Origin: Mobula hypostoma
Taxonomy: Eukaryota
Length of the DNA stretch: 64,000 bases
Direction: 5' to 3'
NCBI RefSeq assembly: GCF_963921235.1
Contig: NC_086107.1
Location: forward strand, 108,254,001-108,318,000
How positions within the stretch are numbered: position 1 is the stretch's first letter; each line of letters starts with the position of its first letter. This document shows, one piece after another, positions 1-64,000 of the stretch. Below the pieces are notes generated by a model. The model was not told where the DNA came from and searched no databases. It worked only from the letters and a program-made list of their open reading frames with translations. The position numbers and the translations under genes were made by a program.

Positions 1-300
1 TTTACCTGTAGGGGTCTACAGGATGCATCGAAGGCTGCACTTTGGAGTACTGTATACAGCTTTGGTCTCCCTATTTACGGAAGACTATACAAGCATTGGA
101 AACTATCCAAAAGAGATTCACCAGGCTAAGTCATGGAACGAGGGAATTGTGCTCTGTGGAGCTTAGAAGAATGAGGGGTAATCTTACTGAAATGTAAATA
201 CCTAAGAGGCCACAGCAGAGGAAATGTCAAGACGTTTCTCTCAGAGGGAGGTTCTGAATGAGCAGAGGCAGTTACAAGATAATGGGACGTTCATTAAAGA
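1..300 (+). mobile_element. Degenerate CR1 LINE 3' ORF2 fragment
   Basis: Reads like LEYC-Q-WSP and RMRG-L-E motifs that are also present in the intact CR1 at 41340-43315. Confidence 0.65.
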
Positions 301-1099
301 TCATTTGCTACATGTACATCGAAACATGCAGTGAAACGTGTCGTTTCCATCAGATCAAATCAAAGAGCACAGAGTTTACTGATTTTCTTCATTAGCCTAC
401 CCTTGGACTGGAAATTTCACCTCTTGTTTGAACATGGATGCACATTTTGTATCTATAATAATGTCCACATCCATGTTGCTAATTGCAATGTTAATGTTTG
501 TGGGGGAGAGTGGATTGTGACACCGAAGCTAAATTGCGAGGTTAATCGAGAGCTAGATTGACCCTTCCCTACCATGCACCAACACCCCAGCCAATAACTT
601 CCCCTCCGATGTGTATCACCTCCATCAACACCCTCATACACACAAGGCTAATCCTCAGACCCTGGGCCCTGCCATCAAACACACAAGGCCAACCCTCCGA
701 CTCTAGGGCCTCCCATCAACGCCCTAATACAAACAAGGCTAATCCTCAAACCCTCAGCCCTCCACCAATGTCCCGTGTCCCCAATACCCTGGAGGTTAAC
801 ACTCCATTTCCTTCTCTGATGCTCTCATACCCCTCAAACTCAAAAGGCAAGTTCTAATGTCTCTAAAGACAACATTCCATTATCACTCATCCCTTCTGCC
901 AACATTCACAAACCTCCACCACCCCACACCCTTATTTTCTCCACCCTGTCCTGTCCTCAGTGTCAAGGCAAGTGCTCAGTACTGACAACCCCAACCTCTC
1001 ATACATCTGCCTTCCAGCAACAAACCTCCCTAACCTCACCTTCAATACCAACCCCTACAGACACTATTCAAAGAGACCAGCTATCTGCTCACGTGAAAG

Positions 1100-1530
1100 A
1101 ACACAGAACATAGGATACTACAGCTTAGTACAGGCCATTCAATTCATGATGTTGTACTGCTCTTCTAACCAACTCCAAGATCAATCTAACCCTTCCCTCC
1201 TACATAGCTCTAATTTTTTCTATCACCCATGTGCCCATCTAAGAGTTTCTTAAATGCTCCTAAAGTATCTGCCTCTACCAGTGCCCCTGGCAGGGATTTC
1301 CATGGACCTTCTATGCTCTCTATATAAAACCTAACTCTGACATCTCTCCTATACTTTCCTCCAATCACCTTAAAATTATGTCCCCTTGTACCAGCCATTT
1401 GCACCCTGGGAAAAAGTCTCGGTTATTAATGCTTTTGATACCTCTGTATCATCTTGTACACCTCTATCAAGTCACTTCCATCCTCCTTCATCACAAAGAG
1501 AAAAGCCCCAGCTCGTCCAAACTGTAAGAC
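1100..1530 (-). mobile_element. CR1 LINE 3' fragment
   Basis: Minus strand gives TRGHNFKVIGGK...FKKLLDGHM, a CR1 C-terminal motif, followed by a CR1-type 3' UTR. Confidence 0.7.
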
Positions 1531-1691
1531 TCTCTAGTCCAGACAGAAGGGTTTTGCGAATAACTGGAGCTTATTTTTTTTTCTCAAATAGCATGATAAA
1601 CCAGTCCCCTTCTCTATTCTTATCCTCATGTTAGGTGGCCTCTGAGCAATGGGGAGAACACCTTCGGCCATTTGCGCATTCCTTCACCCAC

Positions 1692-1843
1692 CTGATGATG
1701 ACGATGATACCATCGAAAATGTTATAAGGGTTCCTCAGGTAGTTGAAGAAACCAAATGCAGTGAGCTTGAGAATCATCTCCAGGGCAAACATGCTGGTAA
1801 ATACGATATTGCTAATCTCCAAGACATTTGTCAGCTCCTCTGG
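1692..1843 (-). CDS. CACNA1I: CACNA1I coding exon, 152 nt, IIS2-IIS3 (about human exon 11)
   Basis: Acceptor ctcttcatctcttccag|[53 protein letters not shown]; donor AG|gtgggt, phase 2. Confidence 0.96.
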
Positions 1844-2139
1844 CTGGAAGAGATGAAGAGAAAGGACCGGATTAGACAGCTTGTCTCAGTCAGTAAGCTT
1901 CAGTTGCCCTGGGGAGTTGTGGGTGAGGGTGACAGGATTTTTCCTGGATTTTTGACTGTTGTCTGGAGTCAAGTTGTGTCCTGTTTACTGCCTTGAATGG
2001 AGCGCCCAGCAGGAATTATTAACAACCCAACCGTTCACTTAGAAAGGCAACTGTTAGGATCTTCCTCTTTCTTACTTGTACAGAGGGCGGATGGAGCATG
2101 GGAATTCTCAACATCAGATGCCTATGGGCACTCAGTCAC

Positions 2140-2430
2140 TGAGGGCGGCACGGTAGGATAGTGGTTGGCACGCTTTACAGTGCGGGTGACCTGGGCTCAC
2201 TTCCCACCGCTGCCTCTAAGGAGTTTGTACGTTTTCCCCGTGACCGCGTGGGTTTCCTCCGGGTGCTCCAGTTTCCTCCCACAGTCCAAAGACATACCAG
2301 CTGGCAGGTTAACTGGTCATTGTAAGTTGTCCCCTGATTAGGCTAGCATTAAATTGGTGGGTGGCTGAGTGGCGGGGCGCAAAGAGCTAAATGGCCTATT
2401 GTGCGCTGTACCTCAATAAATAAATCAATA
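2140..2430 (+). mobile_element. tRNA-derived V-SINE (HE1-like). Further copies near 3505(-), 5200(-), 6300-6730(-), 18510(+), 25380(+), 27130(+), 27980(-), 30620(-), 45530(-), 52145(+), 58570(-), 59880(-)
   Basis: V-domain GTGGGTTTCCTCCGGGTGCTCCAGTTTCCTCCCACAGTCCAAAGA behind a tRNA-like head, with an (AAAT)n tail; many copies in the window. Confidence 0.8.
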
Positions 2431-2619
2431 AGTAAAATATATTCATGACTACAATCCATGACTTGTTGTCCTCTATAGGACAGGGGATCAAGCATGGCAC
2501 ACTCCTCCCCTTTCTATACAGACATTTTATTCATTTTTATTTAAAGATACAGCATGAGCCCATGTCACCCAATTACATCCACGTGACCAATCACCCTACT
2601 GATTCAAAACTCAGAAAAT

Positions 2620-3510
2620 GTATTGCTTGGGTGGCTGAGCTGTTCTCTGATCTTGGAAATCAATTTGAAAACGTTTCATCAGCACACGAGGAGACATAAG
2701 AGCAAAAGAAATAGGAGCAGGAGTCAGCCATCTGGCCCATCGAGCCTGCTCTTCCATTCAATAAGATCATGGTTGACCTGACCATGGACTCATCTCCACC
2801 TGCCTGCCTTTTCTCCATAACCCTTAATTCCCCAACTATGCAAAAATCTATCTAACCTTGTCTTAAGTATATTTACTGAGGTAGCCTCCACTGCTTCATT
2901 GGGCAGAGAATTCCACAGATTCACCGCTCTCTGGGAAAGGCAGTTCCTCCTCATCTCCATCCTAAATTGACTCCTTGAATCTTGAGGCTTTTTCCCCTAG
3001 TTCTAGTCTCACCTACCAATTTTCTTGCCTCTATCTTATCTGTCCCTTTCATAATTTTATATATTTCTATAAGATCTCCCCTCATCCTTCTGTGTGTATC
3101 ATCAGTGTGCTGTTCATTTGTGGCGTGTCCTCCGAATGCTTGGCCTTATTTATCAATCAGCTGATGGGTAATCACTATGGAAACTGAATTGTGATGGAGA
3201 GAGGGGTTCTCATCACTGATTGGTTGTGTGGTGAACTTGATGCGCTGTGGTCTGGAATTTTGCCTGTATTGGCTTATAAACAGGATCGACGGATATGTAG
3301 ACCTTCATCCTATTTATCAGCCGATGTGGGTGAAATTCCAGACCACAATAAACAGAGTTTGCCACACAACCAATCGGCGATGGAACCTCCCCCGTAATGT
3401 CGACCAATCAGCTGATTGACAAGTATATAAAGGCCAAGCATTCGGAGGTCAGACCACAGTTAGCAGCGCACTGATGATGTCTCCTCATACGGTGGCAAAA
3501 CGTATTTGGA
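2620..3510. mobile_element. Fold-back Penelope-like remnant (family B), interrupted by a CR1 fragment
   Basis: Inverted arms 3095-3260 and 3330-3480 around a centre near 3290; both strands give GIY-YIG C-terminal-like peptides (VDLHPIYQPM, ISVDPVYKPI); CTGATGATGTCTCC hammerhead-like core near 3471. Confidence 0.6.
2694..3090 (-). mobile_element. CR1 LINE 3' fragment, same subfamily as 44553-45040
   Basis: Close sequence match to 44553-45040; RMRGDLIE motif and TCTTATG-type tail. Confidence 0.8.
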
Positions 3511-4700
3511 ATGTGGGTGGAAACCAGAGCACCCAGAGGAAACCCACATGGTCACGGGGAGAACGTACAAACTTCCTACAGACGGTGGGGGAATTGAACC
3601 TGCGTCGCTGGCGGCGTAATAGCATTACACTAGCCATGCCAGCCCGTCCGTTCCTCAACAATTGTGGGACCAGTAAAGAATGAGCAAGAACGGAATGATC
3701 CTGCCCGCGACCCCGTCAGGAATTGACTCGCCCACATCTCTGAAGCAATTCTGGTTCTTCTGGCTATAATAGCAAGTGAGGAGATAAAACTTATTTGCAG
3801 GTAGTGGCTTGTGCTTTCCGAGATCAATAATAATTTGCTGCGATCATCTATGATTCATGATACATTAACGTTGTTGTCACGGTAATGGAAGTGGAACATT
3901 AATCCATCTCAGCTAAATCTAACTCTCTTTTCACAAGTACAGTGGTTAGAGGCAAATCCCTGTCAACTTCATTCAAACATAAAATCCCAATACCCAACAA
4001 TGATTGTGCTAATGACGTTATCTTAAACTTGATCATTTAATGAACCCCAAACAGCTCAGGTCGATTGATGTTGCCAGTCCTATTTTAGCATGTTGGAGAG
4101 AGTGGCAAAACTAGATTTCTCTAGGAATGTGATTCCGTTCTTTAAGCTCCTCGGGGAAGTGCAGTTCCAGCCTCTGAATTCCTTCTTTAGAATCAGAATC
4201 AAGTTTAGTATCACCGGCATATTTCATGAAATTTGTTGACTTTGGGGCAGCAGTACAATGCAATACATAATAATAGAAAAAAATCTATTATTTTTTGCAG
4301 TAAGTTGTATTGCAGTAAGTATATATATTGCAGTAAGTATATATATAATAGTTAAATTAAATAAGCAGTGCAAAAGCTGAAACTTGGGAAAAAAACTGAG
4401 GTTCAATGTCCATTCAGAAATCTGATCGCAGAGGGGAAGAAGCTATTCCTGAATCACTGAGTGTTTGTCTTCGGGCTCCTATACCTCCTTCCTGATGGTA
4501 GCAATGAGAAGAGGGCATGACTTGGGTGATGGGGATCCTTAATGATGGATGCCGCCCATTTGAGACACCACTTCTTGAAGATGGCCTGGATACCGTGGAG
4601 GGCAGTGCCCACGATGGAGCTGACTATGTTTACAACTCTCTGCATCTTACTTTGATCCTGTGCAGTAGCCCCATTCCCGTACCAGATGGTGATGCAGCCA

Positions 4701-4965
4701 ACACACACAAAAAATGCTGGTGGAACGCAGCAGGCCAGGCAGCATCTATAGGAAGAGGTACAGTCAATGTTTCGGGCTGGGACCCTTTCTTCAGGACTAA
4801 CTGAAAGAAGAGATCTCTTCTTTCAAGTTAGTCCTGATGAAGGGTCCTGGCCCGAAACGTCAACTGTACCTCTTCCTATAGATGCTGCCTGGCCTGCTGC
4901 GTTCCACCAGCATTTTTTGTGTGTGTTCTTTGAATTTCCAGCATCTGCAGATTTCCTCGTGTTCA
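4701..4965. mobile_element. Penelope-like (family A) inverted terminal-repeat cassette with two hammerhead motifs and a 9-bp TSD
   Basis: Arms about 4702-4813 and 4814-4927 are reverse complements around GAAAGAAGAGA|TCTCTTCTTTC; ATGCAGCCA is duplicated at 4692-4700 and 4966-4974. Confidence 0.8.
4829..4866 (+). ncRNA. Minimal type I hammerhead ribozyme motif (Penelope-type)
   Basis: TAGTC-CTGATGA-A-GGG-tcctgg-CCC-GAAA-CGTC-AACTG: CUGANGA and GAAA core, stem II, ACGU palindromic stem III, GUC site; one stem I mismatch. Confidence 0.7.
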
Positions 4966-5669
4966 ATGCAGCCAGTTAGAATGCCCTTCACAGTACATAT
5001 GTCGCCATCCTTTTGCCACTGAGAATTCCCTCAAAGCTCCCACCTCACCAACCCACAGAAATATACTATTTGGTCTAACTATTCAGTTGATGATGCTCTT
5101 GCTGGAGGAAATGAGAGCTATTTAGTCAAATCCCATTACCCAGCTCCTGATCTTCAGGTCTGTAGGTTACAGTACAGAAAATACTTTAAAAAAATTTATT
5201 GAGTGAGATACAGTGCGGAATAAGACCCCGCGGCCCTACGATCTGTGCCGCCCAGCAATCCCCTGATTGAATCTTAGCTTAAACATGAGAGAACTTACAA
5301 TGAACAATTAACACACCAACCAATACGTCTTTAGACTGTGGGAGGAAACCGGAGCACCCGGAGGGAACCCACGCGGTCACGGGGAGAACGCACAAACTCA
5401 TTATTGAACCCGGGTAGCTGGTGCTGTAAAGCATCGTGCTAACTACTATGCTGAAGTGCCACTTTCACCATCACTTTATTTTCTACACCAAGTTTCAGAG
5501 TGATGCTCCTCTTTGATTGAGACTATTTCTCCTCAACTCCCCTGTTGCCTTTCACTTTAGATCTTCCCTGCTGGGAAAATTATAATCTGCCTTTCTATTG
5601 AAATAAAAACAGCATATAATCTGCTCTCCATGACTAGGAATCTAGATAAGAGACTCAAAACAATTTTAC

Positions 5670-5890
5670 TGTCCCCATGATCTGCTCTTTATCAAATTAT
5701 GGTATTGCTTTGCACTGCTGTAACTATATGTTATAATTATGTGGTTCTGTCAGTATTAGTCTTTGGTTTGCCCTGTTTTTCTGTGATATCACTCTGGAGG
5801 AACATTGTATCATTTCTTAATGCATGCATGTATTTCTAAATGACAGTAAACAAGGATTGAGTGTTCTCATAATCTAAAAAAATCTAAAAA
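5670..5890 (+). mobile_element. 5'-truncated copy of the 12270-12952 element
   Basis: Reverse complement of about 12280-12480. Confidence 0.75.
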
Positions 5891-6210
5891 ATAATCTTGA
5901 AGAAATCTCACTTCAGACTTTTCATTCCTAAAGCAAGCTATCCTAGACTAGCAGATCTTGTCTCATAGATTGTCCAGGAGAGACAACATTCCCTTCTGAA
6001 GCCTTGGCCAGGCAACGTGACAATCAAGATGTTGCAGCATCCAGACTGTATTTAATGTTTAGTAAAGTATCCCCTGCATGGGTCATACTTCCCAGTACCT
6101 CAAATCTGTTTGGCATTTGCACAGGAGGTTCTGCATGGCCTCAGCAGAGTGAGGTCTTGATCCAGCTGCAAGGAATATGATCAACTGGAAACCAGGGTCT
6201 ACAGTATGCA

Positions 6211-6211
<1 letters not shown>

Positions 6212-6252
<41 letters not shown>

Positions 6253-6260
6253 ACACACAC
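6212..6260. repeat. (CA)n microsatellite
   Basis: Visible directly in the sequence. Confidence 0.95.
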
Positions 6261-6984
6261 GCTCATGGACAATGTACAGATGCCCACCCACAATCTCGTA
6301 AGATTGAAGATTAGCTGTACTTGTCACAGGTACATCGAAGCATACCATGAAATGTGTCGTTTGCGTCAAATCAGGGTTGTGCTGGGTAGCCCACAAGTGT
6401 TGCTACATAGCATGCCAACAACTCACTTACTCTAACCATATGACTTTAGAGTGTGGGAGGAAACCAGACCACCTATAGGAAACCCACACGATTACAGGGA
6501 GAACAGACAAGACAGTGGCAGGAATCAAACCCGATTCTTACAGCCACTGCTATAAAGCAATTACGCTAACCGCTACTCCATCATGCCACTGTGGAATGTG
6601 GGAGGAAACTGGAGCACCTGGAGGAAAACCAAATAGTCATGGGGAGAGCATACAAACTCCTTATAGACAGCAGCGGGAATTGAACATCTAACAGCTGCTG
6701 CAGCAAAGCAATAGCACAAACTGTTATGCTACCCAGAATGACTCTAAGTGAACATACACTTGCCAATGAGCTCTTCCAGAACCCTCATTCTTTAGTCACC
6801 TCTCCCTTCAATAACTCCACCACTGGAAATTGTGCTCTGGAGTACTATTCCCATACCTCTCCTCTTCCCTACTTCTAAGCTGCTTAATGAAACCACCATC
6901 ATTGACCAAAATAGTTTTCATCAACCTCCTCGTTGTTCCGGGCACCATTTTCCCTCTGGTACCACTCTTGTGCCCTCCAGGAAG

Positions 6985-7390
6985 ATTACAACCTTGTCGT
7001 GGTTTGGAGGCTTGCGTGCTTCAGTGACCTGGAGTGCAGTGTAGGCTGAAGTCAGGGCTTTTTGCTTTGGTCCGTGGTAGGGTCACCCATGCCGAACTGG
7101 TCAGAGGGTAGAGGACAGATTAAGAGTGGTCCACCGGTCTTCCAGGTTCAGGGGGTCAGCTCAGGGCTAACAACTCTGACTGGTCAAAACATTGTTTCAG
7201 AAACAGCAATGAAGAATCCTCCTGCACCTGAGTGTGACGGTATTCCTGAGTCTCCATCCAGGACCTGCGTGACCGACAGTAGTGAAAACCAAGAGGAAGC
7301 TACTGACACCATGAAGGAAGTCCTGAACACCACCAGAGATGGAGGACCTTCATTGCTGCCCGGAAACGCCAGTGGCATTGCAGGCACCTT
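6985..7390 (+). mobile_element. RTE/Expander-derived non-autonomous element; further copies about 46155-46560 and 61410-61800
   Basis: Three homologous copies starting AACCTTGTCGTGGTTTGGAGGCTTGCG...GGTAGGGTCACCCATGCC and ending GGAGGACCTTCATTGCTGCCC. Confidence 0.65.
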
Positions 7391-8124
7391 GAACACTCTT
7401 GTGCACTATTTAGTTACAATAAAGGCACACTATGAATAGGAGTGGCCGTGCTATGCGATAAGGGAGCAGGTACTTAGGACTGAGGTGTGTAGAACTTCCT
7501 TTTGCGGAGAGTGGCGAGTCTCTGGGATTCTTTTCTCTGGCGGGCTGAGGAGAGTGGATCACTGGAGATATTTAAAGAGATTAAGACTGGGAAGTGAGAG
7601 CTCTGGGGAATTGGCGCAGAGGAGGGTGTGAAGCCTAGGGCAGACCAGTCACTGTTGTGGTAGTTCATGGGTTAATCCTACGCCACTCAGTTAGCCTCTT
7701 GCACACGGGAGGAGTTCACACGTTGTCCAAGCAGAGTAACCGTGCAGTCGAATAGCCCGCATGCTGTCATGCTGGTGTGCTCTGCACCCTCCCTCATAAA
7801 CAGCACAAGAGCTTTGATGGTATTGAATGGTGAGGTGGGGTCAAGGAACTGCTCCTAATTTCTTCTGCTTTCACATACAATCTTTAGAGCACTTAGATCA
7901 GATCACCCTGCTGCCTCACACTGCAAGAGACTACAAGTCGGGGTCATGTCACCTGCCCTGGTAATTCAATCCTCTGGGATCTGGTTACTGGCACTTAAAG
8001 AAACTCTTCGGTGATTTCACCCGTCATTGAAAAAAACAATAAAATCCACCTTAGCCCAGACTGCCAGCTCACGACAAGGTGTCACAAACAAGACGCGTGT
8101 CCAGAAGAAATGGTCAGTTCAGAT

Positions 8125-8770
8125 TCTCATAAACACAGGAGATTCTGTGGGTACTGGTAACACACACAAAACTGCTGTAGAAACTCAGCAGGTCAGGCAG
8201 CATCTATGGAAAGGAATAAAGAGTCAATGTTTCGGGCCAGGACTCTTCATGAGGACTGGAAAGTTAGGGGGAAGAAGCCAGAATAAGGTGGCAGCAGGGG
8301 AAGAAGTGCAAGCTGGCACAGAACAGGTGAAACCAGGTGAGGGAGAAGGTAGGTGGGGTGAAGTGAGAAGCTGTGAGGTGATAGGTTGGAAAAGGTAAAG
8401 GGCTGAAGAAGAAGGAATCTGATAGGAGAGGAGAGTGGACCATGGGAGAAAGGGGAGGAGGAGGGGCAGCGTGGGGAGGTGATTGGCAGGTGAGGAGTAG
8501 AGAATAGGCAAGAGGGGAGCCAGAATGGGGAATGGAAGGAGAGAGAAGGGAAGAGGGAAAATATTACCAGAAGTTTGAGAAATCAATGTTCATGCCATCA
8601 AGTTGGAGGCGAAAGAATATGAGGTGTTGTTCTTTCAACCTGAGAGTGGTTTCAACTTGGCAGTAAAGAAAGCCACGGACTGACAAGTTGGAAAGGGAAT
8701 GGGGATTGCAATTAAAATGGTTGGCCATTGGGAAATCCTGCTTGCTGCGGATGGAGCGAAGGTGCTTGTA
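8125..8770 (-). mobile_element. Penelope-like (family A) 3' fragment with degenerate hammerhead
   Basis: Minus strand LQ(P)DGMNIDFSNFW C-terminus, a pyrimidine-rich UTR and a terminal GAAGAGTCCTGGCCCGAAACATTGAC motif. Confidence 0.7.
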
Positions 8771-9999
8771 AGTTCACATTCTCGTACCGGGTTAGCCCCT
8801 TCATTGCATGGCTGTTAATATTTGCTCCGCAACAATAAATGATTCTAACTTGTACAAGCAACGCTGCGAGGAAAAGCGTTAAGCCATCACTGTTAAAAAA
8901 GCATAGGTGATGAAAATATTTTGCAACCTTATCACCTACTTGAGAATGCATTAATTACGTAGCGAATAGTTGACAGTTTCATACAATCAGATCGTGGGAT
9001 TTATTATTGTGTGTGTGTTTTTGTTATTCAAATGTAATTATGTATGCTAATAAACTTCTTCTCTGAACAGAGCATTAGTTCATTATTAAAAACCTCCTTG
9101 ACAACAGGACATTTCCTCTTCTTCAACCCCCGTCTCTCTGTGCAGCTGGGAAAATGTCAAAAATACGCCAGCATTCAAGAGTAAATTATCCACTGCTTTG
9201 CATCAGGCTCTGGTCTCTTGAAAAGCTCATCAAATTCTCATAAAATGCTGATTAACTGAACAAAGATGTTGGCTGCCTCGCTACAAATGAGTAATTACAG
9301 ACATAAATCGCAACAAATCCTTTCATATTTGTTAGGCTCCGTCTCCCTCTCTCTCAGGGAGGACAAGCCCTCTCCCGAGCTGAATGGTTTTGTTTGTGTC
9401 CAAGGGTATGTGCTCAGTGAGTCACCAGGAAAAGCTGAAATTAGTAAATAAGGCTAAATGTTGGAGATAACCCAGTTTCTTAAATAATAAGAAGGATTAT
9501 CAGAATCAGGTTCAATATCACCAGCGTATGTCGTGAAATTTAACCTTGTGGCAGCAGTACCTTGCAATATGTAATAATAGAAAAGAAAGAAAAAAACTGT
9601 GAGTTACAGTAAGTAGTGCTAAGTAAAATAAGAAAATGTAGGGAGGTAGTGATCATGGGTTCAATGTTCATTTAGGAATCTGATGGCAGAGGGGAAGAAG
9701 TTGTTCCTGAATCATTGAGTGTGTGCCTTCAGGCTCCTGTACCACCTTCCTGATGGTAGCAATAAGAAGGCAGTACATTCTGGATTGTAGGGCTCCCTAA
9801 TGCCTCTAATCTCCAGAATTCCCTCCATTAAGCCATTTGGTTTCTCCCTCCTCTTCTGTGTCTCCAACCCAGCTTTTGGTTCTGGCTTGGCATCAGTCTC
9901 TGCCTGAAAATGGTTCCTTGATGAAAGTTGAGGGAACAAGCAGAGTTAGGGTCAACAGTTAGAAAATTCGTTCAGGCTTAGTCCATCCCGGGAAAAGTA

Positions 10000-10795
10000 T
10001 GAGGCGTGATTCACTTTGGAGGGCTGAACTTGAAGGCAGGGTACAGGGTTAATAGGAGGATTCTAGGGAGTGTGGAGGAACAGAGGGAACTTGGGACCTA
10101 CGTCTATAGATCCCTCAAAGTTGTCACTGAGTTCAAGAACCGAGGGTAATGTTGCAGCTCTATAAAACCCTGGTTAGGCATACTTGGAATATCGTGTTCA
10201 GTTCTGATCATCCCATTATAGGACGGATGTGGAAGCTTTGGAGAGGGTGCAGAGGAGATTTACCAGGATGCTGCCTGGATTGGAGAGCATGTCTTATAAA
10301 GAGCTGCCTGGATTGGAGAGCATGTCTTATAAAGAGCTGCCTGGATTGGAGAGCATGTCTTATAAAGAGCTGCCTGGATAGGACAGCATGTCTTATGAGT
10401 GAGTTAGGGCTTTTGTCTTTGAAGCACAGAAGGGTGAGAGATGATTTGAGAGATGTGCACAAGGTGATAAGAGGCATAGATCAAGAGGGCAGTGAGAGAC
10501 TTTTCCCCAGGGCAGAAGTGACTAATAGGAGGAGGCAAAATTTTAAGCTGATTGGAGGAAAGAATAGTGGGGCTGTCAGAGGTATGTTATTACATAGAGT
10601 GCAGTGGGTGTATGGAACGGTATGTACAGCTAGTGGTAGAGGCAGATAAATTAGCAATATTTATGAGATTCTTAGATAGACACATTGATGATAGAAAAAT
10701 GGAAGGCTATGTAGGAGGGGAGAGTTAGATTGATCTTAGAGTAGACAGAGCATCATGGATCGAAGGACCTGTACTGTTTTACTGTATGTTCTAGT
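10000..10795 (+). mobile_element. CR1 LINE 3' fragment with an internal 33-bp unit repeated about 4 times (10270-10400)
   Basis: MLQLYKTLVR and RVRDDLRDVHK motifs; GCTGCCTGGATTGGAGAGCATGTCTTATAAAGA repeated. Confidence 0.75.
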
Positions 10796-11344
10796 TTTCT
10801 GACTGTTCTTCACAGGAGGATGAAGGCAGAAGGGTTGTGTTACTGGTGACTATAATATTATAGTTAAAAAAACATCTTGTTAAGTTTATTTTGATAGGCT
10901 TAGGGATTCTGTGTTACTTGTATTATTTAAGTAGACTCCTGATTAGAGCTAATCACGGGGTCCTAGTTCTGAGAATGTTACGTCTCATGGTGTCGCTCGG
11001 CCAAGCCACCAATGTTCCGTTGGAATTCTTTTGAATAAACGTATCGCTCTCTCTACCTTAGAGTCTGACTTCCCTCCGTACCTGGATTCCAATATTGCCA
11101 GCTCACATCGTGACACCCAGTGACTACATGGGTTTGATCCGGGTGTTCTACTTCCCTCCCACATTCAAAAAGGACCTTTTTGGAAAGTGGGTATCAGTCA
11201 GGGTTAGTAAGTTATGGGTACACTTTGTCGGAGTTGGAAGTGTGGTGACATTTGTGGGCTGCCCCCAGCACAATCCTTGGACTGTGTGGGTCGTTAACGC
11301 AAGACAGCACATTCAACTGATCTTTAATCTAATATCTGACAAGG

Positions 11345-11952
11345 TGTCATAAGGTGGTGGCTGGGAACGGACCCAAGTGCAAGACACAGACACTGAAGTA
11401 CTAGGGACAGGACTAGGATACAGGGTGAGGGCTAGGACATGGACACAAAAACCGGGAACCCAGAACAGGACAGGACAAGAGAGCTAGGAGCTAGGTCTTG
11501 GACTCCGAGCCAGAGACTGGACAAAGACCCAGAACCTGGGTCTTGCCTCTGGCTCGGACACCAGAACTAGGCAAGGACGTGACTTGGCTGGCAGACAGGA
11601 CGAGGCTGGAGTCTTCAGGCTTGAGACTTGAGGCGAGGCTAGAGACCAGAGACTTGAGGCGAGGCTAGAGACCAGAGACTTGAGGCGAGGCTAGAGACCA
11701 GAGATTTGAGTCTACAGGCTTGAGGCTTGGGGTCTTGAAGCTTGGCTTGGGGCAAGGCTCGGCTAGACAAGAACAATCCAGCAGCCATGCCCTGGTCTCT
11801 GGAGTTATTTATGCAGCCAGCCCCAACAAGAATCAGCTGCCTCATTTAGTGCTCAACAGGAACAGAAACAGGGTGGACAGGAAAACCTGGAGCAAGGGTC
11901 GATGGACCGGACCGTGAATTGGAATGCGGACTTCACGGACCAGACCATGACA
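11345..11952. mobile_element. Solo LTR (probably Gypsy-type) with 5-bp TSD
   Basis: TGTCAT...ATGACA termini; CAAGG duplicated at 11340-11344 and 11953-11957; internal 26-bp unit repeated 3 times. Confidence 0.8.
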
Positions 11953-12269
11953 CAAGGCTCGGCAAGCCACTCAGTTGTCAAGAAAGCAGACTACTTCCAA
12001 GAGTGATGGGTTAGACAATAAGGGCTGCTCTGCTCCTAGAGCAGTGATAAGTGTCGAGCCATTGTTCCCTTCCATTACATTTCTCTCTGTCATTTATTTT
12101 TACAAGATATTAAGTGGTTGAAAAATAGACAATTCCCCCTTCTGATAGAAAGCCTCAGCCTAAAATATTGACTGTTTATAACCTTCCTTAGATGTTTGAC
12201 TTGTGGAGTTCTTTCAGCATTTTGTTCTCTGTTCTGACTCCCTATACTAATCCACTTTAATTGGTATAT

Positions 12270-12952
12270 TAGATTAGATTAGATTATGAGGACACTCAGT
12301 CCTTGTTTATTGTCATTTAGAAATGCATGCATGCATTAAGAAATGATACAATGTTCCTCCAGAGTGATATCACAAAAAAAAGGACAAACCAAAGACTAAC
12401 ACTGACAAGACCACATAATTATAACATATAGTTACAGCAGTGCAAAGCAATACCATAATTTGATGAAGAGCAGACCATGGGAATGGTAAAAAAAGTCTCA
12501 AAGTTCCGATCGACTCCCGATAGTCCCTGATAGCAGGCGGCAGAAGGGAGAAACTCTCTCTGCCATAAACCTCCAGGCACCGACAACTGTCGATGCATTG
12601 GAAGCACCCGACCACAGCCCACTCTGAGTCCGTCCGAAAACTTCGAGCCTCCGACCAGCCCTCCGACACTGAGCGCCGAGCACCATCTCGGCCGAGCACT
12701 TTGACCCTGTCCCAGCCGCCGAGCAACAAGCAAAGCCGAGGACTCGGGGCCTTCCCCTCCGGAGATTCTGGATCACACAGTAACAGCGGCAGCGAAAAGG
12801 GCATTTCAGAAGTTTCTCCAGATGTTCCTCCATTCTCTCACATCTGTCTCCATCAAATCAGGATTGTGCGCGGCACCCTACTTGACAGATTAAAGATATC
12901 ATTCACCGGATGGCCGCGCAAGCTGCATCACGCCGCCATCTTCTCCTCCTCC
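12270..12952 (-). mobile_element. Non-autonomous LINE-derived element with AAGATGGCGG 5' end and (CTAAT)n tail
   Basis: Minus strand starts GGAGGAGGAGAAGATGGCGGCG; CpG-rich body; AATAAA then a short tandem tail; partial copy at 5670. Confidence 0.65.
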
Positions 12953-13659
12953 TTTGTGGGCAGTCCTTCCCCAATTAAAGGGGCAGGAAAAGCTGCCTGT
13001 TTCTAAACGTTGCCATCTTCCCATCTCCCCTTTTGTTCTCGGCCTAGTCGTCCACTGAGATCAAATTTGGACCAAGTTTTCTATCCCTGACTCTCTGCTG
13101 TGGCCGTGACAATTTTGCATTTGCACAGCAGATTTCTCCTGCGATCACTGGAAGCCTGAATGTAAATTTAGAGTCAATTAATTCTTGTTTTGTGGCCCAC
13201 GTCCACCAGGATGGCAACTATACCTCACCACAACAGCCAACAGATAGATAAGGTTCCCATACCATCTGTCTAGCTGTGTTAGGTCCTGGGTCTCAGAACC
13301 AAGAGGGAAGCTTGTAAACAGAACTAATACAACTAACCCCTTAATTTTTAAATTCTCACCCATTTAGAGGGGACCCTTAGTGTGAAGGAGGCTTTTCCAC
13401 TGTTGCCCTGCCATAGCTTTCAAAAATTTAAGAGACGCAAGTGACAGCATATCCTGGAATCTGGCGTGACAAGTTATCTGCTGGAGGAATTTAACGGGAC
13501 AAGCAGCGTCTGTGTGGGGGAGGTGGTAGAGAAGAGGAGGGAAGGAATTTGTCCTGATGTAAGATTTCAACCCAAAACTCAACAATTCTTCCCTTCTCAC
13601 AAACGCTCTTAACCCACCGTGTTCCTCCAGCAGCTGAAAGGTGAGATGAAGACAAAAGT

Positions 13660-14465
13660 GGAGTTAAGATGGCGCTAACCGGCAACTCCTTTGCTTGCAT
13701 CTTCAGAAACAGCTTTATTTCCATCTTTAGTACCTTTATTTTTCCCGTTCAGGGTTCTTTTGAAGACCTTGACCTGGGGTTACACGCTGACTTCTTTGCG
13801 GGAATGGGACCCATTCCCGGGGTTTCAGGACTGGCTGTTGTACAGCGTGCCAAGGGTTCGGCCTGAGAGTCCGGCTCGGATTTGGAAGCCTAAGATCTCG
13901 GGGCTCTGGAGACGGGCGGATCGAGGGTCGGTGTCACGACAGGAGACCCATGTGTCGTGGGGGGAGTCAGAAAATCTACTGCTGTGGGCCCAAAGACCCG
14001 GGATCTTTGCAATCTTCAGGCACAGAGCTCGACAAAAGCGACGTAGCAGACTTTTAACATCATAAACCACTGAGTTGGTCGTTATGTCTCCCTGCTCGCT
14101 GGGAAAATGGAGACACCTCCTCCTCCCTTATTAGGGAGAGAGAGAACCTGCGGTATGTCGAATGCCGGGTGAAACACAAGGTCTTTGGAGTAACTGCAAG
14201 TCTGTGTCTTTGTTGTTGCTTTGTTTATGCTCGAGTGCTCAGATGCTTGCTTTTTTTTTACTGGTGGGGGGAAGGGGGGGATTGTTGCTTGCTGCCGCTT
14301 ACGCATGGGGGGGGAAGCCGTGAGGGGGAGACTTTAGGGTTCTCACGTTTAACTGTCATTCGTTCTTTGGGGCATTTCTCTGTTTTCATGGACGTTTGTG
14401 AAGAAAAAGCATTTCAGGATGTATACATTTCTCTGACATTAAATTGCACCTCTGAAACCTTTGAT
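13660..14465 (+). mobile_element. Non-autonomous LINE-derived element with AAGATGGCG 5' end
   Basis: Starts GGAGTTAAGATGGCGC; CpG-rich relative to the flanks; ends ATTAAA...CCTCTGAAACCTTTGA. Confidence 0.5.
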
Positions 14466-15904
14466 TCACTAATTACTAACTCAGTGGCATCCATGTGAGT
14501 TTACTATGTCAGAACCAAAATCAGGTTTAATATCACTGGCATATGTTGTGAAATTTGGTGTCTCTGTGACAGCAGTGCAATGCAATACATAATAATAGAA
14601 AAGATTGATTTAAGTTAAGTATATATATATATACTATATTAAATAGTTAAATTAACTAAGTGGTGCAGATATAGAAATAAAAAAGTAGTCAGGTAGTGTC
14701 CATGGATTCAATGTCCATTCAGAAATTAGATGGTGGAGGATGAAGAAGCTGTTCCTGAATCGTTGAGTGTGTGCTTTCAGTGCTTCCTCTATTTCAGCCG
14801 GTGGGGGGGGGGGGCACATTTTTAAAACTATTTTATCAGCTCTAGAGAATGAGGGGATGCCCTAAAGCCATGAAAGATGGGTTGGCATGTCCCTAAGGAT
14901 CCTCACAAATGTCTACTGATGTACTCGGTAGAGCATTCTGACTGGATGCATCGCAGTCTGGCATGGAGGCTCCAGCGCACAGGATCGTAAGAGGCTGCAA
15001 AGGGAGTATTAAATTTTTGTAAAAGTATTAGATGAAAAGCTGAACAGTTCCAAGTGACAGCTTAACTCTTCGTGAGCTCGCAATATGTAAGGTGTCTGTA
15101 CAAGTTAAACACTGTAGGTTTGTTAAATGTTTGCCGATAGCGGCTGGAGTCTTCCTTGGCCTCAGGCACAGTGGCATCAGGATGTCTGTCGATGAGCACA
15201 TGAGTTGTGTGAATGAAAGACACTATGCTGAGTTAGTGGCATGAGAACAAAACATCAATTACTTTGTCTGCCTCTGTGTGTCTTGCTATGCTTGTGGATT
15301 GAACACCTGTTTACTGAGTCACCTTTCGTTTGGTTCTTGGGACTTCATCTAGACTGAGGAATCGCTATCGATCAGTGTCTAGGGCAGACACAGGGTGATT
15401 TCATGAGTCAGAATTCAGAGTTCCCCCGACAACAGCAACAACCAAATCACCTGATGACAGCAACAACCAAGTAGAGGTTAAGAATCGTGAACCCTTAAAT
15501 GTTGTGGAAATCTTTGTAACTTACTTAGTATTTAGTGTGCTTTCTGATTTATAATAATAAATTAGGTTTACTTTGCTGTGCTTGTACGCTTATTACCGCA
15601 TCTTCTGGTCACCCGAATCAGTCTGTGCTTTTTGGGTCTGATCAACACAGCCCATTACACCCTCCACACGATTGAGGACATCTTCAAGAGGTGGTGCGTC
15701 GGGAAGGCAGTAAGGCTCTCACTATCTGGAACATGACCTCTTCACTTTAGTACTATTGGGGAGGAAGTACAAGAGCCTGAAGACCATTTTAGGAATGGTT
15801 TCTTCACCTCCCCCATCAGATTTCTGAATAGTCCATGAACCCATGTCCTACCTCACTATTTGTCCTTGCCACATTTTTTTAGTTTTATATCTTTTTTTTA
15901 ATAT

Positions 15905-16203
15905 AGGCATCCGTTAGTCTCATGAGACCATGGACTTGCACTTTGGAAAGTTTCCAGAGCGCAGGCCTGGGCAGGGTTGTATGGAAGACCAGCAGTTGCC
16001 CATGTTGCAAGTCTCCCCTCTCCACACCACCAATGTTGTCCAAGGGAAGGGCATGAGGACCCATACAGCTTGGCACCAGTGTCGTCGCAGAGCAATGCGT
16101 GATTAAGTGCCTTGCTCAAGGACACAACACGCTGCGTGAGCCAAGGCTCGAACTAGCGACCTTCAAATCACTAGGCGAATGCCTTAACCACTTGGCCACG
16201 TGC
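15905..16203 (-). mobile_element. tRNA-derived CORE-type SINE with RTE-like tail
   Basis: Minus strand A box GTGGCCAAGTGG, B box AGTTCGAGCC, then the CORE-like GTGTCCTTGAGCAAGGCACTTAA. Confidence 0.7.
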
Positions 16204-16259
16204 TAACTTATAGCTAATTTTTACATCTTGCCACAAAACAGCACATTTCACGACATGAT

Positions 16260-16715
16260 TCCAGGATTGGAATGGTTTGTCTTAGGAAAAGTGTTTGATG
16301 GCCCTAGGCCTATATTCACTGGAATTCAGAAGAATGAGGGGTGACCTCATTGAAACCCCTCGGATGTTGTATGGCCTCGATAGAATGGACGTGGAGAGGA
16401 TGTGAGAGTGCCTCAGTCCAGAGTTACAGCCTCAGAACAGAGGGCCATCCTTTTAGAACGGAGATGACGAGGTATTTCTTTAGCCAGAAAGTGGCGTATC
16501 TACAGAATTTGTTGCTGACTGTGGAGGCCAAGTCATTGGGTATATTTAAGGCAGAGGTTGATAGAGTTTGGTCAGGGCATGAAGGGATAAGGGGAAGAAG
16601 ACAGGAGACTGGGGCTGAGAAGAAAAATGGATCAGTTATGACGAAATGGTGGAGCAGACCCCATGAGCCAAGTGGCCTAATTCTGCTCCTATATTTTATG
16701 GTCTCATGGTCTTAT
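16260..16715 (+). mobile_element. CR1 LINE 3' fragment
   Basis: LGLYSLEFRRMRGDLIE and FRTEM..FFSQ motifs; TCTTATGG-type tail. Confidence 0.75.
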
Positions 16716-18559
16716 AATGGACAGCCAGTACCTTTTTCCTAGGTCAGTACTAGCCAATACACAAGGACATCAGATTAAGATAAGTGGAAGAAAGTTTAGG
16801 GGAGATGTCAGAGGTAGTTCTGTTACAGAGAAAGTGGTAAACATCTGGAACACACTGCCGGGAGCAGGGGATGGCGGGTAGATGTTAATATAATAGGGAC
16901 TTTTGAGAGATTTGTAGATTGGCACATGGAAAAAATGATGGGCAATGGACCTTGTAGGAGGGAGGTGTCAGATTGATTTTGGGGTTCATGTGTATAAAAA
17001 GACCAAATTTCATTACCTCTGTGTGTGATGATAAACCTGATTCTTATATGGGTCTTTGTTGTGGAATGAGAGTGGGAAGGGGGCAGGGAGAGGGGAATAA
17101 TGGTTGGGAAAAGGGGAAGTGAAAGGGTAGGGTGTGGCAAGCACCAAAGTGACCTTCTGTAATGATCAATAAACCAATTGTTTGGAATCAAATGACCTTG
17201 ACTGGTGTCTCAGGGCTGTGTGTGTCTGCACCCACGCCACCCCCTGCCCCTGGCACACCTTCTGTGCTACCTGTCCCAAATCCCTCCTGCCGTACTCCAT
17301 CCTCACCTTTCCACAACATAGCATAGTGGACCAAAGGGTCTGCACTGTACTGTACTGCTCTATGTTCTAGGGTCTAAACGTTTGTGATAACGAACCTGAT
17401 TCTATTTCTGATTTGGTTACAAATTTACTGACCTGAATAATGAATCTGGGACAGAACCAGGTTTAGATACACACACAAAAAATGCTGAAGTAACTCTGTG
17501 GGTAAGATAGTATCTATGGAGGGAAATGGGCAGTTGATTTTTTTAGGTTGGGACCCTTCACCTGGACATGTGCCGTTTAGAGATGTTGACTGTCAATTTT
17601 CCACCACAGATGCTACCTGTCCCATTGAGCTCCTCCAGTGTTTTGTGTGTTGCTCCAGACTCTAGTCGTTTGTGTCTTGAGGTTTGCATATACAACATAG
17701 AATATAGTCGCACAAACCATTTGGCCCCCAATGTTATGTCTGTTAGGGCGTATTCTGGAGTTATACAATATAGTAAATGTTAATTTCAACAGCAATCAGT
17801 CTTCAGATTTGAATGTGGATGGCAGATTGAGTTTAAAATGCAGCTTAGAACAATGGTCTTCCTAGAGCTCCAGACTGGGGTCAATTGCAAACCAAGAAAT
17901 GCCAATTCACCTGAGATGTCTGCAAATGCATGAATGCAACTCAGAGACGGAGGTGACTAACACTCATCTTAGGTGCGTTGGTGTGAAGATCTAGGTGTCT
18001 GAAATCACGTGCAACTCAAAGTAAGCATTATGAATGCATTGTAACTACAGAAACTGTTCTGTTGTTACCCTTGTTCTTTAACATATAAAATGTGATGTAA
18101 TATTAAGTCAGGGAGCCTCTTCTTCCAAGTGTGTCTCCAGTATGCTGCCTGCTTGATATGCAGAATAAAGACTTTTTCACCAGGTTCAGTGTCTCCTGAT
18201 GACTTTGATCACAATCACAACAGTGCTGACTATTTAATCTGCAATAAGGTCAATCTAACAGTTTTCTCCTATATGGCCATATGGCCCTCCATCTTTACTA
18301 TCATTTATGAGCTTATATAAGAGTTTTTTAAATGTCGCCTAATGTATCTGCCTTTACCACCATCCCTGGCAGCTTGTTCTACACACCCACCACTCTGTTT
18401 AATAAAAGGTTTAAAGAATCCTTCGAACCCCTATTATACTAGCCCCAGATGGCTGTGCTTTATGGTTAACTGCTTTGAAATGTGCCTTCTCTTTCTGGAA
18501 TGCACCTCGAGGCACCACGGTAACACAGCGGTTAGTGAGATGCTATTACAGCTCGGGGC

Positions 18560-18811
18560 GGGCTGGTGGCACAATGGGATCAGCGCCAGACTCCGGAGCG
18601 AAGGCTCCCGAGTTCGAATCCAAGTCGGGCCACTCCCGGGCATGCTTTCCATCCGTGCCGGGTTAAGCGTCAAGCTAGCCACTCGGCCTCGTAAAAAAAA
18701 AAGGGTTGAGTCAGGAACGTTCATATCGTGACCTGGTTAATCCGAAAGGAGACCAATCCTGACACTATGTGCCAGCCAAGAATGGCTGACTGTCTGGTGC
18801 GACATGATAAA
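18560..18811 (+). mobile_element. Young tRNA-derived SINE nested in a V-SINE, with TSD
   Basis: A box TGGCACAATGG, B box GAGTTCGAATC; AGCTCGGGGC duplicated at 18550-18559 and 18812-18821. Confidence 0.75.
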
Positions 18812-19541
18812 AGCTCGGGGCATCAGAATTCAAAGTTCAGTTCTGGTGTCCTCTGTAAGGAGTCTCTGAACGCTGTGAAATGTGTGGGTTTTCTCCCAAA
18901 GTCCAAAGACACACTGGTTAGTAGGTTAACTGGTCATGGTAAATTGTCCTGTGATTATGTTAGGGTTAAATTGGGGCTATCGAGGGCCTATTTCATACTT
19001 TATCAGAAATCTTTAAAAAATAATAAATTATATAAAACTTATATCCCAGACTTATGATATGTTTTAACTGTAGACGTAGAGGTGGGAAAGTGTATCCTGA
19101 CGCTCACCACTGCTGTGTCATTCAGTAAAATCTTTTATCTCAGGACCACTTTCTTGCTCTAATTCCATATCTCTTCATTATTCTTCAATACCTACAAAAT
19201 TGATCAATCCTTGGTTTGAACACGCTCAGCAACTGGGCCTCCAAAGTACTCCTGGGTATAGAATTACCACAGATTTTCTGCCTTCTCCTCTCTTCCATAG
19301 GCAGAAACACAAAGGCCTGAAAACACCTACCGCCAGGGTTAAGGGCAGCTTCTAGCACGTTATTATAAGAATGGTTCCCCTGGTCGGTAGGATGGACTCT
19401 TGACCTCACAATTTAATTTTTTATGATCTTGTATCTCATTGTTTACCTGTACTGCACTTTCTCTGTAGCTGTTAACACTTTATTCTGCATCTGATATTGA
19501 TTTACCTTGTACTACCTCAGTGCACTGTTGGAGTGATCTGA

Positions 19542-19545
<4 letters not shown>

Positions 19546-19580
<35 letters not shown>
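19546..19580. repeat. (TA)n microsatellite
   Basis: Visible directly in the sequence. Confidence 0.95.
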
Positions 19581-19583
<3 letters not shown>

Positions 19584-19612
19584 AGACAAGTTTTTCACTG
19601 CACCTTGATATA

Positions 19613-20174
19613 CACTAAATGGCCACTCGATTGGCGACACCTGAACGCCTGTTTGTTAACGTAAATAGCTAATCAGCCAATCATGTGGCAGCAACTCAAT
19701 GTGTAAAAGCATGCAGACATGGTCAAGAGGTCCAGTTGTTGTTCAGACCAAGGGGAAGAAATGGGATCTGAGTGACTTTGACCGTGGAATGATTGTTGGT
19801 GCCAGATGGGGTGGTTTGAGTATCTCAGAAACTGCTGATCTCCTGGGATTTTCATGCATGATGGTCTCTGGAGTTTACAGAGAATGGTTAACAAAACAAA
19901 AAAACATCCAGTGAATGGAGGGTCTGTGGGTGAAATAAAACCTTGTTAATAGGGGAGGTCAGAGGAGAATGGCCAGACTGGTTCAAGCTGACTGGAAGGC
20001 AACAGTAACTCAAGTAACCAGACGTTACAACAATGGTGTACAGAAGAGGATCTCTGAACACACAACACATCGAACCTTGAAGAGGATGGGCTACAGTAGA
20101 AGAATACCATGAACATACACTCAGTGGCCACTGTATTAGGTACAGGAGCTCCCTGATAAACTGGCCACTGAGCG
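19613..20174 (+). mobile_element. Tc1-like non-autonomous DNA transposon, copy 1
   Basis: Degenerate match to the family TIR CACTCAGTGGCCACTTTATTAGG; transposase HTH remnant DLSDFDRGMIVGARWGGLSISETADLLGFS. Confidence 0.85.
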
Positions 20175-20740
20175 GTTGTGACAATAATCAACCAGTATCT
20201 CCAATACCTCTCTGGGGGAAGAAATCTGTGACCCTTAGAGATTGTAATCCCTGGTCCAAAGTCAAAGTCAAGTCAAAGTAAATTTATTATCGAAGTACAT
20301 ATACAACCATATACAACCCTGAGAGTCATTTACTTGCAGGCATTTACAAGAAAGTAAAGAAATTCAATAGAAATAATTTTTTTTATTTACATAAACAAGG
20401 ACTGACAAACAACGAATGTGCAAAAAAGATAAACTGTGCAAAGGAAACAACTCTGAAAATCTGTTGTCGAGACCTTGAAAGTGAGTATGTAGGTTGTGGA
20501 ACCAATTCAGATTTGAGGTGAGTGAAGTTACCCAAGCTACTTACTTATTTAATTTAATTACTTATATATACCTACTGTAATACACAGGTTTTTTTTCCTT
20601 GTTATTATTATGTATTGCATCGTACTGCTGCAGCAAAGTTAACAAATTCCACGACAAATGCTGATGATATTAAACCTGGTTCTGATTGAAAGTGAGTCCA
20701 GTTCACTGATGGGGTGACTGAAGTTGAGCGAGGATACCCC

Positions 20741-21018
20741 CACACAACACACATAAAAGTTGCTGGTGAACGCAGCAGGACAGGCAGCACCTATAGGAAG
20801 AGGTAGAGTCGACGTTTCGGGCCGAGACCCTTTGTCGGGAATAACTGAAAGAAGAGAGTACTTTCAAATCTCTTACTAACTCTTCTTTCAGTTCGTCCTG
20901 ACGAAGGGTCTTGGCTCGAAACGTCCTAGAGATGCTGCCTGGCCTGCTGCGTTCAACAGCAACTTTTATGTGTATTGCCTGATATTCCAGCATCTGCAGG
21001 ATATCCTCGTGTTTGCAA
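20741..21018. mobile_element. Second Penelope-like (family A) inverted cassette with two hammerhead motifs
   Basis: Same layout as 4701-4965; plus arm has CTGACGA-AGGG-tcttgg-CTC-GAAACGTC; imperfect TSD GATA(T)CCCC. Confidence 0.75.
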
Positions 21019-21807
21019 AGATATCCCCTCTGGTTTTACAGCCTGATGGTTGAGGGGTTATTACTGATTCTGAACCTGGAGGTGTGGGACCTAAGGCTCC
21101 TGTACCTCATTCCTGACGGGAGTACTGAGAAGACAGTGTGGCCTGGGTGATGCTTTCTTGTGGCAGTGCTCATTGTGGGGAGGGTTTTGCCTGCGATGGA
21201 AGACCTGAATCCATCACTTTCTATACACTATTCCATTTCCAGGTATTGGTGTTTCTATGTACCAGAGGGGCAATATTAACTCTGCAGCTATCCCTTCAAG
21301 CTCCTTAACATGGTTTAATGTATTATATCAAGTAGCACTAATTTGCCATAATGAAAAGGGGAAGGAAATATTAATGAACGCAGTGGGAATGGGGGATCTC
21401 CAGCTAATCTCGCCCGCCGCCCTCCTCCCACATTCAGTCAGACTGACAGGAAGGCGGGAGCGCCGCTGATCTAGAAGAGCAGTAAGTGTGAGAGAAAGGC
21501 ACCAACAGATTGCAGTCATTAAATTTGCAAGCTCTGGAGGTGTCGAATAACATCTCCGCGGTGGCCTAAAGCTTCCTGCATGTTGCCCGACAACAGGAGC
21601 GTGCCAGCCTGAGATATAACTGACTCTGTGAGGTAAAATGTTTGACATCTACGAGCTTCAGTGTTCGGCTTGCACAGGCGACACCAGTCTTGGGCATTCG
21701 CGCGGAACACTCGAGGTCAGAGGAGTTTCACGCTGTGCTCACTTTTACAGGTCCAGATGAGGTGGACATGATTTACCATTCAAAGGGACTGAGTACATGA
21801 CAGTCCG

Positions 21808-23175
21808 AGTACAGTACTGAGGGAGTGGGACACTGCTGATGGGTCATTACTGAGGGGGTGCCGCACTGTCGGAGGGACAGTACTGAGGGAGTGTCTCACT
21901 GTCAGAGGGACAGTACTGAGGGAGTGCCGCACTGTCGGAGGGACAGTACTGAGGGATTGTCTCACTATCGGAGGGACAGTACTGAGGGAGTGTCACACTG
22001 TCAGAGGGATAGTACTGAGGGAGTGTCACACTGTCGGAGGGACAGTACCGAGGGAGTGTCACACTGTCAGAGGGACAGTACTGAGGGAGTGTCACACTGT
22101 CAGAGGGACAGTACTGAGGGAGTGTCACACTGTCAGAGGGACAGTACTGAGAGAGTGTCTCAGTGTCGGAGGGACAGTACTGAGGGAGCATCACACTGTC
22201 GGAGGTACAGTACTGAGGGAGTGGGACACTGCTGATGGGTCATTACTGAGGGAGTGCCGCACTGTCAGAGGGACAGTACTGAGGGAGTGTCTCACTGTCA
22301 GAGGGACAGTACTGAGGGAGTGTCACACTGTCGGAGGGACAGTACTGAGGGAGTGTCACACTGTCAGAGGGACAGTACTGAGGGAGTGTCACACTGCCAG
22401 AGGGACAGTACTGAGGGAGTGTCACACTGTCAGAGGGACGGTACTGAGGGAGTGTCACACTGTCAGAGGGACAGTACTGAGGGAGTATCACACTGTCAGA
22501 GGGACAGTACTGAGGGAGTGTCACACTGCCAGAGGGACAGTACTGAGGGAGTGTCACACTGTCAGAGGGACAGTACCGACGGAGTGTCTCACTGTCAGAG
22601 GGACGGTACTGAGGGAGTGTCTCACTGTCAGAGGGACAGTACTGAGGGAGTGTCTCACTGTCAGAGGGACAGTACTGAGGGAGTGTAACACTGTCAGAGG
22701 GACAGTACCGACGGAGTGTCTCACTGTCGGAGGAACAGTACTGAGGGAGTGTCTCACTGTCGGAGGGACAGTACCAAGGGAGTGCCTCACCGTCGGAGGG
22801 ACGGTACCGAAGGGGTGCCGCACTGTCAGAGGGACGGTACTGAGGGAGTGTCTCACTGTCAGAGGGACGGTACTGAGGGAGTGTCTCACTGTCAGAGGGA
22901 CAGTACTGAGGGAGTGTAACACTGTAAGAGGGACAGTACCGACGGAGTGTCTCACTGTCGGAGGAACAGTACTGAGGGAGTGTCTCACTGTCGGAGGGAC
23001 AGTACCAAGGGAGTGTCACACTGTCGGAGGGACAGTACCGAGGGAGTGTCTCACTGTCAGAGGGACGGTACTGAGGGAGTGTCTCACTGTCAGAGGGACG
23101 GTACTGAGGGAGTATCGCATCATCGGAGGGACGGTACCGAGGGAGAGCCTCAACGTCGGAGGGACGGTACCGACT
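21808..23175. repeat. 33-bp minisatellite, about 41 units, with higher-order structure
   Basis: Unit GGGACAGTACTGAGGGAGTGTCACACTGTCAGA; gives 11-aa periodic ORFs on both strands. Confidence 0.95.
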
Positions 23176-25514
23176 GAGTGTGAAAAAGATAACATACTGT
23201 ACAAATGCTAAAAGACATAAAAATCATGGCATTAGCTCCTCCACCCACCGAGTGCACCCTGTCTACCAACCACACTTCTGCACTAATACTACACTAACCC
23301 CTGTTTTTATTGGAGGGACAGTAGATTGACGATCATTGGCGCTGGAAAGTGATTGTGCAAATTGCTATGCTACCATGCTGCTGCAGTGCATGGATAAAGG
23401 CAAATTTAGGGACTGGGAAGAGTTTTTCAGTGGTTACTGAGTTGGTGAAGTGCGAGTCTATCATAACTCAAGTTACTGAGATGGAAGGAACCAGTAATCA
23501 GGAAGGGTAACGAGAGAGAGAGATCGACTGGAATAGTGGAACGAGCTGCCAGTGCAAGTCCTGCCTGCAGATTCAATTTCAATGTTTAAGAGAAGTTTGG
23601 ATAGGTACATGGATGGTAGGGGTATGGAGGGTTATGGTCTTAGTGCAGGTAAATAGAAGTAGGCAACTGAAATGCTTTGGCATGGACTAGATGGGCCAAA
23701 GGGCCTGTTTCTGTGCTGTACTTTTCTCTGACTCTAAATAGGGAGAGGTGAGGAGTGAGTATCTGCAGAAGCCAGCAATCTCCACTGCCTGTTCTAGAGT
23801 CTTGAAATGTTCAGTGGCTGACTGAACCTGCTATCTTTAGTCTGCAATTTCAAAAATAATCTTTCAGGGCTGTGACATTTAAGATGTGTTTATTTTTGTA
23901 GTTTCATAATTTTGCTTATTTGAGGCATTACACACTCAAACCAGCCGGGGAAAGGAGCAGGGGAAATCGAAACCATTGGATCATCTTTATTCTTCTCCGG
24001 ACCGTGCTTAACTCCTCGTGGCCAGTGAACTGCTCAGACGTAAACATCAGCCTCTGAGATTATTTCTGGATCTCAGAATGGTCATTGATTATTGAAGCAG
24101 GTCCGCAAAACAGTTCAATTATTGTTTTTGAGGAATACACAATGGTTAATGTGCAGAAGGAAGACATTCAGTCCATCAAGTCTATGCTGGATTTGTGTAC
24201 GAGAAGCTCAGCAAGTCTCACTCCTGGTGAAGGGTCTCAGCCTGAAGCGTCAACTGTTCATTCCCTTCCATTGGTGCTGCCTGACTTGCTGAGGTCCTCC
24301 AGCATTTTGTGAAGGTTGGTCAAGTATCTACTGTATTTAAGTCCCATACCCTCTCATTCTCCCTATTGTTCGTTCATTATGTGCCATGTCATGACATAGG
24401 GGATCGTGATTTTTCCATGACTATGATTGTTCTTGGCAAATTTTACGGCAGAAGTGGTTTGCCATTGTCCTTTTCTGTGCAGTCATCTTTACAAGACGGG
24501 TGACTCCAGCCGTTATCAATACCCTTCAGACGTTGTCTGCCTGGCATTAGTGGTCACATAACCAGGACTTGTGATATGCACCAGCTGCTCATACGACCAT
24601 ACACCACCTGTTCCCATGGCTTCACATGACTCTGATCGGGGGGGATAAGCAGGTTCTACACCTTGTCCAAGGGTGACCTGCAGGCTAGTGGAGGGAAGGA
24701 GTGCCTTACACCTCCTTTGGTAGAGACGTATCTCTGCCCCACCACTGCATTCTTCCCATAACCTTGAAAACCTTTCAGTTGTTTATTCGGTCACTTCACT
24801 CAGCAATACATTTCAGACCCTATGTCTTTTGTAGAATAGTTTACCACTGATGGTTATTTTGCCAAATGTGCTGATTCATTTTTTGGATCTTGACAGATCC
24901 ACTAAAGGGAATTGTGTTTCTCTATCCCTGGTCTTGTTGCTATGGATAAAATCACGGCAACAAGATAGGGGATAGAGAAAGATTATTCTCTTTAGTGGAC
25001 CCCTCGCACATCTTCTTGCGACCTTCTCTATCGTCAGCCAAAGAACTCCAATTTCGCAAATCTATCCACATAATTCAAGTCCTACTTCCATGAAGTTATT
25101 TTGGTAAATCTCTTCTGAAAACTTTCTAAAATACTTCAAAGATTACATCCCTTATTTCACCTTGATGCTTTGCTAACATTTCCCCCACAATCTTCAAACT
25201 TTAGAAGCAGTGAGAACTGTCACAGACCAAGGACATGTTGATGTACTGCGGTATGGGAAACGGATCGCAGATTTCCTAAAGTCTCCCACCCGGAATATGG
25301 GCAATGCTCCAGTCGTAGCTAAACCAGACAAGCACTTGAATGGTCAAGGCATAGGTTCCTTGGCTCAAATCCTACACCAGCATGGTAGTGTAATGGTTAG
25401 CAGAACACTATTGCAGCTCCAGTGACCCAGGTTCAATTCCCGCCACTGCCTGTAAAGAAATTGTATGTTCTCCCTGTGACCACGTGGCTTTTCTTTGGGT
25501 TTCAAATTCTAAAG

Positions 25515-25938
25515 CTTCTCCGTGGATTGTCACCTTGTCGCAGTGGAGCAGCTTGTGTGGTCCTGAGATCCCAAGAGCGATGCCGTCTGGAGCTATGCTC
25601 CTGGTAGGTTCACCCATGGCGGTAAGGTCGAGGGTGAGGTCTCTGACAAAGAACAATCCAACCAAGACCTCAACGGTGGAACAGACGGATGAGGTTACTT
25701 CGAACCCAGCTGCTGTGAAGGCGGATGAAGGCTGCAACAAGTCCATTAGCTCCAATCGTCGTGGTTTCCATGCCATTGGAATCAGTTGGTTGATTTGTGA
25801 AGTATCGTGTGCTTCTTGGAGTGCAACATCAAGTACACGTTAAACAAATACACGCACAGGTGTCTTCGCTCTGTGGGCCACTTCTTCAGAATGAAGACCA
25901 TCATGCTCGACCTCGAGGGATAGCCATGAATGAACGAA
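25515..25938 (+). mobile_element. RTE/Expander-derived short element inserted in a V-SINE, 11-bp TSD
   Basis: AAATTCTAAAG duplicated at 25504-25514 and 25939-25949; starts CACCTTGTCG...CCTGGTAGG-TCACCCATGGC; (TGAA)n-like tail. Confidence 0.75.
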
Positions 25939-26139
25939 AAATTCTAAAGATGTACAGTTAGGCTCAGTAAGTGGTGGGCATGCTATGTTGGTGTTGGAAG
26001 TGTGGCTTTCTTCATTGGTGTGTTCTGTTTGTTGTTATTAGTATTATTTTGCTGTGCTTGGTGGCCAACCAAAATTTGCGGCTGCATCCTTTGTTGTTAA
26101 TTCAACTGATGAATTTCACTGTATGTTTCGATGTATATA

Positions 26140-27100
26140 GAGTCATAGAAAAGTACAGCATAGAAACAGGCCCTTCGGCCCATCTAGTCTGTGCCAAAAC
26201 CATTTAGATTGCCTACTCCCATCAACCTGCACTGGGACCATGGCCGTCCATACCTCTCCCATCCATGTACCCATCCACACTTCCCTGGAATGTTGAACTT
26301 GAGCTCGCATGCACCACTTGCTCTGGCAGCTCATTCCACACTCTCACAACATGAGTGAAGAGGTTTCCCCTCATGTTCCCCTTAAGCTTTTTACCTTTCA
26401 CCTTAAGCCCAGGACCTCCAGTTGTAGTCCCACCCAAACTCAGGTGGAAAAAGCTTGCTTGTATTTACAGACATCCCACCCTGCAAAAACTCATTCCAGG
26501 GAGGTAGCACCACCATTTCAGGGAGGTAGCGGTCCCGCCCCCCGCAACCCCATATTCCCCCCACAGGTCGACCTCCAAGGGTGTATGTAATACTTTGTTT
26601 AGTGATTTTGTCTAACCTGTAAACCAAGTTGGGTATATGCAGAAAATGTGACATTAAAATATGTACATATATTATATATTATATTATCATGTTTATTCTA
26701 TTACAACCTTAAGCAAGTCTACAGGGAGTTTGGCATCATCACGTAGGACATCAATAGAGTAGCTCCTTATCAGCTAGCCAGCTAGTTTAAATAACGTTAG
26801 CTACGCTAATGAACGAATGACACCTGTTAAACTCACCTCAACATGTCGTTTATAGTCTTAACCCACCATGGGCAATAGAAAAGTCACTGTTGCAAACAGT
26901 GCAGCGAGCAACACTGTCATTATTTTTGAGGTCGACTGTAAAGCCCGCCCACAGAGAAAACTGAGAGGTCTACTTAGCACGAAGAGAGACCAATCAGGAT
27001 GCTCGCTGTCGCTCTCCCTCTCAAAACGATCGATTTGCAGGACCCTATCCATACCCCTCAGAATTTTGTATATCTTTATCAAATCTCCTGTCAATGTGTG
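26140..27100 (-). mobile_element. CR1 LINE 3' fragment split by an insertion at about 26470-27040
   Basis: GDLIKIYKILRGMDR (27041-27100) continues as TTGGPGLKVKGKKLKGNMRGNLFT on the other side of the insert. Confidence 0.7.
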
Positions 27101-28959
27101 AGATTTAAAAAAAAATCTTAACCTGAGTCCTAGTACAGTGGCTAGCACAACGCTTTACAGCATCGGCGACCCCGGGTTCAATTCCCACTGCTGCCTGTAA
27201 GGCGCTTGTACGTTCTCCCCGTGACTGCGTGGGTTTCCTCCGGGTTCTCCGGTTTCCTCCCGCAGTCCAAAGACATGCAGATTGGTAGGTTAATTGGTCA
27301 TTGTAAATTGTCCTGTGATTAAGTTAGGATTGAATCGGGGGATTTCTGGGCAGTGTGGCTTGAAGGCCCAAAAGGACCTTTCTGCACTGGATTATAACGT
27401 GTAGAGTGTAACGTGGAGACACGCGATGTATGAAAAACAGAGACAGAACGTCGGTTAAAAGCGACAAGAGTTGTTGTTCAGAAGGATGAAGGTGTCCTTG
27501 TAGAAACACATTCAGTTCGCATGCAGGGCCACAGCAAGTAATTAGAAAAGCAAATGGAACGTTGGATTTTATTGCAAGAAGAGTGGATTATAACAGTAGG
27601 AAAGTGCTGCTGCATAACCAGGCTTTTGGTGAGCTGATTCAATGTTCATTGCTTGTTGTTTTTCTCTCTTCAATTAAACAGGAATGTCCTTGCCCTTGAC
27701 AGAGTTTAGGGAGGGTTGATTTGGTTACTTTCTAGGAGGGGTGCTGTCTCAGGAGGTTAAGCAAGTTGTGCCAATACCCAAATTCTGGAAGAACCAGAAG
27801 AATGAAGGGGGTTAGTAAGCTGAAAGGATGGTTTCCCCATGTGAGAGAATCGACACGAAGGGAGACACTTTCAGAGGCAGAGTGAAAGGAGGAATTTCTT
27901 CCCCAAGGCTTGTGGATGTTTGTTCATGGTTTCTTAAGAACATAACAAACAGGAGTCAGAATCAGGGTTAATATTTACTTATTTAGCAATACAGTGTGCA
28001 GTAGTCCCTTCTGGGCCTTTGGGCTCAGCAACCACCCTGACAAACCTCATTAAGCCTAGCCTCATCATGGGACAATTCACAAAGACAATTTAACCTACCC
28101 GCTACGTCTTTGGACTGTGGGAGGAAACTGGAGCACAAGGGGAAAACCCATGTATTTTACAGGGATGACTCCTTACAGAATGGCACCGGAATTGAACTCT
28201 GAACTCTGGAACGCCCTAAGCTCTAATAACGTTGCATTGCCTACACTACTTTGGGGTAGTGTGTGTATGTGTGTGTATATATATATCACTTAACGTTTGT
28301 CTTGAAATTTGCTGTTTTGTAGTGCAGGACATAACATATAGAAAATATACTACAAATTAAAATAATATATAAATAATTGGTACAAAGAAGAGAGCAAAAA
28401 TAGTGAGGTAGTGGCGTGGGTTCATGGACTGTTCAGAAATCTGATGGCAGAGGGGTAGAAGCTGTTCCTAAAATGCTGAGTGTGAGTCTTCGGGTTCCTG
28501 TACCTTTTCCCTGATGATAGACCCTTCGTAATGGATGCCATCTTTTTGTGACATTTCCTTTTGAAGATACCCTTAATGCTGGGGTGGCTAGGTCTCCATG
28601 TCCAGTCTTTCTAGGCCTTTCAATATTTGAAAGATTTTAATGAGATTCTCCCCCCGCCATTGTCCTCTAAATCTCCTCTGCTGATGATCCTAATTTACCT
28701 CCTGACTCGAGAATGATTCTCTGCACATTACTGGTGGAGAATCTCCCTACAGATCTATGGGACAAGATGTTCTCTGCTCAAGGGAGATCAGCACAATGTG
28801 TTTCATGGAAAAAACAAATCGAACTGCATCAGTGTGATTCACAAGCAGACCTGAGAATCATGGCAACGCTTTTAAAGCAAGCCAGGAACTCCACTGGTGA
28901 ATGCTCGCGATGGCACTAAATAATCTGCTGGGAACTTGTTTTGGATTTAACCAAACTAT

Positions 28960-29345
28960 GATACGAATCCAATTGAATATTGGAAGGCCTAGATAGAGTT
29001 AGTGTAGTGCAAATGTTTCCTATAGTGGGGGAATCAAGGACTAGAGGACACAACCATGGAATAGAAAGACTTCCCTTCAGAACAGAAATGAGGAGGAATT
29101 TCGTTATCCAGAGGGTAGTGAATCTGTGGAATTTATTGTCACAGGAGGCTGTGGTGGTTAAGTCACTGGATGTATTTGAAGTGGAGGTTGATGGGTCCTT
29201 GATTAGTAAGAGCGCCAAAGGTTATGGGATGAAGGCAGGAGAATGGGGATGAGAGAGATAATAAAACAGCCACGATGGAATGGCTGAGCCACCTCAATGG
29301 GCCAAACAGCCAAATTCTGCTCCTACGTCTTACGGTCTTATCGTC
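28960..29345 (+). mobile_element. CR1 LINE 3' fragment
   Basis: GLDRV...GESRTRGH...FRTEMRRNFVIQRVVNLWN; (GTCTTA)-type tail. Confidence 0.8.
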
Positions 29346-29469
29346 TTAACAGGAAGCTGCCTGGATTAGAGAACATACCTTCTCTGTGGAAAGACAGAAG
29401 ATCTGAACTGCATGTTAATGCTTTCTCAATGAGGAGAAAGCCTTGCCTACAAATCGGAGGTTGTGCATT

Positions 29470-29930
29470 GGAGCCCCACTCCAGAACATAAAGATCTGGG
29501 TGAATGTTCTCAGTGTGATACTGTAGGGAGCAGTCTTTTGGATCAGATGTTAAGCCAGACCACTGCCCACTCCCTCACGCAGATCAAAACAGTTTAGTCA
29601 TACCAGGGGGTCCTCACCAATAGTTATTCATGAAAAAGTAAATTATAAGAGTCCTGAAGAAGGGTCTTGGCTCAAAACGTCAACTGTTTACTCTTTTCCA
29701 TAGATGCTTCCTGGCCTGCTGAATTCCTCCAGCATTATGTGAGTATCACTTTGATTTCCAGCATCTGCAGATTTTCTCGTTCATTATTATCGAGTATTTT
29801 GAGTAAAGTCCACAGATAATCTCAATATAGCTGTGTGAAAATTGATTGCTGCCTTTCCAATTTTATAATAGTTTCTACGTTTCAAAAAACGTATTTGGCT
29901 CTGAAGAACTTTGGGGAATCTGACGGGTAG
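29470..29930 (+). mobile_element. Ancient Deu-type SINE remnant (AmnSINE1/SacSINE1-like), interrupted by a hammerhead-bearing Penelope end (29650-29780)
   Basis: Degenerate GTCTTTTGGATCAGATGTTAAGCC Deu-like motif and 3' TTCAAAA..TATTTGGCTCTGAAGAACTTTGGG; recognised from memory of the consensus. Confidence 0.5.
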
Positions 29931-30854
29931 GATTTTCTTGGTGATTTGCACTCAATCCCATTTCCAAATCTCAATAACAAACACATAAACAACCCAGTCA
30001 CAAAACAAATACCGACAGAGGTAGACATTATGGTCCATCAAGCCAGTTGCACCATTCATCAAGGTCATGAAGATCCAATCAAGGCTTCTGTTCCACCTTC
30101 CTGACTATTCCCTATTACACCTGACTCCCCTATAGGCCAATAACCGATACTTTTTTGGCTTGATTGTCTTCATTAACTTTGCCTCCACAGCTCTCCAGAG
30201 TAAAGAATTCCAACGATTAATGACCCACTGAGGGAAGAAATTCCTCCTCGTCTTTGTCTTAGAAGATTGATGTCTTATACAGCAGCTATGCTCCCCTGAT
30301 ATTGCACCGCTCTGAGGCAAAGCATCCTTACTTCTATCTTATTGACTTCAAAATCATCCAAGTTTCATTCTTCCAATACAATTGAACACAGGTCCAATCT
30401 GCTTACACTTGCCGCTTGGAACAATTCTTGGTAAATCGGTTTATTACAGTCACATACACTGAGATACATTGAAAAACATGGTTTTGCATGCCGTCCATTC
30501 AGATCATTTCATTACATCGAGGTGATACAAGGGAGGACAATAACAGAATGTGGGATGTAGTGTTACAGTTACGGACAGGTGCAGGTAATCAATAAGCTGA
30601 AAGGTCACAATGTGGAAGATAAAGATTAGCTTTACTTGTTGCAACATTGAAACATACAGCAAAATATATTGTTTGTGTCAATGACCAACACACAGTCTGA
30701 GATGTGCAGACCAGAAGTCTCATCATACTTAAGGCACCACCATAACATGTCCTTTACTAACCCTAACCTGTACATCTTTGGAGAAAACCAAAAAACCTGG
30801 ACGAAGCCCACATGGTCACAGGGGAAGAACATACAAACTCTTTGCTAACATGTC

Positions 30855-31405
30855 CGACATGACAGTCCATGGCCTCCTCTACTGCCGTGATGAGGCCACA
30901 CTCAGGTTGGAGGAGCATCGCTTTATATTCCATCTGGGTAGCCTCCAACCTGATGGCATGAACTCGAACTTCTGGTAATTGCTCCCCACCCTCTCTTTCA
31001 CCATTCCCCATTCCTGTTTCCCTCTCTCACCTTACCTGCGCATCACCTCCCTCTAGTTCTCCTCACCCTACCCTTTCTTCCATGGTCTCTGTCCTCTCCT
31101 ATCAGATTCCCCCTTCTCCAGCCCTTTATCTCTTTCACCAAAGGACTTCCCAACTCTTTACTTCACCCCTCCCCCTCTGCTAGCTTCACCTTTCACCTAC
31201 AGCCTTGTACTTCTGCTCCTCTCCCCCCCCCCCTTCCTACTGTCACTTCCTATCTATTTTTTCCAGACCCGATGAAGGGTCTCAGACCGAAACATCAACT
31301 GTTCACTCTTTTCCATAGATGCCACCTGGCCTGCTGAGCTCCTGCAGCGTATTTTGTGTGTATCACTTTGATTTCCAACATCTGCAGAATTTCTCTTGTT
31401 TGTCA
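30855..31405 (+). mobile_element. Penelope-like (family A) 3' fragment: GIY-YIG C-terminus, UTR and hammerhead remnant
   Basis: VHGLLYCRDEATLRLEEHRFIFHLGSLQPDGMNSNFW*, then CCGATGAAGGGTCTCAGACCGAAACATCAACTG near 31268. Confidence 0.75.
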
Positions 31406-31759
31406 CCTTACTTCCAGCAGTGGGAAATGAACCCTGATCATACAGCCAACATAGTAATAGTGCTGGGCTACCATGCCACTTTGTTGTGAAGTCAAGTGTC
31501 CATCTTAATGTATGAGTGATCTGTTTAATAGATGGATCACTTTTCGCCATCTTTGAAGTTTCTTCCTCCAGGTAGTTAATCTGATCAATCATTCTAGTTA
31601 GCCCACCCCACTCAGTCACTACATTGCACAGTAAACACATTAAACTATTTTTTATAATGCTGTTAACATTGAGAATACATGCCTGCATTTAAGTATTTAT
31701 GCACGTTATTCCATATCCATGCTTTAACCTGTAAGGCAACGCAGACAAAATGTCCAAGA

Positions 31760-32628
31760 AACTCAGCAGCATGGTGCGAAGACAATAAACTATCCCTCAA
31801 CGTCAGCAAGACGAAGGAATTGGTTGTTGACTTCAGAAGGAGTAGAGGACCGCACGGCCCAATTTACATCGGTGGTGCGCAAGTGGAACAGGTCAAAAGC
31901 TTTAAGTTCCTCGGGGTCAATATCATAAATGACCTGACTTGGTCCAATCAAGCAGAGTTCACTGCCAAGAAGGCCCACCAGCGCCTTTACTTCCTGAGAA
32001 AACTAAAGAAATTTGGCCTGTCCCCTAAAACCCTCACTAATTTTTATAGATGCACCGTAGAAAGCATTCTTCTCGGGTGCATCACAACCTTGTATGGAAG
32101 TTGTCCTGTCTAAGACCGGAAGAAGCTGCAGGAGATCGTGAACACGGCGCAGCACATCACACAAACCAATCTTCCGTCCGTAGACTCACTTTACACCACA
32201 CACTGTCGGAGCAGTGCTGCCAGGATAATCAAGGACAAGACCCACCCAGCCAATACACTTTTCGTCCCTCTTCCCTCCGGGTGAAGGTTCAGGAGCTTGA
32301 AGACTCTTATGGCCAGATTTGGGAACAGCTTCTTTCCAACTGTGATAAGACTGCTGAACGGATCCTGACCCGGATCTGGGCCGTACCCTCCAAATATCCA
32401 GACCTGCCTCTCGGTTTTTTTGCACTACCTTATTTTCCATTTTTCTATTTTCTATTTATGATTTATAATTTAAATTTTTAATATTTACTCATTTTAACTA
32501 TCTTTAATATTTTTAATATTTAATATTTGTAATCTATGGGTGTGAAGCGCAGAATCAAATATCGCTGTGATGATTGTACGTTCTAGTACCAATTGTTTGG
32601 CGACAATAAAGTATAAAGTATAAAGTAT
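31760..32628 (+). mobile_element. Rex1/L2-type LINE, 5'-truncated, young copy
   Basis: WCEDNKLSLNVSKTKELVVDFRR...FKFLGV...KKAHQRLYFLRKLKK; (AAAGTAT)n tail; near-identical to 62870-63395. Confidence 0.85.
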
Positions 32629-33343
32629 CTATGGAAATGAATAGATAGACAATATTTCGGGCCGAGACCCTACTTCAGGACTGAGAATGTAGGGGAAAGA
32701 TACCAGAATAAAAAGATGGGAGTGGGGGAGATGGAGCTGAAGGAGGCTAGCAGGAAGGTGATGGGTGAAGCCAGGTGGGTGGGAAAGGTCAAGGGCTGGA
32801 GAAGAAGGAGACCAATAGGAGAGGAGAGTAGACTACAGGAGAAGGGGACCCAGGGGAAGTGATAAGCTAAGTTTTATAGAATTCTTTTCTCTTATAATTA
32901 GAACACAAACACAGAACATGTGCTGAACCAAGTTAAATTAACAAATTTCACAACACATGCCGGTGATAATAAACCTGATTCTGATTCTAATCAGTGGTTG
33001 AATATTGTTGTTTTTTTATTGCATGCTGCACCCTGACAAGCACACCGCAGCAAATTCCTAATACACGTAAATGTATATGGCGAATAAAGTTGATTCTTGG
33101 TAACAGGGGTGTTATCCTCACCCCTTCCATCACAGGAGTCAACTTTGTGATTTTGCCTCCAATCCAAACGTCCCTCTCACTACATGAGGAGACCAAATGC
33201 TTGCAGTGCTAGCTGCCCTCCTGGTGCAGCCACACTAACACTCTATGCAGTTACCGATAGGTAGATAAATAGATACTTTATTGATTGCAAAGGAAATTAC
33301 AGTGCACAGTACTTTTAGCGCTTTCCACTTTCACCCAACACTG

Positions 33344-33906
33344 CACTCAGTGGCCACTTTATTAGGTTCACCTGTTCACCTGCTCATTAATGCAAATATC
33401 TAATCAGCCAATCATGCGGCAACAACTCAATTGATAAAAGCATGCAGACATGGTCAAGAGGTTCAGGTTTTGTCCAGACCAAACATCAGACTGGAGAAGG
33501 AATGTGATCTAAGTGACTTTGACAGTGGAATGTTTGCTGGTGCCAGACGGGGTGGTTTGAGTATCTCAGAAACTGCTGATCTCCTGGGATTCTCCCCAAC
33601 AGCAGTCTCCAGAGTTTACAGAGAATGATGCGAGAAAAAACATCCAGTGAGCGGCAGTTCTGTGGGGGAAAACGCCTTGTTAATGAGAGGTCAGGGGAGA
33701 ATGGCCAGACTGGTTCAAGCTGACAAGAAGGTGACAGTAACTCAAATAACCACACGTTACAACAGTGGTGTGCAGAAGAGCGTCCCTGAATGCACAGCAT
33801 GTTGAACCTTGAAGCGGATGGGCTACTGGAGCAGAAAACGATGGACATTCACTCAGTAGTCAGTTTATTAGATATAGGAGGTAACTAATAAAGTGGCCAC
33901 TGAATG
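33344..33906 (+). mobile_element. Tc1-like non-autonomous DNA transposon, copy 2
   Basis: Both TIRs present, with an HTH remnant. Confidence 0.85.
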
Positions 33907-34345
33907 TATATGGCCTTTGCAACAAGGTCCCTACATCCTACTTGCCTTCCTAATTACTTGGCTATATGTGCGTGCTAACTTTCCATGTATCACTCACAAG
34001 GACACCCACACCCATCTGTACAGGAGCGTTCCACAGGTTCTGTCTGGTTAATGAACATGGTGATTCTGTAATCTGCCCAGCACATTTCCGCACAATCTTC
34101 CCCATTATCTCCCATTCAACACATCCCACACATGAGTTATCACCGTGCTTGCCTGAACCTTGCAAATGCCTGTTTCCACAGACTTTTCCGCAGGTGTCAC
34201 TGCTCCTGAACAGAACTTACAGGCTCATTTCTAATTCCTAGCTTTCACACTAGCTATGACAGCTGTCCCTGCTTGGTAACTTCGGCAATTCGCTTCAATT
34301 CTTAATTAAGTGGCAGTCTAGGAGGAAGTATCGTTAAAGTCGTAC

Positions 34346-34701
34346 CTGCTCATGGTGCTCGATGCCCATACTAATGGTGTTGATCAGTATCGCTATCATG
34401 ATTCCTCGGTTGAAGTACTTGCTCTCCACGATGCTGGTCAGTTTACATCGCACCTCTGTCCACAAGCCGACGCACCAGTTCACCTCGCTTTCCTTCGCTC
34501 CTCTGCCGCTGGTCTTCAGCTCCCTGTCTTTTGCTGCCTCTCCTGCCTCGGTCCCTGCTAGATCAACGGCATTGGTAGCCGGATTCCGCTTGGCGCAGTT
34601 GCATTGCAGGCAGGGGTCGGGGTCCGAGGTCAGGGTCAGCGCGATCGGCTGGACAATAGCGCACGGCGTGTATTCCAAACCCTCTGGCATGTGGTAATGC
34701 C
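34346..34701 (-). CDS. CACNA1I: CACNA1I coding exon, 356 nt, distal I-II loop and IIS1 (about human exon 10)
   Basis: Acceptor tctctcttttccatctcag|GG; (G)HYHMPEGLEYTPCAIVQPIALTLTSDPDPCLQC...IVESKYFNRGIMIAILINTISMGIEHHEQ; donor CAG|gtacga, phase 0. Confidence 0.94.
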
Positions 34702-36494
34702 CTGAGATGGAAAAGAGAGAACAGTTTAAAGTACATTTATTATCAAAGTATGTATACCTTATACAACCTCGAGTTCAATTTCTTGCAGGCAGCCACAAAA
34801 CAAAGAAGCACGGTAAAACCCCGCACAACAAAGATGGTCAAGTACCTAAAGTGTGAATAAAAAAGAACAGACCGTGCAAACAATAAAAACAGTAAGCACA
34901 TCATACACAGAACGTGAAAGGCAGAGTCCCCCGAAAGGGAGTCCACAGCCACGGTCAGGGCCAGTTCAGCTCCGTGGTAAGTGCAGCCGTCCAGGAGCCC
35001 GTTGGCTACAGGCCACAGCTGCAGAGTCTGTTCAACGTGGAGGAGTGAGCTGGACACCGGTAAGTCCGCCGCCCTCGACCTCAGTGCCTTAATCTTTTAA
35101 ATCTGCTTCGGCGCTGAAATCGGTTGTACACCGGTCCGTTTTTCGCTCTGGGGCCCAGGTGTGAGGAAGAGCGAGCAACAAAGGATAGTCAAAATAGAAC
35201 CATGTCAACTGATTCACTTGGAAGGTCGAACTCGAAGTCATAACACAGAACGTTAATGGCAAGAACTTTGGAAGTGTGGAGGAACAGAGGGATCTTGGAT
35301 ACATATCCCTCAAAGATCCCGCGCAAGTTGATGGGGCTTTTAAGGCGGCATATGGTGTATTGGGTTTCATCTGTCAGGGGACTAAGTTCAAGGCCAAGAG
35401 GTTATGTTGCACCTCTGTAAAACCCTGGTTAGACAACGCCTGCAATATTCAGTTCAGTTCTGGTTGCCTCATTAAAGGAAATGTAGACTCAGAGTCATAG
35501 AAATGTACAGCACAGAAACAGGCCCTTTGGCCCATCTAGTCCATGCTGAACCATTTAAACTGTCCACTCCCATTGACCTGCAACTGGGGCCCCAGCCCTC
35601 CATACCCGCTACCATCCATGTACCTGTCCAAACTTCTCCAAAACGATGAAGTCGAGCTCGCATGCACCACTTGCGCTGGCAGCTTAGAAACATAGAAAAC
35701 CTACAGCACAATACAGGCCCTTCGGCCCACAAAGCTGTGCCGAACATGTCCTTACCTTAGAAATTACCTTGGGTTACCCATAGCCCTCTATTTTTCTGAG
35801 CTCCATATACCTGTCCAGGAGTCTCTTAAAAGACCCTATCATATCTGCCTCCACCACCGCCACTGGCAGCCCATTCCACGCACCTTGTTTAATTTTGGAA
35901 ATGTAGACATAGGAGTCAGCCATTCAAACCTCTCACCTCATCTTAATCACAGTGTATGTTGATTCCCCTTACCTTCCTTGGTTTCATTATCATGACTTTT
36001 TATCCAACAAAACCTACAGTCTCAGTTTTGAAATGAATTGACCTCCAGCTACAAGAGCTTTCTGGAGTGAACCAATCTGAGATTCCTACCATCTGATGAG
36101 TTTCCTAACTTCACTCCTGAACCAAGGTGAGATCTAGTTATAAGTCTATGTGTCCTTGTTCAGGGCTGTTCCAAAAGAGTAAATAGTCTCCCTTTATCAA
36201 CTCTAGAGAAAAGGTTTTTATTCACAAAGGCCTCGGGGAACATGTACTTGTTCCACACTCTCACGACCTTCTGAGTGAAAACGCTTCCCCTCGTGTTCCC
36301 ATTAAACTTTTCACCTTTCACCCTTTAACCCATGACCTCTGGTTGTAGTCCTACCCAATATCTGTGGAAAAAGCCTATTTGCACTTTCCCCTCATAATTT
36401 TGCATACCTCTATCAAATCTCCCCTCAATCTTCTACATTCCTACCCTACTCAATCTTTCCTTATAAATTAGATCCTCTAGATCTGGCAATAAGC

Positions 36495-36940
36495 TTTAGA
36501 TAGGGTGCAGAGGAGATTTAATAGGATGCTGCCCAGATTAGAGAACATGCCTTATGAGGATAGGTTGAGCGAGCTAAGGTGAACAAGGATGAGAGGTGAC
36601 TTGATAGAGTTGTACAAGATGATAAGAGGCATAGATCAAGTGGACAGCCTGTGTCTTTTCTCCCAGGGCAAATTGGCTAATATGAAGGGGCATGATTTTA
36701 AGCTGATTGGAGGAAAATATAGGTGCGATAACAGAGGTAAGTTTTTTTACACAGAGAGTGCCAGGGGTGGTGGTAGAGGCAGATACACTAGGAACATTTA
36801 AGACACTCTTAGATAGGTATTTGGATGATAGAAAATAGTGAGTTATGTAGGAAGGAAGGGTTAGATTGATCCTAGAGTAGGCTAAAAGGTTGGAACAACA
36901 TTGTGGCCTGTACTGCGCTGTACTGTGTTCTATGTTCCAT
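36495..36940 (+). mobile_element. CR1 LINE 3' fragment
   Basis: MRGDLIELYKMIRGID...GHDFKLIGGK; TGTTCTA tail. Confidence 0.75.
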
Positions 36941-37394
36941 AATAACCTTGGTGGACAAAATAGATTTACCAGAAGAATGTCTGGATCCCAGCAATGCTGA
37001 AGTTATGAATGTTTACACAAACAGGCTATTTTCCTTAGTACTGAGGTTAATTGATAATTGGTTTATTGTCGCCAGACATACTGAGATGCAGTGAAAAGCT
37101 TTGCTCTCCACGCCATCCACACACATCATGACACACATAATTACATCGAGTTAGTACAAAAGGAAAATAATAAAATACTGAATCGTGGCTAACAGTTACA
37201 GAAAAAGTACAGTGCTGACAGAATACAAAGTGCAAGTGTCATGACAAGGTAGGTTGGGAGATCAAGAGTTCATCTTTATCGTACAGAAGTACAGGAGATC
37301 CTTTCAATATAGCAGGATAGAAGCTGTCTTTTAGTGGTGGTACACATCTGCTCGATGGAAGGGTAGGGAAGAGAGTGACCAGGGTGATCTTTTC

Positions 37395-37645
37395 AGGTGC
37401 TGATGGTTGTAGGTGGTGATGATTGTAGGTGCTGATGTTCGCAGATGGTTTTGGCTGGATGAGCTGATGGTTGTAGATGCTGATTGTCAGTGGAGATGAT
37501 CAAACCTGCTAATGTTTGTAGGTGGTGATGTTTATAGGTGCTGATGGTTGTAGGTGCTTATATTTGTCGACATCGATGATTATAGGTGCCTACGGTTGTA
37601 GGTGCTGATGGTTGTAGATGCATATGGCTATAGATTTTGATGGTC
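37395..37645. repeat. Degenerate tandem repeat of about 16 bp (GGTGCTGATGGTTGTA)
   Basis: Visible directly in the sequence. Confidence 0.75.
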
Positions 37646-38934
37646 TTAGCAAAGTTCATGTGCAAAGGCAGGGATGGAATTAGGTCACATATCAAACAAG
37701 ATCTCTTTGAATAGTCTTATAGTCTTAAGGGGCTGAATGGTCTTTCCCTGAGACAATGCCACTAAAGCAGAGGAAGACATAAGGCCAGCCTGACCTAGTT
37801 ATAGATTACAGCTCTGACTCAGTCACAGAGGCAGAGTCATACAGGTCAAAAACAAATCCTTCAGCACAGCCAATGAAGGATTTATGGGAAAAATAAATAA
37901 CAAGTTTTGCACGGCCAACCGAGATACCCATTCAAGTTTGTCCCATTTGCTGGTGTTTGGCCTTCTAACTTTCTAAACCTTTCCGATCCATATACGTCTC
38001 CAACTGTCTTTTAAGAGTCATTATTGTTCCTGTAGCAGCTCGTTTCCTTTACAGGAAGAAGTTGCCCCTCAGATTCATATTTTATCTTTCTTCTCTCATC
38101 TTATGCCCTCCAATTCTTGATTCCACAGCCCTGGGAAAAAGACTGAGTGCATTTACCCTAACTATGCCCCTCCCAATAGTACACAACCCTGTAAGGTCAA
38201 AGGATTCAGTCAATAGAAACATCCTCATTTCCCTTTCCTTCAGAAGAAGTGAAATTCTCTAGTGCAATTACAATCTCAGGACATCCTAATATGTATCGCA
38301 GCCAATGGAGGACTTATGGCAAAAACAGAGATCACGTTTTGCACAGAGAGACCCCACACCCCACGTGGAGGATGGCTTGGTGATGAACATTGGCCTGGAT
38401 GGTCCCCAATGGGAATGGGTGGGATATGTGGGGCACATATGTGAGGAGTTAGGGTCTAACACAGTGATTCCTAGCTGGGGTTCATGAGCTTCTTGTTTAA
38501 TGGTAGGAGTCTCTGGCATACAAAAGGTTGGGAACCCCTGGGCTAACAGCTTAGTGCAGAGGTAGCACCTCCAACACTTGGTGATGGAGTCTGGTATCTA
38601 TTAGAATCAGCATTCATCACCGAGGACAATTCGTGAAGCCATATTGATGGTTTCAATCGGTGCATCAATTTATGCATATTAGTGACTATTCCTATCGCGA
38701 AATTTAATACAAAATTCTTCTCATACGTAAGCAAACCACCAGTTGTTTAAGACTTGAATCAACAGCAGTTCCTGTCGTTACTGACAGCAATTTTATTAAT
38801 GCTCATGCACATCTGTCTGCACGTAACAATTTCACTCGCAATAATCTTCCACTGCACTTTGGAAATATTTTCTGAACTCCTCTGCTCTGTTCAGTAAGTG
38901 TGATCCTTAAACACCAGTTATCCATCAGCAAATT

Positions 38935-40410
38935 CAGAAATCAGAAGTGCAAAGAGATTTGGGAGTCCTCATGCAGAATTCCCTGAAGGTTAGTCTGCAG
39001 GTTGTGGCAATGGTAAGGAAAGGAAATGCAATGTTTGCATTCATTTTGAGAGGCCTAAAATATAAGAGCAAAGATGTAATGTTAAGGCTTTATAAGATAT
39101 CAGTCAGACTGCACTTGGAGTGTTGTGAGATGTTTTGGGCACCTTTGTCACATGGTGTGAGCAGAATTATCTGCAGCTTAATGTGAAAAAGACTAAGGAG
39201 CTGGTGCTAGACCTGAGGAGAGCTAAGGTACCGGTAACCCCTGTTTCCATCCAGGGGGTCAGTGTGGACATGGTGGAGGATTACAAATACCTGGGGGTAC
39301 AAATTGACAATAAACTGGACTGGTCAAAGAACACTGAGGCTGTCTACAAGAAGGGTCAGAGCCGTCTCTATTTCCTGAGGAGACTGAGGTCCTTTAACAT
39401 CTGCCGGATGATGCTGAGGATGTTCCACGAGTCTGTGGTGGCCAGTGCTATCATGTTTGCTGTTGTGTGCTGGGGCAGCAGGCTGAGGGTAGCAGACATC
39501 AACAAACTCATTCGTAAGGCCAGTGATGTTGTGGGGATGGAACTGGACTCTCTCACGGTGGTGTCTGAAAAGAGGATGCTGTCTAAGTTACATGCCATCT
39601 TGGTCAATGTCTCCCATCCACTACATAAAGTACTGGGTGGGCACAGGAGTACATTCAGCCAGAGACTCATTCCACCGAGATGCAGCACTGAGCGTCACAG
39701 GAAGTCATTACTGCCTGTGGCCATCAAACTTTACAACTCCTCCCTTGGAGGGTCAGACACCCTGAGCCAATAGGCTGGTCCTGGACTTATTTCCTGGCAT
39801 AATTTACATATTACTATTTAACTATTTATGGTTCCATTACTATTTATTATTTATGGTGCAACTGTAATGAAAACCAATTTCCCCAGGGATCAATAAAGTA
39901 TGACTATGACTATGACTTATCTATGAAAAGATGTGCCCGCATTGAAGAAGATCCAGAAGAGATTTATGACAACTATCCTGGGGATGAAAGGGTTAACATA
40001 TGATGAGTGTTTGATGGCTGGAGTTTAAAAGAAGGGGAATCTCATTGAAACCTACTGAATATTGAAAGTCCTAGATGAGTGGACATGGAGAGGATGTTTC
40101 CTTTAGGAACAGAGGGCACAGCCTTGGAAGAGAAGGATATCCCTTTAAAACAGAGATGAGGAGGAATTTCTTCAGCCAGAGAAGTAGTGACTCTGTGGAA
40201 TTCATTGCCACGTACAACTGTGGAGGCCAAGTCATCGGGGATATTTAAAGCAGAGGTTGAAAGGTTCTTGATTAGTAAGGGTGTCAAAAGTTACAGGAAG
40301 AAGATGGAGAATGGGGTTGAGAGGAACGATAAATCAGCAATGATGGATTGACGGAGTAGACTCAATAGTCTGATGGCCTAAATCTGCTGCTATGTCTTAT
40401 GCTATTAATT
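38935..40410 (+). mobile_element. CR1 LINE fragment, host of a nested Rex1/L2-type element
   Basis: QRDLGVL...LYKISVRLHLECCEMFWAP resumes as TATCTATGAAAAGATGTG after 39917. Confidence 0.8.
39145..39917 (+). mobile_element. Rex1/L2-type LINE 3' end with an open ORF of about 210 aa
   Basis: WCEQNYLQLNVKKTKELVLDLRR...YKYLGV...KKGQSRLYFLRRLRSF...AIKLYN; AATAAA followed by an (ATGACT)3 tail. Confidence 0.88.
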
Positions 40411-41339
40411 CTCTATTCCACTAACTTGAGCTTCATACACTGCTCCAATTAAGCTCACTGCTAGTTTGATGAATACCTTAGACTTCCGACTGGACATATC
40501 ATAGCCTGCCACATGCGATGTTTATAGATAATATCCCTGCTACTGGTATTGTATTTTCACCTTTCCTAAGCCCATTGGTTGTTTCTCATCCCAGTATTGT
40601 CCTCTTTCACCTCATCATAATCTCTCCTTTTGCTCACCGCTTCTATCCGCCTTTCCAAAGTAGCTTAGAACTTCTTTAAGAGAAGACTTTGGGCAGGGCA
40701 AGGGGCAGGGCATGCTCCTCACCTCTGACAAAATTCTGTTGGATACAAGATCAAAATCTCACGTACAATAAGACAAAACTTCAAAAGTTTGATGCACCAC
40801 CTCTGTGCCCTCCTTCTTTGGGATCTTTGGTTTGGGTTGTTCAACGTTCAAAGTAAATTTATTATCAAAGTACATATAATATCACTATATACAACCCTGA
40901 GATTCAGTTATTTGTGGGCATACTCCATGAATCCATAATAGAGTAATAACCATCATGGTATCAATGAAAAACCACACAGGGTGGACAACCAGAGTGCGAA
41001 GGACAACAGACTGTGTGGTTTTCCAGCTGCACAGAACAGAACAGGAAGGACTTGCAGTGGGTGGTGAGGGTAGCAGAGCGGGTTATTGGCACAAAATTAC
41101 CCTCCCTCAGAGACATTTATACTGGCAGACTTCAAAAGGTGGCTACTTGTATTTCGAAGGATCCCACTCATCCTGGACATCACCTGTTTTCCCCTCTACC
41201 TTCTGGGAAGAGATACAGAGCATTAAGGATGAAAACAAAGAGACTCCTTTAACAGCTTCTACCCACAAGCAGTGAAATGCATAACACCCCCTTCCCTTCT
41301 CCTGCCCTCCTCCTAAGACGGTGGCAGCTAAATGAATCA

Positions 41340-43315
41340 CACTTCCAGGAGTATAAGAAGTGCAAGAAAATAATTAAGAAGGAAATCAGGAGGGCTAAAA
41401 GAAGACATGAGGTTGCCTTGGCAGTCAAAGTGAAGGATAATCCAAAGAGCTTTTACAGGTATATTAAGAGCAAAAGGATTGTAAGGGATAAAATTGGTCC
41501 TCTTGAAGATCAGAGTGGTCGGCTATGTGCGGAACCAAAGGAAATGGGGGAGATCTTAAATAGGTTTTTTGTGTTTACTAAGGAAACTGGCATGAAGTCT
41601 ATGGAATTAAGGGAAACAAGTAGTGAGATCATGGAAACTGTACAGATCGAAAAGGAGGAGGTCCTTGCTGTCTTGAGGAAAATTAAAGTGGATAAATCAC
41701 TGGGACCTGACAGGGTGTTCCCTCGGACCTTGAAGGAGACTAGTGCTGAAATTGCAGGGGCCCTGGCAGAAATATTTAAAATGTCGCTGTCTACAGGTGA
41801 GGTGCCAGAGGATTGGAGAGTGGCTCATGTTGTTCCGTTGTTTAAAAAAGGATTGAAAAGTAATCCTGGAAATTATAGGCCAGTAAGTTTAACGTCGGTA
41901 GTAGGTAAGTTATTGGAGGGAGTACTAAGAGACAGAATCTACAAGCATTTGGATAGATTGGGACTTATTAGGGAGAGTCAACATGGCTTTGTGCGTGGTA
42001 GGTCATGTTTGACCAATCTATTGGAGTTTTTCAAGGAGGTTACCAGGAAAGTGGATGAAGGGAAGGCAGTGGATATTGTCTACATGGACTTCAGTAAGGC
42101 CTTTGACAAGGTCCCGCATGGGAGGTTATTTAGGAAAATTCAGTCACTAGGTATATATGGAGAGGTGGTAAATTGGATTAGACATTGGCTCGATGGAAGA
42201 AGCCAGAGAGTGGTGGTAGAGAATTGCTTCTCTGAGTGGAGGCTCGATGGAAGAAGCCAGAGAGTGGTGGTAGAGAATTGCTTCTCTGAGTGGAGGCCTG
42301 TGACTAGTGGTGTGCCACAGGGATCAGTGCTGGGTCCATTGTTATTTGTCATCTATATCAATGATCTGGATGATAATGTGGTAAATTGGATCAGCAAGTT
42401 TGCTGATGATACAAAGATTAGAGGTGTAGTAGACAGTGAGGAAGGTTTTCAGAGCCTGCAGAGGGACTTGGACCAGCTGGAAAAATGGGCTAAAAAATGG
42501 CAGATGGAGTTTAATACTGACAAGTGTGAGGTATTGCATGTTGGAAGGACAAACCAACGTAGAACATACAGGGTTAATGGTAAGACACTGAGGAGTGCAG
42601 TGGAACAGAGGGATCTGGGAATACGGATACAAAATTCCCTAAAAGTGGCGTCACAGGTAGATAGGGTCGTAAAGAGAGCTTTTGGTACATTGGCCTTTAT
42701 TAATCAAAGTATTGAATATAAGAGCTGGAATGTTATGATGAGCTTGTATAAGGCATTGGTGAGGCCGAATCTGGAGTATTGTGTTCAGTTTTGGTCACCA
42801 AATTACAGGAAGGATATAAATAAGGTTGAAAGAGTGCAGAGAAGGTTTACAAGGATGTTGCCGGGACGTGAGAAACTCAGTTACAGAGAAAGGTTGAATA
42901 GGTTAGGACTTTATTCCCTGGAGCGTAGAAGAATGAGGGGAGATTTGATAGAGGTATATAAAATTATGATGGGTATAGATAGAGTGAATGCAAGCAGGCT
43001 TTTTCCACTGAGGCAAGGGGAGAAAAAAACCAGAGGACATGGGTTAAGGGTGAGGGGGGAAAAGTTTAAAGGGAACATTAGGGGGGCGGCTTCTTCACAC
43101 AGAGAGTGGTGGGAGTATGGAATGAGCTGCCAGACGAGGTGGTAAATGCGGGTTCTTTTTTAACATTTAAGAATAAATTGGACAGATACATGGATGGGAG
43201 GTGTATGGAGGGATATGGTCCATGCAGGTCAGTGGGACTAGGCAGAAAATGGTTTGGCACAGCCAAGAAGGGCCAAAAGGCCTGTTTCTGTGCTGTAGTT
43301 TCTATGGTTTCTATG
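41340..43315 (+). mobile_element. CR1 LINE, 5'-truncated, with an open reverse transcriptase ORF
   Basis: 622-aa ORF 41277-43145 with NYRPVSLTS, QHGF, YMDFSKAFDKVPH, SGVPQGSVLGP, KFADDTK and DLG motifs; (TTCTATGG)n tail. Confidence 0.95.
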
Positions 43316-43552
43316 GAATGGCAGGCGTGCAATAGTCCTTACCCCCCCCCATCCATATATTATTAATTTTGGACTGCACTCCTGAGGTTTTAGAGTATAT
43401 TTTATGTATATATTTTTTGTCATGCTGCAAAACATTGAGCTGCTAAACCGTGTTTCATTGCTCCACAACAATGACAATAAAGATATTCTATTTCTAAAAT
43501 ATAAAAAGCAAGGAAGAAATGAAATAAACAAACAGCAAACAAATAAATAAAT

Positions 43553-43615
43553 GGATAGATAGATAGATAGATAGGTAGACAGGTAGGTAGGTAGGTAGAT
43601 AGGTAGATACATAGG

Positions 43616-43659
<44 letters not shown>

Positions 43660-43682
43660 AAGATAGATAGATAGATAGATAT
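43553..43682. repeat. (GATA)n/(GGTA)n microsatellite
   Basis: Visible directly in the sequence. Confidence 0.95.
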
Positions 43683-43689
43683 CAAGAAC

Positions 43690-44450
43690 ATGCAATGACA
43701 TGTCCTTGAAAGCGAGTCCGTAGGTTGTGGGAACAGTTCAGTGATTGGGCATGTGAAGTTTAGTGAAGTCATCCCCTTTGGTTTAACAGCCCGTTGGTTG
43801 AGGGGTAATAATTTTTTCTGAAGCTGGTGAAGTGAGTCCTGAGGCTCCTGTACCTTCTTCCTGATGGCAGCAGCGAGAAGAGAGCATGTCCTGGATAATG
43901 GGGGCCCCTGATGAGGGATGCTGATTTCCTGCAGAAGCACTCCATGTGGATGTGCTCAATGGTGGGGAGTGCTTTATCTGTGATGGACTGGGCCGTATTC
44001 ACTACTTTCTGTAGGATTTTCCATTCAAGGGCATTGGTGTTTCCATGCCAGGCTGTGGTGCAACCAGTCCACATACTCTCCACCAACACCTCGATAGAAG
44101 TTTGTGAAAGTTTTTGATGTTATACCAAATCTTTGCAAACTCCTAAGGAAGTAGAAGTGCTGGCCTGCTTTCTTCGTAATGGCACTTACGCACTTGGCCT
44201 AGGAACAATCCTCTGAAATTATAACAGCTAGGAATTTAAAGTTGCTGACCCTCTCCACCTCTGATCCTCCGACGAGGACTGGCTCATGGATCTCCAGTTT
44301 CCTTCTGAACTCAATAATCAGCTCCTTAGTCTTGCTGAAATTGAGTGAGAATTTGTTGTGGCACCATTAAGCCAGGTTTTCAATCACCCTCCTATATGCT
44401 GATCCATCACCACCTTTGATTCTGACAATGACAGTGGTGTCATAAGATTG
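43690..44450 (-). mobile_element. Rex1/L2-type LINE 3' fragment
   Basis: GCTTAWHGN...GHALFSLLPSGRRYRSLRTH; opposite-strand homologue at 47300-47880. Confidence 0.8.
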
Positions 44451-44552
44451 ATGTGAAGACGGTTGGGGATCAGGATTGTAATCAGTCTAGTCACGGGGGG
44501 GGGCAGTGGGGGCGTAGGTTGAGGGAAGTGTCTGCGGAATATCTGCCAACTT

Positions 44553-45040
44553 AACATAAGAAATAGGAGCAGGAGTAGGCCATCCAGCCCATCGAGCCTG
44601 CCCCGCCAGTCAATAAGTTCATGGCTGATCTGTCCGTAAACTCATCTCCATCTACCTACCTTTTCCCCATAACTCTTAATTCCCTTACTATATAAAAACC
44701 TTTCTAACTGTATCTTAAATATATTTAGTGAAGAAGCCTCAACTGCCTCCCTGGGAAGAGAATTCCATAGATTCACCACTCTCTGGGAAAAACAATTTCT
44801 CCTCGTCTCCGTCCTAAATCTTCTCCCCTGAATCTTGAGGCAATGTCCCCTAGTTCTAGTCTCACCTACCAATGGAAACAACTTTCCTACTTCTATCTTA
44901 TCTATCCCTCTCAAAATTTTGTATGCTTCTATAAGATCCCCTCTCACTCTTCTGAATTCCAGACAGTATAGTCCCAGGCGACTCAATTTCTCCTTATAGG
45001 TTAACCCCTTCATCCCTGGAATCAAGCTGGTGAAACTCCT
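44553..45040 (-). mobile_element. CR1 LINE 3' fragment
   Basis: MIPGMKGLTYKEKLSRLGLYCLEFRRVRGDLIEAYKIL...FSQRVVNLWNSLP. Confidence 0.88.
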
Positions 45041-48000
45041 ATCACAGGGTCTAGCTAAAGCAGATCTGAAATGTTGAGTGCTGTGGGCTGGGACCCCTTT
45101 GAATTACTCTGGAGCAGACCATGTCTGCTCTCCTCTGGTATGAGTGGACAACGCTGCTGCAGGTCACAGCATGCGTAGCAAAAGCCATACACAGCACACC
45201 ACAGCACATGTCTGGGATACTCCATCAAGGAGAGCGAAGGAAATGCATTGACTTCACAGAATGTCTAAAACATCTCAGTTCATTTAGAATTATGGAGTAA
45301 AACAGCACAGAAACAGCCCCTTCGGCCCAACTCACCCATACTAAATAAGCTATTCCCATTTGCCCATGTTTGGCCCATATACTGCTACATCTTTTCTATC
45401 CATGTACCTGCCTATGTATCTTTTAAATATTGCTTAAGTATTGCCTCCTCTGGCAGTTCGTTCCATTACATACCACCCTCCATGTGAAGATGCCCCTTTT
45501 TTCTCTTTTCAATCTTTCCTCTCTCACTTTAAATCTCTTGAGATACAGCGCACAGTAGGTCCATCCTGCCCCTCGCGCTGAACTGCCCCGCAATCCCCCA
45601 ATTTAACCATCGCCCAATCACTGGACACTTTGCAAAGACCAATTAGCCTATCAACCAGCACATCTTTGGACTTTGGGAGGAAACCGGAGCACCCGGAGGA
45701 ATCCCACGCGGTCACGGGGACAACGTACAGACTCCTTACAGGCAGCGGCGGGAATTGAACCTCGGTCACTGGTACTGTAAGTCGTTGTGTGAAACACCTT
45801 GCTACTACGCAGTCATGAAAACTCTGAACTTATTCCACATCCTGCAAACTTTCTTCCAAGGACTCTGCAATTCGTGCTCTCAGTAGTATTAATTTATTTT
45901 CACAATTTGTCTTCTTTTGCACATTGGTTGTTTGTCAATCTTTATTTATGCAGTTTTTCATAAGTTCTATTGTATTTCTTTATTTTGCTGTAAACACCTG
46001 CAAGTAAATGAGTCTCAAGGTAGTATTGAGTAACACATACATACTTTGATATAAATTTACTTTGACTTTGACTATGGCCTTTAGTTATTTTTTTTATTCC
46101 CTTTCCCTGCATAAAAGATTATGTGCATTCATCCTATTCCTTCAAGACGACTGCAACCTTGTTATGGTTTGGAGGCTTGCGTCCCTCAATGACCTGGAGA
46201 ATTATGTTGGCCGGAGTCAGAGGTTTATGCTTTAGTCTGTGGTAGGGTCACCCATGCCAAACAGGCCAAAGGGTAGAGGCCAGACTAAGAGTGGTCCACC
46301 AGTCCTCCAGGTTCGGGGGTTAACAACCCTGACTGGTCAAACAAAATTGTTATGGAAACGACAATGAAGAATCCTTCTACATCTGAGTGCGATGGTATTC
46401 CTGAGTCTCCACCCACGACTGACTGTAGTGAAAACCGAGAGGAAGCTACTGACATGATGAAGGAAGCCCTGAACACTGCCAAAGATGGAGGACCTCCATT
46501 ACTACCCTAAACGCCAGCGGCGTAACGGATAGCAAGAAGATTCATCCCACCCATGCTTCTCATGATTTTAGACACCTTAATAAGGTCAGTATACCCCACT
46601 ATAATTATTTGATGCTTAATTCTCCTCAGAAGTTCTGCCGGGTAGCATGAGTGAAGATTCACAGAGAAATCATATAGGCCTAGAGACTGCAGGAGTTCAA
46701 GGCCAATGTGAACCATCTCCAACGTTTCTGGTTCTGATGAAAAGTCATCAAATTGAAATGCTAATGCATCGTAGGCATGCTGCTTTAGTGCTACAACTTG
46801 CGGGCTGCCCCCAGAAATCCTTCGTTTGTGTTGGTTGTTAACGCAAATGGTGCATGTCACTGAATACTTCAATGTATATGTGATAAATCAACCTAATCTG
46901 ATGTAATAGTGTTTTCTCTGTGAACATTTCCTGACTCGACAAGTGCTTTCCATTGGAAATTCCCAGCAGCCACAGAATGTTGCTTTCATTAGAGGACATT
47001 GTTAGAATAGCAAAAAAAAAAACAGGGATCGATTATGAACCAAGTGGTCACGACATGCTGTTCATATTCACTGGTGAGTCAGCAGGCTGCAGTCTGACAT
47101 CAGAGCCATATATTTTAAGCTTGTCCTATTCTGCATATTTGAAGACAACAATCGAGATTGAAGCTCCCGTTGCAGTGTGAAGAGAGTGCTGCATTGTCAG
47201 AAGTGTTCTATTTTCAGATGGGACATTGAACTGAGAATCTGTAGCAGCTCCTGTGGCTGTGACCTGGACAAAAATATCTGAGTGTTTCTTCTGTCTCCAA
47301 GGAAAAGAATCCTACAAAAAGTAATGGATATGGCCCAGTCCATCACAGGTAAAGTCCTAACAACCATTAAGAAAATCTACGTGAAATGTTGTCGCAGTAA
47401 AGTAGCATCCATCATCAGGAACCCCCACCACCCAGGTCATGCTCTCTTCTTGCTGCTGTCATCAGGAAAGTGGTACAGGAGTCTCAGGACTCACGTCACC
47501 AGGTTCAGGAACAGTTATCACCCCTCAACCATCAGGCTCTTGGACTAGAATGGATAACTACACTCAACTTCTCTTGCCTCATTGAAATATTCCCACAACC
47601 AATAGACTCACTTTCAAGGACTCTTCATCTCATGTTCTCAACATTTATTGCTCATTTATTTATTGTTATTATTTCTTCTTTTTGCATTTTCACTGTTTGG
47701 TGTCTTCTGCTCTCTGGTTGAATAACTGAGCTGGGCGGCCTTTCATTGATTCTGTTATGGTTATTATTCTATAGATTTATTGGGTATGTCCAAAAGAAAA
47801 TGAATCTCACGGTTGTATATGGCCACACACACACACAAAACATATACTTTGAGGATAAAATTTGCTTTATACTTTGAACCTTAATCTTGAGAGTGGAAAG
47901 ATTTAAAAGGCACTTTTTCACGCAGAGGGTGGTGGGTAAATGGGAGGAGCTGCCAAAGAAAGCTGTAGACTATGGGTAGAATTACATCACGACATACGTC

Positions 48001-49909
48001 TGTGATAATAAACCCGATTCCGATCTTGAACTTTTCCCAGTTCTGATAAAAGGTCATTGAACTGAAAAATAACTCTGCTTCCATCTCCATGGATGCCGCC
48101 TGATTCACTGAGAATTTGGTGATTAATTCTCCGAAGAAAATTTATCTCACTCCCATCAGGGAGGAGGCTATGTAGCATCCACGCCAGGACCACCAGACTC
48201 CAAAACAGTTACTTTCTCCAGGCAGTACGGCTGATCAACACCTCCACCCACTAACCCATCCCTCCACAACCCCCACCACCACCACTTTATCATTTTCTGT
48301 CAGTCAACTTACATATAAACACTTTATGGACATACAATCAACCTGCTTTATATAAGCTATTTTATGTACTTATATTTATTGTGGTTTTTTTATTATTATT
48401 CTGTCCTTTATCTTTTTGTGCTGCATTGGATCCAAAGAAACAATTATTTCATCTCCTTCACATTTGTGCACTAGAAATGACATTAAATATTCTTGAAACT
48501 TGAATCTCAACAGATAAAATGTGTAAAGATTGATCTACGTTGCAGAAGAATCACATTGCCCCAGAGATTGCAGGAGATCAAGGACAAAGTGAATCATTCT
48601 GAACATTTCTTAGTTCAAGCATAGAACAGAAAACAGTACAACACAGTGCGGGTATATGGATGGGAAAGGTTCAGAGCAGTAGTTCACAACCTTTTATATG
48701 CTATGGACAAAAGGTTTGTGGACCCCCGGTTAGGAAGCCCAGGTCTATAGGGATATGAACCAAGCCCAGGCATATGGGACCTGCTCAGGTAGACATCTTG
48801 GTCAGCACAGTTGAGATGGGCTGAATGACCTGCTTCCATACTGTATAACTACAACTCTTGTGCAATTTGAATTAATTTTAAATCAAAATACTGAAATAAG
48901 GTCTGGAAGGGTTAATAAGGCCAGGCGTCATCTATGAATAAAGTAGAGAAAGCCTCTGAGGTGGTTGGCTTCTCAATAGAGTTCATCTGTCCACTGATAC
49001 TGCCTAACCTGCATCTTTTTTAATGTGACTAAATAATCAAATCATTTGGATCACTTTATCCACAAATTATTAACTGTTCACTGCTCAGAGGTACGTACAA
49101 GCTGGCTGCTGTGTTTACAGCAGTAGATAGACTGTCGTCACAAGCTCTGAATCTGAAGTGCCTTGGGCTGTTCTGAGGTTCTGAAAGCATGTAATACAAT
49201 TGGAAACACAAGGGATTCTGCAGGTGCCGGAGATCTTAAGCAACACACACACACACAACATGCTGGAGGAGCTCAACAGGTCAGGCAGCATCGATGAAGG
49301 GGAATAAACAGTCAATGTTTCGGGCCGAGACCCTTCATCAAGGCTGGATAGCAAGAGGGCAGAAGCCAGAACATGAAGATGGGAAGATGCGGGAGGAGGG
49401 AGAGGGAAGAAGTACAAGGTGTAGGTGAGGGGGAAGGTGGGTGGATGGGTAGAAGAGAAATGAAGCAAGAAACAGACAGGTGATAGGTGGATGAGGTCAA
49501 GGGCTGAAGAAGAAGGAATCTAATAGGAGAGGATAGTGGGCCGCGGAAGAGAGGATGGGCAGGTCAGGAGAAGGGGGAGGGGAGAAATTTCTGGAAGTTG
49601 GAGAAATCAATGCTCATGCTCTGAGGATAGAAGCTACATGGACAGAATGGAAATTGGAAAATGCTACAACTACTCAATAGGTCAGGTAGCATCTCCGAGT
49701 GGGAGATACAGAAGCAACATTGGTGACAGAATGAGAGGTTAGAGAGGCTTAATCCCAAAAAGGACCTGTGCAGAGAATTCAGATGGGTGTTATCTGGAAG
49801 AATAGGATCTCGCTTGGTATTTGTATTGGTTTATTATTGTCTCATGTAGGAAGAAACAGTGAAAAACTTTGTTTTGTGTTCCATCTGTATATTATGCCAT
49901 AAATACATA

Positions 49910-50493
49910 CACTCAGTGGCCACCTTATTAGGTTCCCTGTATACATGAATACCTGTACAACTGAATACCTGAACACCTGTACACCTGCTTGTTAATGCAA
50001 CTATCTAATCAGACTACAACATGGCAGCAACTCAATGCATCAAAGCGTGGTCGGTCGTTGTGCAGACCAAACATCAGAACGGGGAAGAAATGTGATTGAA
50101 GAGATCTCGACTGGGGAATGATTACTGGTGTTCGTTGGGGGCTGGGTGCGGGTTTGAGTATCTCAGAAACTACTGATCTCCGGGGATTTCCACACACAAC
50201 AGTCTCAAGAGTTTACAGAGAATGGTGTGAAAAACAAAACAAAAAATCCAGCGAACGGCAGTTCTGTGGGCGACGATGCTTTTTGTTAATGAGAGAGGTC
50301 AGAGGAGAATGACCAGACTGTTTCAACCTGACAGGAAGGCGATCGTAACTCAAATAACCTTGCATTATAGCAGTGGCATGCCAAGGAATGCTCAACGTGT
50401 CAAACATTAAAGTGGGTGGGCTACAGCAGCAGAAGACCACAAACGGTCACTTTCTAGGGTTCAGGAGGTAATTAATAAAATGGCCACTGAGTG
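49910..50493 (+). mobile_element. Tc1-like non-autonomous DNA transposon, copy 3, TA TSD
   Basis: ta|CACTCAGTGGCCAC...TGGCCACTGAGTG|ta. Confidence 0.85.
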
Positions 50494-51598
50494 TAACTTG
50501 TGGCAGTAGAAAGAGAAACAGATTGCAGAATATAATATTACAGATTCAGAGAAAGTGTAGAGCAGATAGACAGATGACATGCAAGGGAGACAAGATCTTA
50601 GGAGATGAAAGGCTCATTACTGTTTGAACAGAGGGAAAAACTGAAGATGCCGGAAATTCTCAGCAGGGGTTAGGCAGCACCTTTGACAAGATAAGAGTTA
50701 ATATTTCAGATGCATGGCCTATCATCAGTTCTGATCCAAATATTAGACAGAATCTCTGGTACCCCTCAGCACATCAGGCAGCATCTACTGCATGGAGACA
50801 GAAAGGGACGATCAATATTCTGGATGGAGCACCCCACCAGTCCAGATGAAGGGTCTCAACCCGAAACGTTGTCTGTCCGTTTCCCTCCACGGATGCTGCC
50901 TGACCCGCTGAACTCCTTCAGCATTTTGTGTGTTGCTCCAGATTCCAGTGTCTTCCGTCTCCTGTATCTGCCCAGCGCCCCTCCTCATTTTGTGATTAGT
51001 TTCCCAAAGAACTTTTACCAGGGAGTGCACAGGAGGGTTGCCCGACACCAAAGGATCTCTAGGCCAATGTGATTCATCCTCTAATGTAAATAGTAATGAT
51101 CGTATTGTACCAGTGCCACAAAACAACATATTTAACAATATATATTTTAGTGGTAATAAACCTGATTCTGATCTCGAACTTTTCCCAGTTCTGATGAAAG
51201 GTCATTGACGTGAAACAATAACTCTGTTTCTATCTCCAAGGATGTTGCCTGACTGGCTGACAAATTCTGGCGCTTCTAGTTTCTATTTCCGATTTCCGAC
51301 ATCTGCAGGATTTTTGAAATGCTAGAGAACAGGATTTTGCACTTTGGGTGAACGGTAGACAGCTATCTGTGGTTGGAATTCGTTCATTGCTGTCACATGT
51401 ACTGAGTACAATGAAAAGAACTTGTCTTGTACGGAGAAAGTACAGAGCAGGTAGAAAACCTAGTGCAAGATTGAAGTAGATTGTGACGTCAAAAGTTCAT
51501 CTTATCATACTAGGGTATCATTCAATAGTCTTACAACATCAGGGTAAAAGAGCATGGTGGTACATTACAAGACAAGGGCAAGGACTCTGCCAGCCTAC

Positions 51599-51893
51599 CG
51601 CACTTGTTCTGGCAGATGCTGAGGTCAGTGGGTGCCCGCCGTCTGCCCTGGCTCCTGGAGTGGAGGCTGGCATACAGCGCCGCCGTCCGCCGCTTGGCCT
51701 TGCGCAGGATGTGGCACACGTACTGGAAGATCTCCTCGTAGCAGTCGCCCGGCTCGGCAAAGCTGGCCAGCGTGCTGGTCGAGAAATAGAGGGCCCGCTG
51801 CTCCTGCATCAGCTGGTGCTCCCGCTGCTTCGTCTCCGAGAACTGCGTGGCTATGACGACCAGGCAGAGGTTAATCATGAAGAAGGAGCCCAC
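51599..51893 (-). CDS. CACNA1I: CACNA1I coding exon, 295 nt, IS6 and proximal I-II loop (gating brake) (about human exon 8)
   Basis: Acceptor cag|[72 protein letters not shown]...QNKC. Donor G|gtaggc (phase 1) fits the next exon, which starts GG. Confidence 0.93.
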
Positions 51894-53179
51894 CTGTGGA
51901 CAAGGAGCAGTGACTTAAGCAACTTGCTGGCTCAAAGAACAGATTGTGCAGACCAATATGCAGGAGCAGGTTCATAGGACATGCTGGTCCTTTGACGCAA
52001 CTTGCCCAACTAGTCTCACTCAACACACTTCACTTCAGCTTTCCTTTCCACTAACTTCTTTTAAAAATTATTGGCCAAATCAATTAGGGTCAAATCACTT
52101 TTGGACCAGACACTTCACAGCATAATCCGGCGTTCTTAATGTGGGAGACTCGGTTAGCACAATCCCTTTATAGTGCCAGTGATCACCGACCGGCATTCGA
52201 TTCTCACCACTGTCTGCAAGGAGTTCTCACCTCCTCCCCGCAACTGTGTGGGTTTCCTCCGGGTTCATCCTTGCACGTTCCAAACAGATATGGTTACAAT
52301 GGGTTTGCAAAGCTATGCTGGCGTCATTAGTGTGGCGATACTTCCGGGTTGCTCTCAGTGCAATCCTTGCGGATTTTATTCGACAGACACAATGCACCCC
52401 TCTGTATGTTTCAACGGGGATGTGACAAATAAAGCTAATATCTTAAAATTAATTTTTTTTCTGCTCCCACGCACTGGGGCACCAGCAGATGGTAATATTC
52501 TGCTGTCATCTCAGAGGACTAATCTTGATCCATCTTTATATCAACTCCTATACTGCCAACTCACTCAACTGCCTCCGGAGTGACGTGGACCTGCTCCAAT
52601 TCGCATATCGTCACCACAAGTCAACAACAGATACCATTTCATTGGCTCTCCACTGAGCTCCGGAACATCTGGGCAGTGAAGATGCATACATCAGGATGCT
52701 CTTCATTGACCAAAACTCCGAATTCAACACAATCATCCCCCCCAAAACTTACGAGTAAGCTCCTAGACCAGGGTCTTGATACCTTCTGGTCTAACTGGAT
52801 CCTTCACTTCCTCACTTGCAGACCCTAGTCCATTCAGATTGGCAACAGCATTTCTTCCACAATCACAATCAGCACATGTGCACCACAAGGCTGTGTGCTT
52901 ACCCCCCCCCCCCGCTCTACTCACTTTATACTTATGATTGTGTGGCTAAGTAACTTTGAACTTATTTGTTTCCCCATCAACCTTTCTGTGCCTTGCACCA
53001 TCCACCCTCCAATAGTATATAACTTACGTATATGAAAACTTATATAACATATATGAGATTTAGTTTCTTGCAGGTATTTATCAGAAAATAAAGAAATACA
53101 ATGTAATTAAGGAAAAAATCTGTAAAATAAATAAAGACAGAAAAGCAACCAATCAACCAAATTGTGTAAAATGATATAT

Positions 53180-53480
53180 ACGTTAGGAAATATGGTGAAT
53201 ATTGGTAGCTCATATTGAGGGAGTTGTTGTGGTGTTTGATGAGATTAGCATTTAGCTTGCAGACATTCCATCTGCAGTCGAGGTGACATTCTCAGTACAC
53301 ACTTGTTGCTGTTTCTTTCTGAGAGTGCTCGCGTTTATATAGGGCCCCCGTTTACTTGCCTCGGTCCTGATCGGCTACCCCTTTAGGTGACCTTTGAATT
53401 TTGTTGGCTCATCTTTCTTCGGCTCTTAGGGGTTCGTAGATGGAGTCTATGTCAATATATTTGTTGATGGAGTTAACAAA
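53180..53480 (-). mobile_element. Penelope-like (family B) 3' fragment
   Basis: NSINKYIDIDSIYEPLRA; reverse complement of about 56590-56830. Confidence 0.7.
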
Positions 53481-53994
53481 GTGTACAGGGACATCTCTAG
53501 CTGTACTGGCTTCCTCCCATATCCCTAACTCTGTTGTAAGTAAATTGCCCTTTGGACCAGGATGGGTTGTTGCCTTGCAGAGAGAAAGTGGAGATATTCT
53601 CAGAGTTCTTGTGTTGATGTCAACATCAACATCTTTTGCTGTTTTAAGTCGGTATAGAGAGGGACCCCCACTCACATCGGAGGCTTGGTAGGGCATGCAG
53701 AGACACAGTACAGGAGGAAGCCTGTGGTTTCCACACTGTCTTTTTGAAAGACAACATTGGATTAAACCATTCCATGCATCTCAGATCTTACATCAGAGGG
53801 TTTAACATTTCCTCTCGGCTCGGTGTGGGAATCTGCAGCCCTGTTTTCACTTCTGAGTGGGTATATTTTAATGTCAGGATAGCGCCCAGATATAGTATAA
53901 TTGCCTAATAATACAATCATAAATAACGTGCAGAAAATTACAATGATTTCCCGGAGGTCTTTGGTCTCTAACATGAGGCACACGTGCATATCAA

Positions 53995-54565
53995 AGAACA
54001 TAGAACATAGTACAGAGTGAAACAGAACAGGAACAGGCTCTCCGGCTCACAATCTTGACCGAACCAATTAAATTAGTGATCAAATGGCCAACTTAACTAA
54101 TCCCTTCTGCCTACACAATGGCCACATCCTTTAATTTTTCTCATATTCATGTGCCCATCTAAATGTCTTTTAAAAGTCTCCAATGTATCTGCTTCTGCCA
54201 CCATCCCAGGCAGTAGAGTCCAGGCCCTCACCACTCTCTGTGTTAAAAACTTGGCTCTTGCACCTCCTTCGAAATTATCCCCTCTCAGCTTAAATGCATG
54301 GCCTCTGGTGTTAGACATTTCAACCCTTCTCTATCTATGCCTCTCATAATCTTATAAATCTCTATCAGATCTCCCCGCAGCCTCTGCTTTTCCAGAGAAA
54401 ACAACCCAAGTTTGCCCAAACTCTTGCTCTCTAAGACAGGTAGCGTCCTGGTGAACCTCTTCTGCATCCTCTCCAAAGCTTCAACATCCTTCCTACAGTG
54501 GTGTGACCAGAACTGTACGCGTTACTCCAGATGTGGCCTGACTAAAGTTTCATGAAGTTGCAAGC
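53995..54565 (-). mobile_element. CR1 LINE 3' fragment
   Basis: ERMQKRFTR...LRGDLIEIYKIMRGID, TRGHAFKL. Confidence 0.8.
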
Positions 54566-54609
54566 TGAGTTGCACATGTGACCTCCATGTTAGTCACCTA
54601 CCAAGTGAT

Positions 54610-55375
54610 AAACACAAGAGATGCTGCAGATGCTGGAATTGCAGAGCACACAAAATGCTAGAGGAATTCAGCAGGTCAGGCAGCATCTACGGAGAAGAAT
54701 AAACATTCGACGCTTTGGGCCAAGACCCCTTATCAAGGCCGGAAAGGATAGGGGAAGGAGCCAGAATAAGAAGGTGGGAGGAGGGGAAGGAGTACGAGAT
54801 GGTGAAGCCAGGTGAGGGGGGGAGGGTAGGTGAGCATGGAGCGAAGGTGAAGTGCGAAGGAGGGAGGTGATAGTAAAATGTAAAGGCCTGAAGAAGAAGG
54901 AATCTGACAGGACAGGAGTGGCCCGTGAGTTAAAGGGAAGAACAAGAAAATCTGCACATGTGGGAAATCCAAGCAACACACACACACACACACACAAAAT
55001 GCTGGAGGAACCCAGCAGGTCAGGCAGCACTTATGGGAAAGAGTAACCAGTCAACGTTTCGAACTGAAACCCTTCATCAGGACTGGAAAACCAAGATGAG
55101 AAGTTAGAGCAAGATGGCGGGGGGAGGGGAGGAAGAAGTGCAAGGTGGCAGGTGATAGGTGAAACCAGGAGAGGGGGAGGGGTGAGGTAAAGAGCTGAGA
55201 AGCTGATTGGTGAAGGAGATAAAGAGCTGGAGAAGGTGGAATCTGATAGGAGAGGACAGAAGAAAGGGAAGGGGGACGAGCACCAGAGGGAGGTGATGGG
55301 CAGGTAAGAAGATAAGGTGAGAGGGGAAAATGGGAATGAAGGAAGGGTGAAGGGTGGGGTGGGTCAATTACCATG
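54610..55375 (-). mobile_element. Tandem pair of Penelope-like (family A) 3' terminal repeats
   Basis: Two head-to-tail copies (about 54610-54940 and 54940-55375) of the terminal unit plus UTR. Confidence 0.7.
55048..55085 (-). ncRNA. Minimal type I hammerhead ribozyme motif with intact core, on the CACNA1I sense strand
   Basis: CAGTC-CTGATGA-A-GGG-tttcag-TTC-GAAA-CGTT-GACTG: perfect 5-bp stem I, stem II with G-C and G-U pairs, GUU site. Confidence 0.7.
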
Positions 55376-56359
55376 GCAATCCCACAGACCTCTTGCTTTA
55401 GGATATCAACAAAAGGTTTGGAATCCCTGCTGTAAAGGTTAGTGTTTAAAGCATATTCTTAATTACTCTTAAACTGAGTGGTTCTCTAGAATATTTCAGT
55501 AAGTATTTTAGAGTCAATGACCTGGAGTAGCTCAAAATATAGGAGAGAGCAGTTAAGGAAAGCAGATATTATTCTCTGATGAGCAGCAATGAGCCATCTG
55601 GGCTTTATAACTGTCTGGCAGTTTAAGTGGTCATTATTGCTAAGATTAGTTGCTGTTGCTCCAGGTTATAAACCTGAATTTAAATTCCACAGTTGCTGTG
55701 GTGGGTGTTGCCTGCTTGCGGCTGCCTGGTGGGGTGGCATTGGAGTCGGGTGCTTCGCCGGAGTGACGGGGATGGTGTGGCGCGGCATCCATGCCGAAGC
55801 CGGTGCTGCCCCCCAGTGGCTGCTCGGCAGAAGGCAAGCTGTATTGTGTTCGACTGCAGACTGTTGCAACATTCATGGACTCAGGGACTAGTACAAAATT
55901 TTTGTTGTGTGACCGTATTTTACTGATCTCTTATATGTGCCTTGTGCTGTGGATGACTGTTGATACTGTGTCTTGCACCTTGGCCCTGGAGTAAGGTTGT
56001 TTTGTCTGGCCATATTCATGGGTATTCATATATGGTACAATTAAACTCCGACTCTGTATAACCAGCAATTTAACTACAGGGGCACCACTATACTGAATGA
56101 GTGAACAGAGAACATAGAACAGTATGAGCTCTTCAGCCCACAATGTTGTGCCAACTATATAAATCTACACCAAGATCAATCTAACCTTTCCCTCTTACAT
56201 AGCCCATAACCCTCCATTTTTCTTATATCCAGCTAGAGTCTCTTCAATGTCCCTGTTATCAGCCTCTACCCCCAACCTCTACATTGAGTCTCAGGTACCC
56301 ACCGCTCCCTCTACAAGAACTTTAGTGTCGAAGATTAAGGGTAGTTCCAAGATAAGGTG

Positions 56360-56832
56360 CAGTTAGGATGTTGGTGAATATTGGTAGCTCAGGTTGAGGC
56401 GTTTGAAGTTGCAGTATTTGTCCAGCTTGGCAATTAACTTGGGAACACAAATTGCTGGTGCAGAGACACTGTTGCTGATCTAGGTACGTGAAGACCGAGA
56501 AGGACGCCACTTTTACTGGGACACCATGAAGGTTCTGGTGCAGGCAAATTCGAAACAAGCACAAGAATTTTCAGAAGCGTGGTTGTCGTCTGATAACTCC
56601 ATAAACAAACATATCGAAATAGATGCCATCTACGAACCCCCTAAGAGCCAAAGAAATGCAAGCCAATAGAATTCGAAGGTCAACTGAAGGGGTAGCCAAT
56701 CAGGACCAAGGCAAACAAATGGGAGCTATATAAGTGTGAGCAGTCTCAGAGAGAAACACCAACAACTGCGCACTGAAGATGCCATCTTGTCTGGTGAGCT
56801 AATTGCCAAGCTCGATGAACACCGCAACATCA
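56360..56832 (+). mobile_element. Penelope-like (family B) 3' fragment with a short inverted end
   Basis: EDREGRHFYWDTMKVLVQANSKQAQEFSEAWLSSDNSINKHIEIDAIYEP (GIY-YIG C-terminus); CTGAAGATG core remnant near 56772. Confidence 0.7.
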
Positions 56833-57907
56833 AAGGAGCAGTCATTTAAAACTGAGGGTGTAGAAATATCCTATCACAGAGAGTGATAACTCTCAGGAAT
56901 TCTCTGCTGTAGATAGTTATGGGGCTTGCTCATTAGAAGTATCTACAGTGGAGGTAAAAGATTGGGAATTGAGGGCTTTGGGGATCTGGAATAGAAGAGA
57001 ACTTGAGGCCAGAATAGATCAGCCATGATCATACTGAAAAGCAAGACAGGCTTGAGGGCTGAGCTGCCTCCTGCTTCTGTTTTCATGTTCTCTGTTGCTC
57101 AAAGGAGGGACTGCTGTTCGTTTCACCCAGAACAACTATATGCCTTTTCTGCGAGGGCCAGGCAGCATCTGTGGAAGAAAGTAAACAGTTGATGTTTCGG
57201 GCTGAGACTCTTCATCATGTCTCAGCCTGAAACGCCAACTGTTTATTCATTTCCATACCTGCTGCCTGACCTATTGAGTTCCTCTAGCATTTTGTGCTTG
57301 CTGCTTTGGATTTCCAGCATCTGCAGGTTTTCTGGTACATGCCTATTCTGCTGTTCAGGACTGGGAAATTCAAAGGCAAATTCCATCACTCACCTTCCAA
57401 ACACCTGGCCTCCTCCAGCTCCATGATACAAACTTCACCTGCCCCCCCCCCACCAACTGATCTCCAGCCTTCCATTCACCCCCATCTCCCTGATCAACTC
57501 TGAGCTCTTATACTTGATCATCAATCACTCCCAGCCTTCTCCAACACGTATGGAGAGAAACTGTTCCTGTTACGGGTCATACAGGCAATCTGGGAACCTC
57601 AACTTGATCAGGAGACAAATCTCAACCCTGCAACTTGGAAATCTGAATCAAAATTATTCAAAAATATAGAATAAAAAACAATATTGGTCTTGGTATACTG
57701 AGTACATGTTCTATTTGTTTTGCAAAAGTTTTAGTTCTTAAGGCGCAGTATAATTCACATGATTGTTCTCCGTTGGTATAATCTCCTTCCTCTACAACCA
57801 AGAGCAGGTGATACAATGTGGAAGTGTCTTTTTAAAGAGGGGCCCGCAGCAACAGCTACACAAGGCACATAGAGCTATAGGTTTCTTTACAACGTTGGAA
57901 TACTTAC

Positions 57908-58000
57908 AATGATTAGTAGGATAAAGTAAATGAAGTTGTAGAAGGAATGTGCGTCCATCACATAGTACATGATTTCAACCCAACCTTCCAGGGTGATAAC
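57908..58000 (-). CDS. CACNA1I: CACNA1I coding exon, 93 nt, domain I selectivity filter and start of IS6 (about human exon 7)
   Basis: Not in the ORF track. Acceptor ttttgacag|GTT; translates [31 protein letters not shown]; donor ATT|gtaagta; phase 0/0. Confidence 0.97.
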
Positions 58001-58065
58001 CTGTCAAAATATTAAGAGTGGGATTATCTTTGTTCATCACATGTACATCAAAGTATCAAAACATA

Positions 58066-58568
58066 CACTCAATGGCCAATTTATTAGGTTGCACTTGTAC
58101 ACCTGCTCGTTAATGCAAATATCTAATTGGCCAATCACATTGCAGCAACTCAATGCATAAAAGCATGCAGACATGCTCAAGAGGTTCAGTTGTTGTTCAG
58201 AACAAACATCAGTGACCTTGACAGTGGCAGGTTTGCTGGTGTCAGACGGGGTGGTTCGAGTATCGCAGAAACTGCTGATTTTCATGCACAACAGTCTCCA
58301 GAGATGAGAGAATGGTGTGAAAAGCAAAAAAAATCCAGTGAGCGGCAGTTCTGTGGGTGAAAACACTAATGAGAGAAGTCAGAGGAGAATGGCCAGACTG
58401 GTTCAAGCTGACAGGAAGGCGACAGTAACTCAAATAGCCATGTGTTACAACAGTGGTGTGCAGAAGAGCATCTCTGAATGCACAAGTTGATCCTTGAATT
58501 GGATGGGCTACAGCAGCAGAAGATCACACTGGGTTCCCCTCCTGTGCTTAATAACGTGGCCTCTGCAC
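58066..58568 (+). mobile_element. Tc1-like non-autonomous DNA transposon, copy 4
   Basis: TIR and HTH remnant; ends about 65 nt from the exon acceptor at 58001. Confidence 0.8.
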
Positions 58569-58879
58569 ATATGTCATTTATGTCAACGATCAACACAGTC
58601 CGGAGATATGTTTGAGGCAGCCTGTAAGTGTTGCCATGTTTCTGGCACCAAAAAAGCATGCCCAAAACTTATTAACCTTAGCTTGTAAGTCTTTTTGGAA
58701 TGTGGGAGGAAACTGGAGTACCCAGAGGAAACTCACATGCCAAGAATGTACAAACTCCTTACAGAAAGCCACAGGAATTGGACCTCGATCAATTCTACAG
58801 CTGGTGGAGTAAAACGTTTAACTAACCCCTAAGCTACCAAGGAAAGCTATATTAACATCTAAGCTGTGTTACTTCCGTG

Positions 58880-59680
58880 GAGAAGAAGCTGAACATCAAC
58901 GACCCCTCCGTAGAGATCGTTAAGAGCACCAAATTTCTTGGTGTTCACCTGGCGGAGAATCTCACTTGGTCCCTCAGCACCAGCTCCATAGCAAAGAAAG
59001 TCCAGTAGCGTCTCTACTTTCGCAAAGGCTGAGAAAAGTCCATCCCCCACCCCCCCATCCTCACCACGTTCTACAGAGGTTGTACTGAGAGCATCCTGAG
59101 CAGCTGCATCACGGCCTGGTTCAGAAATTGCACCATCCCGGATCGCAAGGCCCTGCAGTGGATAGTGAGGTCAGCTGAGAAGATCATCGGGGTCTCTCTT
59201 CCCGCCATTACAGACATTTACACCACACGCTGCATCCGCAAAGCAAACAGCATTATGAAGGACCCCACGCACCCCTCATACAAACTCTTCTCCCTCCTGC
59301 CATCTGGGCAAAAGGCACCAAAGCATTCAGGCTCTCATGACCAGACTATGTAACAGTTTCTTCCCCCACGCCATCAGACTCCTCAATACCCAGAGCCTGG
59401 CTTGACACCAACCTACTGCCCTCTACTTTGCCTACTGTCTTGTTTATTATTTATGATTATTTATTGTAATGCCTGCACTGTTTTGTGCACTTTATGCAGT
59501 CCTGGATAGGTCTGTAGTCTAGTGTAGTTTTTGTGTTTTTTTCTTACATAGTTCAGTGTAGTTTTTGCATTGTTTCATGTAGCACCATGGTCCTGGAAAA
59601 GGTTGTCTCATTTCTACTATGTTCTGTACCAGCAGTTATGGTTGAAATGACAATAAAAAATGACTTTGACTTGACTTGAT
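58880..59680 (+). mobile_element. Rex1/L2-type LINE 3' fragment
   Basis: TKFLGVHL...RSAEKIIGVSLP...KDPTHPSYKLFSLLPSG; (ACTTG)n tail. Confidence 0.8.
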
Positions 59681-60289
59681 CTTCTGCAAACCCAGGTTAT
59701 TTATTGTCAGTGTGCCATAGAAGGAGGCCAATCGGCCCATTGTGAATTCTAGCAGAGCAATCTCATTGGTCCCAGTACGTACGTCTAACTCCTCTATTGT
59801 CTGGCAACTTATTCTCTCTCATGTGCTGATCAAATCCTCCCTCGGGTTCTTCTGACAGCCGCTGACACTACGGTAAACTGTAAACCAACCAGTTTGCCTC
59901 TGGAGTGTGGGAGAAAACAGCAGAATCCTGTATAAACCCAAACTGTAACCGGGAGAAAATCAAATTCCACACAGGCAGCATCAGAGCACAAGAGTGAACC
60001 TGCATCTCTGAGTTGAGATGCCTGCCACATCGCTTCACCACGTAAGCTGCATTGTGAGTTTTTGGAGAGGGAAACTCATTGGGGTGAGACTATCCAGATG
60101 GTCTAGGAGCTTGGAATCCCATCAGAGCAATTGAGGAAATTTCTTGTAGCACTGCTAACTTATTCTCTCCCACACGCCTATCACCCACCTACACTAGAGT
60201 TAACTCGCAGCTGCCAATTGATCTCCCAATACAGCACTGAGATGTGGGAGGAGACTGAGAGATCAGGCGCAAACTCACAGAGTTTGCCA

Positions 60290-60825
60290 TGTGGAAAACA
60301 CAGACACTTCATTTTGGCACTGGGGGATCAGGGTCAAACACACATGGTCACAGGGAAACACGGACACTTCACACCAGCACTGGGAGATCTCTGGGAAACC
60401 TACAGGGTCACAAGAAGAGCATGGTCACTTCACACGGACACTGGGAGATCCGGGAGAGAACCACACGGTCACTGGGAAAAAAAATAGACACTTCACACTG
60501 ACACTAGGAGACCAGGGGGAGAACTGCACGGTCACAGGGAAAAAAAAAATGGACACTTCACACTGACACTGGAAGATCGGGAACAAACTTATGTGGTCAC
60601 AGGGAGACAATGGATACTTTTCTCAGGCACTGGAAGGTCAGAGGGACACTCACAGGATCACAGGAAGAACATGAACACTTCACACCAGTACTAGAGCATC
60701 AGGGGGAGAATCACAGGGTCAGAAGGAAAGCATAGACACTTCACACAACAATGGGAGATCTGGGGAGAACCATAGGGACACAGGGATACAATGGACACTT
60801 CACTCTGACATTGGAGGATCTTGAT
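60290..60825. repeat. Degenerate tandem repeat of about 60 bp, about 9 units, derived from a V-SINE segment
   Basis: GGTCACAGGG...GACACTTCACAC...ACTGGGAGATC recurs every 59-65 bp. Confidence 0.8.
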
Positions 60826-60869
60826 ATTGATCCATGGCATAAAAAATGTCTAGGAACTCTACAAAATGT

Positions 60870-61116
60870 TGTGCGAGAAAATCCCAGGAAATCAGCAATT
60901 CCTGAGATACTCAAACCACCCCATCTGGCACCAACAGTCAAAGTCACTTAGATCACATTTTTTTCCCATCCTGATGTTTAGTCTGAAAAACAACTGAACC
61001 TCTTGACCATGTCTGCATGCTTTTATGCATTGAGTTGCTGCCACATGATTGGCTGATTAGATATTTGTATTAAAAAGCAGGTCTACAGGTGTACTTAATA
61101 AAGTGGTCATTGAGTG
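60870..61116 (-). mobile_element. Tc1-like element, partial copy 5
   Basis: Left TIR and VGARWGGLSISGIADFLGFSRTT on the minus strand. Confidence 0.8.
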
Positions 61117-62869
61117 TAGGTCTGGAAGGGATGAATACAGAAAGGATGAAAAATTTAAGATTTTCTTATGAGAACAAATAAATTGGATGTCACTCTTCAA
61201 AAAAAGGCTCACCCATCTTAAGAGAGTTAGGCTGACTTTTTCGCTCTTTTTTGGGTTATGAGGGTCTTTTGGTGCCCTCTCCCTCGAAGGGTGGCAGAGA
61301 TTGATAAGTGAGGAGGGTGCAAGGTTACCCAGGGCAGTTGGGAATGATGTGGGGTGGGGGTGTGGTAATGGCTATAATTTTGTTGAATGTCATAGGTCTG
61401 CAAGAGGACCACAACTTTGTCCTGGTCTGGAGGCTCGATTGCAATGACCGGAAGGGCTATGTTGGCTGGAGTTAGGGATTTGTGCATTGGCGCTAAGTAT
61501 GGTCAGCCATGCCAAACAGGTCAAAGGGTAGAGGACAGTCTACCGGTCCTCCGGGTTGAGGAGTTCAGCTCAGGGTTAACAAACCTGACTGGTAAAACGA
61601 AACTGTCACAGAAACAGCAAGGAAGAATCCTACCTCTGAGTGAGCTGGTATTCCTGAGTCTCCACCTGGGACTTGCACAACTGACCGTAGTGGGAACTAA
61701 GAGGAAGCTACTGACATGAAGAAGGAAGACCTGAACACCGCTGGAGCTGGAGGACCTTCACTGCTGCCCTAAATGCCAGCGAAGTAATGGGCAGTGAGCA
61801 AGTCAGAAGGTCAGAGCGGGCCCCTGAGACTGAGTTGTGCCCCTAAAGGGTACGTTGGTAAATCGATCCTCAGTTGCTTTGTGTGAGCATGCAGTGCTAG
61901 ACTGAAGCACTCTATATAGATGAAGTTTAGACGTGGGCGTTAAATCTCACCATTACATGGCTGTTCAATTGGTTTAAATAAATGAGGGAAGAATGTTAAC
62001 CTTCCATGCTTCTATAGTCTCCTACACAAAAAAAACAAAATATTAATTCAGCTACGAGACTAAAATGGTTATAGCTGGGGGTTGTAATGGGGTCAAGCTC
62101 CCACTACCTAGAAAAATGCTCCCAATGGTGTGTGCCTCAAACAGTTCCTGGCCTTCATGTGTGGCTTAGCTACTAAGCCCAACGGAATCGTTCCTACCGA
62201 CAGGGCGAAGGTGGGTTACTGGCGCCTTAAAACCAGTCACTTCAGGCAGATAGGGCTCATCGGCCGTAGTTGGGAAGTCATCGAGGAGAAGGAAAACTCT
62301 GATCTCAAACCTCCGCTGCCTTGTGGCTATAGCCACTCGTGGGGGAAGGCTTTGGGAGCAAACGGCAAGGAAAAGTCCCAGAGCTGGAGTCCCTAAGGCA
62401 GTCCTATGTTGAGTTCAACGCTGACTGGCAGCTCCTGCGACGCCGCTGGTCAGTGCATCTGTCTCTGCCGACACTTTGGATTCATCAGCTGCATGGAGAG
62501 GGAGAGCTTGCTACATGGACAACAGCTTGCTTTTCATCTCGTACTCCCATGGCTTGCATATCTAGACAGCCAGGACGTAACATCTATGGTTGACCCTGAC
62601 CAATGGAGGCTTCACCAAAACAGCTAATGTAAGTTGAATTTGGTTAAAGTAAATTCATCATCTAAACCAAGCCATCTACTTGTAGCTACCATCAGGCTGG
62701 AGGGTCAGAAACCTGAAGGCCCATACCACCTTCAACCATTTGGTTCCTGAACCAACTGGTACAACCTTAATCACTATCTCTGTACCACAACACCGTGAAC
62801 ACTTTGTAGAACAAAGGACATTTTAAAATTGTGTTCCAATTGTGTTCCTTCTTGTATAACTTATGGTTT

Positions 62870-63395
62870 CTTCTAGGGTGCATCACAACCTGGTATGGAA
62901 GTTATCCTGTCCAAGACCGGAAGAAGCTGCAGAAGATCATGAACACAGCCCAGCACATCACACAAACCAATCTTCCGTCCTTGGACTCACTTTACACCGC
63001 ACACTGTCGGAGCAGGGCGGCCAGGATAATCAAGGACACGACCCACCCGGCCAACACACTTTTCGTCCCTCTTCCCTCCGGGAGAAGGCTCAGGAGCTTG
63101 AAGGCTCGTACAGCCAGATTTGGGAACAGCTTCTTTCCAACTGTGATAAGACTGCTGAACGGATCCTGACACGGATCTGGGCCGTACCCTCCAAATATCT
63201 GGACCTGCCTCTCGGTTTTTTTGCACTAGCTTACTTTCCATTTTTCTATTTTCTATTTATGATTTATAATTTAAATTTTTAATATTTACTATCGATTTGT
63301 AATCCAGGGAGCGGGAAGCGCAGAATCAAATATCGCTGTGATGATTGTACGTTCTAGTATCAATTGTTTGGCGACAATAAAGTATAAAGTAAAGT
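62870..63395 (+). mobile_element. Rex1/L2-type LINE, 5'-truncated, young copy
   Basis: Near-identical to the 3' part of 31760-32628. Confidence 0.85.
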
Positions 63396-63699
63396 ACTTT
63401 ATGTTTTCTTGTGAATGTTGTGCCTCTGATGCTATCTACCTGCAATGTGGGTTATCCAATGCACCTACTGTGCATATGAGTACAGTACTTGTGCGGATGT
63501 CGATAAACTTAACCTCGACTTTAAAATGGCATCGCCCACCAAGCAATCGGGGCAGAATGGGTTGAACCTCTCAGTGTTATCTGAGCTCTGTCAAATTTCA
63601 GAACAGCTTAGATGGGTAATTCTGGATAAGATTCAACTAGGACATTGATGGAGAAGACTGGTGGTTTATGGGTATGAGGGGCATGAACTCCATTAATAC

Positions 63700-64000
63700 C
63701 TGAAATATCACAATCCACGCGTAGCCGATGTTGTCAAAGTTAATGGCTCCTTTGTGAGGGTTCTTGTCACCAGTTTGGCAGGCAGTGTAGTACCGGTTCC
63801 AGTTGACACACCCCCCGGTAACGTTGAGCTCCTGGCCCAAGGCAGCATAGTAGTAATAGTCATCCTTGTCCAGGCAGCATTCATGCCCGTTGTCTCTCAG
63901 TGCTGGGATCTCGTGACAGCCCATGATGCCGTTATCTCCAGACAGAGAGCAGATGAAAGGCGTTTCATCATCCTTCTCGGGATGGTAGTACAGGGGCAGA
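63700..64000 (-). CDS. CACNA1I: CACNA1I (Cav3.3) coding exon, domain I S5-pore extracellular loop; 5' end beyond window (about human exon 6)
   Basis: Translates LPLYYHPEKDDETPFICSLSGDNGIMGCHEIP...CVNWNRYYTACQTGDKNPHKGAINFDNIGYAWIVIFQ. The motifs PFICSLSGDNGIMGCHEIP and GAINFDNIGYAWIVIFQ match Cav3.3. Donor CAG|gtatta at 63699, phase 0. Confidence 0.96.

What the first reader, a model, noticed from the sequence alone, without database searches (positions are those of the whole stretch)
55048..55085. Hammerhead ribozyme with intact core on the CACNA1I pre-mRNA strand
Seen: the minus strand reads CAGUC-CUGAUGA-A-GGG-uuucag-UUC-GAAA-CGUU-GACUG. All core nucleotides are present, stem I is perfect, and stem III is the loopless ACGU palindrome. 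It lies in the intron between the pore exon and the IS6 exon, with a degenerate tandem partner near 54705-54740. Known: Penelope-like elements carry such minimal type I hammerheads, which cleave mainly as dimers. Inference: it could cleave the channel pre-mRNA co-transcriptionally, possibly by pairing with another copy.
Basis: partly seen in the sequence, partly recalled or inferred. Interest (0 to 1): 0.7.

Follow-up and report, generated by a model that had tools for sequence, protein, structure and literature searches.

The report
Decayed Penelope hammerhead in CACNA1I intron
This is a real but partly decayed copy of the tiny self-cutting RNA motif carried by Penelope-type jumping genes, one of about 17,500 similarly intact copies in this genome, and it likely does not cut or regulate the calcium-channel message whose intron it sits in.

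Summary
The motif is real. At 55086-55047 (minus) lies a minimal type I hammerhead: full core, 6-bp stem I, loopless ACGU palindrome, on the sense strand of a 6,014-nt CACNA1I-like intron. It is the 3' pLTR end of a very abundant Penelope-like element: 21 family copies in the window and 17,523 genome matches to a pattern this copy also fits. Long siblings carry an RT plus GIY-YIG frame upstream. The tandem partner has lost G12, so a cis dimer is not expected to cut this copy. In the gene, copies show no strand bias (68 sense, 57 antisense), and five other sense copies are better preserved. No RNA data could be examined. Verdict: an ordinary member of a described class, likely neutral. The scan noted the same kind of repeat in at least 15 other genomes.

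The parts
55047..55086 (-). Minimal type I hammerhead motif: 6-bp stem I, intact core, extra A between 9 and 10.1, weakened stem II (G-C, G-U, G-U), loopless ACGU palindrome, GUU site
   Evidence: Sequence; column comparison; folding
55052..55053 (-). Predicted scissile bond, after U17 (family majority C17)
   Evidence: Hammerhead numbering applied; family majority
54943..55337 (-). 5'-truncated 3' end (pLTR) of a Penelope-like retroelement that contains the motif; no coding remnant at this copy. The 5' boundary may lie up to about 30 nt further upstream
   Evidence: Profile match E 6e-108; siblings with RT and GIY-YIG upstream
54614..54939 (-). Second, more diverged pLTR head-to-tail with the first; its hammerhead (54742-54703) has U3/A8, A12 and G15.1 and a mismatched stem I, but keeps a GUC site
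   Evidence: 24% from the profile consensus against 8% for the focal copy (that consensus leans towards the focal copy)
57219..57336 (+). Antisense family copy in the same intron, transcribed before the motif; predicted to pair with the focal pLTR, though it also forms a local hairpin with the copy at 57222-57156
   Evidence: duplex -140 kcal/mol, local fold -80 kcal/mol
57908..58000 (-). CACNA1I-like exon upstream (domain I pore helix end and start of S6)
51642..51893 (-). CACNA1I-like exon downstream (rest of domain I S6 and start of the I-II linker); its 3' end is approximate

Best explanation
The motif is the hammerhead in the 3' pLTR of a truncated Penelope-like retroelement that lies in a CACNA1I-like intron, and it is likely a neutrally decaying passenger that does not cut the pre-mRNA to any extent that matters. 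Shown: family membership, copy number, the changes in this copy, the broken partner, and the lack of strand bias in the gene. Inferred: in the active element two such motifs paired through the ACGU palindrome, probably helped by the element's protein, to process the element's RNA; this copy arrived as a 5'-truncated insertion and then took C-to-T and G-to-A changes. Its intact core is what its age predicts: 7 of 30 copies of similar divergence also keep all 13 core and palindrome letters. It likely cannot cut alone (no helix III), is a poor catalytic half (stem II), and has no working catalytic neighbour. Even a slow intronic cut would likely be tolerated by splicing.
For: 21 family copies in the window and 149 in 464 kb; 17,523 genome matches to a pattern this copy fits, control 0. 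A 509-aa frame with RVT_1 (E 1.1e-5) and GIY-YIG (E 4.9e-4), both under Pfam's curated cut-offs, is followed by the same pLTR family in L094. Against the majority of 75 copies from the region, the focal motif differs at 6 of 40 columns, including both stem II C positions and C17, but at only 2 of 46 well-conserved columns downstream: the motif is not better kept than its flank. Stem II hairpin energy +3.3 against -2.3 kcal/mol in 3 of 3 intact copies evaluated; G10.1-C11.1 probability 0.004 against a median 0.97 in 20 intact copies, same 50-nt frame. In the gene span: 68 sense against 57 antisense copies (p 0.37); 6 of 51 sense and 3 of 40 antisense motif-spanning copies as intact as this one (p 0.73); non-CpG core columns 87.6% conserved against 89.1% for control columns (p 0.34). 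Literature: a single min-HHR showed no cleavage and dimers were low (PMC4209133); an Anolis PLE hammerhead did not cleave without the element's protein and no RNA-seq ends mapped to its site (PMC11167929); 8 of 9 Xenopus dimer elements gave no product (bioRxiv 10.64898/2026.07.22.740005); hammerhead-cut introns were still spliced (as reviewed in PMC2995048).
Against: The core, palindrome and a 6-bp stem I are fully intact, and GUU is a cleavable triplet (PMC3138052), so the copy remains a possible substrate for an intact partner. Among 75 copies, 13 keep all 13 core letters against about 5 expected from independent columns (ratio 2.4); 11.5% of 2,000 matched control column sets reached that level, so the excess is not significant but points the other way. 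The insertion junction is bridged by contigs in 3 of 4 related organisms, so the insertion is old and fixed; the motif's letters in those orthologues could not be read. Folding models handle hammerhead junctions poorly: with longer flanks even intact copies lose stem I (median 0.004-0.06). The strand test covers one gene and has little power for intact copies. No RNA data were examined.
Confidence: 0.87

Rival explanations
1. Substrate-only cleavage: this copy supplies the GUU site, the palindrome and the stem I 3' strand, and an intact copy (an element transcript in trans, or a distant sense copy in the same pre-mRNA) supplies the core and cuts it at a low rate, probably when the element's protein is present. 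No benefit to the host is implied.
For: The parts needed on the substrate side are intact, and its decayed stem II would not matter in that role (inferred from dimer geometry). Intact copies are abundant; five other sense copies in the gene keep core, palindrome and GUC. A PLE hammerhead is protein-assisted in vitro (PMC11167929).
Against: Only a 4-bp and a 5- to 6-bp helix would join the two RNAs, in competition with each copy's own stem I; the nearest well-preserved sense copy is about 24 kb away. An antisense copy in the same intron is predicted to pair with the whole pLTR. The longest open frames among 150 scored endonuclease matches were 507-522 aa, and no full-length element was shown. 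No depletion of sense copies.
Confidence: 0.07
2. Cis heterodimer with the 54742-54703 neighbour: the focal core cuts the partner's GUC site (between 54709 and 54708), not its own GUU.
For: The two copies are head-to-tail, 344 nt apart; the required pairs are nested and possible: helix III with one G-U, and the partner keeps GUC.
Against: Needs the focal copy's weak stem II and a stem I with a G-A mismatch at the third pair; the constrained fold costs 18-22 kcal/mol in three sequence frames (no matched natural tandem control was run, and intact homodimers also score 8 kcal/mol above monomers, the focal one 14).
Confidence: 0.03
3. Domesticated intronic ribozyme that tunes CACNA1I output by cutting the pre-mRNA at GUU, like the CPEB3 or RECK intronic ribozymes.
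For: Sense orientation, intact core, perfect stem I; insertion shared with related organisms; conserved intronic hammerheads exist in amniotes (PMC6155905 passages).
Against: No helix III, no working partner, decayed stem II, C17 lost; the motif has more changes than its flank; it is one of 6 equally intact sense copies in this gene and of thousands in the genome.
Confidence: 0.03

Closest known systems
Minimal hammerheads (min-HHR) in pLTRs of metazoan Penelope-like elements (Cervera and De la Pena 2014, PMC4209133; fish Xena, Poseidon, Neptune; about 4,000 in coelacanth, 9,000 in Xenopus)
   Same: Type I, no helix III, palindromic 15.2-16.2, extra base between 9 and 10.1, G10.1-C11.1 pair, in the pLTR downstream of an RT-GIY-YIG frame, mostly solitary truncated copies
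   Different: Stem II here is short (3 Watson-Crick pairs in the family, one in this copy) where the S. mansoni families have 7-8 bp; copy number is higher (17,523 pattern matches); searches found no paper describing this cartilaginous-fish family
Poseidon element of Anolis carolinensis (PAc; PMC11167929)
   Same: Central RT, C-terminal GIY-YIG, hammerhead at the pLTR
   Different: PAc is expressed and its protein is active in vitro, with a protein-assisted hammerhead; this copy has no coding part. The clade of the present family (Poseidon or Neptune) was not determined
Non-LTR retrozymes of animals (PMC7229834 listing; bioRxiv 10.64898/2026.07.22.740005 passages)
   Same: PLE-related hammerhead repeats, reported in one chondrichthyan genome
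   Different: Retrozymes are tandem arrays of near-identical units; here two neighbours of very different divergence (8% and 24%) and no array
Conserved intronic ribozymes of amniotes (RECK, CTCL, DTNB hammerheads; CPEB3 HDV-like ribozyme)
   Same: Ribozyme motif on the sense strand of an intron
   Different: Those are described as conserved across species (PMC6155905) and, from recall, fold as complete monomers; this is a high-copy repeat with a minimal, decayed fold

Membership tests
PLE min-HHR | Conserved core CUGANGA, GAAA and UH | tested here: met
PLE min-HHR | No helix III; palindromic positions 15.1-16.1 | tested here: met
   ACGU at 55057-55054
PLE min-HHR | Unpaired base between 9 and 10.1 and a G10.1-C11.1 pair | tested here: met
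   A55073; G55072-C55061
PLE min-HHR | Stable helix II | tested here: not met
   This copy: 1 Watson-Crick + 2 G-U, +3.3 kcal/mol, pair probability 0.004. Met in intact siblings (-2.3 kcal/mol, 0.97). This lowers 'working ribozyme', not descent from the family
PLE min-HHR | Self-cleavage as a dimer | not testable with these tools
   Needs an in vitro assay; the adjacent partner lacks G12
Penelope-like element | Motif lies in the pLTR downstream of one RT plus GIY-YIG frame | tested here: met
   In siblings: L094 frame 253-1782 then pLTR 1892-2180; GIY-YIG remnant upstream of the closely related copy in L021. Pfam scores are under the curated cut-offs. The focal copy itself has no coding part
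Penelope-like element | Clade assignment (Poseidon or Neptune) by RT phylogeny | not tested
   No reference PLE proteins were at hand; the paper search returned 0
Rfam hammerhead families | Covariance-model match | tested here: not met
   No hammerhead family among the 7 matches up to E = 5 in 50000-60000
Non-LTR retrozyme | Tandem array of near-identical units | tested here: not met
   No tandem array at the locus; two neighbours at 76% identity over 99 nt
Domesticated intronic ribozyme | Orthologous motif conserved more than its flanks across species | tested here: inconclusive
   Junction bridged in 3 of 4 related organisms, but about 50,000 paralogous contigs per run hid the motif's letters
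Domesticated intronic ribozyme | Cleavage products in cell RNA | not tested
   No RNA run was laid on the locus

The most novel reading that the evidence does not exclude
Thousands of core-intact pLTR hammerheads in sense-strand introns, this one included, act as latent substrates: when the element's RNA and protein are expressed, they pair in trans through the ACGU palindrome and nick host pre-mRNAs genome-wide, CACNA1I at six or more places, so that a retroelement ribozyme network acts on host transcripts.
Probability: 0.04. Interest if true: 0.65.

Novelty: new member of a known kind. Interest (0 to 1): 0.1.

Why it matters
As found, little: it adds one more decayed copy to a described class. 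The useful side result is a measure of how harmless such motifs appear to be: about 17,500 core-intact copies in one genome and no loss of sense-strand copies in a 400-kb channel gene. If trans or protein-assisted cleavage of intronic copies were shown, it would give a new route by which a retroelement acts on host RNA and would bear on the open question of what PLE hammerheads do in cells.

Tried and rejected
Rfam scan: no hammerhead hit; the mir-789, mir-3926, MIR533 and MIR8706 hits at 57170-57257 are all far below gathering score and fall on a hairpin of two inverted pLTR ends. Free folding of the 40-mer gives stem I but an alternative inner pairing, z = -1.15. Laying four DNA runs was swamped by paralogues over the motif. 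One search had a one-column offset and its core test is void; one search is the corrected run. The independent-column expectation (0.069 against 0.19 observed) used unequal definitions and is superseded. A target-site duplication was looked for by eye only and none was called. Lunse et al. (dimer cleavage of PLE hammerheads) is not held; only its title was seen, in a reference list. One search fetched an unrelated paper. A chance match was rejected by the reversed-pattern control; a retrozyme array was rejected. Of 149 profile hits, 107 span the motif and entered one search's column tests (91 of them inside the gene); 75 that span motif plus downstream pLTR entered; the rest were dropped as too short.

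Full report
Observation. Two window exons match human alpha-1I best among solved structures, and tblastn with database proteins places the gene on the minus strand from about window position 241,000 to about -165,000, so the whole window is inside it. The motif lies in a 6,014-nt intron, 57907-51894, about 2.8 kb from the donor and 3.2 kb from the acceptor. The host is likely a cartilaginous fish; that rests on recall of the repeat and on earlier scan notes and was not tested.

What it belongs to. The motif is part of a 395-nt repeat (55337-54943). A profile built from 43 copies finds 21 copies in the window, 11 on + and 10 on -, and 149 in 464 kb; scaled up from this one region that would be about a million, a rough figure. 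A degenerate pattern that demands the core, the palindrome, three pairs of stem I and a pairable stem II, and that this copy fits, has 17,523 matches in the 3.48-Gb genome against 0 for the reversed control; one exact fully paired form has 76. Longer siblings carry endonuclease remnants just upstream, and in L094 a 509-aa frame with RVT_1 and GIY-YIG matches (both under Pfam's cut-offs) is followed by the same pLTR and motif. This is the layout of Penelope-like elements, whose pLTRs hold minimal hammerheads with exactly these marks: extra base after A9, G10.1-C11.1, palindromic 15.2-16.2 (PMC4209133, parts 1 and 2 of 4 of the text read).

State of this copy. Against the majority of 75 copies from the region it differs at 6 of 40 motif columns: both stem II C positions (to U), C17 (to U), two loop II letters and the outermost stem I letter; downstream it differs at 2 of 46 well-conserved columns. 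The C17 change sits in a CpG and fits ordinary methyl-C decay (inference). The stem II hairpin scores +3.3 kcal/mol against -2.3 in three intact copies; in a 50-nt frame the G10.1-C11.1 pair has probability 0.004 against a median of 0.97 in 20 intact copies, while stem I forms in both (0.87 and 0.99). With longer flanks stem I is lost in both groups, so these folds rank copies but do not predict activity. GUU is a cleavable triplet, with GUC and GUA the fastest (PMC3138052 passages).

The partner. In the dimer fold the two palindromes pair and the stem I strands swap, so each core acts on the other copy's site (inferred). The neighbour at 54742-54703 has U3 and A8 (a covariation reported in Schistosoma motifs), but A at G12 and G at A15.1; G12 is the general base (recalled). 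So the cis dimer is not expected to cut the focal GUU. Only the reverse is open, the focal core on the partner's GUC, through a weak stem II and a mismatched stem I, at a predicted cost of 18-22 kcal/mol without a matched control. The next sense copy with core letters is 4.4 kb away, beyond the next exon, and has a broken stem I; the nearest well-preserved one is about 24 kb away. An antisense copy earlier in the same intron is predicted to form a long duplex with the focal pLTR.

Is it selected? Inside the gene there are 68 sense and 57 antisense copies (p 0.37); 6 of 51 sense and 3 of 40 antisense motif-spanning copies are as intact as this one (p 0.73), and the other five sense copies keep GUC and two or three Watson-Crick pairs in stem II; non-CpG core columns are no better kept than control columns, 87.6% against 89.1% over 107 copies. 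Against my reading, 13 of 75 copies keep all 13 core and palindrome letters, 2.4 times the independent-column expectation; 11.5% of matched control sets do as well, and intactness falls with divergence (9, 4 and 0 of 25 by thirds), as a mix of young and old subfamilies would give. Among 30 copies of similar divergence, 7 are intact, so one intact sense copy in this window is expected. Contigs of 3 of 4 related organisms bridge the 5' junction, so the insertion predates those splits; the orthologous motif letters could not be read. No RNA was examined (one search listed no RNA holder).

What is known of activity. A single S. mansoni min-HHR did not cleave and dimers or trimers cleaved weakly. 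The Anolis PAc hammerhead cleaved only with the element's protein, and RNA-seq showed no ends at its site (PMC11167929 passages). One of nine Xenopus dimer elements cleaved (bioRxiv 10.64898/2026.07.22.740005 passages). [quoted passage not shown] Introns cut by a hammerhead were still spliced, whereas a fast HDV ribozyme blocked splicing (as summarised in PMC2995048 passages; the primary papers were not read). The CPEB3 case was seen as a search listing only. Supplements of PMC4209133, which list min-HHRs by species, were not read and might include a cartilaginous fish; searches found no paper on this family.

Verdict. Most likely (0.87) this is a neutrally decaying pLTR hammerhead. The best remaining route to a cut is as a substrate for an intact copy, perhaps with element protein (0.07). 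Earlier scan notes on other genomes reached like verdicts; I saw them after forming this reading and do not count them as support. New member of a known kind; interest 0.1.

Noticed in passing
G000:C45, window-relative 81,627 to at least 160,000 (loci L072-L080), inside a CACNA1I intron: A tandem array of at least 78 kb with a 32-bp period (about 2,450 copies, 75% matches, GC about 53%) fills most of a 114-kb intron and holds no pLTR copy where scanned.
   Followed up: partly
window 4695-4960, 17471-17655, 20740-21005, 57156-57336: Four back-to-back inverted pairs of pLTR ends; the last gives the sub-threshold microRNA-family hits.
   Followed up: partly
window 4814-4960 (+): An antisense-strand copy with intact core, palindrome, three Watson-Crick pairs in stem II and GUC: better preserved than the finding, apart from one stem I mismatch.
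   Followed up: partly
window 46734-46758 (+), 48023-48112 (+), 50733-50644 (-), 51166-51315 (+): A more divergent set of hammerhead-core repeats with a different stem II, perhaps an older PLE subfamily.
   Followed up: no
window 21811-23181: 33-bp minisatellite, 41.5 copies, 89% matches.
   Followed up: no
window 50002-50441 and 58120-58528: Two related dispersed repeat fragments about 8.1 kb apart, 80-93% alike in blocks; not identified.
   Followed up: no
L102, L103, L104: PLE frames of 507-522 aa with several pLTRs and inverted fragments close by; no full-length frame was seen in the four 6-kb stretches examined.
   Followed up: partly
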